This document shows positions 1-19,319 of a stretch of 19,319 bases of DNA, piece after piece. The stretch lies in IMG/VR virus record IMGVR_UViG_3300045988_171920; one strand, written 5' to 3'. This DNA is from a virus. A program made the translations under genes and the position numbers. The notes under the pieces are model-generated. The model made no database searches and was not told the origin of the DNA. It saw only the letters and a program-made list of their open reading frames with translations. Numbering within the stretch: the stretch's first letter is position 1; the number at the start of each line of letters is the position of its first letter.

Positions 1-76
1 TCCCTGTTTACAAAACTTCCCCACATGGTTACAATAACTACATGTTATTTAATCTAAACTAGGGCAGAAGATTTTC
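1..76. repeat. Left inverted terminal repeat (76 bp)
   Basis: nt 1-76 equal the reverse complement of 19244-19319 with one mismatch (nt 56 vs nt 19264). Identity stops at nt 77. Confidence 0.95.
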
Positions 77-102
77 ATAATACATCACACAGTGCCATAT
101 AA

Positions 103-133
103 TTTTTACATAAATATTCATCACATAGTATTG
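103..133 (+). promoter_or_regulatory. Subterminal conserved block TTTTTAC-N17-AGTATTG, inward-facing (promoter-like or origin-associated)
   Basis: ATAATTTTTACAT (99-111) and AGTATT (127-132) recur at the same spacing at the right end (19188-19222, - strand), although the surrounding sequence outside the ITR has diverged. Confidence 0.3.
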
Positions 134-151
134 TTAACTATATGCTTATAT

Positions 152-182
152 TGTTCACATTTTTTCTATCATATCGTATGCA
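152..182 (+). promoter_or_regulatory. Candidate promoter TGTTCAC-N16-CGTATGCAATAATT
   Basis: TGTTCAC at 152-158, 16-nt spacer, CGTAT at 175-179. Not embedded in a hairpin. Lies just upstream of the first micro-ORF RBS. Confidence 0.35.
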
Positions 183-201
183 ATAATTAAGAGGTGATTG
201 A

Positions 202-282
202 GTGGGAACATTATTATTTATTTTTATTGTTATTTATATTGTTATTCTTATTATTATGTTAGCAATATATGCATTATCATAA
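202..282 (+). CDS. Hydrophobic micro-protein, 26 aa (GTG start): GTLLFIFIVIYIVILIIMLAIYALS
   Basis: Hand-translated; below the ORF-track cutoff. SD AAGAGGTG lies 5 nt before the GTG. The peptide is almost entirely hydrophobic (one TM helix). Paralogous to 298-366. Confidence 0.35.
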   Translation: MGTLLFIFIVIYIVILIIMLAIYALS

Positions 283-297
283 TTAAGAGGTGATTAA

Positions 298-366
298 ATG
301 GAGATATTATTTTTTATTTTTATTGTTATTCTTTTTATAATTGTTTACCAATTCATCTATAAATAG
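298..366 (+). CDS. Hydrophobic micro-protein, 22 aa: MEILFFIFIVILFIIVYQFIYK
   Basis: Hand-translated. Same SD (AAGAGGTG) and same 5-nt spacing as 202-282. The 5' region is a direct repeat of the first unit (183-234 vs 279-330). Confidence 0.35.
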   Translation: MEILFFIFIVILFIIVYQFIYK

Positions 367-372
367 TATAAT
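342..372 (+). promoter_or_regulatory. Candidate promoter TGTTTAC-N16-AGTATAATATAA (also readable as TTTACC-N17-TATAAT)
   Basis: TATAAT at 367-372 and TTTACC at 344-349 with a 17-nt spacer. AGTATAATATAA is shared with the site at 585-596. Confidence 0.4.
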
Positions 373-431
373 ATAATTGAGCATAGTTCTATCCGACACT
401 TTTTCATTTTTTCTCCTTTCATTTATTTATA

Positions 432-461
432 GCGGAATTAAACCACCATTTTAATTACCGC
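432..461 (+). other. Stem-loop: 11 bp stem with one bulge, 7-nt loop
   Basis: GCGGAATTAAA (432-442) pairs with TTTAATT-A-CCGC (450-461). It sits in a 270-nt non-coding stretch. Confidence 0.5.
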
Positions 462-491
462 ACATTTATTAATCACATATTTTATTCCTGT

Positions 492-508
492 GGGCGATTT
501 ATTCGCCC
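492..508 (+). other. GC-rich stem-loop GGGCGA/TCGCCC (possible weak terminator)
   Basis: 6-bp GC-rich stem with a 5-nt loop. It is followed by TAAAATTT, so there is no clean U-tract. Confidence 0.4.
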
Positions 509-560
509 TAAAATTTACATATATTATACTGGTATTTACTCTTAAATATTTTAAAAATAG

Positions 561-592
561 TGTATACATTAACTCTCAAATATCAGTATAAT
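561..592 (+). promoter_or_regulatory. Candidate promoter for the SSB operon, TGTATAC-N17-AGTATAATATAA
   Basis: TATAAT at 587-592 and TATACA at 563-568 (18-nt spacer), about 45 nt upstream of the SSB start codon. Confidence 0.45.
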
Positions 593-639
593 ATAAATAC
601 AATGAAAATAATAAGTATTAAAGTGAGGTTGATTATTTT

Positions 640-1011
640 ATGAACAAAGTAATTATTAGTGGAAATTTAACAAAGGATATAGATGTAAAGGTATTAGCTA
701 ATGAAACAATAGTAGGTAATTTTACAGTAGCAAATCAAGTAGGTTATGGTGATAAGGCTAAAACTAATTTTGTACCCGTTACAATGTTTGGTCAAAGAGT
801 AGAAAGTTTAGAAAAATTTCTAGTAACTGGTGCTAAAGTTTTAATAGAGGGTGAAATTGATTATAAATCAGTTCAAGATGATAAAGGAAATTGGAAGAAT
901 TACTTTAGTGTAATTGTTCATAACATTGAAATTATTAAATTTAAAGAAGAAAATGTCTTTGAAGAAGATAATAAGAATAAGAGAAATAATAGAAAAGGTG
1001 GTAGAAGATAA
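640..1011 (+). CDS. ssb: Single-stranded DNA-binding protein (bacterial OB-fold type)
   Basis: The N-terminus MNKVIISGNLTKD...FTVA...F..V..FG..E....L.KG..V.IEG matches the canonical SSB OB-fold pattern. SD GTGAGG lies upstream. The C-terminus is basic (NKNKRNNRKGGRR), with no acidic tip. Confidence 0.85.
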   Translation: MNKVIISGNLTKDIDVKVLANETIVGNFTVANQVGYGDKAKTNFVPVTMFGQRVESLEKFLVTGAKVLIEGEIDYKSVQDDKGNWKNYFSVIVHNIEIIKFKEENVFEEDNKNKRNNRKGGRR

Positions 1012-1295
1012 TGGAAAGTATTAAGGCTCATTTATTAACTTTATTAGACGAAGTAACACAAACTTTAGAATTAGCTAAAAAGGTAAAAGTAAACGATAAA
1101 AGGGAATATAATAAATTAATGAGAATGTATGAATCAAACGGTGATTATGTAGATTTAGAAAAATTAGGTAATGATTTAGAAGTTTTATATGATAAAATTG
1201 CTATAGAAGAAAAAGAAATATATGCAATGAAGAAAATCGCATATAGAATTAATAAAGCAATACAATTCGCTAACGGTGAAGAAATAGAAGAATAA
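1011..1295 (+). CDS. Hypothetical protein, helical and charged, 94 aa
   Basis: ORF coupled to ssb by a TAATG overlap and followed by a strong terminator. No recognisable motif. Confidence 0.6.
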   Translation: MESIKAHLLTLLDEVTQTLELAKKVKVNDKREYNKLMRMYESNGDYVDLEKLGNDLEVLYDKIAIEEKEIYAMKKIAYRINKAIQFANGEEIEE

Positions 1296-1301
1296 TATTA
1301 A

Positions 1302-1332
1302 GGTAGACTTTATTGTCTACCTTTTATTTTTT
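1302..1332 (+). terminator. Rho-independent terminator
   Basis: GGTAGAC (1302-1308) pairs with GTCTACC (1315-1321), followed by TTTTATTTTTT. Confidence 0.8.
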
Positions 1333-1346
1333 CAATCGTATATAAT
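1314..1346 (+). promoter_or_regulatory. Candidate late promoter TGTCTAC-N16-CGTATATAATAATT
   Basis: TGTCTAC at 1314-1320, 16-nt spacer, CGTAT at 1337-1341, TATAAT at 1341-1346. Same architecture as the sites at 152, 2882 and 7261. Confidence 0.4.
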
Positions 1347-1510
1347 AATTGTAGTTTATAATACGTTGAATAATAATGCTACAAATACGTACCAAGGTGA
1401 AGAGCCTGTATTTGTAGGGTCGAAAGTGGTATTTCCGTTGTTAACATTTATAAATTGCATTTTTATTGAGTACCCAACGCACTACAAGGTGCATATTTGG
1501 GTATTCTATT
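1347..1510 (+). ncRNA. Highly structured leader or candidate non-coding RNA upstream of the scaffold gene
   Basis: A perfect 10-bp helix (1379-1388/1408-1417). A bipartite 10+4 bp hairpin (1468-1477/1497-1506 and 1479-1482/1489-1492). The region is locally more GC-rich by eye. No convincing ORF. Confidence 0.35.
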
Positions 1511-1538
1511 AAGAATTAATAAATTAAAAGGAGGAATA

Positions 1539-1814
1539 ATGATGGCATTTGAAAATTTGGAACAAGCTAACGATTACCAATTAAAAGCTGAAAAAGAAAT
1601 CGCAGATTTAAAGCAACAACTAGAAAGTCAAAAATCAGTTTTATCAGAAAAAGATGAAACAATTAAATCATATGATGAGCAAGTTAAGAAATTAAAAATT
1701 AAAAATTATGAATTATTTGAACAAGTTTCATCTAGTCCCGAACAAAATAAGTCTAAACCTCAAGATGCTCAACCTAAAATGAGTTATCAAGAGTTTTTAA
1801 ATAAAGTATTATAG
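1539..1814 (+). CDS. Scaffolding protein (phi29 gp7-like coiled coil)
   Basis: ~91 aa, acidic, coiled-coil, immediately upstream of the capsid gene. SD AAAGGAGG at 1527-1534 precedes ATGATG at 1539/1542. The track's TTG start at 1497 is judged less likely. Confidence 0.65.
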   Translation: MMAFENLEQANDYQLKAEKEIADLKQQLESQKSVLSEKDETIKSYDEQVKKLKIKNYELFEQVSSSPEQNKSKPQDAQPKMSYQEFLNKVL

Positions 1815-1829
1815 GAGAGTGATTATATT

Positions 1830-2873
1830 ATGGCATTAGACAACGTTACGTTTGCAAGTATGGTTAGTGATTTAGCAAGTCAAGAATATAAAGACAGAGT
1901 ACCAGTAGCAACACAAGATAACATTGGAAATATTGAAGAAATTATTTCTACTTATCCAACTGCAAAAAATGAGTTTATTAGTGTTTTAACAAATCAAGTT
2001 GCAAAGCAATTATTTTTTAGTAAAGCTTATGAAAATCCGTATAAGTTATTTAACAGAGGTATGCTACCATATGGTAAATCAATAGAGTCTATCTTTGTTG
2101 ACATTATTAAAGGTAAACAAAGAACTCACGAAACAGACACAACTAATTTAGCTAGTGATTTATTAGCAAGAGAAAATCCTAACGTAAAGGTTGAATATTA
2201 CTCTGAAAATTTCAGACACCAATATAAAACAACTATTACTGATGAGGAATTAAAAGGTGCGTTTAGGGCAGAAAACGGATTAAGTTCTATGACTGGTAGA
2301 ATATTACAAGCACCATTAACTTCAATCGAATATGATATGCAAGAAATGGTACTTCATGCTTTACCCGAATTAAAAGGTGGCAAGGCTACTATTAATAAAA
2401 CTGCATATACCGCAATGACCGAAGAAGAAAAAGCAAAAGTATTAGTTAAGACTATAAAGTCACAAGTTATTAAAATGGGATTCTTAAATAACAAACACAA
2501 TGGACAAGGGGTAATGACTTTCTCAAGACCTCAAGACCTTGTTGTTTTCCTTGACCCCGACATGATGGCAAATATTGATGTTGAACTATTAGCACAAGCA
2601 TTCAATATTGATAAGGCAGAAGTTCCACTTCATGTTTTACCAGTTCCACAATTTACTAAGAGAACAGGAACAGGAGAAGAAGCAACTTATGCAGAAGATA
2701 CAGATTGCTTAGCTATTATTTGTGATAAAGACGCAATACAAATTTATGAAACATTAAACAGTTCAGAAACATTCAGAAACCCACAGGGAATATACACAAA
2801 TGTATTCTTCAACAGATGGGGCTTAATGTCAGCTTGTAACTTTGCTAATGTTTGTAGAATAGTAACAGAATAA
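1830..2873 (+). CDS. Major capsid protein
   Basis: 347 aa ORF between the scaffold and tail genes (phi29 gp8 position). Strong SD, followed by a strong terminator. Called by synteny, not by a recognised motif. Confidence 0.7.
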   Translation: MALDNVTFASMVSDLASQEYKDRVPVATQDNIGNIEEIISTYPTAKNEFISVLTNQVAKQLFFSKAYENPYKLFNRGMLPYGKSIESIFVDIIKGKQRTHETDTTNLASDLLARENPNVKVEYYSENFRHQYKTTITDEELKGAFRAENGLSSMTGRILQAPLTSIEYDMQEMVLHALPELKGGKATINKTAYTAMTEEEKAKVLVKTIKSQVIKMGFLNNKHNGQGVMTFSRPQDLVVFLDPDMMANIDVELLAQAFNIDKAEVPLHVLPVPQFTKRTGTGEEATYAEDTDCLAIICDKDAIQIYETLNSSETFRNPQGIYTNVFFNRWGLMSACNFANVCRIVTE

Positions 2874-2878
2874 AAATT

Positions 2879-2902
2879 GGAGGTGTACAAACCTCCTTTT
2901 TT
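2879..2902 (+). terminator. Rho-independent terminator
   Basis: GGAGGT (2879-2884) pairs with ACCTCC (2891-2896), followed by TTTTTT. Confidence 0.8.
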
Positions 2903-2912
2903 GTCGTATATG
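2882..2912 (+). promoter_or_regulatory. Candidate late promoter GGTGTAC-N16-CGTATATG
   Basis: GTGTAC at 2883-2888, 16-nt spacer, CGTAT at 2905-2909. It overlaps the terminator hairpin, so the spacing could reflect terminator geometry. Confidence 0.25.
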
Positions 2913-2934
2913 AAAAAGGAAAGGAAGTGAATTT

Positions 2935-4494
2935 ATGGCAAGACAAAGTACAATTTATTTATTCAATTGTTGGTTTTTAGATGTTGGTCATAATCATACA
3001 GTAAACTTTAACAATGAAACTAATCAATTGAATTTCTTCATGAATTATTTACAGTTTAGAATTGATAATTGCACATATTTAAGAAAAGAAAGAACTTTAA
3101 AAGTTCCAAAATATATTGATGAACTTGCATTATGCAATTATTGTGCATTTCAAAATTCAGTAGATGGTAAGATGGAATACTTTTTTATTTTAAATAAATC
3201 TTATCTATCAGAAAATGTAACAGAACTTACTTTAAAATTAGATGTAATACAAACTTATTGGTTTCAAATGAATTTTACAAAAATTAAATCACATATAGAT
3301 AGACAACATTTGTGGCGTTGGAATCAAGATGGGACAGTTGCAGATTATAATATGTTAGAAAATGAAGATTTTGAAATAGGAGAATATATATTACAAAATA
3401 GAACTCCACTTTATGATTATGAAAATAAAGGCGGTTATATTGTTACTAGTTCTGATAAATTATCTATAAAATATAGTGGTGACAGTGGAAGTGGCGGTAG
3501 TTCGACAAATCAATCAAACTTATATAAGGATAAGTTAGTATCAGCAAACGGTTTTTGGTTTATTAAACAAGTTGAGGGTTTTAGTTCTACCCCTTATAAT
3601 TTAGGTGATGGAACATATACAATAGGGTATGGAACTACAAGTGAGTTTGACTCTGAGCATTATAATCAACTTGCACCCGAGTGTACAGAGGAACAGGCAA
3701 GTAATGTGTTAGCAGAAAGTTTAAAGAAAAATTATTCAACATATGTTTATGATACATTTGTTAATTATGGTTTTGACATGAATAAAATGAAGCAACAACA
3801 TTTTGACGCATTTGTTAGTTTTTACTATAATACTGGTAGTTTATCAAGTAAAACAATTTTCACTAAATATATTAATGGAGATAGTCTTGAGAGTATTGCT
3901 GAGGTTTGGAAAACTACTAATATAATGACAGGGACTCAATTTGAGGAGGGGTTAAGAAATAGAAGAAAAGCTGAAGTAAATATATTTTTAAATGGAGAAT
4001 ACTACTATAAAGATATACCAAATTTAAACGGTGGAACAGTTACAGATAATGACGGAAAAGGCTACATTCCGGTTATGTTTAATAAATATGATACTCCAAC
4101 AAGTACAATAAGACAAAATATTATAAATAGTGCAAAGAAATTGATTGGATTACCTTATGTTTATGGTGGAAATTATCCTCCTTTGGGTAATAGTGCAGGT
4201 ACTGATTGTTCGGGTTTATGCCAATGGGCATATCATGATAATGGTATAAACATATCAAGAACAACATATACGCAAATTAAAGAGGGAAAAGAAGTAACTT
4301 TAGAAGAATGTAAACCGGGTGATTTAGTATTTACTAGAGGTACTAGTGATAATGGTCATGTTGTTATGTTCCATAGTTTTAATAGTGATGGTACAATTCA
4401 TGTAATTGAAGCTAAACAAACAGGTACAAATATAATGGAAAACGATAGAACACCTAATAGCGATTATCGTTATAGAAATTTATTAGGGGATTAA
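2935..4494 (+). CDS. Tail-associated cell-wall hydrolase: tail-knob (gp9-like) N-terminal domain + GH24-type lysozyme + NlpC/P60 peptidase
   Basis: aa 1-160 resemble the phi29 gp9 N-terminus from memory (..YCAFQN..G..YFFI.., LDVIQTYWF, RQHLWRWNQDGT). The middle has FIKQVEGFSSTPYNLGDGTYTIGYGTT (lysozyme). The C-terminus has GLPYVYGG...GTDCSGLCQWAY...GDLVF...GHVVMF (NlpC/P60 Cys/His). Confidence 0.8.
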   Translation: MARQSTIYLFNCWFLDVGHNHTVNFNNETNQLNFFMNYLQFRIDNCTYLRKERTLKVPKYIDELALCNYCAFQNSVDGKMEYFFILNKSYLSENVTELTLKLDVIQTYWFQMNFTKIKSHIDRQHLWRWNQDGTVADYNMLENEDFEIGEYILQNRTPLYDYENKGGYIVTSSDKLSIKYSGDSGSGGSSTNQSNLYKDKLVSANGFWFIKQVEGFSSTPYNLGDGTYTIGYGTTSEFDSEHYNQLAPECTEEQASNVLAESLKKNYSTYVYDTFVNYGFDMNKMKQQHFDAFVSFYYNTGSLSSKTIFTKYINGDSLESIAEVWKTTNIMTGTQFEEGLRNRRKAEVNIFLNGEYYYKDIPNLNGGTVTDNDGKGYIPVMFNKYDTPTSTIRQNIINSAKKLIGLPYVYGGNYPPLGNSAGTDCSGLCQWAYHDNGINISRTTYTQIKEGKEVTLEECKPGDLVFTRGTSDNGHVVMFHSFNSDGTIHVIEAKQTGTNIMENDRTPNSDYRYRNLLGD

Positions 4495-4506
4495 GGAGGG
4501 ATAACA

Positions 4507-5757
4507 ATGGCAACAACTTCAAAAAATGAGCCGGATAGTACAATAATAAATAATATTACAGTTGGTTTATATTATTATTATGTTCCCAAGAACGGGGCAA
4601 GTGAAGCAACTTATTTGGGTTTTGTAAATACAATTGAAAGTGTAACTTATAATCCTTTTATAGATGAAGCTGATATATCAGACGTACGTAAAGCAATATT
4701 TGATACTGCACGTTATGGCAGTCCCGACGGGCAAATTCCATATGTAAAAAGAATTTGCTCATTTGATAAAATTAATTATCAACTAGGTAATACTCAACAA
4801 ATTTATCCTAATAAATCTAATTATAGTTATGATTTTGAGCCTAGAGTTTTATGTTATCCTTTTAGATACTTTTTAATCACTGATTATTCTTCTAATCCAA
4901 TGCTAATTAAACCCGAAAGAATAGAAGATAATGGGTCAAATCAATTTAAGGTTATGGTAAAAACTACTGCTATTAGTTCAGAAAGTAAGTATAATATTTA
5001 TGTTGATAATTATAAATATGATGATGAGGGAAACTTAGAGGGAATGTGCAATAGTACTGCATTAATGTTACCTGTTACTTCATCAGCATATAGCCAATTT
5101 TTAGCAACTTCCGCAAGTTCTTTTAATCAATCAGTTACTAATGCTTTACTAGAAAATGATTTAACATTAAAGCATAACACACAATCAAATAATATGAATT
5201 TTGCACAAAGCACTACAAATAATGCATTGTCTGCAATAGGGAATTTATTAAGTTTAAATTTTGGAGGATTAGCAAGTAATGCAAGTAACCTAGCTTTTGG
5301 ATATATGCAAAACCAATTGGCTAATACTCAAGCAAATGAAAATTCACAATTAAATGAACATAACATTATTAGCATGAAGAATGCAAAAGTTAATGATATG
5401 CTAACAACTCCTAATAGTATTAAAACCGCAGGGAATGACACACTTTTTAATTTAATTAATAGCAATCAAAGAGTTGATTTATTAGAATATAGATGTAATG
5501 TGCAACAAATGTCAAAGGCTCAAGAATATTTTAAACGTTATGGCTACAAAGTTAATGGCTATGATTATATAAATTTAACATGCAGAAAACATTATAATTA
5601 TGTAAAAACTAATGTGTGTAATATTGTAGGTGCAAGAATACCACATGAATACTTAGACGAAATTAAGAGTATTTTTAATAATGGTATTACAGTATGGCAC
5701 ATGGACAACGAGGGAACAACAATGTTTGAATATGATAATAACGCGGAGGTGTATTAG
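4507..5757 (+). CDS. Tail knob / distal tube protein (C-terminal two-thirds of a phi29 gp9-like protein)
   Basis: EPRVLCYPFRYFLITDY, SSAYSQFLA and the C-terminal YFKRYGYKVN...RKHYNYVKT...IFNNGITVWHMDN match remembered gp9 segments (ESKLMMYPYCVTEITDF; FFHKYGYKIN..FNYVQT..IFDNGITLWHTDN). Confidence 0.8.
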   Translation: MATTSKNEPDSTIINNITVGLYYYYVPKNGASEATYLGFVNTIESVTYNPFIDEADISDVRKAIFDTARYGSPDGQIPYVKRICSFDKINYQLGNTQQIYPNKSNYSYDFEPRVLCYPFRYFLITDYSSNPMLIKPERIEDNGSNQFKVMVKTTAISSESKYNIYVDNYKYDDEGNLEGMCNSTALMLPVTSSAYSQFLATSASSFNQSVTNALLENDLTLKHNTQSNNMNFAQSTTNNALSAIGNLLSLNFGGLASNASNLAFGYMQNQLANTQANENSQLNEHNIISMKNAKVNDMLTTPNSIKTAGNDTLFNLINSNQRVDLLEYRCNVQQMSKAQEYFKRYGYKVNGYDYINLTCRKHYNYVKTNVCNIVGARIPHEYLDEIKSIFNNGITVWHMDNEGTTMFEYDNNAEVY

Positions 5758-5758
5758 A

Positions 5759-6637
5759 ATGGGAATGACTCATAAACAAAAACAGGGATTAATGCAAGAA
5801 AGTAGAAATCAACATTTTAATTTATTATATAATAAGTATAAATTATTAGCTTTAAATATGTTTACATGGGAAAACCTACCCGAAACAATTAAACCAAGAT
5901 ATATTGAAAAATCTTTATTTCATTTTGGAAAAGCCATATTTGTTGATGATGATAATTTAGGCTTGATATGTGTTCCATGTGAATTTGCAGAAGAAATGAA
6001 TGTAAATTTTGAACACACAAAAGTAATTACTAGTGGCTATAATTATATTAATACTATTCCATATTTACATTCTAGTTGGAAAGATAAATGTCAATTAATT
6101 CTTAATAATGATTTAGGCTTTGGGACAGAGGATTATGTAATAGATTATGCAACAAAAATGATGGAGGTTGAAAGATGTATCAGAGCAAATATTAATCATC
6201 AAAAATTCCCTTGGTTTATCGAAACAACTCCCAACAACAAACAGACCATGCAAAAATTATTTCAAGAAGTCGATAATTTAGAGCCAGTTATATTTGGTAA
6301 TAAAGACTTAAATATTGAAAATGCAAGTGCAATAATGACTACAACTCCATACGTTGCTGATAAACTTAATGAATATAAATATGAACTTGAAAGAGAAATA
6401 TTAACATTCTTTGGATTAAATAATTCCTTTGAGAAAAAAGAAAGATTACTTGTTGATGAAGTTAACTCTAACAATGATTATATTAACAGAAATGTGGATA
6501 TCATGTTTGCTAATAGACAATCTGCATGTGAAGAACTTAACCAAAAATTTGGGCTTAATGTTAAAGTAACTAAAAACAATAATTTTGAAAATAGTTATGA
6601 CCAAGACGAAGAAGAGGAGGGAGAAATAGATGAGTAA
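5759..6637 (+). CDS. Portal / upper collar connector protein (phi29 gp10-like)
   Basis: MFTWENLPETIKPRYIEKSLFHFG, PYVADKLNEYK, FFGLNNSFEKKERLLVDEVNSNND and ELNQKFGLNVKV align with remembered gp10. Start moved to ATG 5759, behind SD GGAGGTG at 5745-5751. Confidence 0.9.
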   Translation: MGMTHKQKQGLMQESRNQHFNLLYNKYKLLALNMFTWENLPETIKPRYIEKSLFHFGKAIFVDDDNLGLICVPCEFAEEMNVNFEHTKVITSGYNYINTIPYLHSSWKDKCQLILNNDLGFGTEDYVIDYATKMMEVERCIRANINHQKFPWFIETTPNNKQTMQKLFQEVDNLEPVIFGNKDLNIENASAIMTTTPYVADKLNEYKYELEREILTFFGLNNSFEKKERLLVDEVNSNNDYINRNVDIMFANRQSACEELNQKFGLNVKVTKNNNFENSYDQDEEEEGEIDE

Positions 6638-7256
6638 AAATACAATAGAAATAAATCAATTAGTAAATGATTTAGATTTTAATCTATTTGATTTTGAATA
6701 CAATCTTTACGATAATGAATTAAAGGAAGTTTTCGAGAAAAAATTTATTGACCATTTCTATTTTTATGAAATTGGATTAACTCCTATTGCTAGATTTAAA
6801 AAGGCGTTGCAAATTAAATTAAATGATATTTACCCATATTATAAGCAACTTTATCAAACTGAATTAAGATGTAATGACATTGATTTTATGCTAAATAAAG
6901 ATTTAAAAGAATCTTATACAAGGGAATTAACAGGAAATAGTTCAGTAAATCAAAGTTCAACAAGTACAAGTAACGATACTAGTTTAAATATTAATAATGA
7001 TACTCCACAAAATAAAATTGATGATTTAGACAATTATATGACTAGTGCAAGTAAGAATACAGACAACTCAACAATGAGCAGTAATGGTACAAATAGTGCT
7101 GAAAACAATTCAACAGAAATATATAGTTTAATTTCTCAAGGTAATATTGGCGTAACTTCTTCCGCTGAATTATTAGAAAAGTGGAGAAATGTATTAATAA
7201 ATATTGACCAATTGATTTTTGAAGAATGCAACGATTTATTTATGTTAATTTACTAG
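6630..7256 (+). CDS. Lower collar / head-tail adaptor protein (phi29 gp11 position)
   Basis: Directly follows the portal gene and overlaps it by 8 nt. SD GAGGAGGG. 208 aa with an N/S/T-rich middle. Called mainly by synteny. Confidence 0.6.
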   Translation: MSKNTIEINQLVNDLDFNLFDFEYNLYDNELKEVFEKKFIDHFYFYEIGLTPIARFKKALQIKLNDIYPYYKQLYQTELRCNDIDFMLNKDLKESYTRELTGNSSVNQSSTSTSNDTSLNINNDTPQNKIDDLDNYMTSASKNTDNSTMSSNGTNSAENNSTEIYSLISQGNIGVTSSAELLEKWRNVLINIDQLIFEECNDLFMLIY

Positions 7257-7281
7257 GGCTTGTTTACTCAAGTCCTTTTTT
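7256..7281 (+). terminator. Rho-independent terminator
   Basis: GGGCTTG (7256-7262) pairs with CAAGTCC (7269-7275) with one G-U pair, followed by TTTTTT. Confidence 0.7.
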
Positions 7282-7292
7282 GTCGTTAGTAA
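7261..7292 (+). promoter_or_regulatory. Candidate late promoter TGTTTAC-N16-CGTTAGTAATAATT
   Basis: TGTTTAC at 7261-7267 (in the terminator loop), 16-nt spacer, CGT at 7284-7286, then AATAATT directly before the fibre RBS. Confidence 0.3.
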
Positions 7293-7312
7293 TAATTAGG
7301 AGGTGCATGTGC

Positions 7313-9331
7313 ATGAGTATTGATAAGATAAGAAATATTGGGCTTGATAAATTAGTTACACAAGTTTACGATTTTGATAGTTTAACAACAGATGAATTAA
7401 TGTGCAAATTTGCTCAAAAAATAAATATCATTATTGAACACTTTAAATATTTAGATGACAGATGTGATAATAGTGAAAAAAATCTAGAGTTAAAATTACA
7501 ATATTTATTAGGTCAAGGTTTAGAGGAACAAGTTGCAAAAAGATTATTAGAATTAATAAATAAGGGAACTATCGGGAAATTAATTAATGAAACTTTATTA
7601 AAAGATATTAACGATAAAGTTGATAATTTTAAAGTTGAAGTTAATGAAGAATTTGAACAAAAATTGGATAAAAATGGAATAGTTACAATGGCTAACATGG
7701 GGCAAGATGTTAAAGAAGCTTTTACAGGTGGAGCAGTTGCAGTTGTTGGTAGAAATAGTGTTTTAACTGAAAATATAGTTGATAACCAAGTAAATCAATA
7801 TAAAGTGGATTTTATAAATGAAGATAATAACTTATTAAGAAACGAGGGTCTTTTATTTAATAAAAATATTGATGTTAATTCGGGATTGACAATTGAAAGT
7901 AATGGATATGTAACTACCGATTTTATAAGCGTAGATTCAAGTACATTATATACGTTTAATTTTTATAAACTTGCACCTAATAATCCTGGGGCAACAGTTA
8001 TTTATTATAATTCTAATAAAACTATAATTTCAAATGAATTTGTAACTGAATTTAGTTTTACTACGTCAGAAAATTGTAAATATATTAGAATTAGTTTTCC
8101 TAACTACGATATTATAAAAATTAATAATACATTTTTATCAAAAGATACTACAAAAACTTCTCCTAAACTAAAAAATGAATATTTAGATGAAAGTTTTTTG
8201 AGTAATAATTTTGAAAATAATTTTGCTAAAAAAAATATAGAGCCTTTAAACTGTACTTTTTTCGATAAGGTTATTAATATAAAAGATATTGCACAGTTTG
8301 AAAAAAATAAAACTGTAAACCCTACTACTGGTGGTTTTGAAAGCTTTAGTGGTAGAACTATTTTAGGCTTTTATGATGTAAAATATGTTGACGCAATTAA
8401 TGTTAATACTGATACTACTATGTTTCTATATGATGAAAATAAAAATATATTAAGTTCTGTAAATGGTGGAAATATAATTAAAAGTGGAACAGTTATTCCT
8501 ATAACTCATAATACAAGTAATAATGATACTAGGTTTATTGTTATAGTTGCTCTTACTGTAGCCGATAGTGTTTTAAACGAAATAGTAATAAATCCATCAA
8601 TGTATATCTATGATGGCGTTGATAGATATTATTTAAAAGATAGTGTGATAAAAAGTTTAAGTAATTCTTCATTTTATAAAAATAAAAAAATAACTTGTTT
8701 TGGTGATAGTATAACTGCTCAAAATCAATGGCAACCTTGGGTGGCACAATACTTTAATTGTACAATGGTAAACAAAGGTGTTGGGGGTACAACTGTTTTC
8801 AATAATGGTAATAAAGAAGTTATAGAGGGAGAATTACGAGATAGTTGGATGTGTTCTGATGATAGAATTAATTTAATACCTACTGATTCAGATGTTATAC
8901 TTGTATTTGGAGGTCATAACGATTTTGGTTATAATAATTTAGAAATGGGTGTTTTAGGTGATGGAAACTTAATAGATAGCACATTTAAAAGTGCATATAG
9001 TTTAATGCTTAAAAAATTAGTAAATAAATTCCCTAACGCTCTTATTATAACTATGACTCCAGTTGGCGGTAGAACTGAAACAGAGAAAGGTAATAGTGAC
9101 AAACAATACTATATAAGAGATTTATGCATGACAGATTTTGCAAATGCCGTAAAAGAAGTTAGTGCATATTACGGTATTCCTTGTATAGACATAAACGGTG
9201 AAAGTCGTATTAGTACACTAAATCACGATACTTATATAGCTGATGTTATTCACGCTAATTCAGATGGTGGAAAATTAATAGCAAACGTCGTAATAAATGG
9301 AATGAAAAGATTTGAGCCAATAATATTTTAA
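7313..9331 (+). CDS. Tail fibre / appendage protein with C-terminal SGNH (GDSL) hydrolase domain
   Basis: Start at ATG 7313, 9 nt after GGAGG at 7299-7303. The N-terminus is a coiled fibre-shoulder type region (MANMGQDVKEAFTGGAVAVVG). The C-terminus carries the SGNH blocks CFGDSITA (GDS at 8702-8710), GVGGTT, GGHNDF and DVIHANSDG. Confidence 0.8.
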   Translation: MSIDKIRNIGLDKLVTQVYDFDSLTTDELMCKFAQKINIIIEHFKYLDDRCDNSEKNLELKLQYLLGQGLEEQVAKRLLELINKGTIGKLINETLLKDINDKVDNFKVEVNEEFEQKLDKNGIVTMANMGQDVKEAFTGGAVAVVGRNSVLTENIVDNQVNQYKVDFINEDNNLLRNEGLLFNKNIDVNSGLTIESNGYVTTDFISVDSSTLYTFNFYKLAPNNPGATVIYYNSNKTIISNEFVTEFSFTTSENCKYIRISFPNYDIIKINNTFLSKDTTKTSPKLKNEYLDESFLSNNFENNFAKKNIEPLNCTFFDKVINIKDIAQFEKNKTVNPTTGGFESFSGRTILGFYDVKYVDAINVNTDTTMFLYDENKNILSSVNGGNIIKSGTVIPITHNTSNNDTRFIVIVALTVADSVLNEIVINPSMYIYDGVDRYYLKDSVIKSLSNSSFYKNKKITCFGDSITAQNQWQPWVAQYFNCTMVNKGVGGTTVFNNGNKEVIEGELRDSWMCSDDRINLIPTDSDVILVFGGHNDFGYNNLEMGVLGDGNLIDSTFKSAYSLMLKKLVNKFPNALIITMTPVGGRTETEKGNSDKQYYIRDLCMTDFANAVKEVSAYYGIPCIDINGESRISTLNHDTYIADVIHANSDGGKLIANVVINGMKRFEPIIF

Positions 9332-9360
9332 TTCACAATTGATTTATATTGTTCGTAAAT
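9331..9360 (+). promoter_or_regulatory. Weak candidate promoter AATTCAC-N17-CGTAAAT
   Basis: TTCAC at 9332-9336, 17-nt spacer, CGTA at 9354-9357, upstream of the 9413 gene and the lysis cassette. Poorest match to the motif family. Confidence 0.2.
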
Positions 9361-9412
9361 GAGTAAGGAGGTAACATTAACTTTCCTAATTTTAAAAAGG
9401 AAGTGAATAATA

Positions 9413-9661
9413 ATGGCAAGTAAAGAAAATATTTATTCTTCAATACAAAATCTTTATAACATGGATAAAAACACATGGCAAGAAGTACTCGCTGAATTAT
9501 ATAATTTAATTTATCAATGTCAAGACACATGCGAAAACTTAAATAATACAATCAATTTAATGTTACCATATAATAAAATAGTTTTAATATCACCAAATAA
9601 TAAACAGTTTAAAATAATAGTTGATGATGACGGAAATTTATCAACTGAATTATATGAATAG
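9413..9661 (+). CDS. Hypothetical protein, 82 aa, adjacent to the fibre and lysis genes
   Basis: SD AAAGGAAGTG. No TM segment. The C-terminal SPNNKQFKIIVDDDGNLSTE resembles a short motif I recall from small proteins near the tail-fibre or lysis genes of Gram-positive phages (unverified). Confidence 0.6.
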   Translation: MASKENIYSSIQNLYNMDKNTWQEVLAELYNLIYQCQDTCENLNNTINLMLPYNKIVLISPNNKQFKIIVDDDGNLSTELYE

Positions 9662-9670
9662 GAGGTTATT

Positions 9671-9844
9671 ATGGAAGATATAACAAATTTAATTACAAAT
9701 GTTGGTTTCCCTATTGCTTGTTGTGTTGTTTTATTTTGGAACAATTCAAATTTTACAAAGACATTAAATGAGTTAAATGTTACTCTAAAAGGTATCATGG
9801 TAAGATTAGAAAATATTGAGGACAAAGTGGAGGGTAAAAAATAA
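9671..9844 (+). CDS. YvrJ-like single-TM protein, 57 aa; candidate holin
   Basis: Hand-translated; not in the ORF track. MEDITNLITNVGFPIACCVVLFWNNSNFTKTLNELNVTLKGIMVRLENIEDKVEGKK. SD GGAGG at 9661-9665. The ..L..NVGFP.. + TM + helical tail pattern resembles the YvrJ family as I recall it. It lies upstream of the endolysin. Confidence 0.5.
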   Translation: MEDITNLITNVGFPIACCVVLFWNNSNFTKTLNELNVTLKGIMVRLENIEDKVEGKK

Positions 9845-9930
9845 TGTGGTGGGAAATGTATGTTGATATATCAATCAAAGGTATATTTTTATTGATTATT
9901 ATTTTATTTTCCAAAATAGGGAGGAATTAA
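9844..9930 (+). CDS. Micro-ORF, 28 aa, single TM (MWWEMYVDISIKGIFLLIIILFSKIGRN)
   Basis: Hand-translated. TAATG coupling to the preceding ORF. It ends 2 nt before the endolysin ATG and contains that gene's SD. Confidence 0.3.
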   Translation: MWWEMYVDISIKGIFLLIIILFSKIGRN

Positions 9931-9932
9931 AA

Positions 9933-10616
9933 ATGAGTTATTCACAAATTAATATAAGTAGTGGGCATAGTATTAATTGTCAAGGTGCAAGTGATATAAT
10001 AAACGAAGTTAGTGAAGCAAGAAAAGTAGTTGATAGAATTTACGAAATGTGTAAAGCTATGGGCATTGAGGTCTACAAGTATCATGATACATCTAGTTCA
10101 AGTTCACAAAACTTAGCTAATATTGCAAACTGGCATAACAGATTTAAAGATGGAATAGATATATCAATCCATTTTAATTGTTATCAACTTACAACAAATA
10201 GTATGGGAACAGAGGTTTGTTATTATTCTCAATCACAATTAGCTAATCAAGTATCATCAGCAATTAGTAGAGCAAGTGGGTTAAAAGATAGAGGAGGAAA
10301 AGAAAGAAAAGGGCTTTATGTTTTACGACACACAAACAAGCCTATGTTATTAATTGAAGTTTGTTTTTGTGATTCTTCTTATGATGTACAAAAATACAGA
10401 GAAAACTTTGATGGTATTTGTTCTGCAATTATAGAAGCACTTACTGGCAAGGTATATATGTCTAGACCAGTTAGTGTGCCAAATCAAAACACAAACAATA
10501 ATTCAAATATTGGTAAGATTTATCGTGTTCAAGTTGGAGCTTATAAAATTAAATCAAATGCAGAAGAAATGCAACAAAAATTAAAGAAATTAGGTATTGA
10601 TAGTATAATTGTATAA
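9933..10616 (+). CDS. Endolysin: N-acetylmuramoyl-L-alanine amidase (Amidase_3, CD27L-like) with a C-terminal SPOR-like segment
   Basis: SSGHS..CQGA..NE, ISIHFN, GTEVCYYS and DRG.KE...LYVLR...P.LLIEVCFCD fit the Amidase_3 pattern. The C-terminal YRVQVGAYKIKSNAEEMQQKLKKLG looks like a SPOR half-repeat. Confidence 0.85.
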   Translation: MSYSQINISSGHSINCQGASDIINEVSEARKVVDRIYEMCKAMGIEVYKYHDTSSSSSQNLANIANWHNRFKDGIDISIHFNCYQLTTNSMGTEVCYYSQSQLANQVSSAISRASGLKDRGGKERKGLYVLRHTNKPMLLIEVCFCDSSYDVQKYRENFDGICSAIIEALTGKVYMSRPVSVPNQNTNNNSNIGKIYRVQVGAYKIKSNAEEMQQKLKKLGIDSIIV

Positions 10617-10661
10617 AATTTTATTGGAAAAGTTTAGTAATAATAAACTGAACAATCATTC

Positions 10662-10692
10662 AACCCTTGCAAACCCAGTATTTGTAAGGGTT
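10662..10692 (+). other. 12-bp stem-loop after the endolysin gene, no U-tract
   Basis: AACCCTTGCAAA (10662-10673) pairs with TTTGTAAGGGTT (10681-10692) with one G-U pair and a 7-nt loop. Followed by TGTACACATC. Confidence 0.5.
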
Positions 10693-10785
10693 TGTACACA
10701 TCAATTCTGACAGATTTTAAATTTTAACTTTTAAAATATATAAGCAAATAGTCATTTAAATTAATTTTAAAATTTTTAAAAATAA

Positions 10786-11808
10786 ATGAAAGGAAGTGTT
10801 TTGTTCGTGGCTTGGTATAATTATGATAGAATTAATAGTTATAATGCAACTTTAAATTTTATACTAACAAACAGAGGTTTTGGTAAAACATTTGGTGCTA
10901 AGTGCAATGTAATAAAAAAGTTTTTAAAGAAAGGTGAACAATTTGTTTATGTAAGAAGATACAAAACAGAACTTAATGACATTCACAAATTTTTTGATTC
11001 ACCCGATTTAAGAAAAAAGTTTAAAACTCATACGTTTGAGGTAAAAGGAAAAACATTCTTTATAGATGGAAAAATTGCAGGTTATGCAATTGCTCTTTCC
11101 ACTTCCCAAAAATTAAAGTCAGTCGATTATCCTTTTGTAACTACAATTATCTTTGACGAGTTTATAGTTGATAAAGGTTGTATAAGATATCTAACAAATG
11201 AAGTTGACGTGTTTTTAGATTTATATGAAACAATAGCGAGAAAAAGAAATAATGTTAAAGCATATTTATTAGCTAATAATGTTTCTATAGTAAATCCATA
11301 CTTCACTTACTTTGATGTAACGCCCAAAAAGACAGAGCGATTTACAATTGCACGTGATGGTGAATTAGTTATTGAAATGTGTACAGATACTGTATTTATT
11401 AATGAAAAACTAGAAACAAAATTCGGTAAACTTATTAAAGGGACAAAATATGCAGACTATTCAATTTATAATAATTCATTGAGAGATAGTGAAGTGTTTA
11501 TAGAAAAAAGACCAAAGCGAAATACTTCTCCTGTTATGAGTATAGTTTTTAATGGTGAAAGGGCTATGATATGGCTTGACTATAAAACAGGTATATTTTA
11601 CTGTGATGACAAATACATGAAAACTTGTAATGAATATGTATTAAGTTGTGAAGACCATAATCCAAATACATTGTTAAATGCAAGTGGAATTAATCTTAAT
11701 ATGTTAAAACAATTAATTTCATATTTCCAAGTTGGAAGAGTAAGATTTTCAGACCAAAATATTAAACATTTAATGTATGATATATTTAGAAGTTTAGGGG
11801 TAAAATAA
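10786..11808 (+). CDS. DNA encapsidation (packaging) ATPase, phi29 gp16-like
   Basis: LNFILTNRGFGKTF (Walker A), GEQFVYVRRYK, FFIDGKIAGYAI, TIIFDEF (Walker B), NVSIVNPYF and SEVFIEKR align closely with remembered gp16. ATG 10786 has no SD. The true start may be TTG 10801 or GTG 10807, behind AAAGGAAG. Confidence 0.93.
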   Translation: MKGSVLFVAWYNYDRINSYNATLNFILTNRGFGKTFGAKCNVIKKFLKKGEQFVYVRRYKTELNDIHKFFDSPDLRKKFKTHTFEVKGKTFFIDGKIAGYAIALSTSQKLKSVDYPFVTTIIFDEFIVDKGCIRYLTNEVDVFLDLYETIARKRNNVKAYLLANNVSIVNPYFTYFDVTPKKTERFTIARDGELVIEMCTDTVFINEKLETKFGKLIKGTKYADYSIYNNSLRDSEVFIEKRPKRNTSPVMSIVFNGERAMIWLDYKTGIFYCDDKYMKTCNEYVLSCEDHNPNTLLNASGINLNMLKQLISYFQVGRVRFSDQNIKHLMYDIFRSLGVK

Positions 11809-11811
11809 AAA

Positions 11812-11828
11812 GGAGGGTATTACCCTCC
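11812..11828. terminator. Bidirectional terminator at the convergence of the two arms
   Basis: GGAGGGT (11812-11818) pairs with ACCCTCC (11822-11828). The A-run upstream on + gives a U-tract for - strand transcripts. It lies between the stops at 11808 (+) and 11834 (-). Confidence 0.75.
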
Positions 11829-11833
11829 AATTA

Positions 11834-12397
11834 TTATATTATTTCTCTTATTTCTTTTTCGTGTTCTCTTAATCTCTTCCTTATCCTTGAAAGAATTGTT
11901 TTTGTTCCATTATATTTTGCTCCAAATTTATTACTTATTTCTTCAATGGTATAACCTTGGCAATACATTTTGAAATATTCTTTGTGTCTTTCGTTTTTAA
12001 TAAATTCGCAAACTTTATCAATTGTTTCGTTTATATCTTCGTATTCATCTTCAGATTGAATAACGTTGTGTAAACTCATTTCATTTTCATTTTTATAACC
12101 ATCAATTTCTTGATCTAAAAATACTAAATTATCATAAACTTTTCTTTTTTCTCTTCTTTCAACTTTTAAAACATCATAAACCCCATTTTTTATTACTTTT
12201 GCTATGAATGTATTTAACCCTGCGATTTCTTCATCATATTGATTTATAGCAAATGCGACTTTTGCTTCACATATTTGAAGTACATCTTCAAATTCTACTC
12301 TATCATGATATTTTACTAAAATACTATTATAATATTTATAAGTCATACCCTTTAAATATCCATCACCATATTGATTAATATAATCTTCATATTTCAT
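11834..12397 (-). CDS. Sigma-70 family RNA polymerase sigma factor (small, ECF/TcdR-like size)
   Basis: 187 aa. A region-2-like segment (EFEDVLQICEAKVAFAINQYDE...NTFIAKVIKNGVYDVLKVERREKR) and a region-4 HTH (KEYFKMYCQGYTIEEISNKFGAKYNGTKTILSRIRKRLRE). It is the last gene of the replication operon. Confidence 0.75.
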   Translation of the reverse strand: MKYEDYINQYGDGYLKGMTYKYYNSILVKYHDRVEFEDVLQICEAKVAFAINQYDEEIAGLNTFIAKVIKNGVYDVLKVERREKRKVYDNLVFLDQEIDGYKNENEMSLHNVIQSEDEYEDINETIDKVCEFIKNERHKEYFKMYCQGYTIEEISNKFGAKYNGTKTILSRIRKRLREHEKEIREII

Positions 12398-12411
12398 AAA
12401 TCTCTTACCCC

Positions 12412-14541
12412 CTAAAATAAATAATAACTATTTGAAATTTTATAAGGTTGCTCTTGTATAAGTGTACCACCTTTTATAATCTTTGATTTCTTAGATTTAA
12501 TTAACCCTACTATTTTCTTTGTGCATTCTTTGTCATAATAATAATACACATCATTTTCTTTTGTGAATAATTTCATCTTTTTTAATTCCTTACTTGAATG
12601 TGGGCAATTATCAAACACATCAATATCATCAACTTGTTTCATTATACTGTCTGTTAAACCACAACACTTAATTTCCCATTTATGAGTTTCTGCATTCTTT
12701 TCTGCATAACGTTTACTACCAATATATTTAAAATCTTCAAAGCATAACTCGTTATCCCAGTAACCATATATTTTGGTACCAATGTTAACTCCCTTAACTT
12801 CTTCAAGTGTTCCATATAAATGTAAACTATCTGTATCGCAATATAAAAATCTTTCATAATTTGCATTAATTGCTTGAACTAAATATTGTTTTGCATAACT
12901 TGTAATAAATGTTGCCATAGGTAAATAAATATTATCTGAAACATATTCATCATGTAAATGATTAATTGTAAATATTCCGTCTTTATTTTCAAACTCTGTA
13001 ATTTCATTTGAGCCACTCATGCCGAATTTACCGTACAGTCCATTTTGTCGAAGTTTTGCAATAGCCCTATTTGCTCCTGTACTATTCTTTTTTACTTCAC
13101 TCCAAAAATCTATATAATTTTTAAATAAATCATGAGTACCAGTAAATGCCATATGACCTCCAAGTTCATAAGAGTAAACATTATAACATTCAAATAATAA
13201 CTCTAGCAATGGATTACATAATCTAAAAGTTAATGTTACTTTTTCACCGTCTTTTACATTATTCTTTAAAATTTCACGACCATTAAAGTTTGGATTGTCC
13301 TTAACTTGTAAGAATGCCATCTTATTTTCTTTTACTTCAAAGTCATAAATAGTAATTTCTTGAATATAAAGTGGAAAACATTTCTTATAACTTTCATTCA
13401 TTTTGCACCACGGAATTTCCTTAAAGTTTGCTTGTCCGTATGGTAGCAATCTATCACTCATTATATAAGGATAAAGTGAATTAACATCTAAAACTATACC
13501 ATTATGATTTTCACATTTTTTAAATTTTTCTACATTTTCAAAACATACTGTGCTTAGTCCCCCGTAATAACTATGTCTTTGCCACGCGTCAGTAAAGTAA
13601 GATTGTTTTGGAAATAAGCATTCAAAAATTATTTGCTTCTTTAATGATGGTTTATTGGTTTGAAAAAATTTTGTCCTCATTAAACCATTGTCTACATAAT
13701 CATATAAATCTTGATTTTTAAACATATTTTGTTTTAAAGTGTAATCCTCAAGAACTGTTTCTTTATAATCTTCCAATGATTGTCCACTATTTGTTAATTT
13801 AGTATAAATCACATGCTTTCCATTAATATCAAGTCCATCAATTTTTAACATTTTTACTAAATAACTTAATCCGTAAACATCGTTATAAATATAACTTAAT
13901 TCTTCTTTAGATAATAAATCATCAATGCTTCTTTCCTTTTCATAATCTAGCCCGTCTTTTGGTAAATGTAAATTAAGAAAATCAGCACAACATTTTTGTA
14001 AACTAAATGGGGCAATTTTAAAAGTATCATAAAAATTAATTGTTACATCATCACCATGTAAAGTTAACTTATAAAACACTCCATCTTTCATTACTAAATT
14101 ATATTCAAAAGGTTTTAGTTTTGTTTTATTCTTAACAGTAAATTTTAGTTTCTCTTTTTTCTTATTGTAAAAATCATAACATTGTCTTTCATAATATTCG
14201 TCAACTCTTTGTTTCGCATTATCTTGTTCTGTAAACCATAAAATAAATGGTTTAATATCATATAAAGCATTATGAGCAAATAAATTAATTGTTTTCTTTT
14301 TAATAGATAATAAATCATTCATAAAACTATCTACTGTTCTATAATGATAACAAATATCTGTATTGTTATCACATGACATTAATGCAATAGAATAAGTTAA
14401 CATTTCATTCTTTTCTTTTAAATAACATGCTTCTATATCAAAAGCAAAATTTTGTATATTATCATAATCGGGAATAGTCCTATAAGAATAATAATTGTCT
14501 AAATTCTCTGTTATATTTTTTAACCTCACATTTAAATCCAT
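12412..14541 (-). CDS. Protein-primed family-B DNA polymerase
   Basis: Exo I FDIEA, Exo II NALYDIKP, Exo III YIYNDVYG, motif A DVNSLYPY, motif B KLRQNGLYGKFG, motif C YCDTDS, KxY (SKRY). Start moved to ATG 14541, 6 nt after AGAGGTG. The track starts at GTG 14550. Confidence 0.95.
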   Translation of the reverse strand: MDLNVRLKNITENLDNYYSYRTIPDYDNIQNFAFDIEACYLKEKNEMLTYSIALMSCDNNTDICYHYRTVDSFMNDLLSIKKKTINLFAHNALYDIKPFILWFTEQDNAKQRVDEYYERQCYDFYNKKKEKLKFTVKNKTKLKPFEYNLVMKDGVFYKLTLHGDDVTINFYDTFKIAPFSLQKCCADFLNLHLPKDGLDYEKERSIDDLLSKEELSYIYNDVYGLSYLVKMLKIDGLDINGKHVIYTKLTNSGQSLEDYKETVLEDYTLKQNMFKNQDLYDYVDNGLMRTKFFQTNKPSLKKQIIFECLFPKQSYFTDAWQRHSYYGGLSTVCFENVEKFKKCENHNGIVLDVNSLYPYIMSDRLLPYGQANFKEIPWCKMNESYKKCFPLYIQEITIYDFEVKENKMAFLQVKDNPNFNGREILKNNVKDGEKVTLTFRLCNPLLELLFECYNVYSYELGGHMAFTGTHDLFKNYIDFWSEVKKNSTGANRAIAKLRQNGLYGKFGMSGSNEITEFENKDGIFTINHLHDEYVSDNIYLPMATFITSYAKQYLVQAINANYERFLYCDTDSLHLYGTLEEVKGVNIGTKIYGYWDNELCFEDFKYIGSKRYAEKNAETHKWEIKCCGLTDSIMKQVDDIDVFDNCPHSSKELKKMKLFTKENDVYYYYDKECTKKIVGLIKSKKSKIIKGGTLIQEQPYKISNSYYLF

Positions 14542-14552
14542 ATATTTCACCT

Positions 14553-15353
14553 CTATTTAAAACTATCTAATTGCCTATATTCGTTAATAGTCCTGTCTAT
14601 TCTTGCATAAGAATTTTCTGAAGCTTTATCTATCTCGCCCTCACCAATATCTAAATATTTATCTCTCAAATTATTAAGCTCTCCTTTTATAAATAATTCT
14701 TTTTGCAGTGGTGAAAGTGTGTGCCATTGTTTCCATATAGCCTGTCTTTGATAACTTTCCATATTTTGAACAAAATCTAAACTCATAAAATCAGCAAACC
14801 ATTTATTTTGCATAGTATCATCATTTAATTTGTCATAAACTGCTTGAAGTGTTATCTTCTTATAATCATTCTTTAATTTATTTAACATTGCCAATTTTCT
14901 TTCATCATCAGAAATGACTAAATCACCTATTTTCTTTAATGCAACACCATCAATCCTAAAACTTTTATTCCTCCTAGATGGAAAAAATACATCTTTACCA
15001 GTTAAATAATCAATTTGTTGCTCTGTTAGTCCCATAGCTTTTAATGCATTTATTGATGATTCAACTTGTCTATTATATCTTTTTATATAATTATTTAGTC
15101 TTACATCAACTGATAATTGTTTTTTAGGTTTACTATTTAAGTTATCTTTTTTAATTTGTGATTGTAGCCCACGTTCAATTTTATTAATTTGTGTTTTTAA
15201 TTGCTTATCACTAAGTTGTCCATTTTTTAAATATGTTGGAATTTTATAACCTAATACTTGTAACTTATTAACTAAATATTTCACCTTTTGTTTAGTAGAC
15301 TTCTTTTCCCAATTAACTCTTTTTAATCCGGATAATTGCCTTTTTGCATTCAT
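14553..15353 (-). CDS. Terminal protein (replication primer), putative
   Basis: Immediately upstream of, and coupled to, the DNA polymerase gene, as in phi29 genes 3 and 2. ~266 aa, lysine-rich. The genome has ITRs. Start at ATG 15353, 6 nt after GGAGGG. No sequence motif recognised. Confidence 0.65.
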   Translation of the reverse strand: MNAKRQLSGLKRVNWEKKSTKQKVKYLVNKLQVLGYKIPTYLKNGQLSDKQLKTQINKIERGLQSQIKKDNLNSKPKKQLSVDVRLNNYIKRYNRQVESSINALKAMGLTEQQIDYLTGKDVFFPSRRNKSFRIDGVALKKIGDLVISDDERKLAMLNKLKNDYKKITLQAVYDKLNDDTMQNKWFADFMSLDFVQNMESYQRQAIWKQWHTLSPLQKELFIKGELNNLRDKYLDIGEGEIDKASENSYARIDRTINEYRQLDSFK

Positions 15354-15381
15354 GATATACCCTCCCATTATTCATATATTT

Positions 15382-15420
15382 ATAATATATGTATTAGGGT
15401 GAAAATGTTCACCCTTATTA
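15382..15420 (-). repeat. 39-bp hairpin-containing direct repeat, copy 1
   Basis: ATAATATATGTATTAGGGTGAAAATGTTCACCCTTATTA, with an 8-bp stem (15396-15403/15408-15415). Near-identical to 15814-15852. Confidence 0.85.
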
Positions 15421-15421
15421 T

Positions 15422-15778
15422 TTATTCTTCTCCATCTTTCACTAATTGTCTTGTAATAGCTGATGGAACAGTTTCGTGTTCATTAATATAGCCAGTTAAA
15501 TCTTGTTCAAGATGATAATTTTCGTGGAATTTATAACCATCATATGGGAAGTAAACTCTTTCATCATCATCATTAAAATAAATTGTTTCCTTAGTTAAAT
15601 CAATTTTATTTCCTAATGTATCATAATATACATTATAATCATATTCTCCGTTATTTTCAACTTTTACCAATACAGGCATTGCAAAACATTGTTTATGAGG
15701 TTTAAAGTTTGTTTCAGCTTTTACAGTTGTTCCTCCTATCATCACCATTGTTAAAGTAGCAATTAATAATTTTTTCAT
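15422..15778 (-). CDS. Secreted protein with Sec signal peptide, 118 aa, unknown function
   Basis: MKKLLIATLTMVMIGGTTVKA|ETN: a positive N-terminus, a hydrophobic core and an AXA-like VKA site. No lipobox Cys. Confidence 0.7.
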   Translation of the reverse strand: MKKLLIATLTMVMIGGTTVKAETNFKPHKQCFAMPVLVKVENNGEYDYNVYYDTLGNKIDLTKETIYFNDDDERVYFPYDGYKFHENYHLEQDLTGYINEHETVPSAITRQLVKDGEE

Positions 15779-15813
15779 AATTTCTCAATCCTTTCAATTT
15801 TATTTATATATTA

Positions 15814-15852
15814 ATAATATATGTATTAAGGGTAAAATGTTTACCCTTATTA
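15814..15852 (-). repeat. 39-bp hairpin-containing direct repeat, copy 2
   Basis: ATAATATATGTATTAAGGGTAAAATGTTTACCCTTATTA, with a 10-bp stem (15827-15836/15840-15849). Differences from copy 1 preserve the pairing. Confidence 0.85.
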
Positions 15853-16065
15853 AACTAAATTTACATTAATTATAATGTTATTATATATGTCAAAGTATGG
15901 AAATAAGTCAATTAAGGTATTACTAATCATTACTGTATTATATTTATCAAAATTAATATTTGAAAATTGTAAATCTTCAATAAATTCACAAATTTCATTA
16001 TAAGTAACCCCCTCCTCGTAAACTTTAATATCCACATTAATTTTAACATCAAAAGATTTTTTCAT
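15850..16065 (-). CDS. Hypothetical early protein, 71 aa
   Basis: ORF with SD AAAGGAGAA. First gene downstream of the internal early promoter. Confidence 0.6.
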   Translation of the reverse strand: MKKSFDVKINVDIKVYEEGVTYNEICEFIEDLQFSNINFDKYNTVMISNTLIDLFPYFDIYNNIIINVNLV

Positions 16066-16146
16066 TTTATCATTCTCCTTTTTATTTTATTTACGGCAAT
16101 TCTTGTCGAATCCTGTATTACTATTTATCTCCCTCTCTATGATTTA

Positions 16147-16175
16147 ATTATATAATATTTGTTCAACTTTTTCAA
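16147..16175 (-). promoter_or_regulatory. Sigma-A-type promoter TTGAAA-N17-TATAAT (internal early/middle promoter)
   Basis: On the - strand: TTGAAA (16175-16170), 17-nt spacer, TATAAT (16152-16147). The flanks are homologous to the right-end promoter at 19091-19119. Confidence 0.7.
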
Positions 16176-16186
16176 TAGTTTGTAAA

Positions 16187-16196
16187 CAAATATTTG
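16187..16196. promoter_or_regulatory. Perfect 10-bp palindrome CAAATATTTG, 11 nt upstream of the -35 box (operator-like)
   Basis: Identical palindrome at identical spacing upstream of the second early promoter (19131-19140). Confidence 0.45.
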
Positions 16197-16211
16197 AAAG
16201 TTTTGCTCGAC

Positions 16212-16238
16212 AAAAAAGGACAGATATTTAATCTGCCC
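16212..16238 (-). terminator. Rho-independent terminator (- strand)
   Basis: On the - strand: GGGCAG...CTGTCC hairpin (16238-16218) followed by TTTTTT (16217-16212). It overlaps the TAG stop of the 90-aa gene. Confidence 0.7.
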
Positions 16239-16510
16239 TAATTGTTCATTAATTCGTTATATCGTGTTATCTTACTTATATAAATACTATCAAAATCTTC
16301 GGGTATTATTTCAAGCTTTTCATTTAACTTTTCTAAGCAGATATATACGTCAACCATTTCCTCAAGTACCATATTATCTATTTCTTCTTTACTTGCTCTT
16401 AATGTTACATCACCACTAATCCAACGATTAAGTTTGGATAAAGCTTGTATAAGTTCAGAGCATTCCTCTATTGTAATTGAATTAACGTCTTGCAAACTTT
16501 CTTTAATCAT
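16238..16510 (-). CDS. MazG-like all-alpha nucleotide pyrophosphohydrolase, 90 aa
   Basis: Two acidic helix motifs typical of small MazG/NTP-PPase proteins: IEECSELIQAL and VLEEMVDVYICL (EExxE ... EExxD). Confidence 0.55.
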   Translation of the reverse strand: MIKESLQDVNSITIEECSELIQALSKLNRWISGDVTLRASKEEIDNMVLEEMVDVYICLEKLNEKLEIIPEDFDSIYISKITRYNELMNN

Positions 16511-16701
16511 TTTAATATCACCTCTATAAATTTATTTGGAATATCGCCTCTAAATTCTGTATTTAATATATCTATATATCTTTCTTTATCTTTTTCATCT
16601 TCAATATAATCATATAAATTTATTAAAAAGTCATCTGTAAATAGTCTATCTTGTGATAAAAATTCATTCCTTAATCTATAACTTTTTTCAATACTATTCA
16701 T
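16507..16701 (-). CDS. Hypothetical early protein, 64 aa
   Basis: ORF translationally coupled to its neighbours by 4-nt overlaps at both ends. Confidence 0.55.
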   Translation of the reverse strand: MNSIEKSYRLRNEFLSQDRLFTDDFLINLYDYIEDEKDKERYIDILNTEFRGDIPNKFIEVILK

Positions 16702-16901
16702 TTTAATAACTCCTCCCTTATATCTTCTTGGTCAAATAAGAAGTTGACCATATACTCATAATCACTTCTTGATTTACACCCACCAAAAACATAATCGTAA
16801 CATATTAAAAATATATCTGTTGGATATAATTCCCTATATGCTAGTACATCGCCCACTTTTCTTGATAATAATACAAATGCTACATACCTATCGTCTGACA
16901 T
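16698..16901 (-). CDS. Hypothetical early protein, 67 aa
   Basis: ORF with SD AAGGAGGTG upstream, coupled to the downstream gene. Confidence 0.55.
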   Translation of the reverse strand: MSDDRYVAFVLLSRKVGDVLAYRELYPTDIFLICYDYVFGGCKSRSDYEYMVNFLFDQEDIREELLK

Positions 16902-17038
16902 TATAAATACACCTCCTTTTCTTTATCCCTAATATAAATATCACTCCTAACAACTAAATCATCACTATATACTGTATAATCTTCTTTACCATCTTCTATT
17001 AAAACTTCTAATATTTCTTTTAAATCTTTTACTGTCAT
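16901..17038 (-). CDS. Hypothetical early protein, 45 aa (MTVKDLKEILEVLIEDGKEDYTVYSDDLVVRSDIYIRDKEKEVYL)
   Basis: Hand-translated; not in the ORF track. ATGA overlap with the upstream gene and TAATG overlap with the downstream gene. It fills an otherwise unexplained 133-nt gap. Confidence 0.45.
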   Translation of the reverse strand: MTVKDLKEILEVLIEDGKEDYTVYSDDLVVRSDIYIRDKEKEVYL

Positions 17039-17256
17039 ATACAATACAACTCCCTTATTACTTTTTCTCTTAATTCTTTTTCTGTTTTATAATTCTTTGG
17101 AACAATAGTAAACATTTCGTCAGTCAATTCATTTGTTATTTGATTCTTCCATTTATATTTTACTTCTAATATTTTAAAATCTTCATCAAATTCCATAGAA
17201 ATTTGTTCACACTCATTACTTTCTAATATTTTATAAATTTCATATACATAATTCAT
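17035..17256 (-). CDS. Hypothetical early protein, 73 aa
   Basis: ORF with SD AGGAGGAGTG upstream. Confidence 0.55.
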   Translation of the reverse strand: MNYVYEIYKILESNECEQISMEFDEDFKILEVKYKWKNQITNELTDEMFTIVPKNYKTEKELREKVIRELYCI

Positions 17257-17275
17257 TTATTTTTCACTCCTCCTA

Positions 17276-17368
17276 TTATTCGTCTGATTCTGAAACAATC
17301 ATAAAAAATGTAATGATTAAAATAACAGTTGATAACCATATAATAAATAAAAGTAAAAATTTAATCAT
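17276..17368 (-). CDS. Micro-ORF, 30 aa, single TM with acidic tail (MIKFLLLFIIWLSTVILIITFFMIVSESDE)
   Basis: Hand-translated. TAATG coupling to the DUF3310 gene stop. It fills the gap to the next gene. Confidence 0.35.
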   Translation of the reverse strand: MIKFLLLFIIWLSTVILIITFFMIVSESDE

Positions 17369-17577
17369 TATTTACACCTCTTTTCAAACTCTATTAATCT
17401 ATCAATATATTCCTTTGCTTTCTCTAAATCCTCGATACCATTTTTCTTTTTATATCTTGTTACATATTTTATAACGTTACCTTGCATAAATGTTAAATTA
17501 TTTCTTAAGCAAAATTCTATTACATCAATACCACTACCGTAATAAGTTGGTTTAATTTTATTTATATCCATTGACAT
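17368..17577 (-). CDS. DUF3310-like phage protein, 69 aa
   Basis: KPTYYGSGIDVIEF...F.QGNVIKYVTRYKKKNGIEDLEKAKEYIDRLI matches my recollection of the DUF3310 signature (..Y...G.E.ID.I...F..GN.IKY..R...K.G..DL.KA..Y...L). Confidence 0.65.
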   Translation of the reverse strand: MSMDINKIKPTYYGSGIDVIEFCLRNNLTFMQGNVIKYVTRYKKKNGIEDLEKAKEYIDRLIEFEKRCK

Positions 17578-17696
17578 AAATCACACACTCCATCATTTTT
17601 ATAATATTCATAGCTATCTATTTGCCTACCACATTTTGAACAACAATAATAAAATTGCTTAACTTTATGAGTTTTGATTTTCTTTATCATATACAT
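17562..17696 (-). CDS. Zinc-ribbon micro-protein, 44 aa (MYMIKKIKTHKVKQFYYCCSKCGRQIDSYEYYKNDGVCDLCQWI)
   Basis: Hand-translated; not in the ORF track. Two CxxC pairs (CSKC ... CDLC). SD GGAG 6 nt upstream. It overlaps both neighbours out of frame. Confidence 0.45.
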   Translation of the reverse strand: MYMIKKIKTHKVKQFYYCCSKCGRQIDSYEYYKNDGVCDLCQWI

Positions 17697-17859
17697 CTAA
17701 CGCTCCTATTAATAATTTTGAAATTTCACATAATTCCAAATGTTCATGTAATAATCGCTCTAATATTTCTTCTTTAGTTGCTTGTCCATACAATTTTTGT
17801 AAATGTAATTGATGATAACTAATTGATTCAATTAATAACTCAATTTGCCTTTTGGTCAT
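17665..17859 (-). CDS. Hypothetical early protein, 64 aa, helical
   Basis: ORF with SD AGGAGGGG upstream. Confidence 0.55.
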   Translation of the reverse strand: MTKRQIELLIESISYHQLHLQKLYGQATKEEILERLLHEHLELCEISKLLIGALDVYDKENQNS

Positions 17860-17860
17860 T

Positions 17861-18025
17861 TTATTCCCCTCCTATTGAATCTTCCATAAATTTTATTACT
17901 AAACTAAATAATATAAGCAAACCAATAAATCCTAAAACAATCATACTATTCAAATAATTACATACTAAGAAAATAGCTATAGTATATATTGTAATATAGA
18001 TTACTAAACCCGAAAATGTTAACAT
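17861..18025 (-). CDS. Small membrane protein, 54 aa, two predicted TM helices
   Basis: Hand-translated; not in the ORF track. MLTFSGLVIYITIYTIAIFLVCNYLNSMIVLGFIGLLILFSLVIKFMEDSIGGE. SD GAGGTGA lies 4 nt before the ATG at 18025. Confidence 0.5.
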   Translation of the reverse strand: MLTFSGLVIYITIYTIAIFLVCNYLNSMIVLGFIGLLILFSLVIKFMEDSIGGE

Positions 18026-18037
18026 TTAATCACCTCA

Positions 18038-18289
18038 TTAATCATCATAATAAATTTTATAATTATTTAATATTACTATCTTTTCACTTGTGATACACAT
18101 AAATATATCATTTTCATCAAATAGTGAATAACGATAATTTCCATGTTTATCTAATTTTGCCACAACATAAACACCTTTACTATAATCATAATTATGCTTT
18201 GGTGCATAACGGAGCTTTGAACACTCCGTTTTATTCTTTTTGCATGTTCCGTCTTTCCAGTAAAAACATGATGAAAATGTGCAATTCAT
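18038..18289 (-). CDS. Hypothetical early protein, 83 aa, Cys-rich N-terminus
   Basis: SD AGAGGTGA. Four Cys in the first 23 aa (C3, C8, C16, C23), suggesting a small metal-binding module. Confidence 0.55.
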   Translation of the reverse strand: MNCTFSSCFYWKDGTCKKNKTECSKLRYAPKHNYDYSKGVYVVAKLDKHGNYRYSLFDENDIFMCITSEKIVILNNYKIYYDD

Positions 18290-18299
18290 TTAATCACCT

Positions 18300-18488
18300 C
18301 TATTTCTTCCAATAACCTTTTTCTCTTAAGGCATTATCAATCAAGTTTACTATATTCATTGTTTTGTTATATTTATCCCTATCTGAATTAATATAAAAAG
18401 TAAATGCCATATCATAATATTTTTCATATAACTTTTTTAATTGTTTTTGATTTAAACTATTTATATATTCAACTATTTGTTGATACAT
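18300..18488 (-). CDS. Hypothetical early protein, ~62 aa
   Basis: The track starts at GTG 18497. ATG 18488 is better placed behind GGAGAGTGG. It overlaps the end of the upstream gene. Confidence 0.5.
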   Translation of the reverse strand: MYQQIVEYINSLNQKQLKKLYEKYYDMAFTFYINSDRDKYNKTMNIVNLIDNALREKGYWKK

Positions 18489-19032
18489 ATTTTCCACTCT
18501 CCAATCCTAAATAATAATCTCTTAAACTCTGAATTCCATGTGAAAACTCATAACTAGGATTGCCTAAAGCAAAAATGATACCATCTAACCAAAGACCGAT
18601 ATCTTCATTTCTCCAATTTAAACAATCTAATTTGTATTCAATGCTAGTTTCTATTATTTTCATTAATTCATTTTCACTTTCTAACATTTTATCAATCTCC
18701 TTTTTATTTAGTATTTCTCTTTCAATAGCTTCTTCAGCATATGCAATGTCAGATTCTTGGAATAAATCATCATTTAAATTTTCAACTTCTTCTACTTCTT
18801 CAACTGCAACTTCTTCAATCTCTTCAAATTTAATAATAAATTTCTTTTCGTTATTTTGAAATCTTACCATTTTTTCAACTAATTCTTCATCACTGTATGG
18901 CTTTGATCCGATAACCCAACAGTAACCCATATATCCAACAACTTCTACTTGGTCGTTTGCAAATATAACTTTGAATGATTTTCTTTCACTTATTAAATAT
19001 TTAACCATTTCTCTAACTTCTCTTTTTAACAT
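18469..19032 (-). CDS. First early gene: 187-aa protein with a strongly acidic central segment
   Basis: Start assigned to ATG 19032, 10 nt after AAAGGAG; the track start at 19056 has no SD. Central run EEIEEVAVEEVEEVENLNDDLFQESDIAYAEEAIERE. Confidence 0.6.
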   Translation of the reverse strand: MLKREVREMVKYLISERKSFKVIFANDQVEVVGYMGYCWVIGSKPYSDEELVEKMVRFQNNEKKFIIKFEEIEEVAVEEVEEVENLNDDLFQESDIAYAEEAIEREILNKKEIDKMLESENELMKIIETSIEYKLDCLNWRNEDIGLWLDGIIFALGNPSYEFSHGIQSLRDYYLGLESGKYVSTNS

Positions 19033-19090
19033 AATTCCCATTCTCCTTTTCGACATTCTTTTTATTATCTATTTCCCTTTCCATGATTTA

Positions 19091-19119
19091 ATTATATAAC
19101 ATTTGGAAAGAAAATGCAA
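19091..19119 (-). promoter_or_regulatory. Sigma-A-type early promoter TTGCAT-N17-TATAAT at the right end
   Basis: On the - strand: TTGCAT (19119-19114), 17-nt spacer, TATAAT (19096-19091), about 35 nt upstream of the first early gene's ORF. Confidence 0.7.
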
Positions 19120-19130
19120 TAGTTTTTATA

Positions 19131-19140
19131 CAAATATTTG
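19131..19140. promoter_or_regulatory. Perfect 10-bp palindrome CAAATATTTG, 11 nt upstream of the -35 box (operator-like)
   Basis: Same sequence and spacing as 16187-16196. It is embedded in the shared block CTTTCAAATATTTGT. Confidence 0.45.
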
Positions 19141-19187
19141 AAAGAAATTATAAAAATATATGATGAAATATTAAATGATAAAATACC

Positions 19188-19218
19188 TAATACTAGTTAA
19201 TACAATTACATGTAAAAA
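19188..19218 (-). promoter_or_regulatory. Subterminal conserved block TTTTTAC-N17-AGTATTA, inward-facing (right-end copy)
   Basis: Read on the - strand: TTTTTAC (19218-19212), 17 nt spacer, AGTATTA (19194-19188). Mirrors block 103-133. Confidence 0.3.
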
Positions 19219-19243
19219 TTATTGGAACTGTTTCATATAGTGC

Positions 19244-19319
19244 GAAAATCTTCTGCCCTAGTTAAGATTAAATAACATGTAGTTATTGTAACCATGTGGG
19301 GAAGTTTTGTAAACAGGGA
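19244..19319. repeat. Right inverted terminal repeat (76 bp)
   Basis: Reverse complement of nt 1-76. The window ends exactly at the repeat boundary. Confidence 0.95.

What the first reader, a model, noticed from the sequence alone, without database searches (positions are those of the whole stretch)
1347..1510. Strongly structured ~160-nt RNA between a terminator/promoter junction and the scaffold gene: regulatory leader or pRNA-like RNA
- The 245-nt gap between the SSB-operon terminator (1302-1332) and the scaffold gene has no convincing ORF. It is visibly more GC-rich than its surroundings.
- It folds into a perfect 10-bp helix, 1379-1388 with 1408-1417.
- It also folds into a bipartite hairpin: 1468-1477 with 1497-1506 (10 bp, one G-U), and an inner 1479-1482 with 1489-1492.
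- Both hairpins display the same sequence, UAC(C)AAGGUG (1390-1399 and 1483-1491), which resembles a Shine-Dalgarno sequence.
- The second copy, with the TTG at 1497, forms a sequestered SD/start pair in frame with the scaffold ORF.
- Bacillus phi29-family phages need a ~120-174 nt packaging RNA (pRNA). To my knowledge none has been defined outside that group.
- This genome has a clear gp16-type ATPase and a gp10-type portal, so an RNA of this size deserves testing as a pRNA analogue.
- The alternative is a translational or antitermination leader controlling scaffold and capsid expression.
Basis: partly seen in the sequence, partly recalled or inferred. Interest (0 to 1): 0.65.

Follow-up and report, generated by a model that had tools for sequence, protein, structure and literature searches.

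The report
Packaging-RNA look-alike in a gut phage
A small gut phage related to phi29 encodes, just ahead of its capsid genes, a conserved folded RNA built like phi29's DNA-packaging RNA, a molecule so far reported only in Bacillus phages.

Summary
Window 1350-1459 (+) folds into a three-way junction. It has a long helix joining the 5' and 3' ends. The other arm is a short hairpin. An 8-nt U-rich linker and a second hairpin (1468-1506) follow.

The RNA starts just after a TATAAT box and heads the scaffold/capsid operon of a complete 19.3-kb phi29-like genome. Homologues sit at the same place in relatives whose capsid proteins are only 35-65% identical. Cultured Clostridium perfringens phages (CPS2, phiCPV4, phiQ) carry the same architecture at that position. 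Every helix shows compensatory changes.

The bulge and the short-hairpin loop stay complementary while their sequences change in 11 lineages (none of 200,000 permutations matched this). This is phi29 pRNA's layout, down to the position of the pairing bases. Rfam's pRNA model does not match, the genome position differs, and function is untested.

The TTG start and Shine-Dalgarno sequestration idea is not supported.

Best reading: a packaging-RNA analogue (confidence about 0.6). Main rival: a cis-acting leader of the late operon.

The parts
1300..1333 (+). Intrinsic terminator of the upstream SSB operon (stem 1300-1323, then a T-run)
   Evidence: the sequence
1336..1346 (+). Promoter-like element TCGTATATAAT (-10 box TATAAT at 1341-1346) with no good -35. 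It lies 4-7 nt upstream of the first paired base of the RNA.
   Evidence: A -10-like box sits at the same distance in every lineage. A similar TCGTATAT motif follows the capsid-gene terminator at 2904. That it acts as a promoter is inferred.
1350..1459 (+). Domain I of the RNA: the whole three-way-junction fold (110 nt)
   Evidence: MFE folds. Covariance model R1 recovers homologues at 27-54 bits in relatives. Invariant G-U pairs fix the strand as +.
1350..1374 (+). A helix, 5' strand: outer 12 bp (1350-1361), internal loop UAC (1362-1364), inner 9 bp with bulged A1370 (1365-1374)
   Evidence: It is invariant within the close group and covaries between lineages (helices 1-2: 17 of 23 pairs changed on both sides).
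1437..1459 (+). A helix, 3' strand (1437-1445 inner, AU 1446-1447, 1448-1459 outer)
1379..1388 (+).
   Evidence: 5 of 10 pairs have changes on both sides within the close group, and 100% of cells are paired. In the second group 4 of 10 pairs do.
1408..1417 (+). C helix, 3' strand
1389..1394 (+). Bulge GUACCA on the 5' side only (equivalent to the CE or right-hand loop of pRNA). UACCA 1390-1394 is complementary to 1427-1431.
1395..1407 (+). E stem-loop AGG[UGAAGAG]CCU. The loop is nearly invariant in groups G1-G4. The closing pair covaries (A-U, U-A, C-G, G-C).
1422..1435 (+). D hairpin GAAA[GUGGUA]UUUC. Loop bases UGGUA (1427-1431) pair with the bulge.
1460..1467 (+). U-rich single-stranded linker UUUUUAUU between domain I and the second hairpin
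   Evidence: A U-rich linker is conserved in group G2.
1468..1506 (+). Second hairpin (domain-II-like): outer 10 bp plus inner 5 bp. The stems covary.
   Evidence: 2 pairs changed on both sides in G2. It is absent in group G5.
1508..1516 (+). Conserved AUUAAGAAU just after the second hairpin. Function unknown; a processing site or weak terminator tail is possible.
   Evidence: Similar AUUAA motifs occur in L105 and CPS2.
1527..1814 (+). Ribosome-binding site AAAGGAGG (1527-1534) and the scaffold gene (ATG 1539/1542 to 1814), the first gene of the operon headed by the RNA
5681..6637 (+). gp10-type portal (connector), the expected docking partner if the RNA is a packaging RNA. The true start is probably near 5758 (MGMTHKQKQ...).
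   Evidence: Pfam Phage_connector, E = 1.4e-54
10786..11808 (+). gp16-type packaging ATPase, the expected partner of the A helix
   Evidence: Pfam Podovirus_Gp16, E = 2.1e-86, covering residues 10-337 of 340

Best explanation
Window 1350-1506 encodes a structured non-coding RNA that is the counterpart, in this gut phi29-like phage, of phi29's prohead (packaging) RNA.

**Proposed steps (all inferred from the sequence):**
- It is transcribed from the -35-less promoter at 1336-1346, as the first ~110-160 nt of the scaffold/capsid transcript.
- It is then either released by processing near the second hairpin and the AUUAAGAAU motif, or ended there.

**Fold (shown here).** Domain I is a three-way junction.
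- The 5' and 3' ends form the long A helix.
- The C arm carries a bulge on its 5' side and the conserved E stem-loop.
- The D arm is a short hairpin.

**Proposed mechanism (by analogy with phi29, not shown here).**
- The bulge (UACCA) of one molecule pairs with the D loop (UGGUA) of the next. This closes a ring of RNAs around the portal of the empty prohead.
- The conserved E loop and bulge region bind the portal and capsid.
- The A helices project outward as spokes and dock the gp16-type ATPase, which then packages the protein-primed genome.

**Status of each step.** Shown here: the fold, its conservation, its covariation, and the co-evolving bulge-loop pairing. Inferred: transcription start, processing, intermolecular rather than intramolecular pairing, prohead binding, and any role in packaging.
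For: **1. Structure.** z = -3.97 for 1347-1510. Sequences from different lineages fold independently into the same three-way junction.

**2. Conservation.** Covariance model R1 finds the RNA upstream of the first late gene in relatives whose capsid protein is 35-65% identical to the window's. They come from at least three IMG/VR samples and many ENA gut assemblies.

**3. Covariation.**
- Close group, natural ungapped alignment: 98.7% of cells paired, against 33-48% with slid partners. Five of 10 C-helix pairs changed on both sides.
- Second group, natural alignment: 98.5% paired.
- All 35 distinct sequences, hand-fitted alignment: 38 of 47 pairs changed on both sides, 98.4% paired.

**4. Bulge and D loop co-evolve.** The pairing sequences are UACCA/UGGUA, UGCAA/UUGCA, CACAA/UUGUG, UAUC/GAUA, GUCA/UGAC, UAACU/AGUUA, GCUA/UAGC, AUAC/GUAU, UAGCA/UGCUA and GCCA/UGGC. 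The summed cognate Watson-Crick run is 48. Permuted partners give 28.8 +/- 2.9, with a maximum of 43 in 200,000 permutations.

**5. Same anatomy as phi29 pRNA** (Rfam structure line; review PMC5066667).
- The ends are paired in an A helix.
- The bulge is on the 5' side only, between the C and E helices.
- The pairing bases are the last bases of the bulge, abutting the E stem, and the 3' part of the D loop.
- A bulge or internal loop sits on the 5' strand 7-9 bp below the junction. In phi29 the CCA bulge is 8 bp below.
- A linker and a second hairpin follow, like domain II.

**6. One structural descriptor** finds exactly one site in the window (1371-1443). It also finds exactly one in the whole phi29 genome, the true pRNA at 222-300 on the minus strand.

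**7. Partners and exclusivity.** The genome has the gp10 portal and gp16 ATPase. No other pRNA candidate was found.

**8. Pattern of constraint.** Junction strands vary in length and sequence. The E loop and the pairing bases are the most constrained. This fits a protein- and RNA-contact surface rather than a ligand pocket.

**9. Not tied to one gene.** The gene downstream is an amidase in L108. A 114-nt repeat array separates the RNA from the ribosome-binding site in L013.
Against: - No sequence or profile similarity to known pRNAs. Rfam RF00044 gives no hit at E <= 10, while it scores phage Nf's pRNA at 47 bits. Model R1 does not hit phi29, B103 or GA-1.
- The location differs. Bacillus pRNAs are separate early transcripts near the left genome end. 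This RNA is the leader of the late operon.
- No convincing intrinsic terminator follows it. In group G5 it ends only 15-20 nt before a ribosome-binding site. A free RNA would therefore need processing.
- The D helix is only 3-4 bp, against 6 bp in phi29.
- Sequence alone cannot tell an intermolecular bulge-loop contact from an intramolecular pseudoknot.
- The descriptor is not very specific: 0.08 hits per shuffled genome, and 6 hits in 471 kb of unrelated contigs. It was designed knowing both RNAs, and it misses the B103, Nf and GA-1 pRNAs.
- The broad alignment was fitted by hand to the structure.
Confidence: 0.6

Rival explanations
1. The RNA is a cis-acting leader of the late operon. It stays on the mRNA. 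It might act on the transcribing polymerase, as a processive antitermination element like the put RNAs of phage HK022 or the B. subtilis EAR element (these two examples are from my own knowledge, not checked here). Or it might protect the 5' end of the message, or bind a phage protein that tunes late expression. On this reading the bulge-loop pairing is an intramolecular pseudoknot that compacts the fold.
For: - It always lies directly downstream of a promoter-like box and upstream of the first late gene.
- No clear terminator follows it. In group G5 it abuts the ribosome-binding site.
- A terminator-like hairpin lies inside the operon after the capsid gene, at 2879-2902. An antiterminator could override it.
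- Pairing of the 5' end in the A helix would protect against 5' exonucleases (general knowledge of Gram-positive mRNA decay, not tested here).
Against: - The internal terminator is followed by a second copy of the TCGTATAT promoter-like motif, so read-through is not obviously needed.
- A stabiliser or antiterminator does not explain the match to pRNA: the 5'-side bulge, the register of the pairing bases, the A-helix bulge, and the linker plus second hairpin.
- The distance to the first gene, and the identity of that gene, both vary. This argues against gene-specific translational control.
- No Rfam family of leaders or antiterminators matches.
Confidence: 0.28
2. The RNA is a metabolite- or ion-sensing riboswitch. 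A three-way junction with a tertiary loop contact, as in purine riboswitches (my own knowledge, not checked here), would gate expression of the scaffold and capsid genes.
For: - It is a three-way junction with a covarying long-range loop contact, located in a 5' leader.
- In CPS2 the closing helix is short (7 bp). A downstream segment can pair with the Shine-Dalgarno sequence in the MFE fold.
Against: - The junction strands, where ligands usually bind, vary freely in length and sequence between lineages.
- The closing helix is 21-26 bp in most lineages, too stable to switch.
- No conserved terminator or Shine-Dalgarno-sequestering platform exists. In the window the Shine-Dalgarno sequence is not sequestered.
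- No Rfam riboswitch matches.
Confidence: 0.04
3. The region encodes a small protein (ORF 1366-1512), or an N-terminal extension of the scaffold protein starting at TTG 1497 and controlled by a sequestered Shine-Dalgarno/start pair.
For: Both ORFs exist mechanically, and TTG 1497 is in frame with the scaffold gene.
Against: - Substitutions are paired compensatory changes in helices, not a codon-position pattern.
- L006 has a 1-nt deletion inside both ORFs. The spacing between 1497 and the true ATG changes frame among close relatives.
- The true start has a strong, conserved AAAGGAGG ribosome-binding site.
- In CPS2 the equivalent region is annotated as a 40-aa CDS, but it is unannotated in sister phages.
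Confidence: 0.02

Closest known systems
Prohead/packaging RNA (pRNA) of Bacillus phi29-like phages (Rfam RF00044; phi29, PZA, M2/Nf, B103, SF5, GA-1 and others)
   Same: - The host genome type is the same: a small protein-primed podovirus with a gp10 portal and a gp16 ATPase.
- Domain I is about 110-120 nt, and the 5' and 3' ends form the A helix.
- It is a three-way junction. The C helix is 9-10 bp, followed by a bulge on the 5' side only and a 3-4 bp E stem with a 5-7 nt purine-rich loop. The D arm is a hairpin.
- There are 4-5 Watson-Crick complementary bases between the 3' end of the bulge and the 3' part of the D loop, and they covary between lineages.
- A bulge or internal loop sits on the 5' strand of the A helix about 8 bp below the junction.
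- A single-stranded linker and a further hairpin lie 3' of domain I.
   Different: - There is no detectable sequence or covariance-model similarity.
- It is encoded at the head of the late scaffold/capsid operon, in the same orientation as the late genes. Bacillus pRNAs are separate early transcripts near the left genome end.
- It has no terminator of its own.
- The D helix is shorter (3-4 bp against 6 bp).
- The A helix is only 7-8 bp in the Clostridium perfringens phage versions.
- Prohead binding, ring formation and a role in packaging are untested.
Processive antitermination RNAs (phage HK022 putL/putR; B. subtilis EAR).
   Same: Structured RNA placed immediately downstream of a promoter at the start of a long operon that contains an internal terminator-like site.
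   Different: put RNAs are two stem-loops without a closing helix or a covarying loop-loop contact. No Rfam family matched the region, at gathering scores or at E <= 10. The internal terminator here is followed by its own promoter-like motif.
Three-way-junction riboswitches with loop-loop contacts (for example the purine riboswitch). This comparison rests on my own knowledge.
   Same: A three-way junction in a 5' leader with a tertiary contact between two arms.
   Different: The contact here is bulge-to-loop rather than loop-to-loop. The junction is not conserved. The closing helix is very long. There is no expression platform.

Membership tests
phi29-type prohead RNA (pRNA) | Encoded by a phi29-like phage that has a gp10-type portal, a gp16-type ATPase and protein-primed replication | tested here: met
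   Pfam hits: Phi29_MCP, Phage_connector, Podovirus_Gp16, phi29_gp9_C and DNA_pol_B_2. The genome has 106-nt inverted terminal repeats.
phi29-type prohead RNA (pRNA) | Domain I secondary structure: an A helix made by the 5' and 3' ends; a three-way junction; a C helix, a bulge on the 5' side and an E stem-loop; a D hairpin | tested here: met
   MFE folds of several lineages. Covariation counts. Comparison with the Rfam structure line for phi29. A common descriptor hits only the true pRNA in phi29 and only this RNA in the window.
phi29-type prohead RNA (pRNA) | Complementarity between the CE (right-hand) bulge and the D (left-hand) loop that covaries between phages | tested here: met
   11 lineages with 10 different pairing sequences. 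The cognate sum is 48, against 28.8 +/- 2.9 for permuted partners, and none of 200,000 permutations reached it. The kissing helix is 95.3% paired, with 5 of 6 pairs changed on both sides.
phi29-type prohead RNA (pRNA) | The bulge-loop pairing is intermolecular and builds a pentameric or hexameric ring | not testable with these tools
   Sequence cannot separate an intermolecular contact from an intramolecular one. It needs native gels or trans-complementation of loop mutants.
phi29-type prohead RNA (pRNA) | Matches the curated covariance model (Rfam RF00044) | tested here: not met
   No hit at gathering score or at E <= 10. The model is narrow: phi29 scores 145 bits, while the bona fide Nf pRNA scores 47 bits against a gathering score of 100.
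phi29-type prohead RNA (pRNA) | A separate early transcript with its own promoter and terminator, near the left genome end | tested here: not met
   Here it lies 1.35 kb from the left end, at the head of the late scaffold/capsid operon, and no terminator-like site follows it. For phi29, Nf and GA-1.
phi29-type prohead RNA (pRNA) | Domain II: a further hairpin domain after a single-stranded linker | tested here: inconclusive
   A linker plus a covarying hairpin is present in groups G1-G4, and a weaker one in CPS2. It is absent in group G5 and in phiQ. Homology to phi29 domain II cannot be shown.
phi29-type prohead RNA (pRNA) | Binds proheads, is needed for DNA packaging, and is absent from mature virions | not testable with these tools
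   Experimental property.
Processive antitermination RNA (put/EAR type) | Acts in cis on RNA polymerase to read through downstream terminators | not testable with these tools
   Only the context could be examined. A terminator-like site lies at 2879-2902, followed by a promoter-like motif at 2904. No Rfam family matched.

The most novel reading that the evidence does not exclude
Packaging RNA is not a peculiarity of Bacillus phages. It would be an ancestral or at least widespread part of the phi29-type packaging motor. In phi29-like phages of Clostridia, both gut metagenomic lineages and the cultured C. perfringens phages CPS2, phiCPV4 and phiQ, it is made as the 5' leader of the late scaffold/capsid transcript. 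It has escaped notice because its sequence has diverged beyond the reach of existing models.
Probability: 0.5. Interest if true: 0.88.

Novelty: new variant of a known kind. Interest (0 to 1): 0.8.

Why it matters
- **It would overturn a stated uniqueness.** Reviews state that pRNA is unique to phi29 and its Bacillus relatives (PMC5066667, PMC11476376). A 2025 structure-based search added 12 pRNAs; all the phage names it lists look like Bacillus phages, and it mentions no Clostridium, Streptococcus, Staphylococcus or Enterococcus phage (PMC12670572).
- **It affects a working assumption.** The asccphi28 motor was chosen as a model system partly because its genome showed 'no evidence for a pRNA' (PMC7823558).
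- **It makes an old question testable.** A pRNA-type RNA in lineages whose capsid proteins are only about 31% identical to phi29's would bear on whether the RNA is an ancient part of this motor or a late Bacillus-phage invention.
- **It would supply new material.** There would be about ten new natural kissing-loop specificities and new three-way junctions for RNA nanotechnology.
- **It would show a different expression strategy,** as the leader of the late operon.
- **It can be tested directly,** because the same architecture is present in cultured C. perfringens phages.
- **The rival would also be new.** If the cis-acting reading is right instead, this is still an undescribed, widely conserved leader RNA class of phi29-like phages.

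Tried and rejected
- **Rfam.** Rfam 15 on the whole window at gathering scores and at E <= 10, and on 1200-1700 at E <= 10, gave only noise such as snoRNA models and MicX.
- **Whole-genome megablast** against phage records found no match.
- **DNA-pattern scan of IMG/VR** for GTAGTT...GGTGAAGAGCC returned 67 stretches. Only those from sample 3300045988 were real; the rest were chance and served as a negative set.
- **The same pattern with a third anchor on GTDB genomes** gave six chance hits, none confirmed by model R1. There is therefore no host clue.
- **R1 on phi29, B103, GA-1, asccphi28, CPS2 and phiQ** gave no cross-detection.
- **The MAFFT alignment of both groups (A1)** put A-helix gaps in structurally inconsistent places. 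I used ungapped within-group alignments instead, plus an N-padded hand alignment that MAFFT left unchanged.
- **The structural descriptor** misses groups G3 and G5, phiQ, and the Nf, B103 and GA-1 pRNAs. It has a measurable false-positive rate. It shows shared architecture but is not a detector.
- **L110** (capsid protein 32% identical) has a G+C-rich 220-nt region with its own terminator upstream of its scaffold gene. A single sequence gave no interpretable fold.
- **Rejected readings:** the TTG 1497 start with Shine-Dalgarno sequestration, the small ORF 1366-1512, and a riboswitch. Reasons are given under the rival explanations.
- **Not attempted:** a broad covariance model from the N-padded alignment. 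The padding would distort the deletion states.
Full report
**What the window is.** The 19,319-base window is a complete linear genome with 106-nt inverted terminal repeats (1-106 with 19214-19319, 89% complementary). It is a phi29-like podovirus. Pfam finds the following:
- a phi29-type major capsid protein (1830-2873);
- a tail knob;
- a gp10-type portal (5681-6637);
- a gp16-type packaging ATPase (10786-11808);
- a protein-primed family-B polymerase (12412-14550, minus strand);
- an SSB (640-1011).

No phage record matches at the DNA level. The capsid protein is at most about 32% identical to any deposited phage; the nearest are Clostridium, Arthrobacter and Bacillus phi29-likes. Close relatives come from human-gut metagenomes.

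**Checking the observation.** The terminator (1300-1333), the 243-nt gap before the scaffold gene, the raised G+C, the 10-bp helix 1379-1388/1408-1417 and the bipartite hairpin 1468-1506 are all present. So are the two UAC(C)AAGGUG copies and the in-frame TTG at 1497. Region 1347-1510 folds at -46.6 kcal/mol, z = -3.97, and none of 200 dinucleotide shuffles does as well.

- The 5' end (1350-1374) pairs with 1437-1459 in a long, interrupted helix.
- That helix encloses the 10-bp helix and a second small hairpin, 1422-1435.
- Together they form a three-way junction.

**Relatives and covariation.** Anchoring on the capsid protein gave 18 IMG/VR loci. An alignment-based search gave more distant ones, and a further search gave 38 metagenome contigs. 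A covariance model built from the ten closest sequences (R1) finds the RNA at the same place in the following:
- the 61-64%-identity group, at 48-54 bits;
- L102 (65%, from a different sample) and L105/L107 (45%), at about 37 bits;
- L132 (58%), at 27.6 bits;
- L109 (36%), more weakly, at E = 0.049.

L108, L134 and L136 (36-38%) carry the same element, recognised by eye and by motif.

Within the close group almost all variation in domain I sits in the C helix and the closing pair of the E stem, and it is compensatory.
- In the natural ungapped alignment 98.7% of cells are paired, against 33-48% when partners are slid.
- Five of 10 C-helix pairs change on both sides.
- The E closing pair is A-U, C-G or U-A.

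The second group gives the same picture: 98.5% paired, four C-helix pairs and two second-hairpin pairs changed on both sides.

For all 35 distinct sequences I fitted an alignment by hand. I padded segments with N so that MAFFT left it untouched. It gives 98.4% paired, and 38 of 47 pairs changed on both sides. That alignment leans towards the structure by construction. The two within-group alignments do not.

Invariant G-U pairs in the A helix fix the strand as plus.

**The bulge-loop contact.** The six-base bulge GUACCA (1389-1394) ends in UACCA. This is complementary to UGGUA in the loop of the small hairpin (1427-1431). In other lineages both sequences differ but stay complementary:

| Lineage | Bulge / loop |
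|---|---|
| L012 group | UGCAA / UUGCA |
| L105 | CACAA / UUGUG |
| L132 | UAUC / GAUA |
| L109 | GUCA / UGAC |
| L108 | UAACU / AGUUA |
| L134 | GCUA / UAGC |
| L136 | AUAC(U) / (G)GUAU |
| phiQ | UAGCA / UGCUA |
| CPS2 | GCCA / UGGC |

L102 keeps the window's loop with a C-to-U wobble in the bulge. Over 11 lineages the summed longest Watson-Crick run between cognate bulge and loop is 48. Permuting the partners gives 28.8 +/- 2.9. The maximum in 200,000 permutations was 43 (nine lineages gave p of about 1e-5). In every lineage but one (L132, where the register is one base off) the pairing bases are the last bases of the bulge, directly abutting the E stem. In the loop they lie in the 3' part.

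**Comparison with phi29 pRNA.** I ran Rfam on the left end of phi29 to obtain the curated structure line. In order, it reads:
1. A helix from the two ends;
2. one junction base;
3. a 9-bp C helix;
4. a 9-nt bulge on the 5' side only;
5. a 4-bp E stem with a 6-nt loop;
6. no bulge on the 3' side;
7. a UUU junction;
8. a 6-bp D stem with a 5-nt loop;
9. return to the A helix.

The window RNA has the same order and the same asymmetry. Counting along the phi29 sequence (confirmed 100% identical to the genome), the complementary bases are A45-C48 and G82-U85. A45-C48 are the last four bases of the bulge, next to the E stem. G82-U85 are the last four bases of the D loop. This is the same register as here.

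phi29's CCA bulge, needed for ATPase binding and packaging (PMC5066667), lies 8 bp below the junction on the 5' strand. The window has UAC 9 bp plus one bulged base below the junction. Most lineages have a bulge or internal loop on the 5' strand 7-9 bp below it.

phi29 pRNA has a 13-nt linker and a dispensable domain II (PMC5066667). Here an 8-nt U-rich linker and a covarying hairpin follow domain I in groups G1-G4.

I wrote a structural descriptor that encodes only these generic features. On both strands it gives:
- exactly one hit in the window (1371-1443);
- exactly one in the whole phi29 genome, the real pRNA;
- one in the CPS2 genome.

Its limits should be stated. It gives 0.08 hits per shuffled window and six hits in 471 kb of unrelated viral contigs. 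It misses the Nf, B103 and GA-1 pRNAs and two of my own lineages. I designed it knowing both RNAs.

**What does not fit.** Rfam's pRNA model finds nothing in the window at E <= 10. The model is narrow: the genuine Nf pRNA scores 47 bits against a gathering score of 100. Even so, it does detect Nf and does not detect this RNA. My model R1 does not detect Bacillus pRNAs either. Homology in the strict sense is therefore not shown.

Bacillus pRNAs are separate early transcripts near the left end, with their own promoter and terminator. This RNA lies between a -35-less promoter-like box (TCGTATATAAT, 1336-1346) and the scaffold gene. No terminator-like site follows it. In the G5 lineages it ends 15-20 nt before a ribosome-binding site. 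A free RNA would therefore have to be cut out of the late transcript. The conserved AUUAAGAAU after the second hairpin could mark such a site, but that is a guess.

- The TTG 1497 extension is frame-broken in relatives. L006 has a 1-nt deletion in the hairpin.
- The GGUG of the second 'SD-like' copy is a covarying stem strand.
- The true start keeps a strong AAAGGAGG site that is not sequestered.
- L013 and L017 carry an array of 16-nt tandem repeats (114 nt in L013) between the RNA and the ribosome-binding site.
- In L108 the first gene after the RNA is an N-acetylmuramoyl-L-alanine amidase, not the scaffold gene.

The RNA is therefore linked to the head of the late transcription unit, not to the translation of one gene. 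A cis role at the level of transcription or mRNA stability cannot be excluded, and it is my main rival. It does not, however, explain the detailed match to pRNA.

A riboswitch is unlikely. The junction strands vary freely, while the E loop and the pairing bases are the constrained parts.

**Cultured phages.** The same architecture lies upstream of the scaffold gene of C. perfringens phage CPS2, at about 1385-1457. There it is annotated as a 40-aa hypothetical CDS. It is also present in phiCPV4, phiZP2, CPQ3 and CPQ9, where the region is unannotated. Three pairs change on both sides among five sequences.

Phage phiQ and two IMG/VR contigs carry a G5-type version. It shares the AUUAAAA internal loop and the GUGAAA E loop. 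Compensatory changes, read by eye, affect the A, C, D and E helices. The hypothesis can therefore be tested directly in the laboratory.

**Literature.**
- Reviews from 2016 and 2024 describe pRNA as unique to phi29 and related Bacillus phages (PMC5066667, PMC11476376).
- The paper on C. perfringens podoviruses mentions pRNA only as the partner of the encapsidation protein and does not identify one (PMC3362512).
- The asccphi28 work states there is no evidence for a pRNA in that genome (PMC7823558).
- A 2025 Infernal-based search reported 12 new pRNAs. All the phage names it lists look like Bacillus phages, and it has no mention of Clostridium, Streptococcus, Staphylococcus or Enterococcus (PMC12670572).
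- I found no report of a pRNA-like RNA outside Bacillus phages in the library searched.

**Verdict.** The most likely identity is a packaging-RNA analogue (confidence about 0.6). A cis-acting late-operon leader is the main alternative (about 0.28). By architecture it works like a pRNA. It fails two membership tests, the Rfam model and the genomic position and expression mode. The decisive functional features cannot be tested here. I therefore file it as a new variant of a known kind rather than a member of the Rfam family.

Noticed in passing
window 1-106 and 19214-19319: 106-nt inverted terminal repeats (89% complementary). The window is a complete linear phi29-like genome.
   Followed up: partly
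window 11834-12397 (-): A 187-aa ORF with weak matches to ECF sigma factor and to sigma-70 regions 2 and 4. A phage-encoded sigma factor could explain why the promoter ahead of the RNA lacks a -35 box.
   Followed up: partly
window 174-186, 1336-1348, 2904-2916 (+): The motif TCGTAT(A/G)(T/C)... recurs. Two copies sit directly after intrinsic terminators (the SSB operon terminator and the capsid-gene terminator 2879-2902). It may be a phage-specific promoter class forming terminator/promoter junctions.
   Followed up: partly
window 202-282 and 298-366 (+): Two tandem tiny ORFs (26 and 22 aa) encode very hydrophobic peptides: VGTLLFIFIVIYIVILIIMLAIYALS and MEILFFIFIVILFIIVYQFIYK. Each is preceded by the same ATAATTAAGAGGTGATT ribosome-binding sequence.
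   Followed up: no
L013 3574-3687 (also L017): An array of 16-nt tandem repeats (TATACTCATTTACGAG, 7.1 copies in L013) is inserted between the RNA's second hairpin and the scaffold ribosome-binding site.
   Followed up: partly
L150 (Clostridium phage CPS2, NC_048707) 1337-1459: The annotated hypothetical CDS gp05 overlaps the conserved structured RNA. The same region is unannotated in phiCPV4, phiZP2 and the CPQ phages, so the CDS is probably a mis-annotation.
   Followed up: partly
L150 (CPS2) about 575-700: A second promoter-proximal non-coding stretch, upstream of gp03, contains GGAGG[UGAAA]CCUCC preceded by a 7-nt bulge. This resembles the E arm of the RNA family. The fold is not significant on its own (z = -0.88).
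   Followed up: no
L159 (Lactococcus phage asccphi28, NC_010363) 23-378 (-) and the mirror copy in the right repeat: The 577-bp terminal repeats carry an annotated promoter (P1) and terminator (T1) with no CDS between them. This would give a roughly 300-nt non-coding transcript pointing to the genome end, as phi29 pRNA does. The descriptor did not hit it.
   Followed up: no
L110 2484-2706: A more distant relative (capsid protein 32% identical) has a G+C-rich 220-nt non-coding region with its own strong terminator upstream of its scaffold gene. It may be a different or further diverged RNA.
   Followed up: partly
window 7226-9331 and 2935-4494 (+): The 701-aa tail protein ends in a GDSL lipase/acylhydrolase domain. 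The 519-aa protein combines a caudoviral tail N-terminal domain with lysozyme and NlpC/P60 domains.
   Followed up: no

What the first reader, a model, noticed from the sequence alone, without database searches (positions are those of the whole stretch)
2935..5757. Tail-knob gene apparently split, with its N-terminal piece fused to lysozyme and NlpC/P60 domains
- From my memory of phi29 gp9 (~599 aa), its N-terminal ~150 aa (..YIMFQNADYGNKWFYAF.., FEIDVLQTWMF, REHVKLWNDDGT) align with aa 1-160 of the 519-aa ORF (..YCAFQNSVDGKMEYFFI.., LKLDVIQTYWF, RQHLWRWNQDGT).
- The C-terminal ~275 aa of gp9 (ESKLMMYPYCVTEITDF ... FFHKYGYKINRV ... FNYVQT ... IFDNGITLWHTDN) align with aa ~110-416 of the next ORF.
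- Here the gp9 middle region is replaced by a stop and restart (4494/4507, with its own SD).
- The N-terminal fragment also carries a GH24-like lysozyme and an NlpC/P60 endopeptidase.
- phi29 keeps its tail lysin (gp13) as a separate gene after the appendage gene. No such gene follows the fibre gene here.
- This would place two wall-degrading activities directly on the knob as a two-polypeptide assembly.
Basis: partly seen in the sequence, partly recalled or inferred. Interest (0 to 1): 0.65.

Follow-up and report, generated by a model that had tools for sequence, protein, structure and literature searches.

The report
Split tail knob carrying wall-degrading enzymes
In this small phi29-like phage the tail-knob protein is made from two adjacent genes, and the first piece also carries two cell-wall-cutting enzymes; this is real, but the same layout is already described in Clostridium perfringens phages, so only the second enzyme is new.

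Summary
ORF A (2935-4494, 519 aa) consists of the phi29 gp9 N-terminal knob domain (aa 6-183 = gp9 10-190), a Gly/Ser linker, a GH24 lysozyme and an NlpC/P60 endopeptidase. ORF B (4507-5757, 416 aa) is the rest of the knob (aa 108-413 = gp9 321-597) and includes the hydrophobic channel loop. TAA, a Shine-Dalgarno site and ATG separate the two ORFs.

The stop is not an assembly error. It is present in all 30 related loci examined, and the A-to-B reading-frame relation differs even among relatives more than 90% identical. That also rules out conserved readthrough or frameshifting.

The arrangement is not new. All C. perfringens Guelinviridae encode the homologous pair, a "lysozyme-peptidase" (tail domain + lysozyme + M23) followed by a "tail protein". 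Both were detected as separate virion proteins in 2012. Here NlpC/P60 replaces M23.

A wider census shows the knob N-piece carries many different lysins (GH24, GH73, M23, NlpC/P60). Single-chain N-GH24-C knob proteins also exist, so the lysin module is an insertion in the knob's N-to-C connector, and in some lineages the gene was split after it.

Most likely mechanism: a knob built from both proteins (six copies of each is inferred) that displays the peptidoglycan hydrolases for entry, taking the place of a separate gp13-type tail lysin.

Verdict: a modest variant of a known kind.

The parts
2879..2905 (+). Terminator-like hairpin plus T-run between the major capsid gene (ends 2873) and ORF A. 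It is the only such site in 1400-6000.
   Evidence: GGAGGTGTACAAACCTCC TTTTTTG. No terminator-like site, and promoter-like sites no more frequent than in shuffled controls, lie between ORF A and ORF B, so the two are probably co-transcribed.
2935..4494 (+). ORF A, 519 aa: the knob N-piece carrying two peptidoglycan hydrolases.
2935..3483 (+). ORF A aa 1-183: gp9-type N-terminal beta-sandwich domain plus the start of the N-to-C connector.
   Evidence: Pfam Caud_tail_N. hhalign A 6-183 = gp9 10-190, probability 99.8. Foldseek top hit 5fb4. Homology to the GH73-carrying relative L032 ends at aa 179.
3484..3534 (+). ORF A aa 184-200: Gly/Ser-rich flexible linker (DSGSGGSSTNQSNLYKD).
   Evidence: Sequence. 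Falls within the low-pLDDT segment 141-193 and the residues just after it. An equivalent Gly-rich linker is present in phiCPV4 gp20.
3535..4002 (+). ORF A aa 201-356: GH24 (T4/lambda-type) lysozyme domain. Glu214 and Thr229 are invariant.
   Evidence: Pfam PF00959 E 2e-18. PDB lysozyme/endolysin hits. Invariant columns.
4105..4491 (+). ORF A aa 391-519: NlpC/P60 cysteine endopeptidase domain. Cys425, His475 and Glu492 are invariant.
   Evidence: Pfam PF00877 E 4e-18. PDB NlpC/P60 hits E 2.5e-12. Foldseek TM up to 0.80 normalised to the target. Invariant columns.
4492..4509 (+). Junction: TAA stop of A (4492-4494), Shine-Dalgarno AAGGAGGG (4493-4500) overlapping the stop, ATG of B (4507-4509). 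The two ORFs are in the same frame here, by chance.
   Evidence: The junction is conserved, with variable spacing and frame, in 30 related loci.
4507..5757 (+). ORF B, 416 aa: the knob C-piece.
   Evidence: End-to-end homology to the phiCPV4 'tail protein' gp19.
4507..4827 (+). ORF B aa 1-107: family-specific N-terminal region occupying the position of gp9 191-320.
   Evidence: No hit to gp9. Covered by the phrog_2248 profile. Conserved in phiCPV4 gp19. Present inside the single-chain proteins P0273 and P0327 after the lysozyme.
5116..5406 (+). ORF B aa 204-300: long helical hairpin containing the most hydrophobic stretch (NALSAIGNLLSLNFGGLAS, aa 239-257). It is the counterpart of the gp9 L-loop and the Andhra channel loop.
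   Evidence: Predicted helices 204-248 and 253-300 (low-confidence model). Hydropathy maximum. Aligned with gp9 ~403-480.
5407..5754 (+). ORF B aa 301-416: conserved C-terminal domain (YGYKVN, NYVKT, GITVWH motifs). [quoted passage not shown]
   Evidence: The structural role is taken from the Andhra gp12 description (PMC9710869).

Best explanation
ORF A and ORF B together replace the single tail-knob protein gp9 of phi29.

The N-terminal ~180 residues of ORF A form the proximal beta-sandwich domain that docks on the lower-collar tube. ORF B supplies the distal domain, the hydrophobic membrane-active channel loop, and the C-terminal domain that folds back to complete the N-domain sheet. The two chains are therefore held together by complementation across the chain break.

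The break lies in, or just after, the extended connector that runs from the N-domain toward the distal part of the knob. At that point ORF A continues through a flexible Gly/Ser linker into a GH24 muramidase and an NlpC/P60 endopeptidase.

The knob would thus display a glycan-cutting and a peptide-cutting enzyme on each protomer, probably six copies of each. These digest peptidoglycan locally during entry, so the knob can reach the membrane, where the loops of ORF B form the DNA channel. This module does the job that the separate tail lysin gp13 does in phi29, and the genome has no gp13 gene.

ORF B is translated from its own Shine-Dalgarno site, which overlaps the stop codon of ORF A (translational coupling), not by readthrough.

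Shown: the homologies, the domain content, the conserved split, and the existence of fused single-chain forms. Inferred: the 6+6 stoichiometry, where the enzymes sit, and their activity.
For: Homology: A 6-183 = gp9 10-190 and B 108-413 = gp9 321-597. The gp9-like profile phrog_2248 is covered by A (positions 17-214) and B (positions 191-582) with almost no gap or overlap. Foldseek's best PDB hit for the A model is phi29 gp9. A and B are unrelated to each other, so this is a split and not a duplication.

The split is real and ancient. A stop plus a separate start is present in all 30 related loci. Frame relations are 0, +1 and +2 in 8, 11 and 11 loci and differ between relatives more than 90% identical. 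A-type homologues are all ~505-528 aa and B-type homologues ~412-433 aa across more than 120 clusters each.

Rosetta-stone evidence: two uninterrupted single-chain ORFs carry N-domain + GH24 + the whole of B (P0273, 812 aa; P0327, 850 aa, whose residues 461-835 align with B 4-405 at E 9e-50).

Experimental support from a relative: both homologous proteins (59 and 46 kDa) were identified by mass spectrometry in purified phiCP7R virions (PMC3362512).

Structural logic from solved knobs: the phi29 gp9 N-terminal barrel binds the lower collar (PMC6542822). [quoted passage not shown]

Catalytic residues are invariant in 43 homologues: Glu214 and Thr229; Cys425, His475 and Glu492.

A separate lysis cassette exists (small hydrophobic ORFs plus an Amidase_3-SPOR endolysin at 9933-10616) and there is no gp13-like gene.
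Against: There is no direct structural or biochemical evidence for this phage. The AlphaFold monomer model of ORF B failed (pLDDT 41), and no multimer prediction could be run, so the A-B interface, the stoichiometry and the position of the enzymes are inferred.

ORF B aa 1-107 could not be matched to phi29 gp9 191-320, so its structural equivalence is unproven.

The T4 lysozyme Asp20 equivalent is not aligned (Leu223). Asp225 lies two residues further on and is not invariant, so muramidase activity is likely but not certain.

If the enzymes are anchored at the proximal N-domain, their reach to the wall at the distal tip depends on a linker of only ~17-50 residues.
Confidence: 0.8

Rival explanations
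1. The stop at 4492-4494 is a sequencing or assembly error, or a recent pseudogenising mutation, and the real product is one ~940-aa protein.
For: A and B are in the same reading frame in the window, separated only by TAA plus 12 nt. Genuine single-chain N-GH24-C knob proteins exist elsewhere.
Against: All 30 related loci from independent samples and isolates have a stop at the same place followed by an SD and a start codon. More than 120 clusters of A-type and of B-type proteins have the split lengths. In cultured phage phiCP7R the two proteins migrate and are identified separately.
Confidence: 0.01
2. Programmed stop-codon readthrough or frameshifting produces an A-B fusion alongside the separate proteins.
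For: The in-frame arrangement in the window and in 8 relatives.
Against: Frame relations of 0, +1 and +2 occur in about equal numbers (8, 11, 11). Relatives 91-97% identical to the window have a 13-14-nt spacer that puts B in another frame. Some relatives have overlapping ATGA or TAAAATG junctions. The stop is TAA or TAG, there is no conserved slippery or structured context, and a strong SD sits 7 nt before the ATG.
Confidence: 0.03
3. ORF A is a free-standing tail-tip or accessory lysin (a gp13 analogue) that uses a borrowed gp9-like domain only as a docking module, while ORF B alone forms the knob.
For: The 2012 authors interpreted the homologous 59-kDa protein as a gp13 analogue. Tail lysins in Andhra and P68 are separate low-copy tip proteins.
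Against: ORF B has no N-domain of its own. In phi29 that domain makes the contact with the lower collar, and in Andhra it is completed by the C-terminal domain. Single-chain N-GH24-B proteins show that the N-domain and B belong to one protomer. The A and B genes are always adjacent and translationally coupled.
Confidence: 0.1
4. ORF A is not a virion protein at all but a second endolysin used for lysis from within.
For: It contains two classic endolysin catalytic domains, and its closest UniProt relative is annotated simply as 'Lysozyme'.
Against: It sits between the capsid and portal genes rather than in the lysis cassette. It has a structural N-domain and no cell-wall-binding domain. A dedicated Amidase_3-SPOR endolysin with holin-like ORFs is present. 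The homologue is a virion component in phiCP7R.
Confidence: 0.03

Closest known systems
Guelinviridae (Clostridium perfringens podoviruses phiCPV4, phiCP7R, phiZP2, CpV1, phi24R, CPS2 and others): 'lysozyme-peptidase' plus 'tail protein' gene pair
   Same: Same gene order (capsid, A, B, then portal and collar). Same split point. A aligns over aa 9-426 (31% identity), covering the N-domain, the Gly-rich linker, GH24 and the post-lysozyme segment. B aligns end to end (probability 100, E 2e-46). GenBank notes and PMC3362512 already describe 'tail domain + lysozyme + peptidase'. Both proteins are virion components.
   Different: The C-terminal endopeptidase is M23 there and NlpC/P60 here. Overall identity is only ~30%, and the DNA polymerase is also ~30% identical. 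The window's clade is known only from metagenomes. Some Guelinviridae place a holin or endolysin between B and the portal gene.
phi29 gp9 tail knob plus gp13 tail lysin (Salasmaviridae)
   Same: The N-domain, the C-terminal two-thirds and the hydrophobic channel loop of gp9 are all present. The pairing of a glycosidase with an endopeptidase for entry is the same idea as gp13.
   Different: gp9 is one 599-aa chain, and gp13 is a separate gene after gp12. gp13 has Phage_lysozyme2 + M23, which are not homologous at sequence level to the ORF A enzymes. gp13 is thought to sit at the distal tip, whereas here the enzymes are covalently attached to the knob N-piece.
Two-gene tail knobs of phi29-like phages of Gram-negative hosts (Phanie, Astrid, DU_PP_III; Evseev et al. 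2024, PMC11476376)
   Same: The knob is encoded by two genes, an N-part that sits nearer the head and a C-part. AlphaFold3 models of 6+6 complexes show beta-sheets shared between the two chains.
   Different: There the N-piece is small and bare, and the extra domains are Ig-like and sit on the C-piece. Here the extra domains are enzymes on the C-terminus of the N-piece. That review attributes the split to the Gram-negative lineage only.
Tail-tip lysins of staphylococcal picoviruses (Andhra gp10, P68 gp11: glycosyl hydrolase + CHAP)
   Same: A two-enzyme virion lysin physically coupled to the knob.
   Different: It is a separate dimeric protein that plugs the distal end of an unsplit knob, together with a small tip protein. 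It has no gp9 N-domain.
Single-chain knob proteins with an internal lysozyme (metagenomic P0273 on L045 and P0327 on L046)
   Same: N-domain, Gly-rich linker, GH24, post-lysozyme segment, then the complete B sequence.
   Different: One polypeptide, with no stop and no second endopeptidase domain. These were found here and, as far as I could find, are not described in the literature.

Membership tests
phi29 gp9-type tail knob protein | N-terminal tail-tube-like beta-sandwich domain (Pfam Caud_tail_N) | tested here: met
   Present on ORF A: 28.6 bits against a cutoff of 27; hhalign probability 99.8; Foldseek top hit 5fb4.
phi29 gp9-type tail knob protein | C-terminal knob body (Pfam phi29_gp9_C), including the conserved C-terminal domain | tested here: met
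   Present on ORF B: E 1e-23; 5fb4 E 2.8e-19; hhalign probability 99.9.
phi29 gp9-type tail knob protein | Long hydrophobic, helical channel (L) loop for membrane penetration | tested here: inconclusive
   ORF B 204-300 is predicted helical and holds the hydropathy maximum at 239-257. It aligns positionally with gp9 403-480. However, the model is low-confidence and the loop sequence is poorly conserved.
phi29 gp9-type tail knob protein | N and C parts in one polypeptide of ~500-650 aa | tested here: not met
   Two ORFs separated by a conserved stop.
phi29 gp9-type tail knob protein | Hexameric tube attached to the lower collar | not testable with these tools
   No multimer prediction was available. 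The ORF B monomer model failed.
Guelinviridae lysozyme-peptidase / tail protein pair | A-protein consists of knob N-domain + linker + GH24 lysozyme | tested here: met
   A 9-426 aligns with phiCPV4 gp20 at 31% identity, E 7e-46.
Guelinviridae lysozyme-peptidase / tail protein pair | C-terminal Peptidase_M23 domain on the A-protein | tested here: not met
   NlpC/P60 (PF00877) occupies that position and there is no M23 hit. Homology to gp20 ends at about aa 390-426.
Guelinviridae lysozyme-peptidase / tail protein pair | Immediately followed by a ~400-430-aa B-protein lacking the N-domain | tested here: met
   ORF B 13-415 = phiCPV4 gp19 16-398, probability 100. The adjacency holds in all loci.
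Guelinviridae lysozyme-peptidase / tail protein pair | Both proteins present in the virion | not testable with these tools
   Shown only for phiCP7R by mass spectrometry.
phi29 gp13-type tail lysin | Phage_lysozyme2 + M23 in a separate protein encoded after the appendage gene | tested here: not met
   No BLASTP similarity between ORF A and gp13. The Pfam families differ. No such gene lies after 7226-9331.
Two-gene knob of Gram-negative phi29-like phages | Small bare N-piece plus a C-piece carrying N-terminal Ig-like domains | tested here: not met
   The N-piece carries 330 aa of enzymes, and ORF B has no Ig-like domain hit. Only the principle of a two-chain knob is shared.

The most novel reading that the evidence does not exclude
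The connector between the N-domain and the body of the picovirus knob protein is a recurrent insertion site for exchangeable cell-wall hydrolase cassettes. The cassettes seen are GH24, GH73, M23 and NlpC/P60 in at least eight combinations, as single-chain insertions, as split genes, or as C-terminal additions. Phages of this type would then have dispensed with a separate tail-tip lysin complex altogether. In phi29 and Andhra that tip complex is thought to plug the knob and couple wall penetration to DNA release, so these phages would need a different gating mechanism. Six enzyme pairs per knob would act as the wall drill.
Probability: 0.35. Interest if true: 0.5.

Novelty: new variant of a known kind. 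Interest (0 to 1): 0.3.

Why it matters
For annotation, the ~515-aa "lysozyme" or "peptidase" and the ~415-aa "tail protein" of these abundant uncultivated phages should be read together as one tail knob. The first is a virion-associated entry lysin, not an endolysin.

For phage biology, the split and fused forms together show where the knob fold tolerates insertion. They also show that entry enzymes are swapped there as cassettes, which is a plausible route of host adaptation.

For applications, virion lysins with GH24 + NlpC/P60 from low-GC Firmicutes phages are candidate enzybiotics.

None of this overturns current understanding. The principle was visible in the C. perfringens phages in 2012.

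Tried and rejected
- Megablast of the region against GenBank phages found nothing. The relatives are only protein-level.
- BLASTP of ORF A against phi29 gp13 showed no similarity. The enzymes are analogues of gp13, not orthologues.
- phmmer of ORF A against PDB sequences did not retrieve phi29 gp9, only Andhra gp12 at E 7e-4. Profile and fold searches were needed.
- AlphaFold2 of the ORF B monomer gave pLDDT 41, which is unusable, so no fold search was run on it.
- Three attempts to match ORF B aa 1-107 to the gp9 middle region all aligned only from B ~94-108 onward: the A2 profile against the PDB, against a 7-member alignment of unsplit knobs, and against the short C. innocuum-phage knob.
- A-B paralogy is rejected.
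- The assembly-error and readthrough or frameshift hypotheses are rejected by the locus survey.
- The Rfam scan for a pRNA or any other RNA gave no hits.
- The promoter scan is no better than shuffled controls.
- The host could not be determined.
Full report
**What the window is**

The 19,319-bp window is a complete linear phi29-like genome. It has 26.7% G+C and inverted terminal repeats of about 76 nt, 55 of them exact.

Late genes lie on the + strand:
- major capsid protein, 1830-2873
- ORF A, 2935-4494
- ORF B, 4507-5757
- portal
- lower collar, 6630-7256
- appendage with a C-terminal GDSL/SGNH hydrolase, 7226-9331
- small hydrophobic ORFs
- Amidase_3+SPOR endolysin, 9933-10616
- gp16 packaging ATPase, 10786-11808

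Early genes, including a protein-primed DNA polymerase, lie on the - strand.

The closest cultured relatives are the C. perfringens podoviruses (Guelinviridae), at only about 30% amino-acid identity. This holds for the polymerase and for ORFs A and B. There is no nucleotide-level match in GenBank phages. Many near-identical contigs exist in metagenomes.

**Checking the observation**

ORF A (519 aa) has Caud_tail_N (aa 19-113), Phage_lysozyme/GH24 (211-347) and NLPC_P60 (405-500). ORF B (416 aa) has phi29_gp9_C.

I compared both ORFs with the real phi29 gp9 sequence taken from NC_011048.
- ORF A 25-134 aligns with gp9 29-141 at 31% identity (E 4e-10), through exactly the recalled motifs.
- ORF B 53-403 aligns with gp9 282-590 at 24% identity (E 1e-19).

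Profile-profile comparison used family alignments: 43 A-type sequences, 29 B-type sequences and 7 unsplit knobs.
- A 6-183 = gp9 10-190, probability 99.8.
- B 108-413 = gp9 321-597, probability 99.9.

A gp9-like PHROG profile of 590 positions is tiled by A (positions 17-214) and B (positions 191-582).

An AlphaFold2 model of ORF A has mean pLDDT 79.8. It is confident for the N-domain, the lysozyme and the NlpC/P60 domain, and disordered over 111-125 and 141-193. Its best Foldseek hits in the PDB are phi29 gp9 crystal structures (E 1.3e-7), followed by NlpC/P60 and GH24 structures.

The junction is GAT-TAA, with AAGGAGGG overlapping the stop and ATG seven bases after the GGAGG core.

No gp13-like gene follows the appendage gene. 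ORF A shows no BLASTP similarity to gp13.

**Is the stop real?**

I collected 30 related loci that carry both genes. They come from IMG/VR, Logan and ENA contigs and from four cultured C. perfringens phages. A-protein identity to the window ranges from 97% down to about 28%.

All 30 have a stop codon at the end of the A gene, followed by a separate start for B. This is usually an SD with a 1-15-nt spacer, and sometimes an overlapping ATGA.

The A-to-B frame relation is 0, +1 and +2 in 8, 11 and 11 loci. Relatives 91-97% identical to the window have a 13- or 14-nt spacer instead of 12, which puts B in a different frame. The in-frame arrangement in the window is therefore coincidental, and conserved readthrough or frameshifting is excluded.

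Among more than 120 protein clusters each, A-type proteins are all about 505-528 aa and B-type proteins about 412-433 aa.

A and B show no similarity to each other. ORF B has no N-domain of its own.

A terminator-like hairpin follows the capsid gene (2879-2896). None lies between A and B.

**What was already known**

GenBank annotations of phiCPV4 and phi24R state that the protein upstream of the "tail protein" contains "PHA00380 tail protein; lysozyme_like; Peptidase_M23".

Volozhantsev et al. 2012 (PMC3362512) report several relevant points:
- They describe this 529-aa, 59-kDa protein as tail domain 1-150, lysozyme 200-350 and M23 400-500.
- They note that the adjacent gp9-like tail protein (399 aa) is much smaller than phi29 gp9.
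- They identify both as separate bands of purified phiCP7R virions by mass spectrometry.
- They propose that the 59-kDa protein acts like gp13.

ORF A aligns with phiCPV4 gp20 through the N-domain, a Gly-rich linker, GH24 and the post-lysozyme segment. The alignment runs over aa 9-426 at 31% identity and is lost where NlpC/P60 replaces M23. ORF B aligns end to end with gp19 (probability 100), including its first 107 residues. The split therefore predates the divergence of the two clades.

Two-gene knobs have also been discussed for phi29-like phages of Gram-negative hosts. In those, AlphaFold3 6+6 models show inter-chain beta-sheets (Evseev et al. 2024, PMC11476376). That review does not mention the Guelinviridae case.

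A UniProt/BFVD entry from a human-gut virome is 64% identical to ORF A over its full length and is annotated only as "Lysozyme".

**What the broader survey adds**

I searched ORF A residues 1-185 against 1.84 billion representative proteins. This gave 2,489 hits. I classified the best 150 with profiles built here and spot-checked them with Pfam.

About half are ordinary unsplit knobs. The rest are N-pieces carrying various cargoes:
- GH24 alone
- GH24 + NlpC/P60 (this window's type)
- NlpC/P60 + GH24
- GH24 + M23
- GH73 alone
- GH73 / NlpC/P60 combinations
- NlpC/P60 alone
- M23 alone
- nothing

In L032 the A protein is 46% identical to the window's over aa 3-179. It then switches to a GH73 glucosaminidase, while its B protein stays about 50% identical to the window's. 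The cargo is therefore exchanged at the linker.

Two proteins are single chains: P0273 (812 aa) and P0327 (850 aa). They contain the N-domain, a Gly-rich linker, GH24 and then the entire B sequence. P0327 residues 461-835 align with ORF B 4-405 (E 9e-50). Both were verified as uninterrupted ORFs on their contigs. One of those is a 15.6-kb picovirus contig on which the gene is followed by the portal gene.

These fused forms are Rosetta-stone evidence that the A N-domain and B are parts of one protomer. They also show that the lysin module is an insertion into the knob protein, not a replacement of its middle.

**Mechanism**

Two points come from solved structures.
- In phi29, the gp9 N-terminal barrel makes the contact with the lower-collar tube (PMC6542822).
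- In Andhra gp12, the chain leaves the N-terminal beta-sandwich by an extended connector to the distal domain and forms the internal channel loop. [quoted passage not shown]

Mapped onto this pair, the break lies at the connector (gp9 residue ~190). The ORF B C-terminal domain, which is its most conserved part, would complete the ORF A N-domain across chains.

ORF A then continues through a flexible linker into two enzymes whose putative catalytic residues are invariant in 43 homologues: Glu214 and Thr229; Cys425, His475 and Glu492. Assignment of these residues as catalytic is by analogy, using and general knowledge of GH24 and NlpC/P60 enzymes.

I conclude, with about 0.8 confidence, that the knob is built from both proteins (six of each is inferred). 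It would display a muramidase and a peptide-stem endopeptidase for wall penetration, with the hydrophobic helical loop of ORF B (aa 204-300) forming the membrane channel.

Stoichiometry, the location of the enzymes and their activity are inferred, not shown. The ORF B monomer model failed, and no multimer prediction was available.

**Verdict**

The feature is a distant, metagenome-only relative of a published arrangement, with NlpC/P60 swapped for M23. It is a new variant of a known kind and of modest interest.

The more interesting by-product is the general picture of the knob connector as an insertion site for lysin cassettes, with fused, split and C-terminal versions. As far as my literature searches went, that picture has not been laid out for Gram-positive picoviruses.

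Noticed in passing
L045 546-2984 (P0273) and L046 6001-8553 (P0327): Single-chain knob proteins of 812 and 850 aa: N-domain, Gly-rich linker, GH24 lysozyme, then the complete B-type sequence. Each is an uninterrupted ORF, and L046 is a 15.6-kb picovirus contig. They are the unsplit counterparts of the ORF A + ORF B pair.
   Followed up: partly
L032 3001-4083: A relative whose knob N-piece (46% identical to the window's over aa 3-179) carries a single GH73 glucosaminidase instead of GH24 + NlpC/P60, while its B protein is ~50% identical to the window's. The cargo is swapped exactly at the linker.
   Followed up: partly
Proteins P0338 and P0363: The knob N-domain sits at the C-terminal end (residues ~474-646) of 651-666-aa proteins. 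One also has a SpaA/prealbumin-like domain. This reversed architecture is unexplained.
   Followed up: no
Proteins P0300 and P0318: Unsplit knob proteins (~650 aa) with a Peptidase_M23 domain appended at the C-terminus. This is a third way of attaching a lysin to the knob.
   Followed up: no
window 1-76 and 19244-19319: Inverted terminal repeats of about 76 nt (55 exact, one mismatch, then 20 exact). This indicates a complete linear protein-primed genome. G+C is 26.7%.
   Followed up: partly
window 2879-2905: The only terminator-like hairpin with a T-run in 1400-6000. It sits directly after the major capsid gene and before ORF A, and could lower tail-gene transcription relative to the capsid gene.
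   Followed up: no
window 7226-9331: The appendage/fibre protein has a C-terminal GDSL/SGNH hydrolase domain (aa 489-687) in place of the pectate-lyase-type domain of the C. perfringens phages. It may be an esterase acting on a wall polymer.
   Followed up: no
window 5681-6637: The mechanical portal ORF overlaps ORF B by 77 nt. The likely real start is the ATG at 5759, two bases after the ORF B stop, preceded by GCGGAGG. That gives ~292 aa, close to the portals of relatives (287-289 aa).
   Followed up: partly
window 11834-12397 (- strand) and 16238-16510 (- strand): A sigma-factor-like protein (phrog_1740, E 4e-11) and a MazG-like NTP pyrophosphohydrolase (phrog_2245, E 3e-9) lie among the early genes. 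An SSB-like gene (640-1011) lies on the + strand at the left end.
   Followed up: no
window, whole: No Rfam family reached its threshold, so no phi29-type pRNA was detected, although a gp16-type packaging ATPase is present.
   Followed up: partly
L043 and L044 (Clostridium phages CI55P1 and CS229P2): These gut Clostridia picoviruses have short unsplit knobs (~500-510 aa, with the middle region much reduced) and a separate 'morphogenesis protein 1' gene upstream of the capsid gene. This is the alternative solution to the same problem.
   Followed up: no

What the first reader, a model, noticed from the sequence alone, without database searches (positions are those of the whole stretch)
11834..12397. 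Phage-encoded sigma factor plus a promoter-like motif family seen mainly on the late strand
- The last gene of the leftward replication operon encodes a 187-aa sigma-70-family protein, similar in size to ECF or clostridial TcdR/UviA-type sigmas. phi29 itself uses the non-sigma regulator p4.
- Reading the + strand by eye, I find a repeated architecture T(G/T)TnnAC, then a 16-17 nt spacer, then (C/A)GTAT:
  - 152-179: TGTTCAC-N16-CGTATGCAATAATT
  - 342-372: TGTTTAC-N16-AGTATAAT
  - 561-592: TGTATAC-N17-AGTATAAT
  - 1314-1346: TGTCTAC-N16-CGTATATAATAATT
  - 2882-2912: GGTGTAC-N16-CGTATATG
  - 7261-7292: TGTTTAC-N16-CGTTAGTAATAATT
  - 9331-9360: a weaker AATTCAC-N17-CGTAAAT
  - the subterminal blocks at 103-133 (+) and 19188-19218 (-, the only early-strand member): TTTTTAC-N17-AGTATT
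- CGT looks scarce in this AT-rich DNA, so its fixed spacing stands out.
- The two early-strand promoters are instead canonical TTGnnn-N17-TATAAT.
- This suggests an early (host sigma-A) to late (phage sigma) cascade.
- As I recall, CGT-type -10 boxes are typical of ECF sigmas and a TTTACA -35 box of TcdR-family sigmas. I have not verified either point.
- Caveats: three sites overlap terminator hairpins, whose geometry could fix the spacing. Several sites can also be read as weak sigma-A promoters (TnTACn-N17-TATAnn).
Basis: partly seen in the sequence, partly recalled or inferred. Interest (0 to 1): 0.75.

Follow-up and report, generated by a model that had tools for sequence, protein, structure and literature searches.

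The report
Sigma factor in phi29-like phage
A tiny phi29-like phage really does carry its own RNA-polymerase sigma factor. It also has four matching promoters at the heads of its non-early genes, so it probably times its late genes with its own sigma rather than with a phi29-style activator, but that link is inferred, not shown.

Summary
**Verdict:** the sigma gene is confirmed, the motif family is about half right, and the link between them is plausible but unproven.

**Sigma gene.** The 187-aa ORF (11834-12397, minus strand) is a two-domain sigma-70-family protein of ECF type. It sits last in the terminal protein - DNA polymerase - sigma operon. A sigma occupies the same slot in 10 close relatives, in a sister clade, and in more distant phi29-like contigs, two of which carry two sigmas in tandem.

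**Motif sites.**
- Four sites form a real, conserved family: 151-184, 341-372, 560-592 and 1313-1346. The pattern is TTGTnnAC, 16-17 nt, then (C/A)GTATAAT.
- All four lie in the left 1.35 kb. They head the units for two tiny peptides, an ncRNA, SSB, and a structured pRNA-like RNA plus the whole late operon.
- Sites 2882 and 7261 are intrinsic terminators. The CGT at 9331 is not conserved. The subterminal blocks score as background.
- CGT is not scarce in this genome.

**Link to the sigma.**
- The sister clade has the same family with a uniformly shifted -10 (CATACAAT), while its host-type early promoter stays TATAAT.
- In every genome where the upstream region is held, the sigma gene sits behind a host-type promoter.
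- This fits an early-to-late sigma cascade with ECF-like promoters (AAC, T-tract, CGTA).
- However, two of the four sites are also good host sigma-A promoters.
- TcdR-family membership is not supported.

The parts
11834..12397 (-). Phage sigma factor, 187 aa. Sigma2 domain about residues 1-88, flexible linker 89-120, sigma4 domain 121-187. Last gene of the terminal protein - DNA polymerase - sigma operon.
   Evidence: TIGR02937 scores 58.1 bits, above the 42.9 cut-off. Pfam hits. The AlphaFold model has pLDDT 87.7 and two helical domains. The listed Foldseek PDB matches (the best 50) are all sigma factors. It is 83-95% conserved in the 10 close relatives.
11812..11828 (.). Bidirectional terminator hairpin between the convergent packaging-ATPase and sigma genes.
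   Evidence: GGAGGGTAATACCCTCC followed by a T-run on the minus strand.
19074..19143 (-). Early promoter module 1. TTGCAT-N17-TATAAT at 19119-19091, with conserved upstream and initial-transcribed flanks. Host sigma-A type.
   Evidence: A nearly identical module sits at the left end of sister-clade genome L014.
16130..16199 (-). Early promoter module 2. TTGAAA-N17-TATAAT at 16175-16147. A paralogue of module 1, lying downstream of the terminator at 16239-16217.
   Evidence: 11 of 12 consensus positions. Conserved in 8 genomes.
151..184 (+). P152: TTGTTCAC-A-TTTTTT...-CGTATGCAAT, upstream of two tiny hydrophobic ORFs (202-282 and 298-366).
   Evidence: Held-out weight-matrix score 22.1, rank 4 genome-wide, reached in 1 of 300 shuffles. 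The homologue in c151872 reads TTGTTTAC-N16-CTTATAAT.
341..372 (+). P342: TTGTTTACC-N-(A/C)GTATAAT, driving a non-coding stretch at about 376-510.
   Evidence: Both boxes are invariant and the spacer is variable in sequence and length across 8 genomes.
560..592 (+). P561: GTGTATAC-N17-AGTATAAT, upstream of SSB (640-1011) and orf94.
   Evidence: Promoter footprint across 10 genomes. SSB assignment from phrog_44.
1313..1346 (+). P1314: TTGTCTACC-TTTTATTTTTT-CAAT-CGTATATAAT, the only conserved promoter for the late operon. Its -35 box is the 3' arm of terminator 1300-1323, and its T-tract is the terminator's U-run.
   Evidence: Conserved in 11 genomes, with the hairpin covarying. Top weight-matrix hit. 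The positional homologue in the sister clade is the top or second hit there.
1351..1517 (+). Structured non-coding RNA, a pRNA candidate, forming the 5' leader of the late transcript.
   Evidence: 62 consensus pairs: 9 with compensatory double changes, none broken. No Rfam match.
2879..2896 (+). Not a supported promoter.
   Evidence: Weight-matrix rank 178.
7255..7276 (+). Promoter function unsupported.
   Evidence: The '-10' varies in relatives: CGTTAGTAAT, CGTTAGAAAT or CGTTGTATTA. Weight-matrix rank 10, which is within shuffle background.

Best explanation
The window is a complete 19.3-kb phi29-like, protein-primed podophage. I propose that it runs a two-step sigma cascade.

**Step 1.** Host sigma-A holoenzyme starts at two canonical promoters on the minus strand (19119-19091 and 16175-16147). 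It transcribes the small early genes, the terminal protein, the DNA polymerase and, last, a minimal two-domain ECF-like sigma.

**Step 2.** That sigma joins host core RNA polymerase and reads four promoters of the form TTGTnnAC(C/A), 16-17 nt, (C/A)GTATAAT at the left end of the plus strand. P152 drives two tiny membrane peptides. P342 drives an ncRNA. P561 drives SSB. P1314 drives a pRNA-like leader RNA plus the whole 10.5-kb late operon, within which internal terminators at 2879 and 7255 act only as partial stops.

**What is shown.** The protein is a sigma. The gene order is as described. The two promoter classes exist and are conserved. The terminators are there.

**What is inferred.** That the phage sigma, rather than sigma-A, reads the second class. 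P342 and P561 may have dual specificity, with basal sigma-A activity. P1314 and P152 lack the -7 T in the 17-nt register and are the best candidates for strict dependence on the phage sigma.
For: 1. **The protein is a sigma.**
2. **The family is real.** Conservation footprints show invariant boxes with variable spacers. Held-out P152 scores 22.1 against a background of at most 10, reached in 1 of 300 shuffles.
3. **There are few alternatives.** I found no other conserved promoter-like element upstream of the late genes. If the sigma acts on the phage at all, these four sites are the only non-canonical candidates.
4. **A sister clade shows the same pairing.** Clade L012-L018 has 61-64% capsid identity. 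All seven members whose locus holds the stretch after the polymerase gene carry a divergent sigma there (L011 does not reach that region).
   - The 20 sites I collected in L013-L018 carry a uniformly shifted consensus, TTAAC(A/C)-N16-C(A/G)TACAATA(T/A)AGTGTA, although TACAAT was part of the search pattern that picked them.
   - The sigma-A-type early module of L014 is almost identical to the window's and keeps TATAAT.
   - A change shared by all the paralogous promoters I collected in a clade, alongside a diverged sigma, suggests a co-evolving trans factor.
5. **A natural experiment.**
   - In the window clade and in L014, the sigma operon lies behind a sigma-A-type promoter.
   - In L013, L016 and L017 the left-end promoter has become family-type. 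There a terminator plus a new TTGAAA-N17-TGgTAAAAT promoter sits directly before the terminal protein - polymerase - sigma genes.
6. **ECF-like promoter architecture.** AAC or nAC, then a T-tract one base after the -35, then a 16-nt spacer and CGTA. This matches tGAAACnTTTt...CGTA in PMC5758882.
7. **The slot is conserved more widely.** A sigma directly after the polymerase recurs in more distant phi29-like contigs: L030, L038, and L033 and L031, which carry two tandem sigmas.
Against: - There are no transcription data.
- The -10 box is TATAAT or TACAAT, and the -35 box TTTACC or TTAACA lies at 17 nt. Host sigma-A could therefore use P342 and P561 (10 of 12 consensus positions) and the sister-clade promoters.
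- Known phage sigmas usually read promoters unlike the host consensus, and ECF sigmas do not normally need TATAAT (my own knowledge, not checked here).
- In L013-type genomes a family-type promoter heads the left-hand small genes, which are 'early' genes elsewhere.
- P152 has only one homologue among the relatives, and that one reads CT instead of CG.
- The -35 box of P1314 is a terminator arm and its T-tract is the terminator's U-run, so part of the resemblance to ECF promoters could be a by-product.
- The co-variation rests on two clades only.
Confidence: 0.55

Rival explanations
1. All six promoters are read by host sigma-A. The plus-strand family is a weaker class without the TTG of the -35 box, kept alike by duplication. 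The sigma then has other targets: host genes, only P1314, or promoters I did not recognise. The early-to-late switch would rely on something else, such as promoter strength, replication-dependent copy number, or an unidentified activator.
For: - P342 is TTTACC-N17-TATAAT and P561 is TATACA-N18-TATAAT. Each matches 10 of 12 consensus positions, as good as the early promoters.
- The homologue of P152 in c151872 is a clean TTTACA-N17-TATAAT without CG.
- In L013-type genomes a family promoter drives the left small genes.
- SSB and a small RNA are early functions in phi29.
Against: - It leaves a conserved sigma, present in several clades and sometimes duplicated, without phage targets.
- It does not explain the invariant C at -14 or the clade-wide switch from TATAAT to TACAAT while sigma-A-type modules keep TATAAT.
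- It does not explain why a new sigma-A-type promoter appears before the sigma operon exactly where the left-end promoter is family-type.
- P1314 and P152 lack the -7 T in the 17-nt register.
Confidence: 0.28
2. The promoter family is read by a host alternative sigma of the mother-cell sporulation type (sigma-K or sigma-E: AC ... CATA(T/C)AAT), or the phage sigma mimics that specificity. Phage late expression would then be tied to host sporulation.
For: - The sister-clade -10 box CATACAAT, with AC 16 nt upstream, fits 'AC' plus 'CATATAAT', the form described for C. difficile sigma-K promoters (PMC3789822).
- Sigma-E and sigma-K promoters in B. subtilis share the same -10 sequences (PMC517825).
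- The window sigma has sub-threshold SigK model hits, 2.2e-7 and 7.9e-6.
Against: - The SigK hits appear in only 2 of 10 family members, whereas ECF-type models hit 8-10 of 10.
- The protein lacks a sigma3 domain.
- The window clade has CGTA or AGTA, not CATA.
- The host is unknown, so whether it sporulates is also unknown.
Confidence: 0.07
3. The motif is an artefact of AT-rich intergenic DNA and of terminator geometry (hairpin, U-run, then the next ribosome-binding site).
For: - This is true for sites 2882 and 7261, which are terminators, for 9331, and for the AATAATT extension, which belongs to a repeated ribosome-binding-site context, ATAATTA(A/G)GAGGTG.
- The heptamer TGTTTAC is over-represented on both strands: 12 matches against 4.7 expected.
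Against: For the four core sites, this is rejected by the conservation footprints, by the held-out score and by cross-clade recognition.
Confidence: 0.05

Closest known systems
B. subtilis ECF (group 4) sigma factors sigma-W, -X, -M and -V and their promoters (tGAAACnTTTt - N16/17 - CGTA, CGTC or CGAC; PMC5758882)
   Same: - Two-domain sigma2-sigma4 protein of about 185 aa.
- ECF-type HMMs are the most consistent hits.
- The promoters have AC at the -35, a T-tract one base later, a 16-nt spacer and CGTA.
   Different: - There is no anti-sigma partner and no autoregulatory promoter. The gene is phage-borne and driven by sigma-A-type promoters.
- The -35 box is TnTAC or TTAAC rather than GAAAC.
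- The -10 box is embedded in a full TATAAT or TACAAT hexamer.
- Identity to any cellular ECF sigma is low. Only 93 hits with E below 1e-3 were found among 1.84 billion representative proteins.
Phage-encoded sigma cascades: SPO1 gp28 and gp33/34, T4 gp55, and phiEco32 gp36, an ECF-like sigma in a podophage (PMC13401047 abstract for SPO1; the others from my own knowledge)
   Same: The logic is the same. Host sigma-A makes the early transcripts, which include a phage sigma, and that sigma redirects host core RNA polymerase to later genes.
   Different: - Those phages are 77-170 kb (sizes from my own knowledge), and their promoters look nothing like the host consensus.
- This genome is 19 kb and protein-primed, and the candidate promoters keep a sigma-A-like -10 box.
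phi29 early-to-late switch by activator p4 with p6 (PMC11476376)
   Same: - The same virion, replication and packaging gene set: terminal protein, family-B polymerase, connector, Gp16 ATPase and a pRNA-like RNA.
- Convergent early and late operons.
- The late promoter is poor for sigma-A on its own.
   Different: - No p4 or p6 homologue was noticed, though I did not search for one. A sigma gene occupies the end of the replication operon instead.
- The pRNA candidate is the 5' leader of the late operon rather than an early transcript.
Clostridial group-5 sigmas TcdR, BotR, TetR and UviA (-35 TTTACA, -10 GTTATA, SRQ motif in region 4.2; PMC4031146)
   Same: - Similar size.
- A -35 box resembling TTTAC(C/A).
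- Low-GC, Firmicute-like setting.
   Different: - No SRQ motif.
- The -10 box is GTATAAT or CATACAAT, not GTTATA.
- No family-specific model hit.
Mother-cell sporulation sigma-K and sigma-E promoters (AC or ATA ... CATA(C/T)A-T; PMC3789822, PMC517825)
   Same: The sister-clade consensus AC-N16-CATACAAT fits this pattern.
   Different: - The protein is not a group-3 sigma because it has no sigma3 domain.
- SigK model hits are inconsistent across the family.

Membership tests
sigma-70 family | Region 2 and region 4 domains detectable by curated HMMs | tested here: met
   TIGR02937 scores 58.1 bits against a cut-off of 42.9, covering residues 20-178. Pfam r2 (20.3 against 24) and r4_2 (18.1 against 25.7) fall just below their cut-offs.
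sigma-70 family | Sigma fold: a helical sigma2 bundle plus a sigma4 helix-turn-helix domain | tested here: met
   The AlphaFold model has pLDDT 87.7. The listed Foldseek PDB matches (best 50) are all sigma factors: SigH, M. tuberculosis sigma-H and sigma-L, RpoE and AlgU. TM-scores are low because the relative orientation of the two domains is free.
sigma-70 family | Binds core RNA polymerase and directs promoter-specific initiation | not testable with these tools
   Needs in vitro transcription with host core enzyme.
ECF (group 4) sigma | Only sigma2 and sigma4; no regions 1.1 or 3 | tested here: met
   187 aa. Two confident domains (residues 1-88 and 121-187) are joined by a low-confidence linker.
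ECF (group 4) sigma | Match to ECF-specific models | tested here: inconclusive
   Pfam Sigma70_ECF scores 22.0 against 21.1, which is borderline. ECF-type NCBIfam models (PG0214, SigZ, SigM, BldN) hit 8-10 of 10 family members, but all fall far below their cut-offs.
ECF (group 4) sigma | Cognate promoters with an AAC -35 box and a CGT -10 box, often with a T-tract after the -35 | tested here: inconclusive
   Candidate promoters read nAC or AAC, N16, then C(G/A)TA, with a T-tract in P152, P1314 and the sister clade. That they are cognate is unproven. P342 and P561 read AGTA and lack the T-tract.
ECF (group 4) sigma | Co-encoded anti-sigma factor and positive autoregulation | tested here: not met
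   The sigma is the last gene before a bidirectional terminator. The nearest upstream promoters are sigma-A type, and no family site scores 12 or more anywhere on the minus strand.
TcdR/UviA/BotR group 5 | SRQ motif in region 4.2 (PMC4031146) | tested here: not met
   Region 4.2 reads YNGTKTILSRIRKRLRE. It contains no SRQ. This was checked by inspection, not by alignment to TcdR sequences.
TcdR/UviA/BotR group 5 | Promoters with TTTACA at -35 and GTTATA at -10 | tested here: not met
   The -35 box TTTACC or TATACA is close, but the -10 box is GTATAAT or CGTATA.
Phage early-to-late sigma cascade | Sigma gene transcribed from host-type early promoters | tested here: met
   Sequence-level evidence only. 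There are two canonical promoters upstream on the same strand and none of the other class. The same holds in sister-clade genomes.
Phage early-to-late sigma cascade | Late genes preceded by a distinct promoter class that depends on the phage sigma | tested here: inconclusive
   A distinct conserved class exists and heads the late operon. Dependence on the phage sigma was not tested.

The most novel reading that the evidence does not exclude
A whole lineage of uncultured phi29-like, protein-primed podophages of 17-25 kb has replaced the phi29 p4/p6 switch with its own minimal ECF-like sigma, and in some members with two tandem sigmas. That sigma would co-evolve with a hybrid promoter that overlays ECF features (AAC, T-tract, CGTA or CATA) on a sigma-A-like hexamer. 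The same promoter would launch a packaging-RNA-like leader fused to the late operon. If so, these would be among the smallest genomes known to run a sigma cascade.
Probability: 0.45. Interest if true: 0.65.

Novelty: new variant of a known kind. Interest (0 to 1): 0.5.

Why it matters
phi29 is the textbook model for transcriptional switching by an activator (p4) in a minimal phage. A sister lineage that solves the same problem with its own sigma would add a second regulatory design to this family. A 2024 review of phi29-like phages does not contain the word 'sigma' at all.

The system is very small: one 187-aa sigma, four promoters and two host-type promoters. That makes it attractive in three ways.
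- As an orthogonal expression part for low-GC Gram-positive bacteria.
- As a test case for sigma-promoter co-evolution, since the two clades carry different -10 boxes.
- For asking how an ECF-like sigma copes with a TATAAT-type -10 box.

The finding also shows that reading promoters by eye over-calls terminators as promoters.

Tried and rejected
- **Searches of known phages.**
  - Megablast of the whole window and tblastn of the sigma against 50,697 phage records found nothing.
  - The polymerase is only about 30% identical to those of C. perfringens podophages.
  - The protein in the equivalent slot of phage susfortuna (gp11) gave no NCBIfam match of any kind.
- **Rfam.** An E-value scan of the window found nothing, so the pRNA candidate has no match.
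- **PDB by sequence.** No meaningful hit.
- **First AlphaFold run.** With 10 near-identical sequences it failed, at pLDDT 40. A 60-sequence alignment fixed this.
- **Unbiased dyad enumeration on intergenic DNA.** It was swamped by the terminal repeats and by hairpins, so I abandoned it. Cross-clade and held-out weight matrices replaced it.
- **SigK-like identity of the protein.** Rejected, because the hits appear in only 2 of 10 family members.
- **Attempts to reach a third complete clade.**
  - The diverse alignment was too variable to search with.
  - P0059 found nothing and P0057 found one short contig.
  - So the late promoter of that clade was not seen.
- **The TGTTTACA-N17-TACAAT in the terminal repeat (positions 5-35 at both ends).** Considered as a family member and rejected, because its -10 box is not conserved in c139350.
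Full report
**What the window is.** The 19,319-bp window is a complete linear genome with 55-nt perfect inverted terminal repeats and 26% G+C.
- The plus strand carries SSB (640-1011), a scaffold-like gene, the major head protein (1830-2873), tail and lysin proteins, the upper collar (connector), the lower collar, an appendage protein, an amidase and the Gp16-type packaging ATPase (10786-11808).
- The minus strand carries about 15 small genes, then the terminal-protein gene (14553-15368), a family-B DNA polymerase (12412-14550) and the 187-aa ORF of the finding (11834-12397).
- The genome has no DNA match among 50,697 deposited phages. Its polymerase is only about 30% identical to those of Clostridium perfringens podophages.

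**The protein is a sigma factor.**
- NCBIfam TIGR02937 scores 58.1 bits, above the 42.9 cut-off, across residues 20-178. Pfam Sigma70_ECF is just above its cut-off. PHROG 1740 'sigma factor' gives 3.7e-11.
- With a diverse 60-sequence alignment, AlphaFold gives pLDDT 87.7. The model has two helical domains (residues 1-88 and 121-187) joined by a poorly predicted linker, with no sigma3 domain.
- The listed Foldseek matches in the PDB (the best 50) are all sigma factors: a B. subtilis SigH model first, then M. tuberculosis ECF sigma-H and sigma-L, RpoE and AlgU.
- The family is isolated. Only 93 of 1.84 billion representative proteins reach E below 1e-3.
- ECF-type models are the most consistent sub-threshold hits across family members. 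SigK models hit only 2 of 10.
- Region 4.2 (GTKTILSRIRKRL) lacks the SRQ motif that marks the TcdR group (PMC4031146).

**The sigma slot is conserved.**
- Ten close relatives from IMG/VR (capsid 92-99% identical) have the sigma at 83-95% identity in the same place.
- A sister clade, L011-L018 (capsid 61-64% identical), has a different genome layout. Early genes, terminal protein, polymerase, sigma and late genes all lie on one strand.
- The seven members whose locus covers that stretch (L012-L018) encode a 229-aa protein directly after the polymerase. It is a diverged sigma: TIGR02937 1e-6, and hhalign probability 80.7% over 151 columns.
- More distant homologues (28-34% identity) also sit directly after the polymerase in phi29-like contigs (L030, L033, L038).
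- In L033 and L031 a second sigma follows the first, scoring 54.8 and 45.9 bits on TIGR02937.

**The motif: what survives.**
- All nine sites exist as written. The pattern was post hoc, and CGT itself is not depleted (73 against 67).
- Alignments of the intergenic regions across up to 12 genomes show promoter-style footprints at three sites, with invariant boxes and variable spacers:
  - P342: TTGTTTACCAAT ... ATA(C)GTATAATATAATTGAGCAT
  - P561: AGTGTATAC ... AAATATCAGTATAATATAAATACAA
  - P1314: TTGT(C/T)(T/C)ACC ... TCGTATATA(A/T)TAATTGTAG
- I trained a two-block weight matrix on those three sites.
  - It scores the untouched site P152 at 22.1. The next best position in the genome scores 10.0, and only 1 of 300 dinucleotide-shuffled genomes reaches 22.1.
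  - The other sites rank 10 (7261), 46 (19218, minus strand), 94 (103), 110 (9331) and 178 (2882) of about 38,500 positions.
- Sites 2882 and 7261 are the loops and tails of intrinsic terminators after the capsid and lower-collar genes. Their shared tail TTTTTTGTCG also follows a minus-strand terminator at 16239-16217.
- The '-10' at 7261 and the CGT at 9331 are not conserved.

**What the four sites drive.**
- P152 precedes two tiny hydrophobic ORFs with strong ribosome-binding sites.
- P342 precedes about 135 nt of non-coding sequence that ends in a GC hairpin.
- P561 precedes SSB.
- P1314 overlaps the terminator that closes the SSB unit. It is followed by a 167-nt structured RNA (1351-1517) with 62 consensus pairs, 9 of them with compensatory double changes and none broken. 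That RNA runs straight into the scaffold gene and the rest of the late operon.
- I found no other conserved promoter-like element in the 10.5-kb late region.
- So the label 'late strand' is inexact. In six relatives a sigma-A-type early module plus an early-gene homologue sits on the plus strand at the left end, upstream of the tiny ORFs and P342.

**Two promoter classes.** The minus-strand promoters are two copies of a 70-nt module: TTTCAAATATTTGT..AAACTATTG(C/A)A...N17...TATAATTAAATCAT(G/A)GA.AGGGA. They are canonical for sigma-A. Literature on clostridia describes TTGAAA with TATAAT as sigma-A-dependent (PMC4031146).

**Evidence linking the second class to the phage sigma (inference).**
1. 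The sister clade has the same family at the heads of up to five units per genome: the left small genes, the late operon, the lysis region, an ncRNA and SSB.
   - The 20 collected sites (18 distinct) give TTAAC(A/C)-N16-C(A/G)TACAATA(T/A)AGTGTA, with C at -14 nearly invariant. The TACAAT core was part of the search pattern; the flanking conservation was not.
   - The window-clade matrix picks the sister clade's late promoter as the top hit in L014 and L015 and as the second hit in L013.
   - A matrix trained only on the sister clade ranks P342 and P152 first and second in the window.
2. Within sister-clade genome L014, the early module is almost identical to the window's and keeps TATAAT. The family promoters I collected in that clade read TACAAT. 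A shift confined to one promoter class, in parallel with a diverged sigma, is what a co-evolving trans factor predicts.
3. In every genome where the upstream region is held, the sigma operon lies behind a sigma-A-type promoter.
   - In L013, L016 and L017 the left-end promoter has become family-type.
   - There, a terminator plus a new TTGAAA-N17-TGgTAAAAT promoter stands directly before the terminal-protein gene.
   - L012, L014 and L015 lack that insert. L014, and probably L015, whose held left end matches L014 from about position 150 on, rely on the left-end sigma-A module. L012's held left end does not reach a promoter.
4. The architecture matches B. subtilis ECF promoters: tGAAACnTTTt, a T-tract next to the -35, then CGTA (PMC5758882).

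**Evidence against.**
- P342 and P561 match 10 of 12 sigma-A consensus positions.
- The one homologue of P152 has CT in place of CG, followed by a perfect TATAAT.
- The T-tract and -35 box of P1314 double as terminator parts.
- Only two clades could be compared.
- The sister-clade consensus also fits the AC...CATATAAT pattern of C. difficile sigma-K promoters (PMC3789822). This shows how weak matching by resemblance is.
- No transcript data exist.

**Verdict.**
- The gene call is right, and a sigma has not been discussed for phi29-like phages. A 2024 review of the group never mentions the word, although JGI's automatic annotation does name the protein.
- The motif family is real for four of the nine sites.
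- The cascade is the best-supported model (about 0.55). The main rival, that sigma-A reads everything, stands at about 0.28.
- The ECF comparison is apt for how the system works and only borderline for membership. The TcdR comparison fails.
- I rate this a new variant of a known kind (phage sigma cascades), of moderate interest.

Noticed in passing
window 1351-1517 (+): A 167-nt structured non-coding RNA between P1314 and the scaffold gene. It has 62 consensus pairs, 9 with compensatory double changes and none broken, in 10 distinct sequences. The 5' and 3' ends of its first domain pair with each other, and a second hairpin domain follows, much as in phi29 pRNA (from memory). It has no Rfam match. 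The motif GGTGAAGAGCC also occurs upstream of the scaffold gene in sister-clade L013. It is probably a new packaging-RNA family expressed as the leader of the late operon.
   Followed up: partly
window 376-510 (+): A second non-coding stretch after P342, ending in the hairpin GGGCGATTTATTCGCCC. Two helices show compensatory changes (4 pairs). Its function is unknown.
   Followed up: partly
window 202-282 and 298-366 (+): Two tandem tiny hydrophobic ORFs, VGTLLFIFIVIYIVILIIMLAIYALS and MEILFFIFIVILFIIVYQFIYK, each behind AAGAGGTGATT. Their number and their upstream promoter differ among relatives.
   Followed up: partly
window 15373-15415 and about 15806-15847 (-); also L012, L014 and L015 upstream of the terminal-protein gene, and L038 2400-2450: A hairpin without a U-run, followed by (T/C)AATACATATA(T/A)TAT, directly before the ribosome-binding site of the terminal-protein gene. 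The window has a second copy one gene upstream. The hairpin covaries (GGGTG/CACCC against GGGAGTG/CGCTCCC). A similar hairpin-plus-tail element stands before the terminal-protein gene in three clades. It could be a processing or translational element, or a promoter that works without a -35 box. I cannot explain it.
   Followed up: partly
window 2896-2906, 7276-7286 (+) and 16217-16207 (-): Three terminators on both strands share the tail CC-TTTTTT-GTCG. Terminator loops in the late operons of several clades contain GT(G/T)TAC or TCAC 16-17 nt before an A/T-rich box (window 2882 and 7261, L033 9740-9825, L038 at about 9920 and 13040). The heptamer TGTTTAC is over-represented on both strands, with 12 matches against 4.7 expected and 0 of 200 shuffles reaching 12. 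Weak re-initiation promoters at these terminators cannot be excluded.
   Followed up: partly
L033 3060-4159; L031 583-1695: Related phi29-like contigs carry two tandem sigma genes after the polymerase. In L033 the second passes the TIGR02937 cut-off (54.8 bits) while the first scores 37.8, just below it; in L031 the second passes (45.9 bits) and the first scores 67.5. This hints at a three-stage cascade in that clade.
   Followed up: partly
L013 6186-6305: About eight tandem copies of a 16-nt unit, TACGAGTATACT(C/T)ATT, immediately upstream of the ribosome-binding site of the scaffold gene in a sister-clade genome.
   Followed up: no
window versus L012-L018, and c124331, c144129, c141604, c161322, c152502 and c154083: Genome architecture is plastic. 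Between the two clades the late module is inverted relative to both end modules. In six close relatives the left end carries a sigma-A-type early module and an early-gene homologue on the plus strand, where the window has the subterminal block and P152.
   Followed up: partly
window 1-13 and 19307-19319: Relative c139350 has a further 15 nt (ATCTAATTAATACTT) outside the sequence that starts the window at both ends, so the window may lack its true termini. A TGTTTACA-N17-TACAAT promoter-like site lies inside the terminal repeat at 5-35 and at 19315-19285, but its -10 box is not conserved.
   Followed up: partly
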